DNA from: a plasmid
Length of the DNA stretch: 29,769 nucleotides
Sequence record: NZ_CP021967.1
Reading direction: 5' to 3' (one strand)
In this document: positions 1 to 29,769 of the stretch, one piece after another
Numbering within the stretch: the first letter of the stretch is position 1
Layout: each line of letters opens with the position of its first letter
The notes under the pieces: model-generated
Told to the model about the DNA's origin: nothing
The model's database searches: none
What the model saw: the letters and a program-made list of their open reading frames with translations, nothing else
Made by a program: the position numbers and the translations under genes

Positions 1-843
1 TGGGATTGCCGCTCGTTAACCAATTTTTAGCACAAGGCTACGCGCTTGTGCGTATTTTAAGTGCACTTAAAATCAAACCTAGTACCTATTACAACTGGCG
101 CCATTGGCAGCCCAGTCGACAAGAAAAGCGTAGAGAATCTCTAAAACCTTATATTTTAGACGTTTGGAAAACCTTTAAATTTTATGGTTATCGCCGTATT
201 GCTGCTTATAGTCAACAAACCGACGGTCCGAAAGTATCTGGGTATATGACACTCAAATTGATGCGTGAATTAGGGATTAAATCCCGCATGCAAAAACGTT
301 ATCGCAAGCCAAAAACTGTGGTGACTGTTGATCAAAAGCCCAATTTGATTAGACACTTGCATGATTTGAGCGGTGTTTGGCAAACAGATATCACTTATAT
401 TCAGTTGACTAATCACAGATGGGTCTATTTAGCGACCGTTTTGGATCCTGAGAAGAGAAAAGTATTGGGCTATAAAATTGGCGATACAATGACAGCCGAG
501 CTAGCCACAAGTGCCTTACAGATGGCTTTAGATAAGCATCGAAGGCCATTAATTATTCATTCAGATATGGGGTCACATACACGAGTGCTGAATTTAATAT
601 TAAATGTCAAAATTATGGCTTGAAACATTCATATTCACTCAAAGGACATCCATACGATAATGGCCGTATGGAAGCATTTCATTCAATATTGAAACGTGAA
701 GAGGTGTATTTGAAGGCATACGAAACATTAACGCAAGTCCAAGCAGCCATTGGTTGGTATATCAATTTTTATAATCGCAATCGTATCTCAAATGTTGCCT
801 AAGTAACTGAATAAAAATAGTCCAATTTATTGACTTCTGAGCA
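1..843 (+). mobile_element. IS3-family element type A, 3' part (843 bp) of a copy split by the window origin. Joined to 29414..29769 it gives a 1199-bp copy.
   Basis: Sequence is identical to the reverse complement of 14606..15448 and 16544..17386. The right terminus ...TTGACTTCTGAGCA ends at 843. The window end ...GTCCGTAATG runs seamlessly into the window start TGGGATTGCC, as in the internal copies. Confidence 0.85.
6..802 (+). pseudogene. IS type-A orfB (DDE integrase/transposase), frameshifted and split into 6..623 and 620..802.
   Basis: Here ...HSDMGS is followed by HTRVLNLILNVKIMA*. The diverged paralog at 24587..25024 and the type-B IS both read HSDMGSQ(Y/F)TS...HSYSLKGHPYDN... through this point. 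The difference is a 1-nt deletion (CAATACACG -> CATACACG) that separates DD from the E of the DDE triad. Confidence 0.8.
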
Positions 844-1073
844 CATAGCACTGTTCATTGTTTTAGGCTTATCAATAATAATTGGCTCTTCTTGGTTGAT
901 CGTAAACTATCCACAAAAAATTATTTACTTCGTTACTATGATAGTTGGAGTTGTCATAATAATTATGACTAAACCCATTTGGCCCACAAAAAATAGAAAT
1001 GCTGAATAATTCAGAAATGATTGAGTTAAGGGGCTATAACTATCAATTGTCTCTGTTAAATACTATAAAAAAA

Positions 1074-1113
1074 GCCTCTAACAAATCAACTTGGCTTGTT
1101 AGAGGCTTTTTTT
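1074..1113. terminator. Rho-independent terminator, bidirectional (A-run before, T-run after).
   Basis: Stem GCCTCTAACAA / TTGTTAGAGGC with a TTTTTTTATTT tail. Confidence 0.6.
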
Positions 1114-1217
1114 ATTTAGATAATATAATAGCCCTTGAAATGTAAGGCTAAATTGAATGGCTAAGCGTTGCTATATAGAGGCGCATAAATACTTTGTTTC
1201 TCAATTTTGGCTAGGCA

Positions 1218-1226
1218 TGTTATAAT
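1218..1226 (+). promoter_or_regulatory. Extended -10 promoter (TGTTATAAT) driving a short + strand transcript.
   Basis: Canonical TGnTATAAT. An intrinsic terminator lies ~85 nt downstream. Confidence 0.45.
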
Positions 1227-1232
1227 GAATAC

Positions 1233-1350
1233 AGAAAAAGGAAGCCTTGCGCTAACAAGACTTCCCATTATAGAGCCGTATAAGACGGTGGCAAACTTAA
1301 AACGATTAAATAACCGCTAGCTTGGCAGAGCTAAGGCGGTTATTTTTTTT
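1233..1350 (+). ncRNA. Candidate ~110-nt sRNA (antitoxin-like RNA of module a), ending in a bidirectional terminator shared with the convergent peptide gene.
   Basis: Promoter at 1218..1226. Terminator stem TAACCGC...GCGGTTA (1311..1342) plus a T8 tract. No plausible ORF with an RBS. Confidence 0.35.
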
Positions 1351-1444
1351 GTTGGTTTTTAATCAACTCAACAACTAATGCTAGTAAGGTAACTATGAAA
1401 GTACCAAACATTAGCATAAGCTGTAAAGCGTCCGATACGGACAC
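1340..1444 (-). CDS. 34-aa hydrophobic peptide (VSVSDALQLMLMFGTFIVTLLALVVELIKNQQKK; GTG start). Candidate Fst/Ldr-like type I toxin (module a).
   Basis: RBS AAGGAG lies 7 nt upstream of GTG. The peptide has a single TM-like core and a Lys-rich tail. The stop abuts the bidirectional terminator. An upstream TGTATAAT -10 on the minus strand (1551..1546) gives a ~95-nt 5' UTR. The ORF is under 60 aa and so is absent from the ORF track. Confidence 0.4.
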   Translation of the reverse strand: MSVSDALQLMLMFGTFIVTLLALVVELIKNQQKK

Positions 1445-1649
1445 TTGGGCTACTCCTTTCCTAGAATGTGAGTTTATAGTTTTTACACCATAAGCACCAC
1501 CCCCCTTAAGGAAATAGCCACCGCCTTAACTTCTCTACTTGAACTATTATACAGGATAAAGCGTGATTTACCTATTGATGATTAATGCTCTAATATCCTG
1601 AACGGCTAGTTTTCTATTTTCAATATAAATATAATTATCCGACATGTTT

Positions 1650-1967
1650 TCAATGAACCCAGATATATTTTTTTTTGGTTTCATGATTGAAGTTAGTTTC
1701 ATCTAATTGAATAGTCACAGTATAATAATTTGCTAATGCGTGCATTGCATTATGAAATATTTTATCCGTAGTCATTTTGGGTAACTTTTTTTCACTATAT
1801 ACATTTTCCTGATCCATTTTCCTTAATGCAGAAGTATGGTCGCTTAAAAAGAAGCCACGCCACTTTTTAATGCCCCTATCTCTATAATCATACTGAAAGT
1901 AATTATTGATTAAAGCGCTAAAATCTTGATCCATTTCATTTCTCATTTCAAATTTTTTATTCCTCAA
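1650..1967 (-). CDS. Hypothetical protein, 105 aa (motif YDYRDRGIKKWRGFFLSDHT), transcribed divergently from the AT-rich two-gene operon.
   Basis: Intact ORF in a very AT-rich segment. No family recognised by eye. Confidence 0.5.
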   Translation of the reverse strand: MRNKKFEMRNEMDQDFSALINNYFQYDYRDRGIKKWRGFFLSDHTSALRKMDQENVYSEKKLPKMTTDKIFHNAMHALANYYTVTIQLDETNFNHETKKKYIWVH

Positions 1968-2067
1968 TTATACGAACGTTAGTTCCCTTATGCAAGCGGC
2001 TCGATTTTAAACTTTTGTTATATTATATATGTAGTTCAAAAATATAGACTAAAAGGAAAATTTTGTT

Positions 2068-2739
2068 ATGCTTAAAATACTAAGTGAATCCATATACCAA
2101 ATTTACAAGTTTACATCAGGGATAGTATCATGGGGATTAATTAATATACCTGTTAGCTGGTTATCTTTTTTTATAGCCATCATAGGTTTGGCTAGGAATA
2201 ATCATAATAAATTACGACAAAGATTTGATTATTCATCAGTAACCCACCCATGTAATACAGTTATTACTGTTTACAACGACAGTTTAGTAACAGAAACTTC
2301 ACGATTTAATGGAATAATAGTCACTGCAAAAAAGCCAAACTTACTACGGAAAAAAGTAATTAAATGGAATTTGAAAAATAAAAAATTTGGACATAATAAA
2401 CAGCTTTTATTCCCTTTTCATCAAATGGTAAATATTCAGAATAACGAAGAAATAAAACAATCTGATTTTTTTGCTGTTAAGAGCCATGAAATGAGAGAAA
2501 TTATAATCAATAAAAAAAATTTTTTAAATTCAATAAAAAATAAGCTATACAGTAATATTAAGGCACTTACAAAGTTTACTAATAAGAAAGCATTTTATGT
2601 ATATTTTGTTTATGAAACGGTTACTGGTAAAACAAGAATGTTTGCTGTTAAAATTATTTTTGATGACCCTATTGGTCAGGATCTAAATATTGACGATTGT
2701 AATAAAGTGCTACAAGCTAAATTAAAGTACAATAACTAA
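2068..2739 (+). CDS. Hypothetical membrane-anchored protein, 223 aa. One or two N-terminal TM helices, then a Lys/Asn-rich soluble domain.
   Basis: Hydrophobic stretch GIVSWGLINIPVSWLSFFIAIIGLA at residues ~18-42. RBS AAAGGAAAA upstream. The next gene starts 53 bp downstream, so the two are probably co-transcribed. Confidence 0.6.
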   Translation: MLKILSESIYQIYKFTSGIVSWGLINIPVSWLSFFIAIIGLARNNHNKLRQRFDYSSVTHPCNTVITVYNDSLVTETSRFNGIIVTAKKPNLLRKKVIKWNLKNKKFGHNKQLLFPFHQMVNIQNNEEIKQSDFFAVKSHEMREIIINKKNFLNSIKNKLYSNIKALTKFTNKKAFYVYFVYETVTGKTRMFAVKIIFDDPIGQDLNIDDCNKVLQAKLKYNN

Positions 2740-2792
2740 CAAGTTAAGGGTAAAATACAACTAATATTTAAAAAAAGGGATAGCATTAATAG

Positions 2793-3899
2793 ATGGATTA
2801 CACTGAATTCTACAAACATGTTCAAAACGAATTGAAAGTTACCGGAACAGATAACCAGTTTCATCTGTATTATGATGAAACAAATAACTTTAGATCTTTT
2901 AAAGTAGACGATAAAGGTTTTAATGCTGACGAACATGCCTATTTCATACTTGGAGGAATTGGCATAAAAACCGACTCGCATGACATTGTTGAAGGTGTTG
3001 ATAGCCTCTTCTCAAAATTTGGTATGCAAGCAAATGCTCAAGAAATAAAGTTTAAGCATATCAAGAATGGTGCCAATAATTTTATTGAGTTAATGGATAA
3101 AAAAAGAGTAAAAGTTTTTTTGAATTGGCTTTATGAAAATGACAATGTTTTTATCCACTATAATTATGTAGATAATTTTTATTTCTCTATTGTTGACATT
3201 GTTGACTCTTTACCCAATTCAATGCTTCTCGGCATAGAATTTAATCGTGACCTAAAAGATTGTTTGTATCAAATTATGAAAACTGATAAAGAATATTTTA
3301 CAAACCTTTTCGTTTTATTAGGCTATCCAAATGTTAACAACCCTAAATTACTAATAAATAAAATTATAGAAAAGATAAATGAAATTACCCCATACGGAGA
3401 TGATTTTTGTTTAGAGTATTTACGACAGATCTTAAAATCAGCAATTAGGTCCAAACTTCCTCTTTTAGAAAATAATGTCGAGGGTGAATTGATAGATAAC
3501 TACTCTGATCTATACGCACAGAGTATTTATTCTTTTCCAAATTCTCATCACAAATTTGATCATGAATATAATATTGAGCCATTTTTAGCGAATAACCCTA
3601 TTTATGTAAATGACAAACTAGTAGACTATATTTTTGATGATTCTAAACATTCTCGATTATTACAATTATCTGATTTAACAGTTGGCATTTTAAGACATTG
3701 GATGAGTTTCCTTGAAAAAAATTCGGAATCGAAAATTTCAGATATTTTAAACAGTTTATCTAGCAATCAAGAAACAAACATTCGAAAATTACAACAAGTT
3801 ATGAACAATTCACTATCTGAAAGTCAGGGTTTCAAAATTGGTTCTGGGAGTAATACGTTTGAAAATAAAGTTTCCGATTTCTTAACTTATAAATTTTAA
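2793..3899 (+). CDS. Hypothetical 368-aa protein with DUF3800-like motifs (FHLYYDETNN near the N-terminus, SRLLQLSDLTVGIL near the C-terminus). Candidate effector of an uncharacterised defence/Abi pair.
   Basis: Long intact ORF in the ~27% GC island. The family assignment comes from remembered consensus motifs (iyiDESG ... QlADl) and is not verified. Confidence 0.65.
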   Translation: MDYTEFYKHVQNELKVTGTDNQFHLYYDETNNFRSFKVDDKGFNADEHAYFILGGIGIKTDSHDIVEGVDSLFSKFGMQANAQEIKFKHIKNGANNFIELMDKKRVKVFLNWLYENDNVFIHYNYVDNFYFSIVDIVDSLPNSMLLGIEFNRDLKDCLYQIMKTDKEYFTNLFVLLGYPNVNNPKLLINKIIEKINEITPYGDDFCLEYLRQILKSAIRSKLPLLENNVEGELIDNYSDLYAQSIYSFPNSHHKFDHEYNIEPFLANNPIYVNDKLVDYIFDDSKHSRLLQLSDLTVGILRHWMSFLEKNSESKISDILNSLSSNQETNIRKLQQVMNNSLSESQGFKIGSGSNTFENKVSDFLTYKF

Positions 3900-4104
3900 C
3901 TAGAATAATTCAGATACTCGATTATTACTGACTATAAAAGATCCAGAACATATCAACTTAAGGACGGTAAGAAATTATATTAAATTTAATTTGCGATACA
4001 AGATAATGTGCATTAAAAGGTGACATATCTTAACAATTGTGTCGCTTTTTTTTTGTGCCTTATAATTAAAGGTGTTAAAATAAGTCATAACTTACCACCA
4101 TAAA

Positions 4105-4219
4105 GCAGTCCAATTAATTTATTGACTTCTAAGTAAAATACCAGGAGTTTTGCTATGAGTTAACTATGATCCTAGGTGGTCACTAAAACATTCCTTAATT
4201 CAGGGTCTATAATTATAAT
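4105..4219. repeat. Repeat R copy 1 (~115 bp). Its first ~30 bp resemble an IS3-type terminal IR (CAGTCCAATTAATTTATTGACTTCTAAG).
   Basis: ~95% identical to 6034..6148. Resembles the type-A right end ...GTCCAATTTATTGACTTCTGAGCA. Confidence 0.75.
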
Positions 4220-4287
4220 AATGGCACTTTAAAGCGCCTGCTCATAAGTCAATAATTCGGAATGTTTTTTATCTAGGGCTGAACTGA

Positions 4288-5082
4288 TTAGGCAACTTTT
4301 ATTTTTTGATTGGCAAGACTGATTCTTTCGTTGTTGAACCAATGAATATACTTGGACACATCTAAAATTAGATGTGCAATCGATGGAAACCGGAATTGAT
4401 AAATCATTTCACGCTTTAATAGGGAGTGAAAACTTTCAATTTTGGCATTATCATATGGATGTCCTAGTTTTGAATACGAATGATCAATTTTATGTCGCTT
4501 TAACAAATTTTCAAAGCCAAAACTAGTGAACTGACTGCCCATATCAGTATGTAAATAATTTGGTTTTTTATCAGTTGACAGCGATCTTTGTAGTGTTGTA
4601 ACTACCAATTTGGTATCCATCGTGGCACTGATTGGATGGGCTAATATCTTACGCGTTTGTAACTCTAAAACTGACGCTAAATAGACCCACTGACCATTAC
4701 TCAACTTTAAATAAGTGATGTCCATGCTCCAAGCGTTGGCTTCGGGTAAATGCCTGATTAAGTTGGGACGTTGACGATAATCAACAGTTGTCGTTGGTTT
4801 GTTAAATCGACGACTCATGACAGAGTATATGCCAGCTTCTCGCATTAAACGACGAACTCGGTTGGTTCCATGATGCAAATTCAGATCAGCTAATGCTAAT
4901 CGCAGACGTGGCGCGCCATAAGCTTTATAGTTATTTTGCCAAATTTCACGCAACAAAGCTTTTAAGATCATGTCTTCTCGTTGTCGTTGGCTCTCAGTAT
5001 AGTGAACCCAATCAAAGTAGGTGCTTTTGGGTATTTTGAGTAGGCGAAGCACCATCATGAGTTTAAAATGCTGTTTTAGCAA
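4288..5082 (-). CDS. IS type-B orfB, DDE transposase (integrase core). The frame is open upstream into orfA, consistent with an OrfAB fusion.
   Basis: HTDMGSQFTS...HPYDNAKIESFHSLLKRE motif. The orfB frame sits at -1 relative to orfA with ~15 open codons of overlap. Confidence 0.85.
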   Translation of the reverse strand: MLKQHFKLMMVLRLLKIPKSTYFDWVHYTESQRQREDMILKALLREIWQNNYKAYGAPRLRLALADLNLHHGTNRVRRLMREAGIYSVMSRRFNKPTTTVDYRQRPNLIRHLPEANAWSMDITYLKLSNGQWVYLASVLELQTRKILAHPISATMDTKLVVTTLQRSLSTDKKPNYLHTDMGSQFTSFGFENLLKRHKIDHSYSKLGHPYDNAKIESFHSLLKREMIYQFRFPSIAHLILDVSKYIHWFNNERISLANQKIKVA

Positions 5083-5114
5083 TGATTGTACAATAGGAAA
5101 ATGGGTCTTACGTG

Positions 5115-5390
5115 TTACTTGCGATGTTCGCCCAGCAAAACGGCCGCAATTTTTAAAATTTCGTTTTCTTCTTTGAGTCTTGCGACTTCTTTCTGCATTG
5201 CATTAAATTGGGCGCGAGTCACTGGCTTACCGGTAACGTCCGTCCCAATGATTTGGGCTTTCTTCACCCAACCCGTGACGGTTTGTACAGCCAAATGGTA
5301 TTCATTGGCTAGAGAATTAGCAGAACGTCCCTCGTTATACAAGGTGACAATTGATGACTTAAATTCTGTTGAGTATCGCTTAGCTTTCAT
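5115..5390 (-). CDS. IS type-B orfA (HTH + leucine zipper), with a putative T_TTA_AAA slippery heptamer at ...ENEILK.
   Basis: 91 aa with a LARLKEENEILKIA zipper. The heptamer TTTAAAA sits in the 0 frame just before the overlap with the orfB frame. Confidence 0.8.
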   Translation of the reverse strand: MKAKRYSTEFKSSIVTLYNEGRSANSLANEYHLAVQTVTGWVKKAQIIGTDVTGKPVTRAQFNAMQKEVARLKEENEILKIAAVLLGEHRK

Positions 5391-5585
5391 AATATAAAAA
5401 AACTCCTATACTTGATTATCTCGGATTATGCCCTAGAAATAAAGCGGTCCGGATTTTCAGTATACGAGCAGCCACAAAGTACATAGAAGACCTTGATACT
5501 TATACACCTATGTTGATGGAAGCATTGCATTTAAGTTTATGGTGTATCATGTTGTTATACAAATTAAAATTATAGGTGGTTTAGA

Positions 5586-6002
5586 ATGAAAAAAATTTAT
5601 TTTTTATGTACAGGAAATTCTTGTCGCAGTCAAATGGCTGAAGGATATGCAAAAAAAATATTGCCGGCAAATGAGTTTCAAATCGAGAGTGCAGGGATTG
5701 AAACTCATGGGTTAAATCTAAATGCTGTTAAAGTTATGGCTGAAGATGGAGTAGATATTAGTAGCCACTACTCTAAATTAATTGATCTAAATTATTTGAA
5801 CACTTCAGATTTAGTTATTACTTTATGTGGTGATGCCAAGGATAAATGTCCTATGCTTCCCCCTCAAACCAAGAGTTTACACTGGCCTTTATCTGACCCA
5901 GCGCAAGCCACAGGAACTTTAGAAGAACAACTACAAGAATTCCGTAAGGTTCGTGACGAAATTAAAAAATTAGTTACAAGTTTGAATAACTACGTTCATT
6001 AA
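5586..6002 (+). CDS. arsC: Arsenate reductase, thioredoxin-coupled LMW-PTP type (pI258 ArsC-like).
   Basis: P-loop CTGNSCRS (CX5R) at residues 9-16, plus the conserved Cys pair in [10 protein letters not shown]. 138 aa. Confidence 0.9.
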
Positions 6003-6033
6003 TAAAAAAACGCCATATAGTGCCGCAGCAAAA

Positions 6034-6148
6034 CAGTCCAATTAATTTATTGACTTCTAAGTAAAATACCAGGAGTTTTGCTATGAGTTAACTATGATCC
6101 TAGGTAGTCACTAAAATATTCCTTAATTTAGGGGCTATAATTATAGGA
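6034..6148. repeat. Repeat R copy 2. Together with copy 1 it brackets the [IS type B + arsC] segment as a direct repeat.
   Basis: See 4105..4219. It ends in GGGGCTATAATTATAGG (a -10-like TATAAT) immediately upstream of the arsR-rhodanese gene. Confidence 0.75.
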
Positions 6149-6266
6149 TGACTCCTAAATCTAAAAAGACAAGGCCCATTAATTTATTAACTAATAATAT
6201 TGAATTTCAATTTCATAGGAAAACTGGTAAACTATTCAACACAATAGTTGAAAAGGTGGAAAGAAA

Positions 6267-6911
6267 ATGTTTGAACAAGCAGTTAACTACAAAAATGGAC
6301 TATATAAAGAACTATCTAAAATTGGTAAGGGGCTAAGCAGTGATCGACGATTAGAAATTCTTGATCTTTTAACTCAAGCACCCAAATCAGTTGAAACTAT
6401 TGCCAACGGGGTCGGAATAAGTGTAGCTAACGCCTCACGCCATCTACAAATATTGAAGGACAGTCATCTGGTTAAAACAAAACGAAAAGGCAATCATATT
6501 ATTTATAGCCTTAGTTCTCCCAAAATTAGTGATTTTGTGCACCTATTAACCGATATTGGCAACAGTGAACTTTCAGATATGAAAACAATTCAGGATAAAT
6601 CAGACGCTCAAGATAACGTTAAAACCATTTCCTTAAAGCAAGCTCAAGAAGAATACAAAAATAGCTTTGTCCTTGATGTACGACCTTCTGATGAATATGC
6701 AGCAGGCCACATACAATCGGCAATTAATGTCCCATTGGAAACATTAAAAGAATCAATGCCCAAATTACCTAAAGATCAAAAAATTATTGTTTATTGCCGT
6801 GGAAGACTATGTGCTAATTCCAACATTGCCACACAGATCTTAAATAGAAATGGTTTTGACGCAGTTAGTTTAAATTCAAGTTACTATGATTGGAATAAAA
6901 TAACAGAATAA
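6267..6911 (+). CDS. ArsR/SmtB-family HTH regulator fused to a C-terminal rhodanese domain.
   Basis: N-terminal LEILDLLTQAPKSVETIANGVGISVANASRHLQILKDSHLV is a winged HTH. The C-terminal rhodanese fold carries the active-site loop VYCRGRLCAN. Confidence 0.8.
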   Translation: MFEQAVNYKNGLYKELSKIGKGLSSDRRLEILDLLTQAPKSVETIANGVGISVANASRHLQILKDSHLVKTKRKGNHIIYSLSSPKISDFVHLLTDIGNSELSDMKTIQDKSDAQDNVKTISLKQAQEEYKNSFVLDVRPSDEYAAGHIQSAINVPLETLKESMPKLPKDQKIIVYCRGRLCANSNIATQILNRNGFDAVSLNSSYYDWNKITE

Positions 6912-6918
6912 ACAGTTT

Positions 6919-6958
6919 AAGCACGATTTAGTCATTTATTGATTAAATCGTGCTTTTA
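6919..6958 (+). terminator. Rho-independent terminator after the arsR-rhodanese gene.
   Basis: Stem AAGCACGATTTA / TAAATCGTGCTT followed by TTTTAT. Confidence 0.7.
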
Positions 6959-6960
6959 TA

Positions 6961-6990
6961 TTGACTTACAAAAAGTATGTGATATTATTA
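6961..6990 (+). promoter_or_regulatory. Promoter of the thioredoxin operon: TTGACT, 16 bp, then TGaTATTAT (extended -10).
   Basis: -35 TTGACT at 6961..6966. TG at 6980..6981. -10 TATTAT at 6983..6988. Confidence 0.55.
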
Positions 6991-6994
6991 AACT

Positions 6995-7014
6995 ATTCAA
7001 TCAAACAATTGAAT
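6995..7014. promoter_or_regulatory. Inverted repeat ATTCAA-N8-TTGAAT at the predicted TSS of the trx operon. Candidate operator.
   Basis: Near-perfect palindrome ATTCAATCAAACAATTGAAT between the -10 and the RBS. Confidence 0.35.
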
Positions 7015-7036
7015 AATTGAAAGGCGGTGACATAAC

Positions 7037-7318
7037 TTGTCTACTATTGGTAAAACGCTAACCTTAATTAATTTTGAGAATAATTGGTGCGCCCAGTGTT
7101 ATACGCAGCGACCAATAATAAATAAGATTAGCCATGACTTTAATTCATATTTAAACGTTCGGGTAGTGAATTCAGATGCTCACCCAGAACTAGCAAAAAA
7201 ATACAATGTTTATTCCGCACCCAGTACTATTTTGCTGCGTGATGGAAAAATCGTTGAAAAAATTACCCGTTTTATTGATCAATCACAATTAACAACTTTA
7301 ATTAAATATTACCTATAA
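7037..7318 (+). CDS. Thioredoxin-family protein, 93 aa, with a CAQC active site.
   Basis: WCAQC motif in the N-terminal third. TTG start with RBS GAAAGGCGGTGA. Confidence 0.7.
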   Translation: MSTIGKTLTLINFENNWCAQCYTQRPIINKISHDFNSYLNVRVVNSDAHPELAKKYNVYSAPSTILLRDGKIVEKITRFIDQSQLTTLIKYYL

Positions 7319-7331
7319 AGGAGCGACTCTT

Positions 7332-7646
7332 ATGGTTAAGAACTTAACTGACAAAGACTTTGTGAAAGAAACTAGTACCGGTGTTACATTAACTGATTTT
7401 TGGGCTACTTGGTGTCCTCCATGTCGAATGCAAGGACCGATTATTGAACAACTTGATAAAGAAATTGGCGATAAAGTCAAAATTACTAAAATGGACGTAG
7501 ATGCAAATCAAAAAACACCAATAGCATTTGGAATTATGTCTATTCCAACCTTAATTATCAAAAAAGATGGCCAAGTAGTTGATAAGCTGGTTGGCCTCCA
7601 CAGTAAGGATCAACTTAAAACCGTTCTTGCTCAATATACTAATTAG
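7332..7646 (+). CDS. trxA: Thioredoxin (WCPPC variant of WCGPC), 104 aa.
   Basis: FWATWCPPCRMQGP active-site context. Length is typical of thioredoxin. Confidence 0.85.
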   Translation: MVKNLTDKDFVKETSTGVTLTDFWATWCPPCRMQGPIIEQLDKEIGDKVKITKMDVDANQKTPIAFGIMSIPTLIIKKDGQVVDKLVGLHSKDQLKTVLAQYTN

Positions 7647-7666
7647 GTTAAGAGGGGAGAAGCTGA

Positions 7667-7990
7667 ATGGAACAACTATCAGTAATGAATAAAAAAGAAT
7701 TTGATAAAAAACTGAAGAATGGAAAATATATTTTAGTTTTTATGGCTTCTTGGTGCCCTGATTGTAGCTTTATCAAGCCTCATCTACCAGAGATTGAACA
7801 AGAATTCAAAGATTACACTTTCATCAGTGTCGATCGTGATGAGAATACCGAATTGGCTCAAGAACTAAATATCTTTGGTATTCCAAGCTTCGTTATTTTT
7901 AGAGATGGGCAAGAAATCGGAAGACTTGTCAATAAAGATCGGAAGACTAAAGAAGAAGTCGAAAATTTCATTACCAACACTATTAACTAA
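7667..7990 (+). CDS. Thioredoxin-like protein, 107 aa, with a WCPDC active site.
   Basis: [27 protein letters not shown]. Confidence 0.75.
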
Positions 7991-8208
7991 TGAAGAAGTT
8001 TTTTACTATCCTTGGCGGTATGGGGACGTTAGCAACTGAAAGTTATGTCCGACTCCTTAATAAGAAAACTGAAACCCATAAAGACCAAGACTATTTAGAT
8101 TATATAGTGGGTAACCATTATTGATGCACAAGAAGTCATTGTTAATCGTTCATTGGATAAGGGATTAGCGTTACGTGACGACTAATAAGTAGATTGGAGT
8201 GAAATTTA

Positions 8209-9153
8209 ATGAGGAAATATGATGTAGTAGTGATTGGGGCCGGTCCTGGTGGAATGACCGCTGCCTTATATGCAGCACGAGCTAATTTAAATGTAGCAAT
8301 GCTTGATCGCGGTATTTATGGTGGACAAATGAACAACACCGATGACATTGAAAACTACCCTGGTTTTACAACAATTAAGGGGCCTGAACTTGGTGAGAAA
8401 ATGTATCAAGGAACCGTTAAGGCCGGAGTGAATTTTGTATACGGTGATGTCCAAAACGTTACCGTTGATGATCAACAAATGAAGCATATTCAAACCGATA
8501 GTGACGAGTTAGTAGCAAGCGCAGTAATTATTGCAACAGGATCTAATAATCGAAAATTAGGTGTACCAGGTGAAGAAAATTTCTCCGGAAAAGGGGTTTC
8601 TTACTGTGCAGTATGTGATGGTTCTTTCTTTAAAGGAAAGAACGTGACTGTAGTTGGCGGTGGTGATTCAGCAATTTCTGAAGGATTGTACTTAGCTAAT
8701 GTCACTGATGGAGTTAATGTCATTCATCGTCGCGATCAGTTACGGGCACAAAAGGTATTACAAAATCGTGCTTTTGATAACGATAAGATAGATTTCACTT
8801 GGAATACTAGTGTGACAGAGATTTTAGGTGATGAAAATCATGTTACTGGAGTAAAAATTCATAACAATCAGGTCGGTGATGATACAACTCTAGACACTGA
8901 TGGAGTTTTCGTTTATGTCGGTAACTTTCCAAACAGCCAAATTTTCAATAATTTAAATATTACCGATCAAGCTGGTTGGATTATAACTAACGATCAAATG
9001 GAAACAACAATTCCTGGAATCTATGCAATTGGTGATGTCCGGCAAAAGCAACTGCGGCAAATTACAACTGCGGTTGGCGATGGTGGTATTGCTGGGCAAA
9101 ACGCCTTTGAATATTTCGAAGCCATAAAGCATCGGCAAACGGTTAAAGATTAA
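8209..9153 (+). CDS. trxB: Thioredoxin-disulfide reductase.
   Basis: FAD-binding VIGAGPGG, redox-active CAVCDG, and an NADPH-binding GGGDSA motif. 314 aa. Confidence 0.9.
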   Translation: MRKYDVVVIGAGPGGMTAALYAARANLNVAMLDRGIYGGQMNNTDDIENYPGFTTIKGPELGEKMYQGTVKAGVNFVYGDVQNVTVDDQQMKHIQTDSDELVASAVIIATGSNNRKLGVPGEENFSGKGVSYCAVCDGSFFKGKNVTVVGGGDSAISEGLYLANVTDGVNVIHRRDQLRAQKVLQNRAFDNDKIDFTWNTSVTEILGDENHVTGVKIHNNQVGDDTTLDTDGVFVYVGNFPNSQIFNNLNITDQAGWIITNDQMETTIPGIYAIGDVRQKQLRQITTAVGDGGIAGQNAFEYFEAIKHRQTVKD

Positions 9154-9171
9154 AGAGAGGAAAATTACTTT

Positions 9172-9819
9172 ATGGAAATCAAATATTGGTCAGACATTGC
9201 TTGCCCCTTTTGTTATATCGGTTCTAACCGAATGAAACGAGCAATGAAGGAAATTGGTATTTATGACACAACTGAATTAGAGTTCAAATCATTCGAGCTT
9301 AACCCTGCAACACCAAAGGAAACCGATGAAGGATACATTAATCACTTCACTCAGGGAAATAAGGCAATGGAGCCACAGGCCAAAAAGCAAATGGCTTACA
9401 TCGAACAAATGGCGCATAACGATGGTCTACCAATGGATCTTGACAGTGTAGTACCTACAAATACTATGGATGCGCACCGGATTATTAAATTCGCAGAAGC
9501 TACAAATGATCCTGATTTGACTGAACGAGTAATTAGACGCTTCTACCAAGTTTACTTTAGTGATGGTCAATCGATTTCTGACCATGATGTGCTATTAAAT
9601 GCGGCAATGGAAGCTGGGCTTGCTAAAGACGAAGTAGAAAAAGTGCTTAATTCTAACCAATATCATCAAGCTGTGGTCAATGACGAGGCAGAGGCTCAAC
9701 AATCCGGTATTCATGCTGCACCTTTTTTTGTAATCAATAATAAGTATGCAATTAGTGGTGCTCAACCATATGAAGTCTTTGTTAAAGCCTTAAAGGGAGT
9801 TCAAGCAGAAGAAAATTAG
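9172..9819 (+). CDS. DsbA/FrnE-family thiol:disulfide oxidoreductase (2-hydroxychromene-2-carboxylate isomerase-like fold).
   Basis: CPFC active site within WSDIACPFCYIGS. 215 aa. Confidence 0.75.
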   Translation: MEIKYWSDIACPFCYIGSNRMKRAMKEIGIYDTTELEFKSFELNPATPKETDEGYINHFTQGNKAMEPQAKKQMAYIEQMAHNDGLPMDLDSVVPTNTMDAHRIIKFAEATNDPDLTERVIRRFYQVYFSDGQSISDHDVLLNAAMEAGLAKDEVEKVLNSNQYHQAVVNDEAEAQQSGIHAAPFFVINNKYAISGAQPYEVFVKALKGVQAEEN

Positions 9820-9831
9820 GAGGAATTTACG

Positions 9832-9960
9832 ATGACCGAAGATAAGCCACAATTTAATACAATATTTGGCGATAATAATGATGCTGCTGTATGTGGGCCA
9901 GACGGTTGTAATATCGCTGAACATCAAAAGCAAACTGAGGATAAGAAGAAAACAAAATAA
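9832..9960 (+). CDS. 42-aa hydrophilic miniprotein with C-x4-C (AAVCGPDGCNI), in an operon between the DsbA-like and GR-like genes.
   Basis: Strong RBS AGGAGG 7 nt upstream of ATG. Under 60 aa, so absent from the ORF track. Confidence 0.4.
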   Translation: MTEDKPQFNTIFGDNNDAAVCGPDGCNIAEHQKQTEDKKKTK

Positions 9961-9977
9961 ATGGAGGAAAGCTATAA

Positions 9978-11309
9978 ATGAAGTTTGACTACGTTGTTAT
10001 TGGCAGTGGGCCATCAGTTTATCGTTTCCTATTGGGAATGCAGAATAGCGGAAAGAAAATCGCGGTTGTTGAAAAGAATCGGTTTGGCGGAATTTGCCCT
10101 AACGAAGGCTGCGAACCCAAGATTTTCTTAGAAGGAGCAGCACGAGCAACCTTAACTTCAATGCGTTTGCAAGGTAAGGGAATTACTCAACCAGCTAAGC
10201 TTGACTGGAAAGAACTTATTCAGCAAAAGAATAAGGCTATGGCGTCATTCCTAAATAATATGCAAAGTATGTATGAAGGCCTGGGTGCGACTACCATCAA
10301 GGGTGAAGCATCATTTGTTGATCAACATACCATTGAAGTTAATAATAAAAAAATCACTGCTGATAATTTTGTAATCGCAACCGGAAAAAAGCCGCATCCT
10401 CTTAACATTCCTGGCCACGAGTACCTACTTACTAGTACTAATCTTTTTGAACTCGAAGATACTCCAAAGAACGTCGCAATTATCGGAAGTGGTTACGTTG
10501 GTATGGAATTTGCTACATTGTTGTCTGCTGCCGGGGTTAAAGTAACAGTTATTGTCCGATCTGGCCAACCACTAGAGGGATTTTACAGCCAACACGTTCA
10601 TCAGTTAGTTGATGAAATGAAAAACTCACTTGGTATTAATTTTATATTTAACACAAATGTTACAGCTGTTACCGAAGCACAAACTGGCTATGAGGTTCAA
10701 TCAGCTAACGGCAACCTTGGCACTTTTGATAAAGTTATTAATGCCAGTGGTAGAGTTCCTGAAATTAATGCATTGAAACTTGATAATGCTGGTGTAGAGT
10801 ACAGCAACCGCGGAATTAAAGTTGATAAATATTTGACCACATCAGCAAATAACATTTACGCAATGGGCGATATTGTTGATAAAACCGCACCAGCATTAAC
10901 CTCTACGGCACAGTTTGAAGCAGACTACTTAAGTGCCTTACTTACTAATAAAACAACTGAACCTCTTAGGTACCCAGTAATTGGAACCGTTACGTTCACA
11001 TTCCCCCAACTCGCTCAAGCTGGAATTAGTATTGATAAAGCAAAGGAAGACAGTAATTATTCAATTAAAGATATTGATATTACTCAAGGTGACTTTCTTT
11101 ATGCTGGAACAGATGATCACGCACGATTATCATTAGTCTTTGACAAGCAAAATCATCTCGTGGGCGCTGCTGAAATTAGCCAAACAGCAGTAGATGATAT
11201 CAATTCACTAATTCCTGTTATGGCAATTGATGTTGATCCAGAGGTTTGGAAAGAAAAGATGCTAATGGCTTTCCCTGGTTTAGCATATAAAATTAGAACA
11301 TTAATTTAA
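9978..11309 (+). CDS. Class I pyridine nucleotide-disulfide oxidoreductase (glutathione reductase / CoA-disulfide reductase-like).
   Basis: Redox-active CPNEGC (CX4C) after the FAD fold. Second dinucleotide fold GSGYVGMEF. C-terminal dimerisation domain. 443 aa. Confidence 0.8.
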   Translation: MKFDYVVIGSGPSVYRFLLGMQNSGKKIAVVEKNRFGGICPNEGCEPKIFLEGAARATLTSMRLQGKGITQPAKLDWKELIQQKNKAMASFLNNMQSMYEGLGATTIKGEASFVDQHTIEVNNKKITADNFVIATGKKPHPLNIPGHEYLLTSTNLFELEDTPKNVAIIGSGYVGMEFATLLSAAGVKVTVIVRSGQPLEGFYSQHVHQLVDEMKNSLGINFIFNTNVTAVTEAQTGYEVQSANGNLGTFDKVINASGRVPEINALKLDNAGVEYSNRGIKVDKYLTTSANNIYAMGDIVDKTAPALTSTAQFEADYLSALLTNKTTEPLRYPVIGTVTFTFPQLAQAGISIDKAKEDSNYSIKDIDITQGDFLYAGTDDHARLSLVFDKQNHLVGAAEISQTAVDDINSLIPVMAIDVDPEVWKEKMLMAFPGLAYKIRTLI

Positions 11310-11442
11310 CAACAAGAGGGTCTATTTGTGATTAATGACCCCTCAAAAAGACTATTAAAACAACCCTCATTATCTGACTAGTAGATACCGGGGGTTGTTT
11401 TTTTATAAAATGATATAATACTCCCTAGATAGGAGAAAACGT

Positions 11443-11589
11443 ATGTCTAGACAAAAACGATCAATCAAGGAAAATAATGATAAATTAAAAGTTCAATTAG
11501 AACTCCTCCGTAGTTATACGGAACACTTTGACTCAGGTATGATTCATATGGCTTTGCCAATGGCTACACAGGTTCGTGTATTAATACGG
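11443..11589 (+). pseudogene. 5' fragment (49 codons, MSRQKRSIKENNDKLKVQLELLRSY...) of a gene truncated by the IS30-family insertion.
   Basis: RBS GGAGAAAAC upstream of ATG. The reading frame runs straight into the IS30 terminal IR, where a TAG stop is created. Confidence 0.4.
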
Positions 11590-12613
11590 TAGATTGCAAG
11601 AATTAACCGAACACTGCAAACTGCTGAAAAACCTTTCGTGGTGATTGCCAGTTGAGTGTTTTCATTGGTCTCGCATTGATCCAATGATTAATTTGATCTA
11701 ATTCTTTGGCGCTAACTGTTTCAATTTTGCGTTCTTTCGGTATAAAACGACGGACGTATCGATTTAATATCTCATTACTCCCACGTTCTTCTGGTGAATA
11801 TGGGTGCGCAAAATAGACTGGAATGCCTAGTTTTTGCTCGATTTCATTATATTTTGCAAATTCTCGCCCACGATCAACAGTGATTGACTTGGCATTTTTG
11901 ATTCCTTGAAAAAAACGAATTAAGACTGGTGTCACTGCCTGACTATTGCGCCCAGTGACCTGTCTCACGATATGTTGCCGGCTTAGTCTTTCAGTAATTG
12001 TCACCAGCACATCGCCACGTCTTTTACCCGATTGCATGGTGTCAACTTCAAAATGTCCAAAGGTTTGTCGTGCTTTCACACTTTCAGGTCTCGTTTCAAT
12101 CGAACGGCCATGCACAAATACTTGTCGTCTACCATCAGATTGACGCTTTTGACGGATACCTTTGTCAGGTAAATCAGCCAATGATAGTTTGAGTCGACCA
12201 GCATTGAGCCAATTATAAATCGTTTTGAAAGGTAACCCTAAAACATGAGCAGCAGTTTCTGGTGACCACTTTAAAATGCCAATGTGCTCATTCAAAAAGA
12301 CAGCGATAGCTGGTGTTAGTGTGTGATGACGGCCACGTAGATGACGTTTTTTCAATGCCAATGCATGAGCAATATCAGCTTTATAGGGCGTGACTTGATG
12401 AATTTCAACAGAGACCGTCGCAGGTGATCGGTTAATAAAACGCGCGATGGCACGAATCGAATAATTCAATTCCAGCAAAGTTTGAATGACAGTACGTTCT
12501 TGAGATGATAAACTAGTCATGAGTCGCAGTTCCTTTATGGTTGTTTTGGACAATTACCATTAAAGGCGCTGCGGCTTTTTTATTCAAGTGTTCGGTTTAA
12601 TTTTACAATCTAC
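11588..12613 (-). mobile_element. IS30-family insertion sequence (1026 bp).
   Basis: Terminal IRs GGTAGATTGCAAGAATTAACCGAACA (11588..11613) and TGTTCGGTTTAATTTTACAATCTACC (12588..12613) flank a single 316-aa transposase. Confidence 0.85.
11603..12553 (-). CDS. IS30-family DDE transposase.
   Basis: N-terminal HTH, then the integrase core with HFEVDTM...DRGREF...NPYSPEERGSNE motifs. Confidence 0.9.
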   Translation of the reverse strand: MSKTTIKELRLMTSLSSQERTVIQTLLELNYSIRAIARFINRSPATVSVEIHQVTPYKADIAHALALKKRHLRGRHHTLTPAIAVFLNEHIGILKWSPETAAHVLGLPFKTIYNWLNAGRLKLSLADLPDKGIRQKRQSDGRRQVFVHGRSIETRPESVKARQTFGHFEVDTMQSGKRRGDVLVTITERLSRQHIVRQVTGRNSQAVTPVLIRFFQGIKNAKSITVDRGREFAKYNEIEQKLGIPVYFAHPYSPEERGSNEILNRYVRRFIPKERKIETVSAKELDQINHWINARPMKTLNWQSPRKVFQQFAVFG

Positions 12614-12834
12614 CAACTATAAAAAGTTATCTAATTTAGAGCGCAACAAAATTAGCGGATGACATTGGATTGGCGACGTTTTAGGGGCAATTGGACATGT
12701 ATACCATCCAGCCGACCCTCAAAAGGTTCTAGATCAATTGAATGGCAAGACGCAACCTAAACCTGGACACCAATATAGTCCATATGGGTATTATTAATTT
12801 AACGAATTAACATAATGTAGCTTATACCAAGTTA

Positions 12835-12875
12835 AAAGCGCCAAGCCTTAATTTCATAAGGTTTGGCGCTTTTTC
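12835..12875. terminator. Bidirectional rho-independent terminator.
   Basis: AAAAGCGCCAAGCC...GGTTTGGCGCTTTTT. Confidence 0.65.
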
Positions 12876-12961
12876 TGTGATCTGTTCTTGTGAATTTCGC
12901 TCAAATTAATTGGTCTAGCTCTCACAATACCTACAGCTTGGCTTTTGTCATTTGTGAAATT

Positions 12962-13246
12962 TTAGTCCGTGAGCGGTTTATGAGAGGGCTGTTTGTGCTT
13001 TTTGCGGAGGCGTAAACGGACCACCAACTTGTGTTGGGCGACTTCTTCGTCAGACAAGGTTAACTTCTCATCAATCGAGAAAGAGGTCGTTTTATAATTT
13101 TTGGCCAGGACAACCGCATAAACCGCCTGGTCAATCTGTTCACTTTGCTCGGGTGTTAAGGCAAACGTATAAGTCTTGTCGCCATACAAAATCGTTTTAT
13201 CAGGGGCTACGCGCGTAAAGCGGCCCTTAATTGCATTGTACGTCAT
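12962..13246 (-). CDS. Hypothetical protein, 94 aa.
   Basis: Intact ORF with a downstream terminator at 12835..12875. No family recognised. Confidence 0.5.
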   Translation of the reverse strand: MTYNAIKGRFTRVAPDKTILYGDKTYTFALTPEQSEQIDQAVYAVVLAKNYKTTSFSIDEKLTLSDEEVAQHKLVVRLRLRKKHKQPSHKPLTD

Positions 13247-13789
13247 AACAGCTCCTTTCTTGATTTTATTAGATAAATCTCATCAAAGGGGCGTTTATTA
13301 CCTTTTTGCCCCATAATAGAAATGTCGACTTAAACTTACTCCCCCAAGCGTTGAGGAGGGGTTACCTATCGGTTTATTTGCAATTTTACCCCCCTATTAG
13401 TAATTTGGGGGCTTGGTTAATTTTTTGAATCGTCTTTAATTGTCAAAAATAACAGTCTAGCCATCATACTATCAGCGTCACTGTATTTTAAAGTGGGCCA
13501 CCAGGCTTGCCCAGCGTACTGGCCCAAGCCTTTGAAACAGCAGAGCTGTTTCATGGCAATTATTGTTTATAATTATACACTGTCTTGCCCTGAAAGGAAA
13601 CTTGCTTCAAAAAAAGACAAACAAAAAGAGCTGGTGTTCCTACGCACTAGCCCTTTTTACTAGAGAGGTTAATCTCCATGTATTTCTTCCTGTCTATATT
13701 ATAGCATTGTATTAGTATCATTTCAAAACATGATATACTTAAAAAGCTGTTGTTTCCTACTATACGCGACGGCAAGGAGGTGAAACTCC

Positions 13790-13894
13790 ATGATATATTT
13801 CTTCCAAGAACTCACACAATTGTTCAACGCAATCTGTGTTGCTGTTGTGACGTTCGCAATCAAACATTATTTTGATGATCTTAATGATCGTTAA
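13790..13894 (+). CDS. 34-aa peptide MIYFFQELTQLFNAICVAVVTFAIKHYFDDLNDR. Candidate Fst-like type I toxin (module b).
   Basis: RBS AAGGAGGTG 8 nt upstream. TM core with a charged acidic tail. Intrinsic terminator 9 nt after the stop. The tandem-duplication breakpoint (13866/13867) falls inside this ORF. Confidence 0.45.
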   Translation: MIYFFQELTQLFNAICVAVVTFAIKHYFDDLNDR

Positions 13895-13896
13895 AA

Positions 13897-13976
13897 TAAT
13901 GTGGGCACCTTAAGGGTGCCTTTTTGTTTGCTTTTATTGTATAACACCTATTAATTGCGATAGTCCACTACAATTT
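13897..13976 (-). ncRNA. Candidate ~80-nt convergent sRNA (RNA II-like antitoxin of module b). A second copy lies at 15835..15914.
   Basis: Minus-strand TGTATAAT -10 (13989..13984). The transcript runs into the shared terminator. Confidence 0.3.
13903..13925. terminator. Bidirectional terminator shared by the module-b peptide mRNA and the convergent sRNA (duplicated at 15841..15863).
   Basis: GGCACC TTAA GGTGCC TTTTT. Confidence 0.7.
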
Positions 13977-14035
13977 TTTTGTTATTATACACTTACGTTT
14001 ACCGATTATTTTAATGTGGTTAAGCTGACATCAGC

Positions 14036-14235
14036 TTGCCCCGCGCGGGTAGCGTTCTGCATGACATGCTCCCACTGAAGGTGATCATGCAATGATAAAT
14101 TGCCCTGTCACGGCGTGACCCGCCGGAGGTTTTACAAGCCGGATAAGTGGCGCTGTAAAATAGCAGTTTCCCCAGCAGGAAGGGGAAACGCTACTGGCAT
14201 CGCTTGTCGATGACGCGCCTCGCAGAGCCTGTCCA
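14036..14235 (+). other. GC-rich multi-hairpin region resembling an ssoA-type single-strand origin. It contains TAGCGT (CS-6-like) and several perfect palindromes. Duplicated at 15974..16173.
   Basis: Palindromes CCGCGCGG, GTCACGGCGTGAC and GTTTCCCCAGCAGGAAGGGGAAAC. TAGCGTT at 14051 pairs with AACGCTA ~130 nt downstream. Local GC is far above that of its surroundings. Confidence 0.3.
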
Positions 14236-14246
14236 AAATAGAATTT

Positions 14247-14290
14247 TGGTATAACAGGCTATACCAGATTTTTAACGGTGTTATACTGGT
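14247..14290 (+). promoter_or_regulatory. Candidate MobV-type oriT. IR TGGTATA-N6-TATACCA followed by GGTGTTATACT (pMV158-like nick region GTG/TTATACT). Duplicated at 16185..16228.
   Basis: Lies immediately upstream of the mob remnant. The 10-mer GTGTTATACT matches the pMV158 oriT nick region as I remember it. Confidence 0.4.
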
Positions 14291-14322
14291 CTTGGAAAAC
14301 CTTTTTCGAGGAGGCATTTTTG

Positions 14323-14605
14323 ATGGCGCATTTAAAGAAAAATACGCGTGGCGCAGTCCCTGGTTTAGCAGTCCATTTTGAACGTAAAACTGACCATCAC
14401 ACTAACAAAGAAATTGATGTGTCGAAAACCTATCTGAATCAAGAGCTCATGGCGGATGGTTCAGATATGCTGTCACGTTTCAATGCGCGTTTAAATGACG
14501 TTTATTGCATGAAAAGAGACGATGTGAAGGCGTTAGCCACTTGGATTGTTACTTTTACCTGAAGAACTTGCAGAAGCGCCCTACGAGCAACAGAGCGCCT
14601 TTTTT
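14323..14605 (+). pseudogene. MobV/Pre-family relaxase, N-terminal ~95 codons only. Frameshifted near codon 80 and then truncated by the IS insertion.
   Basis: MAHLKKNTRGAVPGLAVHFERKTDHHTNKEIDVSKTYLNQEL aligns with the Pre/MobM N-terminus (HxxR, NxDIDxSKTYLNY-L). After ...WIVTFT* the +2 frame continues PEELAEAPYEQQSAFF (compare MobM EEQTRTFF) up to the IS terminus. Confidence 0.6.
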
Positions 14606-14646
14606 TGCTCAGAAGTCAATAAATTGGACTATTTTTATTCAGTTAC

Positions 14647-15488
14647 TTAGGCAACATTTGAGATACGATTGCGATTATAAAAATTGATATACCAACCAAT
14701 GGCTGCTTGGACTTGCGTTAATGTTTCGTATGCCTTCAAATACACCTCTTCACGTTTCAATATTGAATGAAATGCTTCCATACGGCCATTATCGTATGGA
14801 TGTCCTTTGAGTGAATATGAATGTTTCAAGCCATAATTTTGACATTTAATATTAAATTCAGCACTCGTGTATGTGACCCCATATCTGAATGAATAATTAA
14901 TGGCCTTCGATGCTTATCTAAAGCCATCTGTAAGGCACTTGTGGCTAGCTCGGCTGTCATTGTATCGCCAATTTTATAGCCCAATACTTTTCTCTTCTCA
15001 GGATCCAAAACGGTCGCTAAATAGACCCATCTGTGATTAGTCAACTGAATATAAGTGATATCTGTTTGCCAAACACCGCTCAAATCATGCAAGTGTCTAA
15101 TCAAATTGGGCTTTTGATCAACAGTCACCACAGTTTTTGGCTTGCGATAACGTTTTTGCATGCGGGATTTAATCCCTAATTCACGCATCAATTTGAGTGT
15201 CATATACCCAGATACTTTCGGACCGTCGGTTTGTTGACTATAAGCAGCAATACGGCGATAACCATAAAATTTAAAGGTTTTCCAAACGTCTAAAATATAA
15301 GGTTTTAGAGATTCTCTACGCTTTTCTTGTCGACTGGGCTGCCAATGGCGCCAGTTGTAATAGGTACTAGGTTTGATTTTAAGTGCACTTAAAATACGCA
15401 CAAGCGCGTAGCCTTGTGCTAAAAATTGGTTAACGAGCGGCAATCCCACATTACGGACTATTTTTTGGCTAGTAAGATGGCCGCTCAA
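14647..15488 (-). pseudogene. IS type-A orfB carrying the same 1-nt frameshift as at 6..802.
   Basis: The two ORF pieces 14826..15488 and 14647..14829 are identical to the other copies. Confidence 0.8.
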
Positions 15489-15494
15489 TGCCTG

Positions 15495-15737
15495 TCAGGC
15501 TATGTGTGATAAAATTTCGTTTTCTTCCTCCAAAATAGCGAGGCGCTTCTCTAGTTGCTTGACGTCTTTTAAAGTCTTTGACTGACCCTTGATCATGATT
15601 GGGGTAGCTTGTTTAAGCCAAATAGCAATAGAATCTTTCGACGGACCAAATTCTTCTGCTAATGATTTAAGTGAACGGCCTTCTTGGTGAAGTTTAACCA
15701 ATGAATCTTTGAAATCTTGTGAATAACGAATTGACAT
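15495..15737 (-). CDS. IS type-A orfA (80 aa; HTH + leucine zipper). It ends in TGA, in the same frame as orfB six nucleotides later.
   Basis: ...LEEENEILSHIA* then CAGGCA then TTG AGC GGC CAT... (orfB). The two ORFs share phase (249 nt apart). Confidence 0.85.
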   Translation of the reverse strand: MSIRYSQDFKDSLVKLHQEGRSLKSLAEEFGPSKDSIAIWLKQATPIMIKGQSKTLKDVKQLEKRLAILEEENEILSHIA

Positions 15738-16184
15738 AAAAATACTCCTATACTTTCATTTTACGGACTGAATAAAAATAGTCCATTTTTTTAGTATAAG
15801 AGCATTATTTTGATGATCTTAATGATCGTTAAAATAATGTGGGCACCTTAAGGGTGCCTTTTTGTTTGCTTTTATTGTATAACACCTATTAATTGCGATA
15901 GTCCACTACAATTTTTTTGTTATTATACACTTACGTTTACCGATTATTTTAATGTGGTTAAGCTGACATCAGCTTGCCCCGCGCGGGTAGCGTTCTGCAT
16001 GACATGCTCCCACTGAAGGTGATCATGCAATGATAAATTGCCCTGTCACGGCGTGACCCGCCGGAGGTTTTACAAGCCGGATAAGTGGCGCTGTAAAATA
16101 GCAGTTTCCCCAGCAGGAAGGGGAAACGCTACTGGCATCGCTTGTCGATGACGCGCCTCGCAGAGCCTGTCCAAAATAGAATTT

Positions 16185-16228
16185 TGGTATAACAGGCTAT
16201 ACCAGATTTTTAACGGTGTTATACTGGT
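16185..16228 (+). promoter_or_regulatory. Second copy of the candidate MobV-type oriT.
   Basis: Identical to 14247..14290. Confidence 0.4.
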
Positions 16229-16260
16229 CTTGGAAAACCTTTTTCGAGGAGGCATTTTTG

Positions 16261-16543
16261 ATGGCGCATTTAAAGAAAAATACGCGTGGCGCAGTCCCTG
16301 GTTTAGCAGTCCATTTTGAACGTAAAACTGACCATCACACTAACAAAGAAATTGATGTGTCGAAAACCTATCTGAATCAAGAGCTCATGGCGGATGGTTC
16401 AGATATGCTGTCACGTTTCAATGCGCGTTTAAATGACGTTTATTGCATGAAAAGAGACGATGTGAAGGCGTTAGCCACTTGGATTGTTACTTTTACCTGA
16501 AGAACTTGCAGAAGCGCCCTACGAGCAACAGAGCGCCTTTTTT
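16261..16543 (+). pseudogene. Second copy of the MobV relaxase N-terminal remnant.
   Basis: Identical to 14323..14605. Confidence 0.6.
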
Positions 16544-16584
16544 TGCTCAGAAGTCAATAAATTGGACTATTTTTATTCAGTTAC

Positions 16585-17426
16585 TTAGGCAACATTTGAG
16601 ATACGATTGCGATTATAAAAATTGATATACCAACCAATGGCTGCTTGGACTTGCGTTAATGTTTCGTATGCCTTCAAATACACCTCTTCACGTTTCAATA
16701 TTGAATGAAATGCTTCCATACGGCCATTATCGTATGGATGTCCTTTGAGTGAATATGAATGTTTCAAGCCATAATTTTGACATTTAATATTAAATTCAGC
16801 ACTCGTGTATGTGACCCCATATCTGAATGAATAATTAATGGCCTTCGATGCTTATCTAAAGCCATCTGTAAGGCACTTGTGGCTAGCTCGGCTGTCATTG
16901 TATCGCCAATTTTATAGCCCAATACTTTTCTCTTCTCAGGATCCAAAACGGTCGCTAAATAGACCCATCTGTGATTAGTCAACTGAATATAAGTGATATC
17001 TGTTTGCCAAACACCGCTCAAATCATGCAAGTGTCTAATCAAATTGGGCTTTTGATCAACAGTCACCACAGTTTTTGGCTTGCGATAACGTTTTTGCATG
17101 CGGGATTTAATCCCTAATTCACGCATCAATTTGAGTGTCATATACCCAGATACTTTCGGACCGTCGGTTTGTTGACTATAAGCAGCAATACGGCGATAAC
17201 CATAAAATTTAAAGGTTTTCCAAACGTCTAAAATATAAGGTTTTAGAGATTCTCTACGCTTTTCTTGTCGACTGGGCTGCCAATGGCGCCAGTTGTAATA
17301 GGTACTAGGTTTGATTTTAAGTGCACTTAAAATACGCACAAGCGCGTAGCCTTGTGCTAAAAATTGGTTAACGAGCGGCAATCCCACATTACGGACTATT
17401 TTTTGGCTAGTAAGATGGCCGCTCAA
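16585..17426 (-). pseudogene. IS type-A orfB with the same frameshift.
   Basis: Identical to 14647..15488. Confidence 0.8.
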
Positions 17427-17432
17427 TGCCTG

Positions 17433-17675
17433 TCAGGCTATGTGTGATAAAATTTCGTTTTCTTCCTCCAAAATAGCGAGGCGCTTCTCTAGTTGCTTGA
17501 CGTCTTTTAAAGTCTTTGACTGACCCTTGATCATGATTGGGGTAGCTTGTTTAAGCCAAATAGCAATAGAATCTTTCGACGGACCAAATTCTTCTGCTAA
17601 TGATTTAAGTGAACGGCCTTCTTGGTGAAGTTTAACCAATGAATCTTTGAAATCTTGTGAATAACGAATTGACAT
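17433..17675 (-). CDS. IS type-A orfA.
   Basis: Identical to 15495..15737. Confidence 0.85.
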   Translation of the reverse strand: MSIRYSQDFKDSLVKLHQEGRSLKSLAEEFGPSKDSIAIWLKQATPIMIKGQSKTLKDVKQLEKRLAILEEENEILSHIA

Positions 17676-17742
17676 AAAAATACTCCTATACTTTCATTTT
17701 ACGGACTGAATAAAAATAGTCCATTTTTTTAGTATAAGAGCA

Positions 17743-17954
17743 GTGGTATCTGGCCATTACTATCCGTGATATTACTACCCGACAATCTGAAAGTTATAGG
17801 AACAATTTTGGCAACGCTTTGGGCACTTTTTTTAACTGGTTGGCTAAGCGCTTGGGCGGGACGAGCACCAATAATTCCAGCTATTTTGCGCAACATATTC
17901 ACAGGAGTGCTCACAATGGCCTTCACTTATTGGCTTGGAACCCTATTTAAGTAG
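17743..17954 (+). pseudogene. 3' fragment of a membrane-protein gene (...LATLWALFLTGWLSAWAGRAPIIPAILRNIFTGVLTMAFTYWLGTLFK) truncated by the IS insertion.
   Basis: The reading frame is open from the IS terminus. It is hydrophobic, with no start codon or RBS context. Confidence 0.4.
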
Positions 17955-18034
17955 CAAAATGAAATTTTATAACGCATAACCTGACAGAAACCAATCAGCC
18001 ATCTGCTAATATAGCAACTTTTATAATTGTAATA

Positions 18035-18997
18035 TCAAATCTTTTTGAACAGTGGTTTCATGATTATCGGAGCTACTATTGTTGAAACGATGACAGCAAC
18101 AATAAACTCCGCTGAAGTATAATCATCAATAATATGTGATGATATACCTATTTGAATAATCACAAGGGCCATCTCACCTCTAGAAATCATGCCTGCCCCA
18201 ATTGCACTTGAAACTCTGGTATCTAGACCAGAAATTTTTGCTCCCCATAACGAGCCAACAAATTTTGTGACAATAGCTAAAATACTAAAAATTATAATAG
18301 CTGTTATCTTATCTCCCAGTCCCTGGATTACGATTTCAAGACCGATGGACCCGAAAAATACAGGGTAAAAGAAAGAATTACCCATTTTCGTACTGATAAC
18401 ACCAATTTTATCAGAAAAATTATACTTCCTGAGTAGTATACCTAACGCAAAAGCGAGTAATGGTAAAATACTGTTTATCCCCAGTGCACCTCCACCTACT
18501 AAAACAGAAAATAAAGTCACCGCAAACAAAGCAATTATGTCATCTATTACAGCCGCCGAAAGTATGATTGCTCCTATTGCAGTGGCTAATTTTTTTTGTT
18601 CCGATAGTACAGCTAACGTTATAGAGATTGAAGTTGCAGAGAACACAACACCGGCAAATATGGAAGTCTGTATATTATATCCAAGCAATAAAAATGCAAT
18701 CGGGAAAGTAATTAAGGGTAGTAGTACCCCCATAACTGCAATGAGTGACGATGCTTTAATGTATCTTTTCATTTCCTTTAAATCCGACTCTAGTCCCGAA
18801 TTTAACATCAGTAAAAAAATACCTATCTCAGCTATCAAGTGGATTAAATTACTTGACTGTACTATATTAAATATGCTGGATCCTAAAATGATACCTGAAA
18901 ATAGTTGCCCAACAACTTCAGAAAAACCAAACCAGGTGCCTACCTTTCCCAGAAAAATAGTAACTATGACTAAGAACATGATTAATAGATATTCCAT
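18035..18997 (-). CDS. Cation:proton antiporter (Na_H_Exchanger fold, CPA1/CPA2-like), short 320-aa membrane-only form.
   Basis: ~10 predicted TM helices. Conserved SATSISITLAVL and IDD motifs typical of NapA/KefB-type exchangers. Confidence 0.65.
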   Translation of the reverse strand: MEYLLIMFLVIVTIFLGKVGTWFGFSEVVGQLFSGIILGSSIFNIVQSSNLIHLIAEIGIFLLMLNSGLESDLKEMKRYIKASSLIAVMGVLLPLITFPIAFLLLGYNIQTSIFAGVVFSATSISITLAVLSEQKKLATAIGAIILSAAVIDDIIALFAVTLFSVLVGGGALGINSILPLLAFALGILLRKYNFSDKIGVISTKMGNSFFYPVFFGSIGLEIVIQGLGDKITAIIIFSILAIVTKFVGSLWGAKISGLDTRVSSAIGAGMISRGEMALVIIQIGISSHIIDDYTSAEFIVAVIVSTIVAPIIMKPLFKKI

Positions 18998-19563
18998 TAT
19001 TTCTCCTAATATTTAAAAAGCTCCAAAAAATGCTAGTTCCCCGACTAACAATTCTTGAAGCTTGCGCCCAACCGTTTAAATTAAATTAAGTTAAATATAC
19101 CATAGTTTTATTATTCAAATCAAATTTCGCTATATATTATTGTCCTGATCCTACGATATAATTTTTAAAAAGACATTTTCTGTCTCTAATTAAAAAAATA
19201 TGATTTTTTATTAGCAAAAAAGGAATATATAGAAATTGTTTAAACAAAGAACTTACACCAAAAAAAGCTGATGGTTAGTACAAAACTAATTTTTATATCA
19301 TCATACTCCATCTCTTCTTAGGCAAATTTTTATTTTGATACAATTATGTTGAATATAATTTCACTATTACGATGTGCTCACTCAATCAAAACACTCTAAA
19401 TTACGATAAAGTGATGTTATCTCAATTGAATTTGAAACTAAAGCTGGTTCCAATTATTTGTAAAAAAGAATCTCCTGGTAATTATTTCTGTAATTGTAAT
19501 TTAATTGATAACGAATTTATCTTTTCGACGCAAAAACTCTAAAATCGTGTTTTTGAAATTTAT

Positions 19564-21096
19564 TTAGTTGTTAAGTGATAGTTGATTTCTAGTAATTTTT
19601 GCATCTTTTTGGTTCATTCTAATATAAATAATATCACCAGCACGTAATACTAAGTCTCCTTTGGGAATCAGTACATTTTCAGATCTTCTGACCAGTGTAA
19701 TCAAACTATTTGATTCCAGTTGTAAGTCTCTTATTTGTTGATCTTCTAGCATACCACCAGCAAGAACAGTGACTTCCATAGTTATCATGGAGGACATCGC
19801 TAGATGCGCTGGTTTTCTTTTCAACAAACGTTCTAATAAAGATTCATATATTGGTGCACCATTTAATAGATCAACTACTAAGTAGGCTACTAAACTTACA
19901 AGTGCTAAAGGTAAAATGTGGGTCACACTCCCAACCATCTCAAAGATAAGAATAATTGCAGTAAATGGTGCTTTACCAATACATGCGAAATAACCTGCCA
20001 TACCGATCACAATAAAGTTTAAAGCATAATTTGCACTCATGAGATGTAAATAGACAAATATATGAGCCATCAATGCGCCACTTAGTGCACCTAGAGTCAA
20101 AATAGGTAAAAATATTCCCCCTGGCAGACCGGAACCGTAACTAATCATTGAGAAAACAAATCGAACTAACAAAATTACGATGATCATTTTCATTGTCATA
20201 GGTGCTTCTTTCAGTGATAAAATTAAATTATTTCCCCCACCTAAAAGATTTGGCCATAAAATTCCAATCGGTATCACCAAGATAAACGGCACGATACCGT
20301 ATAAATATTTAGGAACCCTAATTTTACTGTAACAATTTAAGCTGAATAGTAAAAATTTTTGATATAAAAAGCCAAATAAGCCTAATATAATACCAAATAC
20401 CAACAATAAACCATATAACTGTACCGGGAAAACGCTTAAGTGTCCAATAGATAAAACTGGTGTTTGGCCAAACAAAACCGTAGAGACAAAATCCGAAACG
20501 CTTGCGCCTGTCAATGCACCAACCCAGACAAAGGGAGAAATACTGTGATAGACTTCCTCCAATACAAACATAACGCCGGCTAAAGGTGCATTAAATGCAG
20601 CTGATAAACCTGCAGCGGCACCACTGGCTATAAGCCCTTTCGATTGATTATGACTAAGACGTTTATATGATGCCACACCCTGACCAATTGATGCACCCAG
20701 TTGAATTGAAGGACCTTCCCGCCCCAGCATTAAACCACTACCAATAGCCAAAATTCCTGATATAAATTTCCGCCACAATGTCGACCACCAGTTTATTTTT
20801 AGTTCACCCAATAATAGACCTTCAACCTGTGGAATGCCGGAACCGGATATATTAGGTTCTTTGTTTAACATCCATGAAACAATTAAAAAACAAATTAAAT
20901 TAGCAGTTATCACTAAAAATATTAACGCTATATTGCCATGTGAAATATCGAGATACAGCGTTTGCACAAATTGAAGCAATTTTTCAATTGTCCAGCGGAA
21001 GACACTAACAACTATTCCTGTTAAAAAACCTATAAGTGTGCCATATAATACTACTGACAGCTTTGATGTATTGAGTCTAATTCTTTTTTTAAACAT
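19564..21096 (-). CDS. ClC-family H+/Cl- exchanger/channel with a C-terminal TrkA-C (RCK_C-like) domain.
   Basis: Canonical selectivity motifs GSGIP (SGSGIPQVEG), GREGP and GGIFLP, i.e. the chloride type rather than the CLC-F variants. The C-terminal ~80 aa (LIPKGDLVLRAGDIIYI) is TrkA-C-like. Confidence 0.85.
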   Translation of the reverse strand: MFKKRIRLNTSKLSVVLYGTLIGFLTGIVVSVFRWTIEKLLQFVQTLYLDISHGNIALIFLVITANLICFLIVSWMLNKEPNISGSGIPQVEGLLLGELKINWWSTLWRKFISGILAIGSGLMLGREGPSIQLGASIGQGVASYKRLSHNQSKGLIASGAAAGLSAAFNAPLAGVMFVLEEVYHSISPFVWVGALTGASVSDFVSTVLFGQTPVLSIGHLSVFPVQLYGLLLVFGIILGLFGFLYQKFLLFSLNCYSKIRVPKYLYGIVPFILVIPIGILWPNLLGGGNNLILSLKEAPMTMKMIIVILLVRFVFSMISYGSGLPGGIFLPILTLGALSGALMAHIFVYLHLMSANYALNFIVIGMAGYFACIGKAPFTAIILIFEMVGSVTHILPLALVSLVAYLVVDLLNGAPIYESLLERLLKRKPAHLAMSSMITMEVTVLAGGMLEDQQIRDLQLESNSLITLVRRSENVLIPKGDLVLRAGDIIYIRMNQKDAKITRNQLSLNN

Positions 21097-21270
21097 AAAA
21101 TCAGTTTACAACAAAAAGGGGGTTGATTCCAAATACAGAAAAATTTAACGATTTTCTTTATATATTCTCATTCTTTGATTAAAACAGAATCAAGCGAATT
21201 CGTTTTGTGTATGTATTAACAAAACATCAAAGACATTTAAAACTGCGTGTTTCACATTCAAAGTATTTCG

Positions 21271-21618
21271 TTAAACGTGTATGTGTATAGCTACAATAAA
21301 TAAAAAAATTCCTAAGACTAATGTCAATACAAAATATACCATACTCCGTTTAAAACTATTAAACTGCTCTCCCTGTGTCATCATGGTGCTGAATGTCGTC
21401 AAGCCGCCAATAAAACCCGTTCCAATAATAATATGCCAGACGTTGCTGTTCATATTAACTGATAATACACCCATCAAAAAAGCACCAATAATATTAACAT
21501 AAAAAACACCTGTGAAAAAATTTGTAATCCTTGGCATAAAACTTATAACTAGATATCGAATAACAGCACCTAGCCCAGCAGCTAAACAGAAATACAAATA
21601 AAAGTTAAAAAAATTCAC
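21271..21618 (-). CDS. crcB: Fluoride channel Fluc/CrcB subunit (second of a heterodimeric pair).
   Basis: GTGFIGGLTTFSTMM signature. 115 aa with 4 TM helices. Overlaps the upstream partner by 4 nt. Confidence 0.85.
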   Translation of the reverse strand: MNFFNFYLYFCLAAGLGAVIRYLVISFMPRITNFFTGVFYVNIIGAFLMGVLSVNMNSNVWHIIIGTGFIGGLTTFSTMMTQGEQFNSFKRSMVYFVLTLVLGIFLFIVAIHIHV

Positions 21619-22016
21619 TGATTTAATCTCCGATTTTTTCCTACATTTTTCCCAAAAACAACTGCAATGTAAGCCAGTATAAAACTAATTAATGTATAAA
21701 TAATACTAATTAAAAAATTTTCTCTACCTAATTGATTAATTTGAAGTATAAATGTGCTGAATGTTGTAAAGCCACCCATGATACCCGTCCCTATAAAATT
21801 TTTTAAAATTAAAGAATAGTCATAGCTGTCAGAAATGACTGCTCCGATATAAGCAAGGAAGAATGATCCTAAAACATTGATGACTACTATAACCCAAGGA
21901 CTACTCCCAATATGTGGAATTTCGGTAATTAGTAGCCTGAACAAGCTACCTAATGACCCACCAAAAAATACTACAAGACAACTAGTCAGCAGGGTACTAT
22001 CTTTTAAATATTTCAT
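21615..22016 (-). CDS. crcB: Fluoride channel Fluc/CrcB subunit (first of the pair).
   Basis: GTGIMGGFTTFSTFI signature. RBS AGGAGAAAAC. Confidence 0.85.
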   Translation of the reverse strand: MKYLKDSTLLTSCLVVFFGGSLGSLFRLLITEIPHIGSSPWVIVVINVLGSFFLAYIGAVISDSYDYSLILKNFIGTGIMGGFTTFSTFILQINQLGRENFLISIIYTLISFILAYIAVVFGKNVGKNRRLNQ

Positions 22017-22300
22017 GTTTTCTCCTAAACAATACTTGTTAACACTTTAAAAAGTATAAAAATCAAATATTTATATTTTATAGTGTCCCTTCAAAAGTAA
22101 AAATTACAGATGTGGAAAATAATTTACTGATATCATCATGTATCTAAAATGCACGTTATACCAACCTAAATTGGGATACTACATGAAAATAGAAAAGAGA
22201 TAATTATGATCAGTTCAGTACAATTTGAAAACACAAAATGTTATTCAAACCTATCAAACAAAGACTGCATTGCAAGTAAGGAATTCGTTTTTTTAAAAAA

Positions 22301-22567
22301 ATGATTCTTGCGGAAAATGGCTACAAAATAGATAACATTGAAAATAACTTAGCACCAAAAATTGTAAATATAACGCTTTCTGATGACAATACCGCCCTTA
22401 AGCAACGTATATACGTTGAGTCAACAATATCAAATAAGATTCCGAATTTCGTATACTTAATATATCAAGAACGCCATACACCCGATGAAGTATCGCTTAG
22501 TACGACCATTTCATTACTAACCCCATTTAGTATTAATGGATTATTAAACAACACACCTGAAAATTAG
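22301..22567 (+). CDS. Hypothetical protein, 88 aa. Weak call.
   Basis: ORF only. No convincing RBS and no recognisable motif. Confidence 0.25.
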   Translation: MILAENGYKIDNIENNLAPKIVNITLSDDNTALKQRIYVESTISNKIPNFVYLIYQERHTPDEVSLSTTISLLTPFSINGLLNNTPEN

Positions 22568-22637
22568 TTTAAAAATGCTAAATAAAAACAAGCAAAATGA
22601 TCTATGAAATAGAAATAATTGGCAAAAACAGTGAAAG

Positions 22638-22646
22638 TGGTATAAT
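22638..22646 (+). promoter_or_regulatory. Extended -10 promoter (TGGTATAAT) for the module-c sRNA.
   Basis: TGnTATAAT. A terminator lies ~140 nt downstream. Confidence 0.4.
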
Positions 22647-22652
22647 ATAAAT

Positions 22653-22793
22653 ATAAACAAAAAGACCCATGTTAGGTACATGACCTTTTAAGTCACAAGC
22701 GTGCTTCAGCGTTGGTAGTTGTTATTTTGTTAATAAACTAAAATAGTCATTTCACGAAAACCCCTAGAACCGGCCAAAGTTAAGGGGTTTTTG
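22653..22793 (+). ncRNA. Candidate ~140-nt sRNA (module c), ending at a bidirectional terminator (22760..22793: AAAACCCCT...AGGGGTTTTT).
   Basis: Same architecture as module a. The terminator arm AAGTTAAGGGG recurs in the convergent peptide's 5' UTR. Confidence 0.3.
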
Positions 22794-22798
22794 TTTAC

Positions 22799-22900
22799 CT
22801 ATTTTTTAGACTTGTTAATTTCTTTTAGTAGTTCGACTACTTTCGTAGCTAAAACAACCAGAAATGTGATCAACACAATTACCGCGGTCTAACAGACCAT
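22799..22900 (-). pseudogene. Module-c peptide gene paralogous to 1340..1444 (MVC*TAVIVLITFLVVLATKVVELLKEINKSKK), with an in-frame TAG at codon 4. An internal GTG at 22876 could still give a 25-aa product.
   Basis: The C-terminal half resembles LLALVVELIKNQQKK of module a. The 5' UTR (AAGTTAAGGGCTGGTGG...GGGGGTG) is homologous to the module-a UTR (AAGTTAAGGCGGTGGCT...GGGGGGTGG). A minus-strand TGATATAAT -10 lies at 23000..22995. Confidence 0.35.
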
Positions 22901-23039
22901 TTGGTGTTATCCTTTCAGGTAGCCTTGAGTTTCAACAATAAGCGTCACCCCCAACTATCAGATTCCACCAGCCCTTAACTTGCTTGCAAATAAAATTATA
23001 TCATAACCTAATCTTCACAAAAAAATATGACAGCTTTAC

Positions 23040-23140
23040 AGTTATTAGTGCAATAAACTTTTTGAGTAGTTTGCACTTTTTCAAAGTCATGCTATACTTG
23101 GCTTTATATACTGCAACTTAGTTATGCAATTTTAAAGAGG
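23040..23140 (+). promoter_or_regulatory. Candidate res site / promoter region upstream of the serine recombinase.
   Basis: IR AGTGCAATAAAC...GTTTGCACT, plus further TGCAA-containing half-sites (ACTGCAAC, ATGCAATT). Confidence 0.35.
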
Positions 23141-23146
23141 TATAAA

Positions 23147-23710
23147 ATGACAGTTTATGGTTATGCACGGGTTTCAACAGCTGGACAATCTTTATATGAA
23201 CAAAAAGAGACTTTGAAAAATGCCGGGGCTGAAATGATTTTCAGTGAAAAATATTCAGGTACAACTACATCACGACCACAGTTTAAAAAACTTGTCAATC
23301 TAATTGAACCTAATGACACATTGATCGTCACCAAGTTAGATCGCTTTGCTCGAAATACACGTGAAGCATTAAATTTAATTGATGATCTTCTGAAACAAAA
23401 AATTGTGATTAAAGTTCTAAACTTAGGAACAATTGACAATACCCCAATGGGTCGCATGATTGTAAGAACATTACTTTCGGTTGCGGAAATGGAACGCGAC
23501 ATGATTATCGAACGTACGCAGGCTGGTAAGATATTTGCAAGGCAACACAATCCCAACTATAAAGAAGGTAGACCCAAAAGAAAAAAAGATAGCCGAAACA
23601 CAGCTATCTTTGAGTATTCTCAAACGCACACAATAAAATCTACAGCAGAAGCTTTCAATATTTCTGTTAGAACAGTACAATACATTAAAAAATTGTTTAT
23701 TCAAGATTAA
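23147..23710 (+). CDS. Serine recombinase (resolvase/invertase family), 187 aa.
   Basis: N-terminal YARVSTAGQS with the catalytic Ser, the conserved R..R and E acidic residues, and a C-terminal HTH. Confidence 0.9.
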   Translation: MTVYGYARVSTAGQSLYEQKETLKNAGAEMIFSEKYSGTTTSRPQFKKLVNLIEPNDTLIVTKLDRFARNTREALNLIDDLLKQKIVIKVLNLGTIDNTPMGRMIVRTLLSVAEMERDMIIERTQAGKIFARQHNPNYKEGRPKRKKDSRNTAIFEYSQTHTIKSTAEAFNISVRTVQYIKKLFIQD

Positions 23711-23851
23711 TTATATTAAATTAATGGCAGATGACAAAAATATACGTCTTCCAATTGATATGCATATATGATATCAGTTCAGTAACATGGACAAACGCTT
23801 ATACCAGACTCACACTTTATTATAATCAACCAATTTTACCTAGATTTACAA

Positions 23852-23901
23852 TGCTCGTATACTGAAAATCAGGACTGCTTTATTTCTAGGGCATAATCCG
23901 A
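23852..23901 (+). mobile_element. 50-bp remnant of the IS type-B left end, in inverted orientation.
   Basis: TGCTCGTATACTGAAAATCAGGACTGCTTTATTTCTAGGGCATAATCCGA matches 5472..5423 reverse-complemented. The rest was replaced by the degenerate type-A insertion. Confidence 0.8.
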
Positions 23902-23918
23902 TGCTAATATACTAAAAA

Positions 23919-24173
23919 ATGGACTATTTTTATTCAGTCCGTTATTCACAAGATGTCAAAGATTTCTTGGTTAAACTTCACCAAGAAGGCCGTTCACTTA
24001 AATCACTAGCAGAAGGATTCGGACCGTCGAACGATTCTATGGATATTTGGGTTAAACAAGCTACTCCAATCTTGATCAAGGGTCAGTCAAAGACTTTAAA
24101 ATACGTCAAGGAACTAGAGAAGCGCCTCACTATTTTGGAGGAAGAAAACGAAATTTTATCACGCATAGCCTGA
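23919..24173 (+). pseudogene. orfA of the degenerate IS. The native start and RBS are deleted, so the ORF reads in from the IR.
   Basis: ...RYSQDVKDFLVKLHQEGRS... The same in-frame TGA then orfB arrangement (SRIA*QAASGYLTSQK) as in the intact copies. Confidence 0.6.
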
Positions 24174-24191
24174 CAGGCAGCGAGCGGATAT

Positions 24192-25024
24192 TTGACTAGT
24201 CAAAAAATAGTTCGTAATGTGGGATTGCCGCTAGTTAATCAATTTTTAGCACAAGGCTACGCGCTTGTGCGTATTTTAAGTCCACTTAAAATCAGACCCA
24301 GTACCTATTACAACTGGCACCATTGGCAGTTCAGTCGACAAGAAAAGCGTAGAGAATGCCTAAAACCTTATATCTTGGACGTTTGGAAAACCTTTAAATT
24401 TTATGGCTATCGTCGTATTGCTACTTATAGTCAACTAACCAATGACTGCCCGAAAATATCTGAGTATATGACACTCAAATTGATGCTTGAATTAAGGATT
24501 AGATCAAGCATGCAAAACGTTATCGCAAACACAAAACCGTTGTGACGGTTTCTCAAAAAACTAATCTGATTAGGCACTAGCATGATTTGAGCGGTGTTTG
24601 GCAAACAGATATCACTTATATTCAGTTGACTAATCACAGATGGGCCTATTTAGCAACCGTTTTGGATCCTGAGAAGAGAAAAGTATTAGGCTATAAAATT
24701 GGCAATACAAGGACAGCCGAACTAGCTACAAGTGCCTTACAGATGGCGTTAGATAATCATCAAAAGCCACTCATTATTCATTCAGATATGGGGTCACAAT
24801 ACACGAGTGCTGAATTTAATACCAAGGGTCAAAATTATGGCTTGAAACATTCATATTCACTCAAAGGACATCCGTACGATAATGGCCGTACGGAAGCGTT
24901 TCATTCAATATTGAAGCGTGAAGAAGTTTATTTGAAGGCATACCAAACATTAACTGAGGTCCAAGCAGCCATTGGTTGGTATATCAATTTTTATAATCGC
25001 AATCGTATCTCAAATGTCGCCTAA
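24192..25024 (+). pseudogene. orfB of the degenerate IS, broken into 24192..24545 and 24587..25024. This copy keeps the ancestral frame at the site where the three identical copies are frameshifted.
   Basis: HSDMGSQYTSAEFNTKGQNYGLKHSYSLKGHPYDNGRTEAFHSILKREE reads continuously here. Confidence 0.75.
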
Positions 25025-25225
25025 TTAACTGAATAAAAATGGTCCAATTTATTGACTTCTAAGCAATAGACTGGGCTACTAGAAATATCTATTTGAGAGG
25101 AGCTAACACAGAATTTTAGAATAATCATAATTACCTAAATGAGATTGTTTAACATAAAGTAATTAAAAAAATAAACTCATAATGAAAAACTAACATATTC
25201 ATTATAAGTTTATTTAGCATAAATC

Positions 25226-25789
25226 CTATTTTATAAGATACCTCACCGGTCTATCCCACGTATCCTTTGAAAATTTATGGATTGATTGAGGAGGCAACAC
25301 TAGCGAAACCGTTATACCATTATACTCTGCCAACGTTGCGTCAAAGAAACCTGCACCGTAACCTATCCGATAATTATCTTCGCTAAAGGCTACACCGGGA
25401 ACCACCATTAGATCTATTCCCTTCAAATTTTGTGCTTGATTTTCATCTTGTGTTGGTTCTAGAATTCCGAATTTTGATTTACTCATTAAACTTTCTATAT
25501 AGTCAAACCATAATAATTTTCCACTACTCACCCTAGGTACTACTACTTTCTTATGGCTTCTCAATGCCTCCTGAATAATGACATCAGTACTCAATTCGTG
25601 TTCCATACTTATAGTTACAGCCACTGAATTAGAGTTATTCCAATATGCCTTAGAAAACAGAATTGCCTGTAATCGCTCTTCTTCAGTAATCTTGCTATGG
25701 TAATCATATAATTTTAGTTTATCCAAGGTCATTTTTCTTATTTCTTTTTTACTAAGCACTGCTACAAATCTCCTCCAAATTATCTTCAA
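25226..25789 (-). CDS. 5-formyltetrahydrofolate cyclo-ligase (MTHFS) family.
   Basis: IGYGAGFFD (GYGGGYYDR-type) motif and a VVPGVAF loop. The true start is probably the internal Met (MTLDKLK...). Confidence 0.7.
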   Translation of the reverse strand: MKIIWRRFVAVLSKKEIRKMTLDKLKLYDYHSKITEEERLQAILFSKAYWNNSNSVAVTISMEHELSTDVIIQEALRSHKKVVVPRVSSGKLLWFDYIESLMSKSKFGILEPTQDENQAQNLKGIDLMVVPGVAFSEDNYRIGYGAGFFDATLAEYNGITVSLVLPPQSIHKFSKDTWDRPVRYLIK

Positions 25790-25790
25790 A

Positions 25791-26381
25791 CTAATCCGAT
25801 AAAATCTTACTAATTATCTCTTTTAATTCTGGCACAACCTCTTGTTCAAACCACGGATTTTTTTTAATCCATATATTATTTCTTGGTGAAGGATGAACTA
25901 TCGGAAAATAAAGAGGCAAGTAATTTTTGTAGTTCTTTATTACATCGGTTATCTTGCTTTGATAACCAAGATTCAGATAATATTTCTGAGCATATGATCC
26001 CACCAATATAATTAACTGAACATCGGGCATAAGCTCCAATAATTTTGGGTGCCATTTGTTAGCTACTCCTCGTCTGGGCGGTAAGTCACCCCATTTTCCT
26101 TTTCCTGGATAGTAAAAGTCCATGGGAATTACGCCAATTTTTCCTGAATCATAAAAGGTATCTTTACCAACCCCGATCCACTCTCTTAATCGATCTCCCG
26201 ATGCATCATCCCACATTATACCCGAGTTTTGAACTCGTAATCCCGGTGCTTGACCAATAATGACTAATTTTGCTTTTTCCGATACGTGAAATATTGGCCT
26301 TAATCCTTTTTTAGTAAACTCCATATTCATTTGATCTGCTGCTATATCATCAATAATACTCATATTCCCCCTCCTAACCAA
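25791..26381 (-). CDS. Uracil-DNA glycosylase superfamily protein (family 4/5-like).
   Basis: GQAPG motif (GEAPG-like) followed by ...VIPMDFYYPGKG... and an ...ILVGSYAQ C-terminal motif. 196 aa. Confidence 0.6.
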   Translation of the reverse strand: MVRRGNMSIIDDIAADQMNMEFTKKGLRPIFHVSEKAKLVIIGQAPGLRVQNSGIMWDDASGDRLREWIGVGKDTFYDSGKIGVIPMDFYYPGKGKWGDLPPRRGVANKWHPKLLELMPDVQLIILVGSYAQKYYLNLGYQSKITDVIKNYKNYLPLYFPIVHPSPRNNIWIKKNPWFEQEVVPELKEIISKILSD

Positions 26382-26461
26382 TGTATAATAATTATTATAA
26401 GCTACTTTATCAAACTTATATTGATTTATTAGTTCACAACTAAACTATAAAAGTCTACCAA

Positions 26462-26753
26462 GAGTCGTGCAACTTCTTTCTGCATCGCATTAAATTCGGC
26501 ACGAGTCACTGGCTTACCACTCACGTCAGTCATAACGGTCTGAGCCTTTTTGACCCAACCCGTGACGGTTTTACAGCCAAATGACATTCATTGGCTAGGG
26601 AATTAGCAGAATGGCCCTCATTGTGCAAGGCAACAATTGGTGATTTAAATTCAGTTGAGTATCGCTTAGCTTTCATAATAAAAAACTCCTATACTTGATT
26701 ATCTCGGATTATGCCCTAGAAATAAAGCAGTCCGGATTTTCAGTATACGAGCA
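26462..26753 (-). pseudogene. Remnant of IS type B (left end + degenerate orfA, ~290 bp).
   Basis: Aligns with 5180..5472 with substitutions and an indel. Ends at ...AGTATACGAGCA. Confidence 0.75.
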
Positions 26754-26849
26754 CTTCTTACTTCACGAGAATAAGCAAACGTATCCGTCTCTAATGCAGA
26801 AAACGATTATACCGAAAAAGATCGAATCCTTGAAAAAGAGGCTAATAAT

Positions 26850-27053
26850 ATGGCTAGCATATTATTAGCAAATAAAAAATCCACTCAATTATTACTAGAT
26901 GATAGAAAACCTTTTAATTATTTGCGCAACTCTTTCGGAATTAGTAATCAAGCTATGTGCATCCGCTTATTTAACCTATTCTATTTTCAAACAGCTAAAC
27001 AGGTCTTTGAAGAAGAAAAACAAGTTAAGAATATTTTTATCTTCTCACAATAA
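26850..27053 (+). CDS. Possible small HTH protein, 67 aa (NSFGISNQAMCIRL helix-turn-helix-like). Weak call.
   Basis: RBS AAGAGG 8 nt upstream of ATG. Could equally be a fragment. Confidence 0.25.
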   Translation: MASILLANKKSTQLLLDDRKPFNYLRNSFGISNQAMCIRLFNLFYFQTAKQVFEEEKQVKNIFIFSQ

Positions 27054-27099
27054 ACAATTGCCAACTATATTTATAAAAATTATCAATTAAATATCAAAT

Positions 27100-27900
27100 A
27101 AAATCTGCCACCAAACACGGAAACCGCGCGACAGCCAACCGCCACCACAACAGTTAAGATCGCCCGTGGTTATTATTATGATTGTGACTTTTTTTATTGT
27201 CTTTAAATCTAAATCAATAGAGAAAACTAAAAGAAGTTGTTGACACAGGAAGTTACAAATGCTTGATTAAGAGTGAGGGAAGTTTTGAGCTGAAGATAGT
27301 TTTCCCCTTGTTTTGGGAAGAAGAAAACTTTACTGTTAACAAACACTTGACCGATCGTTCAGTCGTCCGTCACCTTATCCATACAAGCCTTGGTTTTACC
27401 CGCCTGCTTTAATTAACTACTTTATTCATTAAACCAATAAAAAAACGCCCTTATTGGCGCTGTATCACTATATTTATTATCTTTTTCGCGTTATACAGCT
27501 TAAATACAAGCCCTGTGTCCGTAGACACCGTTTTACCTGCCGAGCCGTTTGTGGCCGCTCTCACCCTACTACACGCCCAGTATGGATTGTTTGTGTAGCA
27601 CCCACATATTTTTGTACAGTAGTGTCTGGGAAAATGGCACTTGTCTATTTTTTCGTATACCATATACAGCGATTTGGATCTTCCGAGTCACACTAGGTAA
27701 CTACCCCCTACACGTCATATATGCCATACCCCTTAAAGTGTTTGGCTTCACTCTTTTTGAAATCACCCACATTTACAACACAAAGGTTATGTTATATAAT
27801 ATAGATACACATTCTCGTACATATAAGAATCATGTAGCTATCAAGGATTGCCGTCCTTGGTGGCTTTTCTTTTTGTAATAAATTAATTATCTCAATTTAT
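27100..27900. other. Structured non-coding region with higher GC than its flanks. Hairpins include CAAGGATTGCCGTCCTTGG+T-run at ~27842..27875, and there is a DnaA-box-like TTATCCATA at ~27378. Candidate origin or ncRNA.
   Basis: No ORF with an RBS. Short ORFs overlap each other on both strands. Lies beside the iteron array and the partition genes. Confidence 0.3.
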
Positions 27901-27939
27901 GTTTATGCACATAATATAACGTAATAGCTACCGCTATGT

Positions 27940-28160
27940 CAATAATTTTATAAAGTTATTGTGATATGTATATATTTATAAAGTTATATTATTATAAATT
28001 TATACTTTTATATTTTGCTACTTTTATATTTTTATGATAGTATAAATTTATAAATTAAAAAAAGTGTTTACGTATCAGTTATTAGCATGTATTGAGTATA
28101 AAAATATATTTTTATAAAAATATACTTTTATACTTTTATACTTTTATAAATACATAATTT
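27940..28160. repeat. AT-rich iteron array upstream of parA: TTTATAAAGTTAT x2 and TACTTTTATA x5 or more. Candidate centromere (parC/parS-like) and/or origin iterons.
   Basis: Direct repeats read off the sequence at 27946, 27975, 28003, 28018, 28122, 28132 and 28142. Confidence 0.55.
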
Positions 28161-28184
28161 TATAATTTTATAAAGGAGTTAAGA

Positions 28185-28997
28185 ATGACTAAAGTTATCA
28201 CAACTGGAAACTTCAAAGGTGGGGTGGGGAAGACAACAAACTCCGTAATGCTGTCTTATACATTGTCTAAAATGGACAAGAAAGTATTACTAATTGACTT
28301 AGATCCCCAAGCTAATGCAACAGATTTATTGCTAACAACAATGACTAATATTTATAAAAAGAAACCTGACTTTAAAGAAACACTGTTTGAAGCCATCAAA
28401 AATAATAATCCACAGGAAGCGTTAATAAATGTAAAAGATAATCTAGATTTGTTACCATCTTACTCAGACTTACAAAACTATGAACGTTACCTTTATGATA
28501 ATTTTTCTGATGATTACTCACAAGATCATCACTTAACAAATTTCATTAATGAATTCAAAAATGAATATGACTTTGTATTTTTAGATATTCCACCACAACT
28601 GAACAAATTTACAGACAATGCACTGGTAGCCAGTGATTTTGTAATCGTTATACTACAAACACAAGAACGGGCTCTAAAAGGTGCTGAAAAATATATAGAG
28701 CACTTATTAGAGTTACAAGATGACTATGGTCTGAATATAGATCTTTTAGGAATACTTCCCGTACTACAACAAAATGGATCAGAACTTGATTTAGATGTCT
28801 TGCAAGATGCCACAGAAAGCTTTGGTGATAACAATATCTTCAAAACTCATATTAAACAGATGAACAGACTAAAGAGATTTGATAGAACTGGTATTACCGA
28901 TAATACTAAGGATATCCACGACAAACGTATACATGCAATATATGGCGATCTCATCAAAGAAACGCTCGAGCGCATAAATATATTTGATCAAAAATAA
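28185..28997 (+). CDS. parA: ParA/Soj-family partition ATPase (deviant Walker A).
   Basis: KGGVGKTT at residues 11-18. 270 aa. Followed by a small partner gene. Confidence 0.9.
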   Translation: MTKVITTGNFKGGVGKTTNSVMLSYTLSKMDKKVLLIDLDPQANATDLLLTTMTNIYKKKPDFKETLFEAIKNNNPQEALINVKDNLDLLPSYSDLQNYERYLYDNFSDDYSQDHHLTNFINEFKNEYDFVFLDIPPQLNKFTDNALVASDFVIVILQTQERALKGAEKYIEHLLELQDDYGLNIDLLGILPVLQQNGSELDLDVLQDATESFGDNNIFKTHIKQMNRLKRFDRTGITDNTKDIHDKRIHAIYGDLIKETLERINIFDQK

Positions 28998-29009
28998 GGA
29001 GCATTTATC

Positions 29010-29339
29010 ATGACTGACAATATTGGACTAAGCTCATTCCGAAAAAAGAAAACAGAGCGCCCAGAAAATATTACACCAGAACTATCAGAAGATATTAACC
29101 GCACAATGCCAGAAGACTTGCTAAAGCTTCCACAAAGTAGGCTTACAAGTAAAGACTTACCAAAATCGATTAGGCTCCCATTAAACACACACACAGCCAT
29201 TAGCACAATTGCCACTTTGCAAAGTAAAAAAATTTACGAGGTAATTAATGATATTGTGGAAGAATATATTAGTAACTTACCTGCGAGTGAAAAGAAGATT
29301 ATTCGTTCAAGTATTGAAACCGTAAACAATAATCATTAA
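29010..29339 (+). CDS. Small ParB/ParG-like partition partner (centromere-binding protein), 109 aa.
   Basis: Position immediately after parA. Basic N-terminus (SFRKKKTERP). C-terminal region predicted RHH/HTH-like. Confidence 0.45.
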   Translation: MTDNIGLSSFRKKKTERPENITPELSEDINRTMPEDLLKLPQSRLTSKDLPKSIRLPLNTHTAISTIATLQSKKIYEVINDIVEEYISNLPASEKKIIRSSIETVNNNH

Positions 29340-29413
29340 TTAAACTGGTTTATATTTTTAACAAAAGAAAACTAACTTTGTAATGTTTCTAAAAGGAGCA
29401 GAAAACAAAAAGT

Positions 29414-29769
29414 TGCTCTTATACTAAAAAAATGGACTATTTTTATTCAGTCCGTAAAATGAAAGTATAGGAGTATTTTTATGTCAATTCGTTATTCACA
29501 AGATTTCAAAGATTCATTGGTTAAACTTCACCAAGAAGGCCGTTCACTTAAATCATTAGCAGAAGAATTTGGTCCGTCGAAAGATTCTATTGCTATTTGG
29601 CTTAAACAAGCTACCCCAATCATGATCAAGGGTCAGTCAAAGACTTTAAAAGACGTCAAGCAACTAGAGAAGCGCCTCGCTATTTTGGAGGAAGAAAACG
29701 AAATTTTATCACACATAGCCTGACAGGCATTGAGCGGCCATCTTACTAGCCAAAAAATAGTCCGTAATG
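29414..29769 (+). mobile_element. IS3-family element type A, 5' part (356 bp) of the copy that wraps to 1..843.
   Basis: The left terminus TGCTCTTATACTAAAAAAATGGACTATTTTTATTCAGTCC begins at 29414. The sequence is identical to the other copies up to the window edge. Confidence 0.85.
29481..29723 (+). CDS. IS type-A orfA.
   Basis: Identical to 15495..15737 and 17433..17675. Confidence 0.85.
   Translation: MSIRYSQDFKDSLVKLHQEGRSLKSLAEEFGPSKDSIAIWLKQATPIMIKGQSKTLKDVKQLEKRLAILEEENEILSHIA

Follow-up and report, generated by a model that had tools for sequence, protein, structure and literature searches.

A plasmid of Leuconostoc mesenteroides very probably carries a type I toxin–antitoxin module of the TxpA/RatA super-group, composed of a Hol_Tox toxin, a RatA antitoxin and an rli28 leader. 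The window, by which we mean the whole stretch of plasmid DNA that was analysed (29,769 nucleotides; NZ_CP021967.1), had been read in an initial annotation as containing a type I module of this general kind, and that reading was right. Two independent Rfam families pass their gathering scores at the module, which, alongside the Pfam result, is beyond chance. RatA (RF01776) matches positions 1223–1312 of the plus strand at 91.6 bits (gathering score 49), over model positions 1–91 of 91, and rli28 (RF01492) matches 1560..1378 of the minus strand at 69.3 bits (gathering score 45). The encoded peptide matches Pfam Hol_Tox (PF16935) over its full length (E = 1.8e-16; 60.1 bits versus a cut-off of 23.3; residues 1–34 on profile positions 1–34). 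Every feature listed in the initial annotation is there, either exactly where it had been placed or a few bases away. Modules of this kind are ordinary: they were catalogued earlier and are already known on hundreds of plasmids of lactic acid bacteria. For L. mesenteroides ATCC 8293, for example, two TxpA-family toxins were tabulated by Fozo et al. in 2010 (PMC2887945).

Components of the module

The features are collected in Table 1. The plus strand had been expected to yield a non-coding RNA of ~110 nt, and an extended −10 promoter is indeed present there, from which an RNA of ~120 nt is predicted. This promoter scores 10/12, with TG, in a consensus scan, and its TATAAT is kept in relatives, which for all comparisons were drawn from a plasmid collection. 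The sRNA folds with −36.3 kcal/mol (z = −3.7), and its three hairpins, SL1, SL2 and T1, are retained in the RNAalifold consensus of 17 relatives, with eight covarying pairs. Two other candidates in this region were rejected. One is a plus-strand ORF of 37 aa (1207–1320), whose start precedes that predicted for the sRNA and where the RefSeq copy has no gene. The other is a promoter close to consensus on the minus strand, within the sRNA gene (TTGCCA-16-TATAAT, 1294..1267); it was discarded because the ATTATA that supplies its −10 is replaced by ATGTAG in most relatives. For a 15-base pattern from the linker, the matches listed in genome contigs were all chance ones, and none of these 120 loci had the SL2 motif alongside.

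Table 1. Coordinates of the features of the module within the window (1..n, plus strand; n..1, minus strand).
Feature	Position	Strand	Remarks
Antitoxin promoter	1198..1226	+	TTCTCA (−35), 17-nt spacer, extended −10 TGTTATAAT ending at 1226
RatA-type antitoxin sRNA	~1233-1352 (~120 nt, predicted ends)	+	no start codon inside
sRNA SL1	1240-1265	+	hairpin (fold)
sRNA SL2	1275-1289	+	hairpin (fold); variable linker between SL2 and T1
sRNA terminator T1	1308-1345 + U-run to 1352	+	hairpin (fold)
Hairpin T1	1308..1345	both	sRNA intrinsic terminator; holds the toxin stop codon (1340-1342)
Hairpin T2 + UUUUUCUGU	1266..1232	−	canonical minus-strand terminator, antisense of SL1; proposed end of the long mRNA
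Proposed helix P1, 3' strand	1292..1270	−	antisense of SL2 and flanks; inverted repeat I1; in the read-through mRNA only
Toxin ORF	1444..1340	−	GTG start, 34 aa, MSVSDALQLMLMFGTFIVTLLALVVELIKNQQKK
Shine-Dalgarno AAGGAG	1458..1453	−	8 nt upstream of the toxin start
Invariant block	1507..1483	−	G-rich SD-like run, 8-nt spacer, mini-ORF AUG GUG UAA (1491..1483)
Anti-SD GGCUAUUUCC	1519..1510	−	pairs with GGAGUAGCC in MFE folds
Proposed helix P1, 5' strand GUAGAGAAGUUAAGGCGGUGGC	1538..1517	−	contains the AAGGCGGTGGC box of the initial annotation
Toxin mRNA 5'UTR	1539..1445 (95 nt)	−	from the TGTATAAT promoter
Toxin promoter	1553..1546	−	extended −10 TGTATAAT, weak −35; read from sequence

On the minus strand, the proposed 34-aa peptide with a single transmembrane segment and the ribosome-binding site AAGGAG was borne out, as was the promoter with a 5'UTR of ~95 nt. 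The promoter is conserved in the alignment of relatives and lies within the rli28 match. The last codons of the ORF, AAA AAA TAA, sit within the A-tract and stem of hairpin T1. In relatives the start codon may be GTG, ATG or TTG, its position being fixed. Entropy by codon position (12.6/7.5/25.2) is highest at the third, and substitutions of this pattern indicate that the peptide is under purifying selection.

Hol_Tox is also matched by relatives from Listeria, Staphylococcus aureus and Lactobacillaceae. Two NCBIfam models match the peptide below threshold, PepG1 (NF041589; 40.1 bits versus 70; positions 14–47; E = 2e-10) and ComI (NF052249; 37.6 bits versus 55); by these scores it is a homologue of PepG1 and ComI, not an equivalog. 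The Hol_Tox group comprises BsrE/BsrH, ComI, PepG1 and EF3263. EF3263 of Enterococcus faecalis is toxic, and an sRNA of ~110 nt lies over its 3'UTR (PMC2887945). RefSeq copies of the peptide are annotated as ‘putative holin-like toxin’ (WP_219843271.1), so the remark that no part of the module is captured by the ORF track is wrong for public records. A phage holin in a lysis cassette was rejected: no endolysin occurs among the neighbours, and the DNA is a plasmid, not a lysis module.

The 5'UTR had been suspected of hiding the ribosome-binding site, and folding agrees with this. The predicted probability that AAGGAG is unpaired is 0.05 in the short mRNA or in the sRNA-bound mRNA, versus 0.31 in the free long mRNA. 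Across 19 relatives 92.9% of cells in the anti-SD helix are paired, with one compensatory pair; a second possible hairpin, formed with the GGAGG block upstream, is likewise conserved. Few stretches of the 5'UTR are as strongly conserved as the invariant block with its mini-ORF (invariant alignment columns).

The shared hairpin and the end of the toxin mRNA

The two RNAs had been described as sharing a strong bidirectional terminator. Part of this stands: hairpin T1 (inverted repeat I6, 10/10; −15.5 to −17.3 kcal/mol; 6/10 outer pairs covarying) is common to both RNAs, and U8 follows it on the plus strand, in the sense of the sRNA. Termination in both directions is not established, because on the minus strand T1 is followed by only UUAUUUAAUCGUUUU, and T2, a cleaner terminator, lies 45 nt farther on. 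There, a hairpin at 1266..1239 (−16.9 kcal/mol) is followed by UUUUUC; its stem of 12 pairs, five of them G-C, is the longest among the terminator-like sites in 1..4000, and hairpin and U-run are conserved with covariation. On the minus strand T1 is possibly the weaker terminator of a short toxin mRNA of ~241 nt.

With the predicted transcript ends, the last 54 nt of the sRNA form a perfect antisense match to the toxin mRNA across its last four codons, its stop codon and its 3' hairpin, and the overlap takes in 13 nt of the ORF (1340-1352). Cofolding of the two RNAs, which the initial annotation had called for, was carried out: an intermolecular helix of 54 bp is predicted, at −166.0 kcal/mol versus −85.3 for the free mRNA and −35.4 for the free sRNA.

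Which 3' segment the 5' end of the toxin mRNA would pair with depends on where that mRNA ends. The 5'UTR box at 1531..1520 is complementary to the terminator arm at 1340..1329, as had been claimed, with 12 contiguous pairs including one G-U, and the complementarity is kept in relatives. In the single sequence it is only marginally beyond chance, being equalled in 148/3000 dinucleotide shuffles. A 5'–3' fold-back is plausible and conserved, as first proposed, but the partner then chosen, the terminator arm, is rivalled by a longer and better-covarying one downstream, at 1292..1270. The 5' strand that contains the box is nearly invariant in relatives; its partner is 1340..1329 when the 241-nt RNA is folded, but 1292..1270, giving helix P1, in the 309-nt (MFE −116.7) and consensus folds. 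In P1, 96.8% of cells are paired and six pairs are changed on both sides, which is matched by none of 500 shuffles. We favour P1 as the better supported partner, provided that the toxin mRNA reads through to T2; on these folds, P1 would match helix P1 of the Bacillus subtilis bsrG mRNA.

It is rather unlikely, but still credible, that the toxin mRNA ends at T1 (~241 nt) and is held inert in the manner of hok or AapA by the box folding onto the terminator arm, the sRNA acting via the 54-nt overlap only. This very helix appears in the MFE fold of the 241-nt RNA (−85.3 kcal/mol; z = −6.0), with pair probabilities of 0.8–1.0, and it also occurs in the RNAalifold consensus of 19 short mRNAs, with 95–97% of cells paired and compensatory changes in two pairs. 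By eye, 12/13 pairs form in S. aureus and seven contiguous pairs and more in Listeria, all with different sequences, and two bases that are bulged in the terminator hairpin become paired in the fold-back. The UUAUUU tail after T1 has counterparts with five U in eight in most relatives. On the other hand, the single-sequence pairing, equalled by 5% of shuffles, is near chance, and the fold-back, which has to undo the terminator, gains just 3.6 kcal/mol over the intact hairpin. Moreover, on the mRNA strand of the S. aureus homologue T1 is not followed by a U-tract, the helix has probability 0 in the 309-nt RNA, and P1 has three times as many covarying pairs. The evidence for P1 is itself open to another reading, in that the covariation of T2 could stem entirely from its role as SL1 of the sRNA, and the conservation of the P1 3' strand from SL2. 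In two relatives (L129:40825-41009 and L136) the conserved 5' box is retained, with a different 3' hairpin and no RatA; the box may therefore have a role that is independent of either 3' partner.

A proposed mechanism

By analogy with txpA/RatA, bsrG/SR4 and bsrE/SR5, the sRNA would be made in excess from the stronger promoter and would pair with the toxin mRNA at its 3' end, and RNase III would cleave the duplex, so that the toxin mRNA is degraded. Upon plasmid loss, again by analogy, the sRNA would decay before the structured mRNA, and translation would then lead to membrane damage, with post-segregational killing or growth arrest as the outcome. Folds and covariation suggest that the toxin mRNA is by itself a poor template for translation, its 5'UTR sequestering the SD, and that its 5' end closes onto its own 3' part. 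In the version we favour, most of the mRNA would pass T1 and end at T2 (1266..1239), at ~308–309 nt, and nt 2–23 would pair with nt 248–270, the antisense of the SL2 region, as in bsrG P1. The sRNA bears a near-copy of the mRNA 5' end (GUAGAG..UAAGACGGUGGC versus GUAGAG..UAAGGCGGUGGC); by pairing with the P1 3' strand it would displace that end, and at the present locus the displacement may tighten SD sequestration, with a predicted change in accessibility from 0.31 to 0.05. Among 19 relatives, a drop of this kind is predicted here and in a few others, not in most, and in Listeria the effect is reversed.

Tentatively, and at somewhat less than even odds, the functional mRNA throughout the Hol_Tox/RatA/rli28/SprG group (Lactobacillaceae, Enterococcus, Listeria and Staphylococcus) may be a read-through form with P1, the sRNA a 5'-end mimic that displaces a strand, and the mini-ORF an SD switch. 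If so, the mRNA would end at the antisense of SL1, and its 5' end would form a conserved helix with the antisense of SL2; the antitoxin would therefore imitate the 5' end of the mRNA, and part of its action would be to displace a strand so that the SD is sequestered again. The invariant SD-AUG-GUG-stop leader mini-ORF may then be a switch that opens the toxin SD, and a dual mechanism of bsrG/SR4 type would hold for a very large family carried on plasmids. The conserved 5'–3' helix and the choice of terminator by the toxin mRNA are chiefly of specialist interest, as through them the mechanism of bsrG/SR4 would come to cover a family that is much larger.

Distribution and alternative readings

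The module adjoins a truncated IS3-family transposase (6–802) in a mosaic plasmid, with two unknown proteins and a DUF3800 protein as further neighbours, and many plasmids carry orphan RatA-like pieces from which the toxin is absent (matches spanning query 8–113 only). Both observations would suit a decayed, non-functional remnant, a passive passenger beside the IS3 fragment. We consider this improbable: no damage is seen in either promoter, the SD, the ORF or any of the hairpins, the peptide shows purifying selection, and at least 80% of the module is kept in 329 records of the plasmid collection. Related DNA is present in 584 plasmid records there, and 15 are 100% identical over 1100–1700. 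Among 24 related loci that were fetched, from plasmid records of Lactobacillaceae, Enterococcus, Listeria and Staphylococcus, the rli28 match is above the gathering score in all; 19 have the convergent RatA(+)/rli28(−) pair, and in five RatA does not exceed its threshold. Such modules probably stabilise many plasmids of lactic acid bacteria that bear metal-resistance and fermentation traits. In the window as a whole, a Rfam scan by E-value found no second TA-like RNA, and a scan for small transmembrane peptides that have a basic tail and are preceded by an SD yielded only the 34-aa ORF and one unrelated candidate (18035–18172).

The rli28 match covers the −10 of the toxin promoter, the 5'UTR and 67 nt of the ORF, that is, its first two thirds, and ‘rli28’ is therefore, in this plasmid, the 5' part of the toxin mRNA. 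The Rfam consensus pairing of GUGGC with an ORF-internal segment forms only 4/5 pairs here. That the minus-strand transcript is instead a non-coding regulatory RNA, with the small ORF incidental to it, is very improbable. Rfam classes rli28 as an sRNA; it was handled mainly as such in the Listeria and L. casei Zhang papers (PMC9484302, PMC8249650), and rli28c of the L. casei Zhang plasmid was treated as a growth-repressing sRNA (PMC8249650). Against this, the ORF is a full-length Hol_Tox, it varies most at third positions and switches start codons at a constant position, and it has a consensus SD 8 nt from its start. Its homologues PepG1, EF3263, BsrE and ComI are known to be toxic or active, and better growth without rli28c would be expected if a toxin gene had been lost. 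The practical value of these results is one of annotation hygiene rather than discovery: ‘rli28’ matches on Gram-positive plasmids are leaders of Hol_Tox toxin mRNAs, paired with RatA-type antitoxins.

The initial annotation called the module ‘par/Fst-like’, and it does resemble par of the E. faecalis plasmid pAD1 in being a plasmid type I system with convergent transcripts, a hairpin common to both RNAs in the terminator region, and a hydrophobic peptide of ~34 aa (~33 in par). Membership of the par (Fst/RNA II) family is hardly credible and the label fails, for the peptide-family search returned Hol_Tox alone from Pfam, with Fst absent at E ≤ 10, the Rfam matches with E ≤ 1 include no antitoxin-RNA family besides RatA, and the sRNA stops short of the toxin initiation region and overlaps the end of the ORF, an overlap typical of TxpA/RatA and SprG/SprF and not of Fst/RNAII according to T1TAdb (PMC8594479). 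A repeat search over 1190–1600 found no direct repeat shared by the body of the sRNA and the 5' region of the toxin, such as the oppositely transcribed DRa/DRb through which the 5' part of the par sRNA pairs with the start region of toxin translation; the repeats there are all inverted, and the relation of the sRNA to the 5'UTR is therefore one of same-sense similarity only.

Relation to known systems

txpA/RatA, of the B. subtilis skin element, is the founder of Rfam RF01776 and of the ‘TxpA family’ of Fozo. As in that system, the toxin mRNA and antisense sRNA are convergent with overlapping 3' ends; the sRNA fits the RatA covariance model, and RNase III-dependent decay of the mRNA may be expected by analogy. 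The present copy is on a plasmid, unlike txpA/RatA, which is on a prophage-like element, and its dimensions differ: a toxin of 34 aa, an sRNA of ~120 nt and an overlap of 54 nt (~120 nt with read-through). In B. subtilis, TxpA has 59 aa, RatA 222 nt and the overlap is longer, and relatives there have overlaps of 100–140 bp and longer sRNAs (PMC6562991); mechanistic details may therefore differ here. In the review by Brantl, the Lactobacillus and Enterococcus homologues are grouped with BsrE/BsrH and not with TxpA/BsrG.

In bsrG mRNA, nt 1–35 pair with nt 232–262 as helix P1, followed by the terminator, and SR4, on binding to the 3' part, sets the 5' strand free and lengthens the SD helix (PMC3834814). 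The mRNA here is likewise predicted to be closed by a P1, which covaries, just upstream of a terminator, with its SD buried. The Rfam BsrG match (1332–1528; 26.6 bits versus 55) is weak and sub-threshold, so that by score the module is not a member of that family; unlike in bsrG/SR4, the effect of the sRNA on the SD is a prediction, and one that is inconsistent among relatives.

The module also resembles SprG/SprF of S. aureus, in that the peptide aligns to PepG1 and an S. aureus locus (L142), which matches rli28, aligns over the whole module. In sprG1 an upstream AUG starts a longer form of the peptide, unlike here, where the upstream AUG meets a stop after two codons. Assignments to TxpA/RatA and to SprG/SprF are interchangeable, according to T1TAdb (PMC8594479).

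This pair of Rfam families recurs, likewise convergent, as rli28 and ratA on the Listeria plasmids pLM80 and pLI100 and on the L. casei Zhang plasmid, with a small toxin ORF inside ‘rli28’ as here (also in loci L144 and L145); in Listeria, both rank with the plasmid genes of highest expression (PMC9484302). The Listeria toxin differs in having 27 aa, and the box and arm sequences differ as well. Clearly homologous, too, is rli28c of the L. casei Zhang plasmid, with 146 of 200 aligned positions identical to window positions 1371–1565. It was detected by RNA-seq and its knockout grew better; a plasmid ratA was also chosen, as a knockout control (PMC8249650).

Family assignment of the module

The initial annotation filed this locus as a par/Fst-like type I toxin–antitoxin system, and the features it listed (promoters, sRNA, 34-aa ORF, RBS, hairpin and box complementarity) are present in the sequence. 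The type I reading is right; the family is wrong. The + strand RNA covers the whole RatA model of Rfam (RF01776; 91.6 bits versus a gathering score of 49), and the toxin leader with the first two thirds of the ORF is rli28 (RF01492; 69.3 bits versus 45). The peptide matches Pfam Hol_Tox over its full length (E 1.8e-16), its sole Pfam match even at E≤10, with no Fst protein match in that range; it is also homologous, at sub-threshold scores, to the NCBIfam models PepG1 and ComI. Among Rfam matches with E≤1, there was no antitoxin-RNA family besides RatA. In T1TAdb, TxpA/RatA and SprG/SprF are overlapping families whose sRNAs overlap both 3' end and ORF, and Fst/RNAII differs (PMC8594479). Here, too, the sRNA overlaps the end of the ORF, unlike in Fst/RNAII, and the module resembles par solely in its convergent layout and common hairpin. 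No direct repeats were found by which the sRNA could reach the initiation region of the toxin; the sRNA body is related to the toxin leader through same-sense similarity alone.

Features of the toxin and antitoxin genes
Feature	Position	Strand	Remarks
Toxin promoter	1553..1546	-	TGTATAAT; upstream of 95-nt leader
Shine–Dalgarno (SD)	1458..1453	-	AAGGAG; 8 nt ahead of GTG start
Toxin ORF	1444..1340	-	34 codons, GTG start; product MSVSDALQLMLMFGTFIVTLLALVVELIKNQQKK
Antitoxin promoter	-10 element ends 1226	+	TTCTCA-17-TGTTATAAT

The predicted sRNA (~1233-1352, ~120 nt) terminates in the U-run 1345-1352 and contains no start codon. It folds into three hairpins, SL1 (1240-1265), SL2 (1275-1289) and the terminator T1 (1308-1345), at -36.3 kcal/mol (z = -3.7). 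Immediately upstream of its promoter, at 1060-1124, lies a strong A-tract/hairpin/U-tract element (AAAAAAGCCTCTAACAA...TTGTTAGAGGCTTTTTTT), probably a bidirectional terminator that insulates the module; it weakly matches the terminator-like Rfam family sau-19 on two strands (33 and 31 bits versus 80).

The toxin gene and its leader

The A-tract and stem of the terminator hairpin contain the stop codon of the toxin ORF and its final two lysine codons. Among relatives, entropy by codon position is 12.6/7.5/25.2, third positions varying most, and the start codon alternates between GTG, ATG and TTG at a fixed position; because third-position variation dominates and the start codon switches in place, comparative sequence indicates that the ORF is a genuine gene. 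The alignment also supports the 34-aa form. RefSeq/GenBank start calls disagree between records: five related loci (L124, L125, L126, L127 and L130) carry a 78-nt CDS that starts at an internal ATG and encodes 25 aa, and three (L128, L131 and L139) have products of 47-72 aa from upstream starts.

Leader block 1483-1507 (-) ranks among the most conserved leader stretches in the alignment. Nearly invariant, it comprises a G-rich, SD-like run and, after a spacer of 8 nt, a two-codon mini-ORF, AUG GUG UAA, which in relatives reads AUG GUG UUA AAC CUU UAA. One Staphylococcus aureus locus has a 13-codon leader ORF, whose UGA stop overlaps the toxin GUG start.

Folding of the toxin mRNA

Two long-range folds of the mRNA were weighed. 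The first, proposed in the initial annotation, folds the leader back onto the terminator arm. The AAGGCGGTGGC box and its complement are indeed present, with 12 contiguous pairs, and in the minimum-energy fold of a 241-nt mRNA (1539..1299; -85.3 kcal/mol, z = -6.0) the hairpin's 5' arm is paired to leader nt 9-20, in a helix that stacks on an anti-SD/SD helix. This fold-back is present in the RNAalifold consensus of 19 relatives, with 95-97% of cells paired and two compensatory pairs, and by eye is kept in S. aureus (UGAUGGU/ACCAUCA) and Listeria (AGAUGGU/ACCAUCU), whose sequences differ from AAGGCGGU/ACCGCCUU. A 12-bp helix of this kind arises in 5% of shuffles of this single sequence, and the gain over retaining the terminator hairpin is only 3.6 kcal/mol. 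T1 itself shows strong covariation.

The hairpin that the initial annotation called bidirectional is followed on the mRNA strand by only UUAUUUAAUCG, and the S. aureus homologue has no U-tract there. The longest stem in a terminator scan was a minus-strand hairpin, T2 (1266..1239), followed by UUUUUC and antisense to SL1. An mRNA reading through to ~1232 (309 nt) is predicted to fold differently: nt 2-23 (1538..1517) form a helix with nt 248-270 (1292..1270), neither hairpin is disrupted, and the fold-back helix has probability 0. RNAalifold, run on 19 long mRNAs representing four genera, keeps this second helix, P1, in its consensus, with 96.8% of cells paired and six pairs changed on both sides; none of 500 shuffles reached these values, and slid controls gave 27-71%. 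The predicted architecture matches that determined experimentally for bsrG mRNA, in which nt 1-35 and nt 232-262 pair as helix P1 directly before the terminator (PMC3834814). T2 and the P1 3' strand double as SL1 and SL2 of the sRNA, however, which can also account for their conservation. On the folding models and alignments, we favour P1 with read-through over the fold-back.

Proposed mechanism

Folds and covariation suggest an mRNA whose SD is sequestered and whose ends are closed by a 5'-3' helix. From characterised relatives (PMC6562991), such an mRNA would be poorly translated; excess sRNA would duplex with its 3' end and RNase III initiate decay; and plasmid loss or falling sRNA would allow peptide synthesis and membrane damage. 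With the predicted ends, perfect antisense complementarity spans 54 nt (cofold -166.0 kcal/mol), or ~120 nt with read-through. Since P1 pairs the mRNA 5' end with the antisense of the sRNA, the sRNA bears a near-copy of that end (GUAGAG..UAAGACGGUGGC), and its binding would displace the 5' end from P1. In bsrG, binding of SR4 frees the 5' strand from pairing and lengthens the SD helix (PMC3834814). In the models for this locus, AAGGAG has an unpaired probability of 0.31 in the free long mRNA and of 0.05 with the 3' part blocked; this drop is inconsistent across relatives, so that reduced SD accessibility upon sRNA binding is no more than a possibility.

Relation to published systems

The kind of system is already known, the locus itself very probably so, and the module is annotated in part. 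Fozo et al. (2010) listed two TxpA-family toxins for Leuconostoc mesenteroides ATCC 8293, and found the Enterococcus faecalis homologue EF3263 toxic, with a ~110-nt sRNA across its 3'UTR (PMC2887945). Anast et al. (2022) described rli28 and ratA of Listeria plasmids as a convergent pair, both highly expressed, with a small BsrH-like ORF (PMC9484302). Wang et al. (2021) detected plasmid rli28c of L. casei Zhang by RNA-seq; its deletion improved growth, and plasmid ratA was also chosen as a knockout control (PMC8249650). rli28c is identical to the window at 146 of 200 aligned positions. The one mildly new element is the comparative evidence, from across the Hol_Tox/RatA/rli28 group, for a long-range helix resembling that of bsrG.

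Distribution and genomic setting

Fifteen L. mesenteroides plasmid records carry positions 1100-1700 at 100% identity; pLEUM1 of ATCC 8293 is one of them, and there the toxin ORF is annotated 'putative holin-like toxin'. A sensitive search of plasmid records found related DNA in 584 (769 places), 329 of them covering at least 80% of the module; most are Lactobacillaceae. The Rfam rli28 consensus added 343 records from Enterococcus, Listeria and Staphylococcus. The convergent RatA/rli28 pair occurs in 19 of 24 related loci fetched, the other five having an rli28 match and no RatA match above the gathering score. At L129:40825-41009 and L136:332-522, the toxin leader, conserved 5' box included, and the ORF precede a wholly different long 3' hairpin with no RatA match; these may be orphan toxins or use another antitoxin. 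Many Lactobacillaceae plasmids carry the RatA-like part alone (query positions 8-113) with no adjoining toxin leader, and these look like orphan antitoxins; one RatA copy (L129:39184-39274) is separated by 1.5 kb from the closest rli28 match.

Abutting the module is an IS3-family transposase gene (6-802, +; rve and HTH_21 domains), split into ORFs 6-623 and 620-802. pLEUM1 has an HTH regulator in this upstream place, which puts the module at a recombination junction. The only other match of a crude small-toxin screen, a 42-45-aa ORF at 18035-18172 (-) with an upstream SD-like motif, a hydrophobic stretch and a KKI tail, may simply be a portion of a larger gene.

Follow-up and report, generated by a model that had tools for sequence, protein, structure and literature searches.

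DUF3800 is a widespread domain, having been encountered in retrons as the effector, with Cas12a2 and Cas13 as an accessory, in the neighbourhood of eleven orphan RNA motifs, and in candidate defence genes that stand alone. Proteins with the domain usually measure 215-265 amino acids. In retron type VII it serves as the effector (PMC7736814), and the structured RNA motifs that associate with DUF3800 genes are of eleven different kinds (PMC5737381). An RNase H fold has been predicted for it independently (PMC7736814, PMC10910872, PMC12669027), and Altae-Tran et al. referred to a 'catalytic rearrangement'. The PADLOC family that is most pertinent here, PDC-S51, belongs to the PDC families, which were defined by their embedding in BREX, DISARM, or type I RM and of which 145 systems were presented as candidates (Payne et al., bioRxiv 10.1101/2024.01.29.577857). 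Our literature search found no paper mentioning PDC-S51.

The DNA analyzed here, 29,769 nucleotides of sequence record NZ_CP021967.1 and hereafter the window, is a Leuconostoc mesenteroides plasmid of the pLEUM1 type. An initial annotation, made from the letters of the sequence, had singled out an AT-rich island of three genes and had proposed that a membrane-anchored protein and a DUF3800-like protein formed an abortive-infection module within it. The features that it noted are real, and its interpretation is partly supported, though not as regards a unit of three genes. All three open reading frames were recovered at the positions originally assigned to them (Table 1), and the 223-aa and 368-aa genes are indeed co-oriented and separated by 53 bp. 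The low GC content was likewise confirmed: the fraction is 0.280 over positions 1996-4238 vs. 0.355 across the window, and sliding windows identify this as the lowest-GC 2.2-kb stretch of the window, ~2.3 sd under their mean. The individual values are 0.266 for the gene of the membrane-anchored (TM) protein and 0.288 for the DUF3800 gene. An 81-aa antisense ORF at 2736-2981 was disregarded as a by-product of AT-rich DNA.

Table 1. Features in and around the DUF3800 region; positions are those of the window.
Feature	Position	Strand	Remarks
Type I toxin-antitoxin locus	1223-1560	.	Rfam and RefSeq; adjoins DUF3800 region
RatA-like antitoxin RNA	1223-1312	+	Rfam RF01776, 91.6 bits
34-aa holin-like toxin ORF	1340-1444	-	Inside rli28-like RNA; RefSeq 'putative holin-like toxin'
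rli28-like RNA	1378-1560	-	Rfam RF01492, 69.3 bits
105-aa ORF	1650-1967	-	Frameshift-truncated, presumably YolD-like gene; neighbour, unrelated to DUF3800
223-aa ORF, N-terminal TM	2068-2739	+	Neighbour of DUF3800, not partner
34-bp leader	2759-2792	+	RBS AAGGGA; left end of Weissella-shared DNA
DUF3800 / PADLOC PDC-S51 gene, 368 aa	2793-3899	+	Feature of interest
Terminator-like hairpin, then T9 run	4015-4055	+	RNA fold -16.5 kcal/mol, z -4.5
Conserved non-coding plasmid junction element	4056-4238	+	Second copy at 6030-6145, beyond arsC
IS3-family insertion sequence	4239-5470	-	orfA 5115-5390, orfB 4288-5082

Family membership and predicted fold

The 368-aa gene is already known: RefSeq annotates it as DUF3800, including on pLEUM1 of strain ATCC 8293, and a PADLOC model matches it. 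The initial assignment to DUF3800, made from sequence motifs, was right, the Pfam score being 39.4 bits where 21 is required. The match to PF12686 extends over profile positions 2-148 of 149 and, because 278 residues of the protein align to this 149-position model, the protein must carry large helical insertions (about residues 60-118 and 140-250). The PADLOC model of PDC-S51 (PDLC05033) was matched at E 4.2e-115 and 382.6 bits, with residues 2-366 aligned on positions 4-371 of 376; the suspected defence gene is thus a full-length member of a catalogued family of phage-defence candidates. Its 442 homologues, typically 366-387 aa, come from Bacillota, Bacteroidota, Proteobacteria, and Cyanobacteria. 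A C-terminal extension of ~70 residues had been described, and residues 303-368 do lie beyond the Pfam match, but with respect to PDC-S51 they are no extension, being a conserved part of that family. EutB was also considered for the 368-aa protein but scored 18 bits in both Pfam and NCBIfam, far under the cut-offs, and was attributed to chance.

The peptide motifs first quoted are all present, FHLYYDETNN at residues 23-32, AYFILGGIGI at 49-58, and SRLLQLSDLTVGIL at 287-300, and the two signature motifs within the protein are D28-E29-T30 toward the N-terminus and Q291-L-S-D294 toward the C-terminus. Seven acidic residues (D28, E29, D135, D138, D256, E258, and D294) were invariant in 39 homologues, down to 31% identity, as were K86, H89, H122, K155, Q291, and S293. 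The dN/dS ratio of the gene is 0.39.

Comparison with RNase H-like folds, which the initial annotation had recommended, was borne out by the AF2 model of the protein (pLDDT 93.3, pTM 0.91), in which a type-2 RNase H-like core is predicted, interrupted by helical insertions and followed by a helical C-terminal region. Foldseek placed type-2 RNase H families at the top of its ranking, at values that taken alone are not significant (E > 0.5). There was no Pfam RNase_HII match, and no RNase H was among the PDB sequences retrieved when the family profile was run with hmmsearch; the sole PDB match of the PDC-S51 profile, hemerythrin at E 0.08, was judged spurious. In the model, D28 and E29 are an adjacent pair on the first strand, D256 and E258 close a later strand, and D294 opens the QLSD helix. 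These residues (D28, E29, D256/E258, and D294) are on the secondary-structure elements expected of a DEDD tetrad and may constitute a DEDD-type two-metal nuclease site; the tetrad D28/E29/D256/D294 is one that we infer, because its assignment is based on the order of secondary-structure elements. The 'catalytic rearrangement' of Altae-Tran et al. counts against this reading.

The cassette and its surroundings

Similarity to Weissella, detected by blastn in four loci, starts at position 2759 and is limited to 2759-4219; the Weissella DUF3800 gene is 87% identical and lies behind an unrelated gene. These alignments show the DUF3800 gene to travel as a single-gene cassette of ~1.3 kb, from 2759 to ~4055. 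The hairpin and T-run at the right are kept both in Weissella and in one further locus (L087); they mark the right end of the cassette and probably terminate the DUF3800 transcript. The junction element that follows was found in 93 Lactobacillales plasmids, mostly at 90-99% identity, and is plasmid backbone rather than part of the DUF3800 gene. The initial annotation also regarded the island as bracketed by IS elements. IS3-family transposase ORFs are present at 6-802 and 4288-5390, but the bracketing is partly incidental because the right-hand IS inserted recently: it separates the junction element from arsC and has produced a 3-bp target duplication, apparent relative to pPUL03_1, which has no IS at this site, and in 14 sister plasmids arsC directly follows DUF3800.

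To the left, the divergent 105-aa ORF has been shortened by a frameshift: its homologues are 121-133 aa long, and in the alignment its C-terminus is lost past an A-run. It matched phrog_16307 (E 9e-27) and the gene that closes a Y-family polymerase operon on a Lactobacillus plantarum plasmid (BLASTP E 1e-13), and no Pfam family at E <= 1 except for one spurious match; hits to Glyco_hydro_115, IglJ, and MPN555 were discarded as chance. Judging by these similarities, it appears to be a remnant of, or a companion to, plasmid Y-family polymerase operons, and we take it from its motif to be YolD-like. Together with the type I toxin, the 105-aa gene is also found on two Leuconostoc plasmids that have no DUF3800 and on which other cargo fills the DUF3800 position.

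As the initial annotation anticipated, relatives of the 368-aa protein reside in defence islands. PD-T7-1 is immediately downstream in eight loci, and 11 loci have a member of the PD-T7-1 neighbour cluster; other relatives are near a Stk2-like kinase, AbiH, SIR2 with HerA, or AAA_13, or near RT with AAA_13 and HsdS and near HsdR. One relative, in the P2-like phage fiAA91-ss, lies in a moron-like position flanked by gpG and gpFI; the P2 hotspot of Rousset et al. 2022 is old/tin and not the gpG-gpFI slot. No universal neighbour of PDC-S51 was detected among 80 genome loci, whose neighbouring ORFs were clustered by BLAST, and six metagenome contexts. The DUF3800 gene of this plasmid is outside any recognised defence system, and has the TA locus, arsC, and IS elements nearby.

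A gene proposed to act alone, and the alternatives

We think it reasonably probable that the DUF3800 gene is a single gene that acts alone, as a candidate anti-phage or anti-mobile-element nuclease; its nuclease activity, substrate, trigger, and defence phenotype are properties that we infer. The protein would be expressed from the plasmid, probably by read-through of the upstream TM gene, and on infection would cut nucleic acid, most plausibly an RNA:DNA hybrid, structured RNA, or a replication intermediate; cutting would then either prevent the phage from replicating or make the infected cell abort. In pLEUM1-type plasmids the cassette landed by the type I TA locus, after a common plasmid membrane-protein gene and before arsC.

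It is unlikely, in our estimation, that DUF3800 instead serves the plasmid, whether as a nuclease directed against rival mobile elements (plasmids and ICEs) or in maintenance or addiction together with the type I TA locus. Such a role would suit the occurrence of DUF3800 on plasmids of many genera (74 plasmid records, 45 of them conjugative), on a temperate phage, and beside a toxin-antitoxin locus, and it would also be favoured by the Legionella DUF3800 gene that was found essential by Tn-seq, among accessory TA-like genes (bioRxiv 10.1101/2020.10.01.323287). However, most homologues are located on chromosomes, where they adjoin RM, Abi, and other anti-phage genes or are embedded among them, and no cognate antitoxin-like small gene is conserved next to DUF3800 across the 80 loci. 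In addition, the DUF3800 gene is interrupted or deleted in the sister plasmids H85 and H16, and the plasmid was not lost.

The initial proposal, that the TM protein is a membrane sensor or effector which forms with the DUF3800 nuclease a two-gene abortive-infection module, starts from an arrangement that is quite real. The genes have the same orientation, no terminator or secondary structure (MFE 0) intervenes in the 53 bp between them, both are very AT-rich, and the TM gene is probably co-transcribed with DUF3800 here. The N-terminal anchor also stands, as a hydrophobic segment at about residues 19-44; the AF2 model of the 223-aa protein has helices at 2-26 and 29-45 and a beta-sandwich-like C-terminal domain. 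Moreover, in Weissella the same DUF3800 gene lies ~52 bp behind a different, unrelated protein of 185 aa that is also TM-anchored at its N-terminus, and a member of the TM family at 45% identity has a gene for an uncharacterised DUF6119 protein 125 bp downstream; a literature search gave nothing relevant on DUF6119.

The distribution of the two genes nevertheless argues against a module. The 223-aa protein is a member of a small Lactobacillaceae plasmid family, for which a word-indexed search gave two clusters, an exhaustive phmmer search 16 representatives, and tblastn 75 plasmids. DUF3800 is absent from 60 of those 75, in which the TM gene is flanked by a holin-like toxin and a serine recombinase; the two genes occur together nowhere but in a single group of 15 near-clonal Leuconostoc plasmids. 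A homologue of the Weissella 185-aa protein fills the same toxin-recombinase backbone slot without DUF3800. Conversely, the TM family is absent from the surroundings of all ~75 independent PDC-S51 homologue loci, which have no other small TM protein consistently beside them either, and in the 80 loci small TM proteins are not commoner upstream of PDC-S51 than expected. One lineage retains the TM gene with a DUF3800 gene that has no start codon and no residues 88-357, and the TM-gene dN/dS ratio in comparison with this DUF3800-deleted lineage is ~1.0. The TM protein also has no PADLOC match and no effector-like fold. The initial annotation had itself named a want of conserved pairing in other genomes as evidence against its proposal, and no such pairing was found; with no conserved partnership for the TM protein, and a 105-aa gene that lives without DUF3800, the three-gene module is not sustained, and the two-gene version is distinctly unlikely.

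The slot between toxin and recombinase is variable: its occupants come from the 223-aa family, from the Weissella 185-aa family, and perhaps from further families. A more speculative proposal, which we hold to be just as doubtful as the two-gene module, is that the unrelated TM-anchored proteins of ~185-270 aa found in this Lactobacillaceae plasmid slot, by the holin-like toxin and before the recombinase, represent a new plasmid-borne exclusion or abortive-infection class, whose members may on some plasmids act in concert with any effector gene that follows directly. If that were true, the pairing of TM protein and nuclease would be real but not family-specific, and the effectors would be DUF3800 in Leuconostoc and Weissella and DUF6119 in the metagenomic relative.

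That DUF3800 works with an unrecognised RNA encoded in its flanks, as has been suggested for the eleven RNA motifs and for retron type VII, is highly improbable: ~160 bp of non-coding DNA (3900-4055) does accompany the gene in Weissella, but none of the DUF3800-associated motifs (DUF3800-I to -XI, drum, and skipping-rope) was found by Rfam 15 in 900-4400, even at E <= 10, where RatA and rli28 of the neighbouring TA locus were the only Rfam matches, nor were any found by Rfam in 22 homologue loci; there is no RT ORF in 1-6000 and no PADLOC retron match; a 59%-identical homologue has a coding gene 19 bp downstream, so that the family as a whole does not keep this 3' flank; and the one structure detected in the flank resembles a plain terminator.

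A DUF3800 nuclease that acts alone would be conveniently tested with this copy, which is compact and intact and resides on a natural plasmid of Leuconostoc, a food-grade bacterium with phages to hand. A positive result would make PDC-S51 a system rather than a candidate, and would give the first biochemical handle on the domain. Should the gene prove protective, it would be relevant to phage resistance of the Leuconostoc starters used for kimchi and dairy products.

Comparison with described systems

Set against the type-2 RNases H (RNase HII, H2A, and HIII), the 368-aa protein is about twice the size and only 6-15% identical, and has the extra invariant acidic residues D135, D138, and E258. 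Plasmid-borne lactococcal Abi genes are likewise single AT-rich genes by IS elements, the GC fraction here being 0.288, although no Abi model in PADLOC or Pfam gave a sequence match. A GC content of ~26-29% is said to have been described as a hallmark of abi genes in a 2005 review by Chopin et al.

The retron type VII effector shares both the Pfam domain and the predicted RNase H2-like fold. In those retrons, however, DUF3800 is fused to or next to an RT, whereas there is no RT and no msr/msd here; the type VII proteins also lack the Q of the QxxD motif (PMC7736814), which as Q291 is invariant in the present family. The TPR-DUF3800 proteins of Cas12a2/Cas12a3 and VI-F loci (PMC10910872, PMC12669027) similarly place DUF3800 in an immune context; unlike those, the protein here lacks a TPR domain, and neither cas genes nor a CRISPR array lie nearby. 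Both signature motifs are shared with Pfam DUF3800 as a whole, to which the 368-aa protein adds the helical insertions and 66 conserved C-terminal residues. PDC-S51 was defined inside RM, BREX, or DISARM, whereas this copy lies by a type I TA locus and arsC; the HMM match to that family is nonetheless end to end, the length class is the same, the absence of a conserved partner is common to both, and in structure the two do not differ.

The plasmid segment and its junctions

The window represents a pLEUM1-type plasmid of Leuconostoc mesenteroides, and its positions 1000-4238 are found at ≥99.3% identity on 15 sequenced plasmids, including pLEUM1 of ATCC 8293. ORF calling placed the three ORFs of the initial annotation exactly where it had put them, and the AT-rich segment that it described is real: positions 1996-4238 are 28.0% GC, against 35.5% for the window, and form its lowest 2.2-kb stretch. 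The bracketing by IS elements holds only in part. IS elements do exist, but the IS3-family element at 4239-5470 is private to this plasmid and has a 3-bp target duplication, and in the sister plasmids arsC directly follows the region of the DUF3800 gene (the 368-aa ORF); the bracketing is therefore partly accidental.

A complete type I toxin-antitoxin locus precedes the ORFs. Between it and an IS3 remnant is a 59-aa ORF, predicted to form two hydrophobic helices, which has no RefSeq annotation in the sister plasmids and may not be a gene.

Coordinates of features in the window and in comparison loci
Feature	Position	Strand	Basis or remark
59-aa ORF	830-1009	+	
Type I toxin-antitoxin locus	1223-1560		
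RatA-like antitoxin RNA	1223-1312	+	RF01776, 91.6 bits
34-aa holin-like toxin ORF	1340-1444	-	within rli28/BsrG-like RNA
rli28/BsrG-like RNA	1378-1560	-	
105-aa ORF	1650-1967	-	ORF calling
223-aa ORF (TM gene)	2068-2739	+	ORF calling
368-aa ORF (DUF3800 gene)	2793-3899	+	ORF calling
Hairpin and T9	4015-4055		z -4.5
Conserved non-coding element	4056-4238		second copy 6030-6145
IS3-family element	4239-5470		
SRA-domain + HNH pair, W. paramesenteroides	L083 6488-7353		
TM relative and DUF6119 gene	L094 4001-6482		
PDC-S51 homolog, phage fiAA91-ss	L109 4001-5107		NC_022750.1 14571-15677

Direct copies of a conserved non-coding element flank arsC. The element carries no annotation and recurs on 93 Lactobacillales plasmids of at least 10 genera, mostly at 90-99% identity. 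Elsewhere a single variable cassette separates it from a site-specific integrase of ~195 aa, the cassette being MazEF in pSMB74, a GIY-YIG nuclease in W. confusa, and SRA+HNH in one W. paramesenteroides strain, with nothing in another. The element seems to mark a cassette hotspot, as its recombination or junction site. The two W. paramesenteroides loci (L083 and L084) differ by that type IV restriction-like pair, which in L083 is inserted between the element in the DUF3800 3' flank and the small integrase.

Family and predicted fold of the 368-aa protein

The DUF3800 assignment, made originally from signature motifs, was upheld by a Pfam match of 39.4 bits (cut-off 21) and by the PADLOC PDC-S51 model, which aligned end to end (E 4e-115); phrog_15126 was also matched, while an NCBIfam search gave no significant match. 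On these profiles, membership in PDC-S51 and Pfam DUF3800 is near certain. The 442 relatives in the protein database come from Bacillota, Bacteroidota, Proteobacteria and Cyanobacteria and are typically 366-387 aa long; the C-terminal extension noted earlier is present but is thus a conserved part of the subfamily. Across 39 aligned sequences, with identity down to 31%, D28, E29, N32, N44, K86, H89, H122, D135, D138, K155, Y178, P179, D256, E258, S284, Q291, S293 and D294 are invariant, and conservation along the protein is highest in the two signature motifs, both of which are present. Against an 87%-identical Weissella copy, dN/dS is 0.39, and the gene is under moderate purifying selection.

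An RNase H-type fold has been predicted for DUF3800 in three publications (PMC7736814, PMC10910872, PMC12669027), with which the fold predicted for the 368-aa protein agrees. Judged by the order of secondary-structure elements, D28-E29 would end strand 1, D256 would end a later strand, and D294 would begin the QLSD helix; together they may form a putative DEDD-type metal site.

Gene neighbors and the proposed module

The initial annotation grouped the three genes into one candidate defense module. Members of the 105-aa ORF family have 121-133 aa, and the copy here has a frameshift in an A-run near 1665-1675 and lacks the C-terminal ~22 residues. An L. plantarum plasmid has a homolog (E 1e-13) as the last gene of a Y-family DNA polymerase operon, and the ORF is probably YolD-like; its DRGxxKWxGFxLSDHT motif is presumably that of YolD-like proteins. 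No polymerase gene lies beside it in the window. It occurs with the adjacent holin-like toxin on other Leuconostoc plasmids, where similarity to the window ends at ~1995 and the cargo beyond is two unrelated hypotheticals or an N6-methylase with an Eco57I-like RM system, which removes it from the module.

The 223-aa TM protein combines an N-terminal membrane anchor with a moderately modeled, beta-sandwich-like domain, for which a structural search gave no informative match; none of the family libraries searched matched the protein either. Its family is a rare one, with 16 representatives in a set of 1.84 billion proteins, but is found on 75 plasmids. Only in 15 near-identical Leuconostoc plasmids does DUF3800 follow; the other 60 (Lactiplantibacillus, Lacticaseibacillus, Levilactobacillus and Pediococcus; TM protein 40-46% identical) carry no PDC-S51 homolog. 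Of three inspected, a serine recombinase comes next in two (L106, L108), and a holin-like toxin precedes the TM gene in two (L107, L108). Comparing L106-L108, L110, L104 and window positions 1340-2739 reveals a Lactobacillaceae plasmid slot beside the holin-like type I toxin, with a serine recombinase beyond it in L106, L108, L110 and L104. Its occupants are unrelated N-terminally membrane-anchored proteins, of either the 223-aa family (221-268 aa) or a 185-aa Weissella family (193 aa in Lp16C); L104 has two other hypotheticals (279 and 235 aa) instead.

Among metagenomic relatives of the TM gene, some have a DUF6119 gene behind them and others overlap an MvaI/BcnI restriction gene at its end. 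In L094-L097, a 45%-identical relative has a UvrD-like helicase gene and two unknown genes upstream of it, and the 564-aa DUF6119 protein (Pfam E 3.7e-34) begins 125 bp downstream; PADLOC did not match that protein, and a literature search found nothing relevant to it.

The converse separation is also seen. On the Weissella paramesenteroides chromosome, DNA similarity around the 87%-identical DUF3800 gene spans only 2759-4219, and the gene upstream encodes an unrelated 185-aa TM/coiled-coil protein, a homolog of which fills the same toxin-recombinase slot of an L. plantarum plasmid without DUF3800. The TM gene persists in one metagenomic lineage (85% identity, dN/dS ~1.0), whereas the DUF3800 gene there lacks its start codon and residues 88-357. 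Distribution thus shows the two genes to be independent of each other in both directions. PDC-S51 homologs share no conserved neighbor in the 80 genome loci and six metagenome contexts compared. A conserved TM-DUF3800 pairing, whose absence the initial annotation named as grounds for refutation, is therefore absent; there is neither a two-gene nor a three-gene module. The genes are 53 bp apart, with no predicted RNA structure in the gap, a strong hairpin follows DUF3800, and in this plasmid the pair is probably cotranscribed.

Proposed role and known systems

PDC families are defense candidates, defined by being embedded in loci of BREX, DISARM or type I RM systems (Payne et al., bioRxiv 10.1101/2024.01.29.577857), and the contexts of the homologs retrieved here fit that definition. 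In Streptococcus orisasini a homolog has RT+AAA_13 on one side and HsdS on the other, and in a Clostridium MAG one comes right after HsdR; others adjoin AbiH, SIR2+HerA or AAA_13, and a Stk2-like kinase stands in front in six Streptococcus loci. PD-T7-1 is downstream in 8 loci and is a neighbor family in 11 Bacteroidota and Betaproteobacteria loci. The eight PD-T7-1-like genes (in L030, L038, L044, L051, L057, L061, L074, L075) encode 445-500 aa and lie immediately downstream on the same strand, about +1070 to +2700 from the DUF3800 start; the PADLOC E-value of the L044 representative is 1e-160. The two genes could form a recurrent arrangement in that subclade. The P2-like phage fiAA91-ss has a 368-aa homolog (30% identity) where a non-structural slot separates the tail genes gpG and gpFI; P2 has its non-essential exclusion gene Z/fun at this position. 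Of 5426 complete E. coli genomes, 6 carry this homolog, and their annotations give it only as hypothetical or DUF3800.

From the defense contexts and the phage slot, we propose that the DUF3800 protein is a metal-dependent nuclease with an RNase H2-like fold that acts alone and moves as a single-gene cassette; by cutting a nucleic-acid intermediate, it would restrict phages or other invaders. We lean toward a defense role. The substrate is a guess, an RNA:DNA hybrid or a structured RNA being the most plausible in view of the fold and of the recurrent association of DUF3800 with structured RNAs (PMC5737381) and retron msDNA (PMC7736814). A role in plasmid competition or maintenance seems improbable. 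A two-gene Abi of TM protein and nuclease is slightly less probable again, being disfavored by the distribution data and retained because of the operon structure and because unrelated TM-anchored genes recur just upstream of DUF3800. Dependence on an unrecognized flanking RNA is very unlikely, as Rfam DUF3800 motifs are absent from the window and from 22 homolog loci.

Among known systems, a retron type VII effector was rejected because no RT is nearby and the protein retains Q291, whereas the retron clade of DUF3800 lacks the corresponding Q (PMC7736814). A Cas accessory was rejected because a TPR domain and cas genes are absent. Type-2 RNase H is alike in fold only, the protein falling outside that sequence family. 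The gene itself is already known, labeled 'DUF3800 domain-containing protein' in RefSeq and catalogued as a defense candidate, and is useful as a compact test case for the biochemistry of the domain.

Follow-up and report, generated by a model that had tools for sequence, protein, structure and literature searches.

The window analysed here is a 29,769-nucleotide stretch of a plasmid (sequence record NZ_CP021967.1). The part of interest contains a small ORF on the plus strand and, just upstream of it, a putative sRNA gene pointing away. The following features were assigned (window coordinates).

13790-13894, plus strand: candidate toxin ORF of 34 codons, MIYFFQELTQLFNAICVAVVTFAIKHYFDDLNDR, from the program-made ORF list
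13774-13780, plus strand: Shine-Dalgarno (SD) sequence AAGGAGG, 9 nt before the ATG
13712-13739, plus strand: toxin promoter as read from the sequence, with extended -10 TGaTATACT (13731-13739) and weak -35 TTAGTA (13712-13717)
13745-13925, plus strand: predicted toxin mRNA of about 180 nt, from promoter and terminator signals and the fold
13618-13693, minus strand (starting at 13693, ending at 13618): candidate antitoxin sRNA of about 75 nt, its ends inferred from promoter and terminator positions
13698-13726, minus strand: sRNA promoter called by the promoter scan, with -35 TTGAAA (13726-13721), a 17-nt spacer, -10 TATAAT (13703-13698) and TG before the -10
13628-13653, minus strand: sRNA terminator hairpin from the minus-strand fold, with a U-run next to it (13627-13618)
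13665-13690, minus strand: direct-repeat copy of the toxin translation initiation region (GAGGTTAATCTCCATG / ATGTATTTCTTCC; repeats D5 and D7)

The 34-residue peptide gene had been noted in a sequence-only reading of the same DNA, and its position and product were confirmed. By sequence comparison, the ORF is a real, conserved coding gene under purifying selection. Its length was exactly 34 codons in 19/19 loci compared, the dN/dS values for these loci were 0.04-0.55, and third-position variation was dominant (26 of the 52 variable sites). Intact, full-length copies of the ORF were present in 51 PLSDB plasmids, and another 23 loci from genomes and metagenomes also carried it intact, its product being unnamed in databases and given only as "hypothetical". 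The peptide was predicted to be a single helix over residues 2-32 (pLDDT 94.6) with polar residues at Q6, E7, T9, Q10, N13 and T21, and the motif K-[RH]-[YH]-F-D-D has an aromatic residue at the boundary to the charged tail. Among the variants, the polar residues E7 and N13 and the FDD motif were invariant. Since the hydrophobicity is only moderate and the tail is mixed or acidic, the peptide may not be a membrane-damaging toxin. The broader claim, that a lactic-acid-bacterium plasmid here carries a gene for a small hydrophobic peptide resembling type I toxins, was supported, and from its sequence the ORF looks like an undescribed plasmid "addiction" toxin of Leuconostoc.

The toxin promoter is interdigitated with the divergent sRNA promoter and was missed by the simple promoter scan because of its weak -35. 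Its TGnTATA(C/A/T)T box was kept in all sequence types, including L008, L027, L035 and L010. The deduced mRNA has a 5' UTR of about 45 nt and begins with a 5'-terminal hairpin (13746-13773) whose loop is UUCCUAC (13754-13760). The strong ribosome-binding site described in the earlier reading corresponds to the SD listed above, and this SD is predicted to be occluded, either by pairing with codons 4-5 in the consensus fold or within a local GGAG/CUCC hairpin in the single-sequence fold. At the other end, a 17-bp 3' hairpin (13864-13902) is followed by the terminator (13903-13925), which was also correctly read before and consists of the hairpin GGGCACC-TTAA-GGGTGCC plus T5, starting 9 nt after the stop. 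The minimum free energy of the mRNA was -62.6 kcal/mol (z = -6.2). The RNAalifold consensus showed compensatory changes in 18/53 pairs, with UA replaced by CG three times in the 3' hairpin.

The segment 13606-13690 was found to be a direct repeat of 13722-13805 (repeats D1, D5 and D7), with identities of 88% for D5 and 92% for D7 and a spacing of 112-115. In the repeat copy the coding potential has been destroyed (MYFFLSIL*) and the complementarity retained. The sRNA gene repeats the first ~85 nt of the toxin in direct orientation and is transcribed the opposite way, from which the sRNA was deduced to be a trans-encoded, imperfect antisense RNA to the toxin 5' region. The agrB gene of Escherichia coli is likewise derived from a repeat of dinQ sequence. 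The sRNA promoter was the top promoter-like site of 13350-14300 (sigma-70, 11/12 matches plus the TG), and a TATAAT or TACAAT box was retained at this position in L008, L009, L027 and L035. The sRNA is predicted to comprise a single-stranded 5' tail (ACAGGAAGAAA), a first stem-loop and the terminator stem-loop, with a folding energy of -19.8 kcal/mol (z = -2.3). The loop of the terminator hairpin is 5'-GUAGGAA-3' (plus coordinates 13637-13643). On the minus strand its stem contains an A.C mismatch, and the terminator called by the scan was on the plus strand only (13630-13651).

The sRNA is predicted to pair with the SD, the start codon and codons 2-6 of the toxin mRNA, in addition to a loop-to-loop contact with the mRNA 5' hairpin. 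The RNAduplex energy of the sRNA with the toxin 5' region was -52.9 kcal/mol, compared to -24.5 +/- 4.0 for shuffled sequences (z = -7.1, 0/300), and the 30-nt body of the sRNA alone gave -32.0 (z = -8.6). Cognate sRNA/toxin pairs ranged from -47 to -55.5, whereas non-cognate pairs between distant types ranged from -23 to -35. Over 13 sequences, 90.8% of cells in the intermolecular helices were paired, against 42-53% when slid. Compensatory changes on both sides were observed in 16/30 intermolecular pairs across seven sequence types (shuffle mean 6.2, 0/500), part of which could have arisen by gene conversion rather than selection, as the sRNA gene directly repeats the toxin 5' region. Helices 2-4 of the duplex contributed such changes in 9/23 pairs, and the loop-loop helix (GUAGGAA/UUCCUAC) was 96.7% paired with compensatory changes in 3/7 pairs, the mRNA loop becoming UUCCCAC in L009 and CUCCAAC in L027. 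In the sister subtype L010/L040 the sRNA has moved downstream, where it is convergent and has its own terminator, and the same two-site pairing is found there with concerted substitutions. A strong predicted duplex with window positions 27526-27585 was rejected as a G+C-rich chance match without module features.

On these sequence data, the divergent upstream sRNA is likely to be the antitoxin of the toxin ORF. It would be extremely unlikely for the upstream repeat to be a functionless, decaying tandem duplicate of the toxin 5' end, the toxin being unregulated or regulated otherwise. The destroyed reading frame of the direct repeat would fit such a relic, but a neutral relic would not retain a near-consensus outward promoter and a terminator, remain complementary to its own toxin across seven diverged types, or set the boundary of the module.

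An antitoxin had been proposed earlier on the other side of the ORF, as follows.

13926-13985, minus strand: body of the proposed convergent sRNA and its TGTATAAT box (plus coordinates 13974-13981), judged here to lie outside the module

According to this proposal, the antitoxin is a ~80-nt convergent RNA that starts from the minus-strand TGTATAAT box, ends at a shared bidirectional hairpin and would act through overlap of the 3' end or the terminator loop. The box itself is present and provides a perfect -10 hexamer, but it has no acceptable -35 and was not called as a promoter by the scan. The hairpin at 13904-13920 is terminator-like on the minus strand too, with a poor minus-strand tail (CACAUUAUUU), and the overlap of this RNA with the toxin mRNA is limited to the shared hairpin. 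Direct repeats had been suggested to make the RNA body complementary to the mRNA 5' region. This was not borne out for 13927-13972, the RNAduplex energy of -17.5 kcal/mol being equalled or bettered by 53/300 shuffles (z = -1.0). In addition, the region is not conserved, with unrelated sequence in its place in L008, L009, L025, L027 and L035 and partly in L014/L024/L034; the toxins of all these loci are intact, and each locus with a replaced downstream region has the upstream sRNA instead. Segment 13926-14010 is kept at 97-99% identity beside toxin 3' fragments in plasmids missing the rest of the gene, as the proposal might suggest, but linkage to the neighboring oriT and mobV accounts for this equally well. 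The box also belongs to a flank motif found on both sides of the module, TTGTT..ATTATACACT, which recurs at 13563-13581. A shared terminator is used by par of pAD1 (PMC7472228), and since L010/L040 do have a convergent antisense RNA whose complementarity comes from direct repeats, the general picture was a reasonable one, misplaced for this locus. The convergent RNA is considered highly unlikely to be the antitoxin here.

The distribution of the two elements was consistent with the upstream sRNA and the ORF forming one unit. The sRNA region was found in 48 plasmids, and 48/48 of these also carried the toxin ORF. Among the loci compared, the sRNA was absent from every locus bearing only a toxin fragment, and no toxin-only locus was seen. 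The boundaries of the module correspond to the two terminators: on the left, conservation ends right after the U-run of the sRNA, and in six divergent toxin-bearing loci the downstream flank has been replaced by unrelated sequence. The module was overwhelmingly plasmid-borne, compact and mobile, and in L. aquikimchii and L. kimchii copies of the ORF were also found on large contigs that are probably chromosomal. These latter copies, together with the purifying selection, the moderate hydrophobicity, the invariant E7, N13 and FDD motif, and the lack of homology to proven toxins in the searches run, could indicate a small non-toxin protein of membrane or helical type, such as a regulator or accessory of a plasmid function, with the sRNA merely tuning its translation and no addiction taking place. 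This was deemed unlikely, as the module is compact, autonomous, mobile and overwhelmingly on plasmids, the co-occurrence of toxin and sRNA is strict, and the gene has repeatedly been inactivated by truncation in precisely those cases where the sRNA is lost. The highly structured mRNA, with its occluded SD and protected ends, is also typical of addiction toxins.

It is considered probable that 13618-13925 is a type I toxin-antitoxin (plasmid addiction) module, self-contained and of a family not yet described, composed of a 34-residue helical, membrane-type peptide and a divergent upstream sRNA of about 75 nt. We infer the existence of both transcripts, the toxicity of the peptide, the order of pairing and the difference in stability between the two RNAs. 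The first contact would be made by the complementary 7-nt loops (GUAGGAA of the sRNA terminator and UUCCUAC of the mRNA 5' hairpin), by the single-stranded 5' tail of the sRNA, or by both. Pairing would then spread across the SD, the AUG and codons 2-6, blocking ribosome binding and possibly creating a substrate for RNase III. Upon loss of the plasmid, the less structured sRNA would presumably decay first, leaving the stable mRNA to be translated.

The peptide had been described as Fst-like, and as a statement of family membership this was not supported. Five peptide variants searched against Pfam and NCBIfam gave no Pfam family at E<=10, Fst_toxin included, although the sensitivity of such searches is limited for short peptides, and the lone NCBIfam match (NADH-quinone oxidoreductase M, E = 0.056) was far below the cut-off and was regarded as noise. 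A PADLOC scan of the same five variants returned nothing, and phmmer against 1.8 billion representatives recovered only the peptide's own cluster. The family profile gave 19 chance matches to PDB chains at E<=10, none of them named Fst, PepA1 or LdrD. The Fst/Ldr superfamily is characterized by a [P/D/S/T]xxxG(C) motif within the transmembrane helix and by a conserved Trp between the hydrophobic helix and the charged C terminus (PMC7472228). On inspection of the alignment, the spacing of this motif was not conserved, with L008 and L027 having neither Gly nor Cys in the helix; Trp was restricted to the L010/L040 subtype (QKWFDD), the other types having Tyr or His. For the RNA, no Rfam match at the gathering score was obtained for 13500-14100, and the sub-threshold matches at E<=10 (ctRNA_pND324, MicA and rli28; best E>0.7) were dismissed as noise. 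A literature search on the peptide sequence and on divergent Gram-positive type I systems found nothing relevant; the ORF may be among the >2,000 untested candidates of Fozo 2010.

The closest parallels are par (Fst/RNA I - RNA II) of Enterococcus faecalis pAD1 and its homologues, Lpt of Lactobacillus rhamnosus and SprA1/PepA1, with which the locus has in common a plasmid-borne type I organization in Lactobacillales. The peptides are of similar size, ~30-35 residues, and combine a hydrophobic helix with an aromatic residue and a charged tail, but the present peptide lacks the APxxxG / [PDST]xxxG(C) motif. As in par, the toxin initiation region is directly repeated in the DNA and the antitoxin RNA reads across the repeats in the opposite direction, pairing involves two sites (a loop-loop contact and sequestration of the SD and start codon), the SD is hidden by intramolecular structure and the mRNA 5' end is protected (PMC7472228). 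The presence here of oppositely transcribed repeats complementary to the initiation region is supported by D5/D7, by the duplex energies and by the covariation. The gene arrangement differs, since par has convergent genes with promoters facing each other and a shared bidirectional terminator, whereas the sRNA here is divergent and has a terminator of its own, and the loop of that terminator contacts the mRNA 5' hairpin rather than the mRNA terminator.

The arrangement itself resembles dinQ/agrB, zorO/orzO, tisB/istR-1 and shoB/ohsC of E. coli, in which the sRNA likewise lies 5' of the toxin gene, is divergent from it without overlap, and acts in trans through limited complementarity (PMC2887945, PMC8594479). 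These divergent, non-overlapping families have been reported from Gram-negative bacteria only (PMC8594479). The E. coli systems are chromosomal, whereas the present module is on a Gram-positive plasmid. The 5' UTRs of zorO and of the z3289/z3290 pair are ~170-180 nt (PMC5397157, PMC2887945), compared to ~45 nt here, and several of these systems pair away from the SD, while the sRNA here covers the SD and the start codon directly. Homology of the peptide to the toxins of these four families was not found, their sequences being unrelated. The locus does have the general attributes of a type I system, namely a small helical protein whose mRNA is complementary to the product of an adjacent antisense sRNA gene. 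A second type I system, a txpA/RatA-type module, is present on the same plasmid at window positions 1223-1560 and also encodes a 34-residue hydrophobic peptide. Rfam assigns that module to the families RatA and rli28, and its antisense RNA is convergent with overlap at the 3' end, whereas the present module matches no Rfam family even at E<=10, and its peptide is visibly unlike the TxpA-like MSVSDALQLMLMFGTFIVTLLALVVELIKNQQKK when compared by eye.

Taking these comparisons together, we cautiously incline to the further view that the locus is the first known member of a type I toxin-antitoxin family, hitherto undescribed, on plasmids of Leuconostoc, Weissella and Enterococcus. Its antitoxin gene would have arisen as a tandem repeat of the toxin 5' end transcribed in the opposite sense, lying upstream and divergent in one subfamily but downstream and convergent in another. 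The family would be the first Gram-positive case of a divergent, non-overlapping, trans-acting system, an arrangement known to date from enterobacteria alone, with seven co-evolved specificity types. If so, a new family joins the short list of type I systems, represented by a gene that is now unannotated or "hypothetical" in ~50 sequenced food-fermentation plasmids, and the divergent trans-antisense layout is not limited to Gram-negative bacteria. Birth of the antitoxin gene would then have involved duplication of the toxin 5' end and gain of an outward promoter, with later relocation. The seven co-varying types would offer a ready set for studies of cross-talk and incompatibility between co-resident plasmids, and the 308-bp module would be a candidate stabilization cassette for vectors of Leuconostoc and other Lactobacillales.

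The 3' end of the toxin gene is also involved in a tandem duplication, an exact repeat in which 13865-15804 equals 15803-17742 (period 1,938, 100% identity). The relevant features are as follows.

14606-15804, minus strand: copy 1 of the IS3-family element, in which orfA has 80 aa and orfB is split (Pfam HTH_Tnp_1, HTH_21 and rve); its outer terminus at 15804 is the duplication junction
15805-15863, plus strand: promoterless toxin 3' remnant in unit 2, inside the exact repeat, with the last 9 codons, the 3' hairpin and the terminator
16544-17742, minus strand: IS3-family element, copy 2, abutting a truncated VIT1/CCC1 gene, from the exact repeat and alignment

From the repeat coordinates it follows that the second copy begins in codon 26 (CAT) of the ORF and retains the last 9 codons and the terminator, in agreement with the earlier reading. 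The junction is not random, as it coincides to the base with the outer terminus of the IS3-family element (...TAGTATAAGAGCA), and the CA of codon 26 in unit 2 is supplied by the IS end. The terminus at 15804 was set by alignment with two unrelated insertion sites; the inner end of the element reads TGCTCAG.... Some megablast matches extended beyond the IS end, and alignment showed these extensions to be due to chance only. Since the junction lies exactly at the IS3 terminus, unit 2 holds only a promoterless toxin 3' remnant. Unit 2 had been interpreted as carrying an orphan antitoxin. That interpretation is not supported, because the co-varying sRNA (13618-13693, minus strand) occurs once in the window, outside the duplicated segment, and a search of the whole window revealed no copy in unit 2. 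With the likely antitoxin sRNA located just upstream of the toxin and pointing away from it, the duplicated fragment would lack an antidote. The duplication would have left one intact toxin-antitoxin pair and an inert toxin 3' fragment, and, if the module is confirmed, such fragments from IS rearrangements should not be taken for orphan antitoxins in annotation.

The duplication probably represents a separate IS3-mediated event that joined the outer end of the IS to codon 26. Most simply, the IS would have inserted in the ORF of a sister copy, and IS copies would then have undergone unequal crossover. A possible but doubtful explanation is that the duplication (13865-17742) is an assembly artefact, in which the IS copies were mis-resolved in a long-read or hybrid assembly. 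The two units show 100% identity across 1,940 nt, just one unit occurs in the closest relative, NZ_CP128561.1, and the junction is absent from the PLSDB plasmids and JGI metagenome contigs searched, all of which could point to such an error. A true IS-mediated event is favored by the position of the junction exactly at the IS terminus with a 2-nt overlap, as expected for a transposition product. It is favored also by Enterococcus plasmids that carry, 4 nt away (13869/70) and with orientation unchanged, a fusion to internal sequence of this IS, which could derive from such a junction by microhomology deletion.

The 34-codon open reading frame (ORF) proposed as a toxin gene by the sequence-only reading was present with the signals described for it, among them a Shine-Dalgarno sequence (SD; AAGGAGG) 9 nt 5' of the ATG. 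The principal features of the locus were as follows.

13606-13690, DNA direct repeat of 13722-13805
About 13693 to 13618, minus strand, candidate sRNA; terminal hairpin at 13628-13653, then a U-run
13726-13721 (TTGAAA) and 13703-13698 (TATAAT), minus strand, sRNA promoter with a 17-nt spacer
13731-13739, plus strand, extended -10 element (TGaTATACT) of the toxin gene
13790-13894, plus strand, ORF encoding MIYFFQELTQLFNAICVAVVTFAIKHYFDDLNDR
13903-13925, hairpin GGGCACC/GGGTGCC followed by T5, beginning 9 nt past the stop codon
13974-13981, minus strand, TGTATAAT box

The ORF represents a real gene. It was found at full length in 51 plasmids (tblastn, PLSDB), and scans of genomes and metagenomes added 29 loci, 23 in which the ORF is complete or almost so, including one on a 2.0-Mb L. 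aquikimchii contig. Pairwise dN/dS values were 0.04-0.55, and 26 of the 52 variable sites were third codon positions. Divergent versions (L-numbers denote related loci from other plasmids, genomes and metagenomes) all had exactly 34 codons, except for the L010 subtype with 32, as follows.

L009, MAIFFQELTQLFNAICVAVVMFAIKRYFDDRDGR
L008, MVALIQELTLVLNAFFVSLAMFAIKRYFDDRDGR
L027, MSLLFDELTTISNALFVAVAMFAIKRYFDDRDGR
L035, MALLFQELTTLNNAICVAVVMFAIKRYFDDRDGR
L010, (M)IFLNEMRELANAIFVALVAILLQKWFDDHNH

The peptide was predicted as a single helix over residues 2-32 (AlphaFold, pLDDT 94.6). Public databases label it only as a "hypothetical" or "uncharacterized" protein, and the PLSDB gene tables annotate no gene across the ORF. 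The module was also present, with a 94% identical peptide, on a contig from a goat jejunum MAG (JAFRKN010000005.1, labelled "Candidatus Saccharibacteria bacterium"), probably a mis-binned plasmid contig.

The predicted toxin mRNA of ~180 nt was unusually stable (-62.6 kcal/mol, z = -6.2). Its consensus fold comprised a 5'-terminal hairpin, an SD paired with codons 4-5 and, in the 3' part, a 17-bp hairpin (13864-13902) followed by the terminator, with compensatory changes in 18/53 pairs. Protected ends and a hidden SD are likewise features of stable addiction-toxin mRNAs (PMC7472228).

The antitoxin had been proposed to be a convergent RNA starting downstream of the toxin gene and ending at the same hairpin. 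The minus-strand TGTATAAT box was indeed present, but the downstream RNA is not supported as the antitoxin: the box was not called by the promoter scan because it has no acceptable -35 element, the body is not complementary to the toxin 5' region, and the region is not conserved in several divergent toxin-bearing loci. The duplex between the body (13972 to 13927) and the toxin 5' region reached only -17.5 kcal/mol (RNAduplex, z = -1.0) and was matched by 53/300 shuffles, and the RNA overlaps the toxin mRNA only at the common hairpin. Post-terminator sequence was unrelated in L008, L009, L025, L027 and L035, and partly so in L014, L024 and L034, with the toxin intact. The box is part of a motif, TTGTT..ATTATACACT, with another copy on the left flank (13563-13581).

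The toxin's likely partner is the predicted divergent RNA upstream. The top sigma-70-like site within 13350-14300 was its minus-strand promoter (11/12 matches plus an upstream TG), which is interdigitated with the toxin -10 element, itself kept in all types. The two repeat segments share repeat families D1 (76%), D5 (88%) and D7 (92%) at a spacing of 112-116; the reading frame of the upstream repeat is ruined (MYFFLSIL*), and read in reverse this repeat is antisense to the toxin mRNA 5' hairpin, SD, AUG and codons 2-6. The sRNA-toxin mRNA duplex was -52.9 kcal/mol as against -24.5 +/- 4.0 for shuffles (z = -7.1, 0/300), and the 30-nt 5' body of the sRNA by itself gave -32.0 (z = -8.6). A second, loop-loop contact was found between the sRNA terminator loop GUAGGAA and the mRNA 5'-hairpin loop UUCCUAC (13754-13760), each unpaired in the single-molecule folds. 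The window holds no further copy of the sRNA, and Rfam contained no family matching the module.

This assignment was supported by comparison across loci. In every sequence type, including that of the window (WIN), the locus's own repeat fits its own initiation region, the matching cores being as follows.

WIN, TATTTCTTCC
L012, TACTTTTTTC
L009, AATCTTTTTCC
L008, CTCTTATAC
L027, CACTCTTATTC
L035, GCACTTTTATTCC

The mRNA loop also co-varied with its partner (UUCCUAC; UUCCCAC in L009; CUCCAAC in L027). In a 7 x 7 duplex matrix, cognate pairs gave -47 to -55.5 kcal/mol and non-cognate pairs of distant types -23 to -35. When intermolecular covariation was counted over four helices in a concatenated alignment (n=13 sequences), 90.8% of cells were paired as against 42-53% with the partner slid by 1-3 columns, both sides had changed in 16/30 pairs (shuffle mean 6.2, 0/500), and the covariation score was 0.318 as against 0.161 (0/500). 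Conservation stops precisely at the sRNA U-run to the left and at the toxin terminator to the right, which puts the module at 13618-13925. The ORF was intact in 48/48 PLSDB plasmids having the sRNA region; among the fetched loci an intact toxin was always accompanied by the sRNA, except in L028, where the contig stops short of the sRNA terminator, and none of those with a toxin fragment alone had the sRNA.

A permuted arrangement was found in two loci, L010 and L040, from plasmids of L. carnosum and L. mesenteroides: here the repeat follows the toxin gene and is convergent to it, with an outward TATAAT box and a separate terminator. The two-site pairing is as at the window (GUUAAGAAAAA to the initiation region, and the loops CUAUCAC and GUGAUAG to each other), with a duplex of -44.7 kcal/mol (z = -3.7, 0/300). 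The two loci are 95% identical, and TTTTTCTTAAC has changed to TTATTTTTAGAC in initiation region and repeat alike. Convergent pairing, the general picture of the sequence-only reading, is thus true within the family but not at the window locus. The subtype sits on non-mobilizable Leuconostoc plasmids; its toxin start appears to be TTG, and the L010 module (1380-1760) has genes for a lactococcin-family bacteriocin and for GtrA nearby.

Among known systems, par of pAD1 is the closest in logic, sharing oppositely transcribed direct repeats over the initiation region as well as loop-loop contact and SD occlusion (PMC7472228). The window module differs in that its genes are divergent with no common terminator and that the sRNA terminator loop kisses the mRNA 5' hairpin. 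Membership of the Fst family is not borne out, as the [PDST]xxxG(C) motif is missing from the peptide, which matched no family in Pfam, NCBIfam or PDB searches. The module's genes are laid out as in TisB/IstR-1, ShoB/OhsC, Zor/Orz and DinQ/AgrB, which T1TAdb lists from Gram-negative bacteria only, with a 3'-overlapping asRNA in all Gram-positive families (PMC8594479); Fozo et al. 2010 had likewise posed this as an open question (PMC2887945). The earlier observations largely stood (ORF, SD, hairpin, minus-strand box and repeat), as did the interpretation of a toxin-like gene of type I beside a second copy truncated by the IS, but not the identity of the antitoxin, the Fst assignment or an orphan antitoxin. 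The description that suits the locus best is a putative new type I toxin-antitoxin family with a divergent, repeat-derived candidate antitoxin, a reading strongly supported by the covariation.

The tandem duplication was present as an exact repeat (13865-15804 = 15803-17742, period 1,938) starting in codon 26. Its second unit had been read as carrying an orphan antitoxin; of the module it instead holds only a promoterless toxin 3' remnant, without the sRNA. The junction coincides exactly with the outer terminus of an IS3-family element (14606-15804; HTH_Tnp_1, HTH_21 and rve domains), as set by alignment against two unrelated insertion sites, and the inner end was also identified. The region reads N-C-X-IS-C-X-IS-Y: N is the toxin gene as far as codon 26 and C the part from that codon on, X comprises oriT and an IS-truncated MobV relaxase gene, and Y is a fragment of VIT1/CCC1. 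The nearest relative has one unit only. Most simply, a sister copy would have received the IS in its ORF, and IS copies would then have recombined by unequal crossover. The two-unit structure could possibly be an assembly artefact, since the junction was absent from every other record (PLSDB, JGI metagenomes); against this, a stretch from inside this IS is joined at 13869/70 in the same orientation in Enterococcus plasmids, a junction that may descend from the window-type IS-ORF junction. The element's orfB is split (220 + 60 aa), so the element may be defective.

A third truncation occurs in other plasmids at 13844, beside an asp23 operon. The breakpoints 13844, 13865 and 13869/70 lie no more than 26 nt apart, at or close to the 17-bp hairpin; all three truncations lose the sRNA and the toxin 5' part and retain the 3' hairpin, terminator and mob-proximal segment (L006, L007, L026, L036-L039). 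The cluster may mean that the hairpin is a hot spot for recombination or for IS elements, or that inactivating the toxin is selected for once the antitoxin is lost.

The window is a Leuconostoc mesenteroides-type plasmid. Its segment 13500-14300 is 100% identical to NZ_CP128561.1 and matched 158 PLSDB plasmids, chiefly from Leuconostoc, Weissella and Enterococcus. A 94-residue minus-strand ORF at 12962-13246 (WP_002816252.1, hypothetical, without a Pfam match) adjoins the module on the left in several plasmids (L001, L003, L009), with the variant WP_072614535.1 in its place in L002. An IS30-family transposase lies at 11603-12553 (minus strand), and the MobV/Pre relaxase gene (14278-14562) is shortened to 94 codons by the IS3 element (14606). 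Short collinear repeats flank the module (13484-13496 and 14007-14019; 13505-13516 and 14034-14045; 13546-13569 and 13920-13943; 13563-13581 and 13975-13993), the outer ones oriT-like in look with an inverted repeat beside each. This suggests a module inside a duplicated oriT-proximal segment, of uncertain significance because the repeats are short and AT-rich.

The G+C-richer segment 27500-27600, in a region that has no convincing ORF and precedes a promoter-like TATAAT cluster near 27790, gave strong chance duplexes of -28 to -30 kcal/mol with the toxin 5' region; it may serve replication control or hold a structured RNA. A second type I module, at 1223-1560, belongs to a known family, unlike the module described here, and is probably the one that had earlier been called module a. 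Its features were as follows.

1223-1312, plus strand, Rfam RatA match (91.6 bits)
1340-1444, minus strand, TxpA-like 34-residue ORF (MSVSDALQLMLMFGTFIVTLLALVVELIKNQQKK), mostly overlapped by the rli28 match
1378-1560, minus strand, Rfam rli28 match (69.3 bits)

Follow-up and report, generated by a model that had tools for sequence, protein, structure and literature searches.

An IS3-family insertion sequence of lactic acid bacteria with an in-frame UGA-C at the orfA/orfB junction: stop-codon readthrough as a candidate substitute for frameshifting

How might an IS3-family insertion sequence make its OrfAB transposase when the site at which its ribosomes should change frame has given way to a stop codon? 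The question is raised by an element, here called type A, that occurs in several copies on the plasmid NZ_CP021967.1, of which a stretch of 29,769 nucleotides (the window) was analysed. Type A resembles the classical members of the family, IS911, IS150 and IS3, in having a helix-turn-helix/leucine-zipper OrfA, a DDE OrfB of the rve type, TG...CA ends and an overall size of about 1.2 kb. Unlike them, it has neither an orfA/orfB overlap nor a slippery motif, and its two products could be fused only by decoding of a stop codon.

Type A copies and their junction in the window

The family assignment rests on both the ends and the proteins of the element. The ends of type A are of the TGCTCTTATACT...AGAAGTCAATAA type, reading TGCTC...GAGCA, and enclose 1199-1203 bp, as expected of the IS3 family. 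Pfam domains HTH_Tnp_1 and HTH_21 plus rve were found on OrfA and OrfB, respectively, and the NCBIfam model NF033516 (IS3 transposase) matches the hypothetical fusion protein of the intact J18 variant (L. mesenteroides) in one stretch (residues 9-360; 262 bits, cut-off 160). The nearest named relative is IS1520; at only 46% identity, its name was not adopted. ISLL6 was also weighed as a name, and publications on it are without sequence detail. The hallmark of the family, a slippery motif with orfB overlapping in the -1 frame, is absent from type A but present both in a canonical sister form described below (T_TTA_AAG) and in a second element of the window, type B (T_TTA_AAA). Type B (4239..5470, minus strand) has the classical arrangement that had been ascribed to it from its sequence, with orfA at 5390..5115, the heptamer at 5157..5151 within ...ENEILK, and orfB in the -1 frame (5082..4288). 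The ends of the two elements are nearly identical over about 18 bp.

Copy 1 of type A (14606..15804, minus strand, 1199 bp) is 99.8% identical to the copies that L. mesenteroides ATCC 8293 carries on pLEUM1. Copy 2 (16544..17742, minus strand; TGA at 17435..17433) is identical to copy 1, and both lie inside an exact tandem duplication of 1938 bp (13865-15802 and 15803-17740). Copy 3 is divided between the two ends of the window, which is therefore a circle: its left part (29414..29769, plus strand; orfA 29481..29723, TGA 29721..29723) runs on at position 1 into its right part (1..843, plus strand), which holds orfB and is 100% identical to 14606-15448. Thus, the description of three identical copies with the same junction holds, but they do not represent three independent events, copies 1 and 2 being part of a tandem duplication. 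A fourth, degenerate copy (23902..25077, plus strand; about 91% identical) carries the same insert and junction, with its TGA at 24171..24173, although it reads SRIA* rather than SHIA*, extends well beyond the end at 24545 first assigned to it and contains more frameshifts than had been recognized. A deletion has removed the start region of its orfA, further frameshifts follow downstream, and it adjoins a 50-nt fragment of a type B IRL (23852-23901).

In copy 1, read on the minus strand, orfA (15495..15737) consists of 80 codons plus TGA (15497..15495), ends in ENEILSHIA* and lacks the KRAAILLAKK tail of canonical OrfA. A C stands directly 3' of the TGA, and the same frame then reads QALSGHLTSQKIVRNV..., the N-terminus of an IS3 OrfB; no orfA/orfB overlap and no X_XXY_YYZ heptamer are present at this junction. 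Copies 1, 2 and 3 and the degenerate copy all read ...ENEIL-S(H/R)IA-TGA-C with orfB in the frame of orfA, so that the in-frame split without a -1 window, proposed in the sequence-only reading, was borne out at all four. The companion claim, that this region aligns residue for residue with the fusion of type B, fails, as type A has six extra codons, one of them the stop. The extra codons derive from a 20-nt insert, TCACACATAGCCTGACAGGC (15490..15509, minus strand), which stands for one A of an ancestral T_TTA_AAG and holds both the TGA and the palindrome GCCTGACAGGC. Downstream, a predicted hairpin (GAGCGGC.AUCUUAC / GUGGGAU.GCCGCUC; 15435..15486, minus strand) starts 8 nt past the UGA in the window and one base later in the J18 variant, where it is weakened; in the canonical form it follows immediately 3' of the heptamer, and it is probably the former frameshift stimulator. 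An A6 run with TAG (15458..15466, minus strand) marks where the ancestral orfA frame ended (..ILLAKK*); in type A it lies out of frame and could be reached only via a second recoding event. Rfam scans found no known RNA family at the junction, nor in the GC-rich region near mob.

The window copies carry a further lesion, which the sequence-only reading had missed. The orfB remnant of copy 1 runs from a TTG 6 nt past the TGA to a premature stop (14826..15488, minus strand), and the C-terminal part (14647..14829, minus strand; ...GHPYDNGRMEAFHSILKREEVY...NVA*) has been severed from it and put out of frame by a 1-nt deletion. All three identical copies have this deletion, which falls at about 14872-14874 (GGGTCAC-ATACACG; CAATAC in relatives). 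From HSDMGS onward, past the second D of the DDE triad but ahead of its E, the frame is shifted; relatives there read GSQYTSAEFN..., and the open reading frame here ends at 14826. The aligned pLEUM1-type copies, from ATCC 8293 and CP042406 (three in the latter), have the same deletion, and orfB is annotated as split in copies with 99.8-99.9% identity on about 15 L. mesenteroides plasmids; the deletion is therefore not a read error. Because the deletion lies in the catalytic domain, the window copies would yield no transposase even with 100% readthrough. They are non-autonomous fossils, the degenerate copy being more decayed still, and their presence at three plasmid positions reflects duplication, recombination or mobilisation in trans. 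Extra disabling lesions of this kind are found in the window, but not in 13 distinct relatives, to which we return below.

Origin of the insert-type allele

A canonical sister form of type A, 95-96% identical in nucleotide sequence, is still extant, for example on pLP-HAC01 of L. plantarum (NZ_CP029350), in Lentilactobacillus parafarraginis and in L. lactis KCTC 3528. The two share their inverted repeats, OrfA up to ENEIL, OrfB, the downstream hairpin and the A6-TAG. They differ at the junction, where the sister has T_TTA_AAG, an 86-aa OrfA ending in KRAAILLAKK* and orfB in the -1 frame; in type A, 20 nt take the place of one A, OrfA has 80 aa, and orfB follows the TGA in frame. They also differ in their hosts, the canonical form occurring in Pediococcus and Lactiplantibacillus and type A in Leuconostoc and Lactococcus, on plasmids. 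A normal slippery site in all of the closest relatives had been named in advance as evidence against readthrough; with this sister, that situation is half realized.

Alignment with canonical copies places the insert, TCAC[A/G]CATAGCCTGACAGGC (20 nt), exactly in place of one A within the T_TTA_AAG heptamer. The net gain of 19 nt abolishes the -1 arrangement and moves orfB into the frame of orfA. These alignments identify type A as an allele derived from an ordinary insertion sequence of the IS3 family. In the ancestor, orfA read ...ENEILKRAAILLAKK*, orfB lay in the -1 frame, and the shift site T_TTA_AAG was followed by the long hairpin. One mutational event then put 20 nt in the place of one A of the heptamer, with the result that the slippery site was lost, OrfA was cut after its third leucine heptad, and orfB came to stand behind UGA-C. 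The insert is not a duplicate of flanking sequence (5 of 19 positions match on inspection); outside the junction context, it was found neither in the window nor in about 150 loci, while in that context it was found 65 times. By our estimate, the chance that one indel brings orfB into frame is 1 in 3, and the chance that six new codons hold a stop is about 1 in 4, so that the in-frame stop arrangement alone is not improbable. What goes beyond chance is the later spread and preservation of this arrangement.

Spread of the allele and preservation of orfB

The 65 copies of the insert with TGA-C come from many lactic acid bacteria and from metagenomes, which strongly confirms that the arrangement predates the divergence of the copies and is not a recent lesion. 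When copies were matched with NNN at the stop position, TGA followed by C was found in 50 of 50, and one decayed copy has TAA; total divergence among the copies is only 3-9%, however, and about this much conservation of TGA-C is expected without selection. None of the 65 copies has a sense codon in place of the stop, and a search of 5.8 billion protein clusters gave no fusion of about 363 aa with more than 46% identity; these searches therefore provide no demonstration that the fusion is tolerated.

The allele is nonetheless the more abundant of the two. In PLSDB, mainly in Leuconostoc, the insert type occupies 110 places in 55 records, compared with 46 places in 37 records for the canonical form. 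A scan based on OrfB, with one genome per species and unbiased for junction type, recovered about 24 insert-type and 8 canonical junctions. The exact OrfA ending in ...SRIA is present on 903 contigs, and the two commonest canonical OrfAs on 373 and 262. Many occurrences are incomplete, with 191 of 268 plasmid records holding fragments only.

Among 32 distinct insert-type sequences, 19 are defective. In 13, orfA and orfB are wholly open (about 363 codons) except for the TGA, with some 283 in-frame OrfB codons directly after the UGA-C. Seven of these open sequences occupy separate sites on chromosome CP016329.1, whose organism is named L. garlicum KFRI01 (PMC6513889). Across their coding regions 39 sites vary, 26 of them synonymously and 13 non-synonymously; the non-coding ends are invariant. 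The contigs that carry either of the two commonest canonical OrfAs do not include this chromosome.

Compared in pairs, intact insert-type copies give pN/pS values of 0.1-0.3. Yet the matrix of variable sites reveals insert-type and canonical copies to be mosaics of shared polymorphisms, and pairwise pN/pS was therefore dropped as proof of selection in favour of an allele-sharing test. In this test, orfB alleles private to the lineage, defined as never found in canonical copies and present in two or more insert-type sequences, including an intact one, gave S21:N15 (omega about 0.19), whereas alleles that are terminal or confined to defective lineages gave S42:N102 (omega about 0.65; Fisher p=0.0016). 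Purifying selection downstream of the stop, as readthrough would demand, is thus detectable, but it is confounded by recombination with canonical copies: the canonical comparison set consists of 13 sequences, and functional donors outside it, canonical or other, could have contributed the synonymous-biased variation. Singletons in intact insert-type copies look neutral in two analyses (S4:N13 and S2:N18); as they look neutral in every class, as on the terminal branches of any insertion sequence, they do not discriminate. Taken as a comparison of sequences, the evidence favours an insert-type variant that still needs its orfB, and in an IS3-family element such a need implies fusion of OrfA to OrfB.

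Routes to an OrfA-OrfB fusion and rival explanations

UGA readthrough is the only single-step route to this fusion in type A. In intact members, most ribosomes would stop at the UGA and release the 80-aa OrfA as a regulator, while a small fraction would decode it by a near-cognate tRNA, most likely that for Trp, and enter orfB. The product would be an OrfA-X-OrfB transposase of about 363 aa with a six-residue insert in its linker; this insert, lying next to the leucine zipper, could impair OrfAB. UGA-C is said, after Poole et al. 1995, to be the weakest termination signal in E. coli. Leaky termination would take over from -1 frameshifting the setting of the ratio between the two products, and the former frameshift hairpin, now 8-9 nt past the stop, may help readthrough. 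UGA is the leakiest bacterial stop codon, with values of 1e-2 to 1e-3 (PMC4989110). IS3-family transposases work about 200-fold better in cis, and transposase level sets the rate of transposition (PMC5009743). The proposal that transposase is made by stop readthrough thus fares differently in different copies: the open copies and the synonymous bias of their lineage-private alleles favour it, whereas the window copies are dead by deletion. On this comparative footing, we consider the chances about evenly balanced that UGA readthrough is a working route to OrfAB in intact members of type A. The broader proposal, that a successful lineage of IS3-family elements in Leuconostoc and Lactococcus exchanged programmed -1 frameshifting for programmed UGA readthrough to make OrfAB, we put forward tentatively, at slightly less than even.

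The strongest competitor, plausible although distinctly less probable, is that the insertion ended transposase expression and that the allele is dead and non-autonomous. It would then persist by hitchhiking on successful plasmids of Leuconostoc and Lactococcus, by duplication through homologous recombination, by mobilisation in trans by canonical or type B transposase, and by gene conversion in which functional copies mend its orfB again and again. Dead copies do multiply, as the window copies, frameshifted by their second lesion, nevertheless occupy three plasmid positions; 19 of the 32 distinct sequences are defective, fragments alone fill 191 of the 268 plasmid records, mosaicism with canonical copies is pervasive, and singletons look neutral. 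Type B, with ends near-identical over those 18 bp, could supply transposase in trans. Target-site duplications, 3-5 bp long in the family, are rare as well, and only two of about 25 sites show a perfect 3-bp duplication (ACA). Canonical copies lack them too, probably through exchange of flanking sequence when copies recombine, and with both allele types mostly without them they are uninformative as proof of transposition. Several observations are harder to reconcile with a dead allele. The insert type exceeds the canonical form by 110 to 46 plasmid places and by about 3 to 1 across the genomes of species; the seven diverged KFRI01 copies are all intact, with S26:N13, on a chromosome where the two commonest canonical OrfAs were not found; and omega for the lineage-private shared alleles, at about 0.19, is significantly below that of defective lineages. 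Moreover, IS3-family transposases act poorly in trans (PMC5009743), and mobilisation in trans exerts no selection on orfB.

Selection on orfB would also be accounted for if no fusion were made at all, that is, if ribosomes terminated at the UGA and reinitiated at the TTG 6 nt downstream (15488..15486), and the element were transposed jointly by two unlinked proteins, an OrfA of 80 aa and an OrfB of about 281 aa. The short gap between stop and start suits termination-reinitiation, and gene callers start a 280/281-aa OrfB at this TTG. We nevertheless regard this route as improbable. OrfB alone is inactive in IS911, IS3 and IS150, where activity requires a covalent link between the catalytic domain and the N-terminal helix-turn-helix and zipper; OrfB here has no zipper with which to associate with OrfA, and the sole Shine-Dalgarno-like bases (AGG) lie 2-3 nt from the TTG, too close to serve. 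Less probable still is a translational bypass, in which peptidyl-tRNA-Ala on GCC, halted at the UGA, would leave and land on a matching GCC 16 nt downstream to give an OrfA resembling the canonical one (...SRIA-ILLAKK*); slippage by -1 on the A6 run, ahead of the TAG, would then yield OrfAB. The matched GCC codons around the 16-nt gap, the stop right after the take-off codon, a small hairpin (GCCU-GAC-AGGC) containing both, and the recovery of the fourth leucine heptad of OrfA by such a hop speak for it. However, OrfAB would require one rare event to be followed by another, the A6 run falls short of a full heptamer, and the hairpin, of 4 bp only, is disrupted in the CAAGC and CATGC variants, of which CATGC is an intact copy. 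Measured against bypass of the T4 gene 60 type, the junction has GCC...GCC and the stop, but only that 4-bp hairpin, and its landing frame ends after 7 codons. To our knowledge, programmed bypass occurs in very few systems.

A sequencing or assembly error, or a genetic code that reads UGA as sense, has nothing in its favour beyond the bare presence of an in-frame TGA and is already effectively refuted. The identical junction recurs in dozens of independent assemblies, including the Sanger-era pLEUM1 and many metagenomes, and the hosts are Leuconostoc and related Lactobacillales. Elsewhere in the window, long open reading frames are uninterrupted, and those for a 510-aa CLC channel and a 443-aa oxidoreductase, for instance, need no reassignment of UGA. 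Selenocysteine was likewise rejected from the sequence and its Lactobacillales hosts, as were a +1 frameshift of the prfB type, whose frame stops after 3 codons, and transcriptional slippage, there being no homopolymer at the stop.

If UGA readthrough does operate in type A, it has parallels outside insertion sequences. In gag-pol expression, gammaretroviruses (MuLV) use UAG readthrough, and lentiviruses and alpharetroviruses use -1 frameshifting. There, too, related elements with integrase-like DDE enzymes keep the catalytic fusion scarce relative to the upstream product, either by -1 frameshifting or by stop readthrough, and the retroviral readthrough signal has RNA structure about 8 nt past the stop, as here. 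Unlike them, type A is a bacterial DNA transposon with UGA rather than UAG, its structure is a leftover frameshift hairpin, and its readthrough is a proposal from sequence. In phage Qbeta, a leaky UGA extends the coat protein to A1 at a few per cent, also in a bacterial system. There, readthrough adds a domain to a structural protein; in type A it would add an enzyme's entire catalytic domain, in an arrangement that arose by replacement of a frameshift site.

In the literature searched, the only recoding described for insertion sequences is frameshifting and transcriptional slippage (PMC5009743). If the proposal is true, type A would be the first known case of an insertion sequence that depends on readthrough of a stop codon. 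As with retroviral gag-pol genes, some of which use frameshifting and others readthrough, bacterial elements would then be divided between the two modes, with the former frameshift hairpin possibly reused as a readthrough stimulator. The near-identical pair, one with a frameshift site and one with an in-frame UGA, would show that a single mutational step is enough to exchange one recoding strategy for the other. It would also give a clean experimental system, with the same protein and the same hairpin under two decoding modes in two host groups, and would bear on the leakiness of UGA termination in Leuconostoc. Annotation pipelines split such elements into 'transposase' and 'IS3 family transposase' or call them pseudogenes, and estimates of copy number and activity for plasmids of lactic acid bacteria hinge on whether the allele is alive. 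Even if dead, it is a well-documented defective insertion-sequence allele that outnumbers its parent.

The type A copies and their TGA junction

One IS copy is split across the ends of the window, which therefore behaves as a circle, a plasmid related to pLEUM1 from Leuconostoc mesenteroides ATCC 8293. The window's best plasmid matches share 99.8-99.9% identity, and the circle measures ~29.8 kb compared with 37.4 kb for pLEUM1. Four copies of the IS3-family element type A (1199 bp, termini TGCTC...GAGCA) are present: copies 1 (14606..15804) and 2 (16544..17742) on the minus strand, copy 3 (29414..29769 + 1..843) on the plus strand, and a degenerate, ~91% identical copy (23902..25077). Copies 1 and 2 lie within an exact 1938-bp tandem duplication (13865-15802 / 15803-17740), which could reflect amplification mediated by the IS or could come from the assembly. 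Along with an entire type A copy, each unit contains a structured GC-rich region and codons 1-94 of a Mob_Pre relaxase gene that the IS interrupts.

In coding orientation, the last codons of orfA (15737..15495) are GAA AAC GAA ATT TTA TCA CAC ATA GCC TGA, and these are followed in frame by CAG GCA TTG AGC GGC CAT CTT ACT AGC CAA AAA ATA GTC..., which encodes QALSGHLTSQKIV..., the N-terminal portion of an IS3 OrfB. The sequence-only reading had described this in-frame TGA junction and proposed programmed readthrough. Reading of the sequence together with alignment confirmed the junction at the coordinates given for it and in all four copies; the readthrough interpretation gains comparative support but is unproven, and the elements of this window are fossils. 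That reading had overlooked a second frame break at ~14872-14874, common to all three identical copies, where relatives have GGG TCA CAA TAC ACG (GSQYT) and the window has GGGTCAC-ATACACG, giving GSHTRVLNLILNVKIMA and then a stop. Within the catalytic DDE triad of OrfB, the 1-nt deletion falls after the second D and before the E, and therefore no active transposase is possible from these copies, whatever the decoding at TGA. The same deletion is common to the pLEUM1-type copies aligned (ATCC 8293, CP042406), and NCBI annotates orfB as two fragments in 99.8-99.9% identical copies on ~15 L. mesenteroides plasmids.

Origin and distribution of the two junction alleles

A canonical sister form, 95-96% identical to type A and exemplified by L. 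plantarum pLP-HAC01, has the junction ...GAA ATT TTA AAG CGA GCG GCC ATC TTA CTA GCC AAA AAA TAG, an 86-aa OrfA with the C-terminus ...ENEILKRAAILLAKK, and orfB in -1. Its heptamer, T_TTA_AAG, falls at ENEILK, just where T_TTA_AAA lies in type B, the second, 37% identical IS3-family element of the window, and the OrfA tails are homologous (KRAAILLAKK in the sister form, KIAAVLLGEHRK in type B). The shared position and the homologous tails show the frameshift form to be the ancestral state. In type A, one A of the heptamer is replaced by 20 nt (TCAC[A/G]CATAGCCTGACAGGC; net +19 nt), and the hypothetical fusion is six codons longer, the stop among them, than canonical or type B OrfAB. All DNA fetched contains 65 occurrences of the insert, every one of them at this junction. 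Whereas a long predicted hairpin begins directly 3' of the canonical heptamer, type A keeps the hairpin with its start now 8-9 nt past the UGA.

A one-genome-per-species scan with an OrfB query, hence blind to junction type, yielded ~24 insert-type and 8 canonical junctions across >15 species. When metagenomes were scanned with the stop codon left as NNN, it was TGA in 26/26 sequences; over all loci, the stop was TGA followed by C in 50/50, plus one TAA in a decayed copy. Contigs bearing the exact OrfA number 903 for the form ending ...SRIA and 87 for the ...SHIA of the window, against 373 and 262 for the two most frequent canonical OrfAs. Among PLSDB plasmids, 55 records (110 places) have the insert-type junction, chiefly those of Leuconostoc (42 records) and Lactococcus (9), and 37 records (46 places) have the canonical one, chiefly those of Pediococcus (14) and Lactiplantibacillus (9); the two alleles thus divide by host. 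Within one fetched locus (L154, 1501-3011; CP178852.1, a 2.05-Mb chromosome), an intact insert-type copy with an 80-aa OrfA and a 267-aa OrfB interrupts a window-type orfA (...SHIA) in reverse orientation, an IS-in-IS insertion within the type A family.

Decoding of the junction and possible activity of the insert-type allele

In IS911, IS3 and IS150, orfB function requires an OrfA-OrfB fusion, so that if orfB is needed here, the fusion is needed as well; the IS3 transposase model hits the hypothetical fusion as one continuous match. Since orfB lies in frame 0 without overlap, the only single-event route to a fusion is for the ribosome to decode UGA as a sense codon and continue into orfB. A C at +4 is reportedly, after work by Poole et al. 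in 1995, the weakest termination context in E. coli. Among bacterial stops, UGA leaks most, with rates of 1e-2 to 1e-3 (PMC4989110). Termination could instead be followed by reinitiation at a TTG 6 nt 3', yielding separate proteins, but this demands a split IS3 transposase, for which we know of no precedent. A ribosome could also hop over 16 nt from one GCC to another (take-off Ala codon 15498-15500, landing codon 15479-15481, minus strand) into the old orfA frame, where the landing context GCC ATC TTA CTA GCC AAA AAA TAG would restore an OrfA tail resembling the canonical one. The take-off codon and the stop lie within a 4-bp hairpin, GCCU-GAC-AGGC; this hairpin is disrupted in natural intact variants, and the hop route requires two rare events. 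A +1 shift of the prfB type and an altered genetic code are ruled out by sequence and hosts. We give roughly even chances to the intact relatives of the window copies depending on UGA readthrough for expression.

Several findings argue that the insert-type allele is alive. In 13 distinct insert-type sequences, orfA and orfB are wholly open apart from the TGA. Seven of these occupy seven different sites on one chromosome (CP016329.1), that of L. garlicum KFRI01 (PMC6513889), which is absent from the contigs with either of the two commonest canonical OrfAs. The seven copies differ at 39 coding sites (26 synonymous, 13 non-synonymous) and at none of the 108 nt of non-coding ends. We classed orfB alleles by carrier, with 13 canonical sequences as reference and 174 synonymous and 654 non-synonymous sites for omega. 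Alleles absent from the canonical sequences and found in two or more insert-type sequences, of which at least one is intact, gave S21:N15 (omega ~0.19), versus S42:N102 (omega ~0.65) for alleles on terminal branches or only in defective copies (Fisher p=0.0016). A transposing family would be expected to show just such constraint on internal branches with decay after insertion, and purely trans-mobilised copies should lack it. IS3-family transposases are reported to be ~200-fold more active in cis (PMC5009743).

It is possible, though in our view less likely than readthrough-dependent expression, that the insert-type allele is dead and hitch-hiking. The same polymorphisms recur as mosaics in insert-type and canonical copies, and the constrained variation may therefore be gene-conversion import from unsampled donors. 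Moreover, 19 of the 32 distinct insert-type sequences are defective, fragments make up the majority of plasmid matches, the window's frameshifted copy occupies three plasmid positions, and few target-site duplications accompany either allele. Type B (4239-5470, minus), seemingly intact, has ends (TGCTC[T/G]TATACT... and TGCTCA[G/T]AAGTCAATAA) nearly identical to those of type A over the terminal 18 bp, so that type B transposase might act in trans to move type A copies.

By protein, termini and size, type A fits the IS3 family, but it lacks the frameshift arrangement usual there. The nearest functional analogy to the proposed UGA readthrough in type A is retroviral gag-pol, where some elements use -1 frameshifting and related others stop-codon readthrough. 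A review of recoding describes no routes for IS elements other than frameshifting and transcriptional slippage (PMC5009743), and full-text literature searches found no IS element using stop-codon readthrough. Readthrough in type A is an unusual hypothesis, comparatively supported yet unproven.

Other features of the plasmid

Immediately next to the degenerate type A copy, 50 nt of a type B left inverted repeat remain (23852-23901), with a degenerate type B copy beside this hybrid on the minus strand (25226-26753). The hybrid also occurs on plasmids of several other species (fetched loci L006, L036, L038-40, L087 and L095) and is an old nested-IS scar travelling with the plasmid backbone. A 141-nt direct repeat, 89% identical (4077-4217, 6005-6145), flanks the type B element and its neighbour. 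The GC-rich stretch at 15960-16170 (duplicate near 14022-14232), upstream of the truncated mob gene, folds strongly (-80.9 kcal/mol, z -2.0) and gives no Rfam match; it may represent a single-strand origin or an oriT. Beside IS copy 3, the Rfam families RatA (91.6 bits) and rli28 (69.3 bits) exceed their gathering scores at 1223-1312 (plus) and 1378-1560 (minus), which suggests an RNA locus resembling a type I toxin-antitoxin system. A very AT-rich repeat array with 8-nt phase (27952-28182), probably a partition site or iterons, lies directly 5' of a ParA-type ATPase gene (28185-28997).
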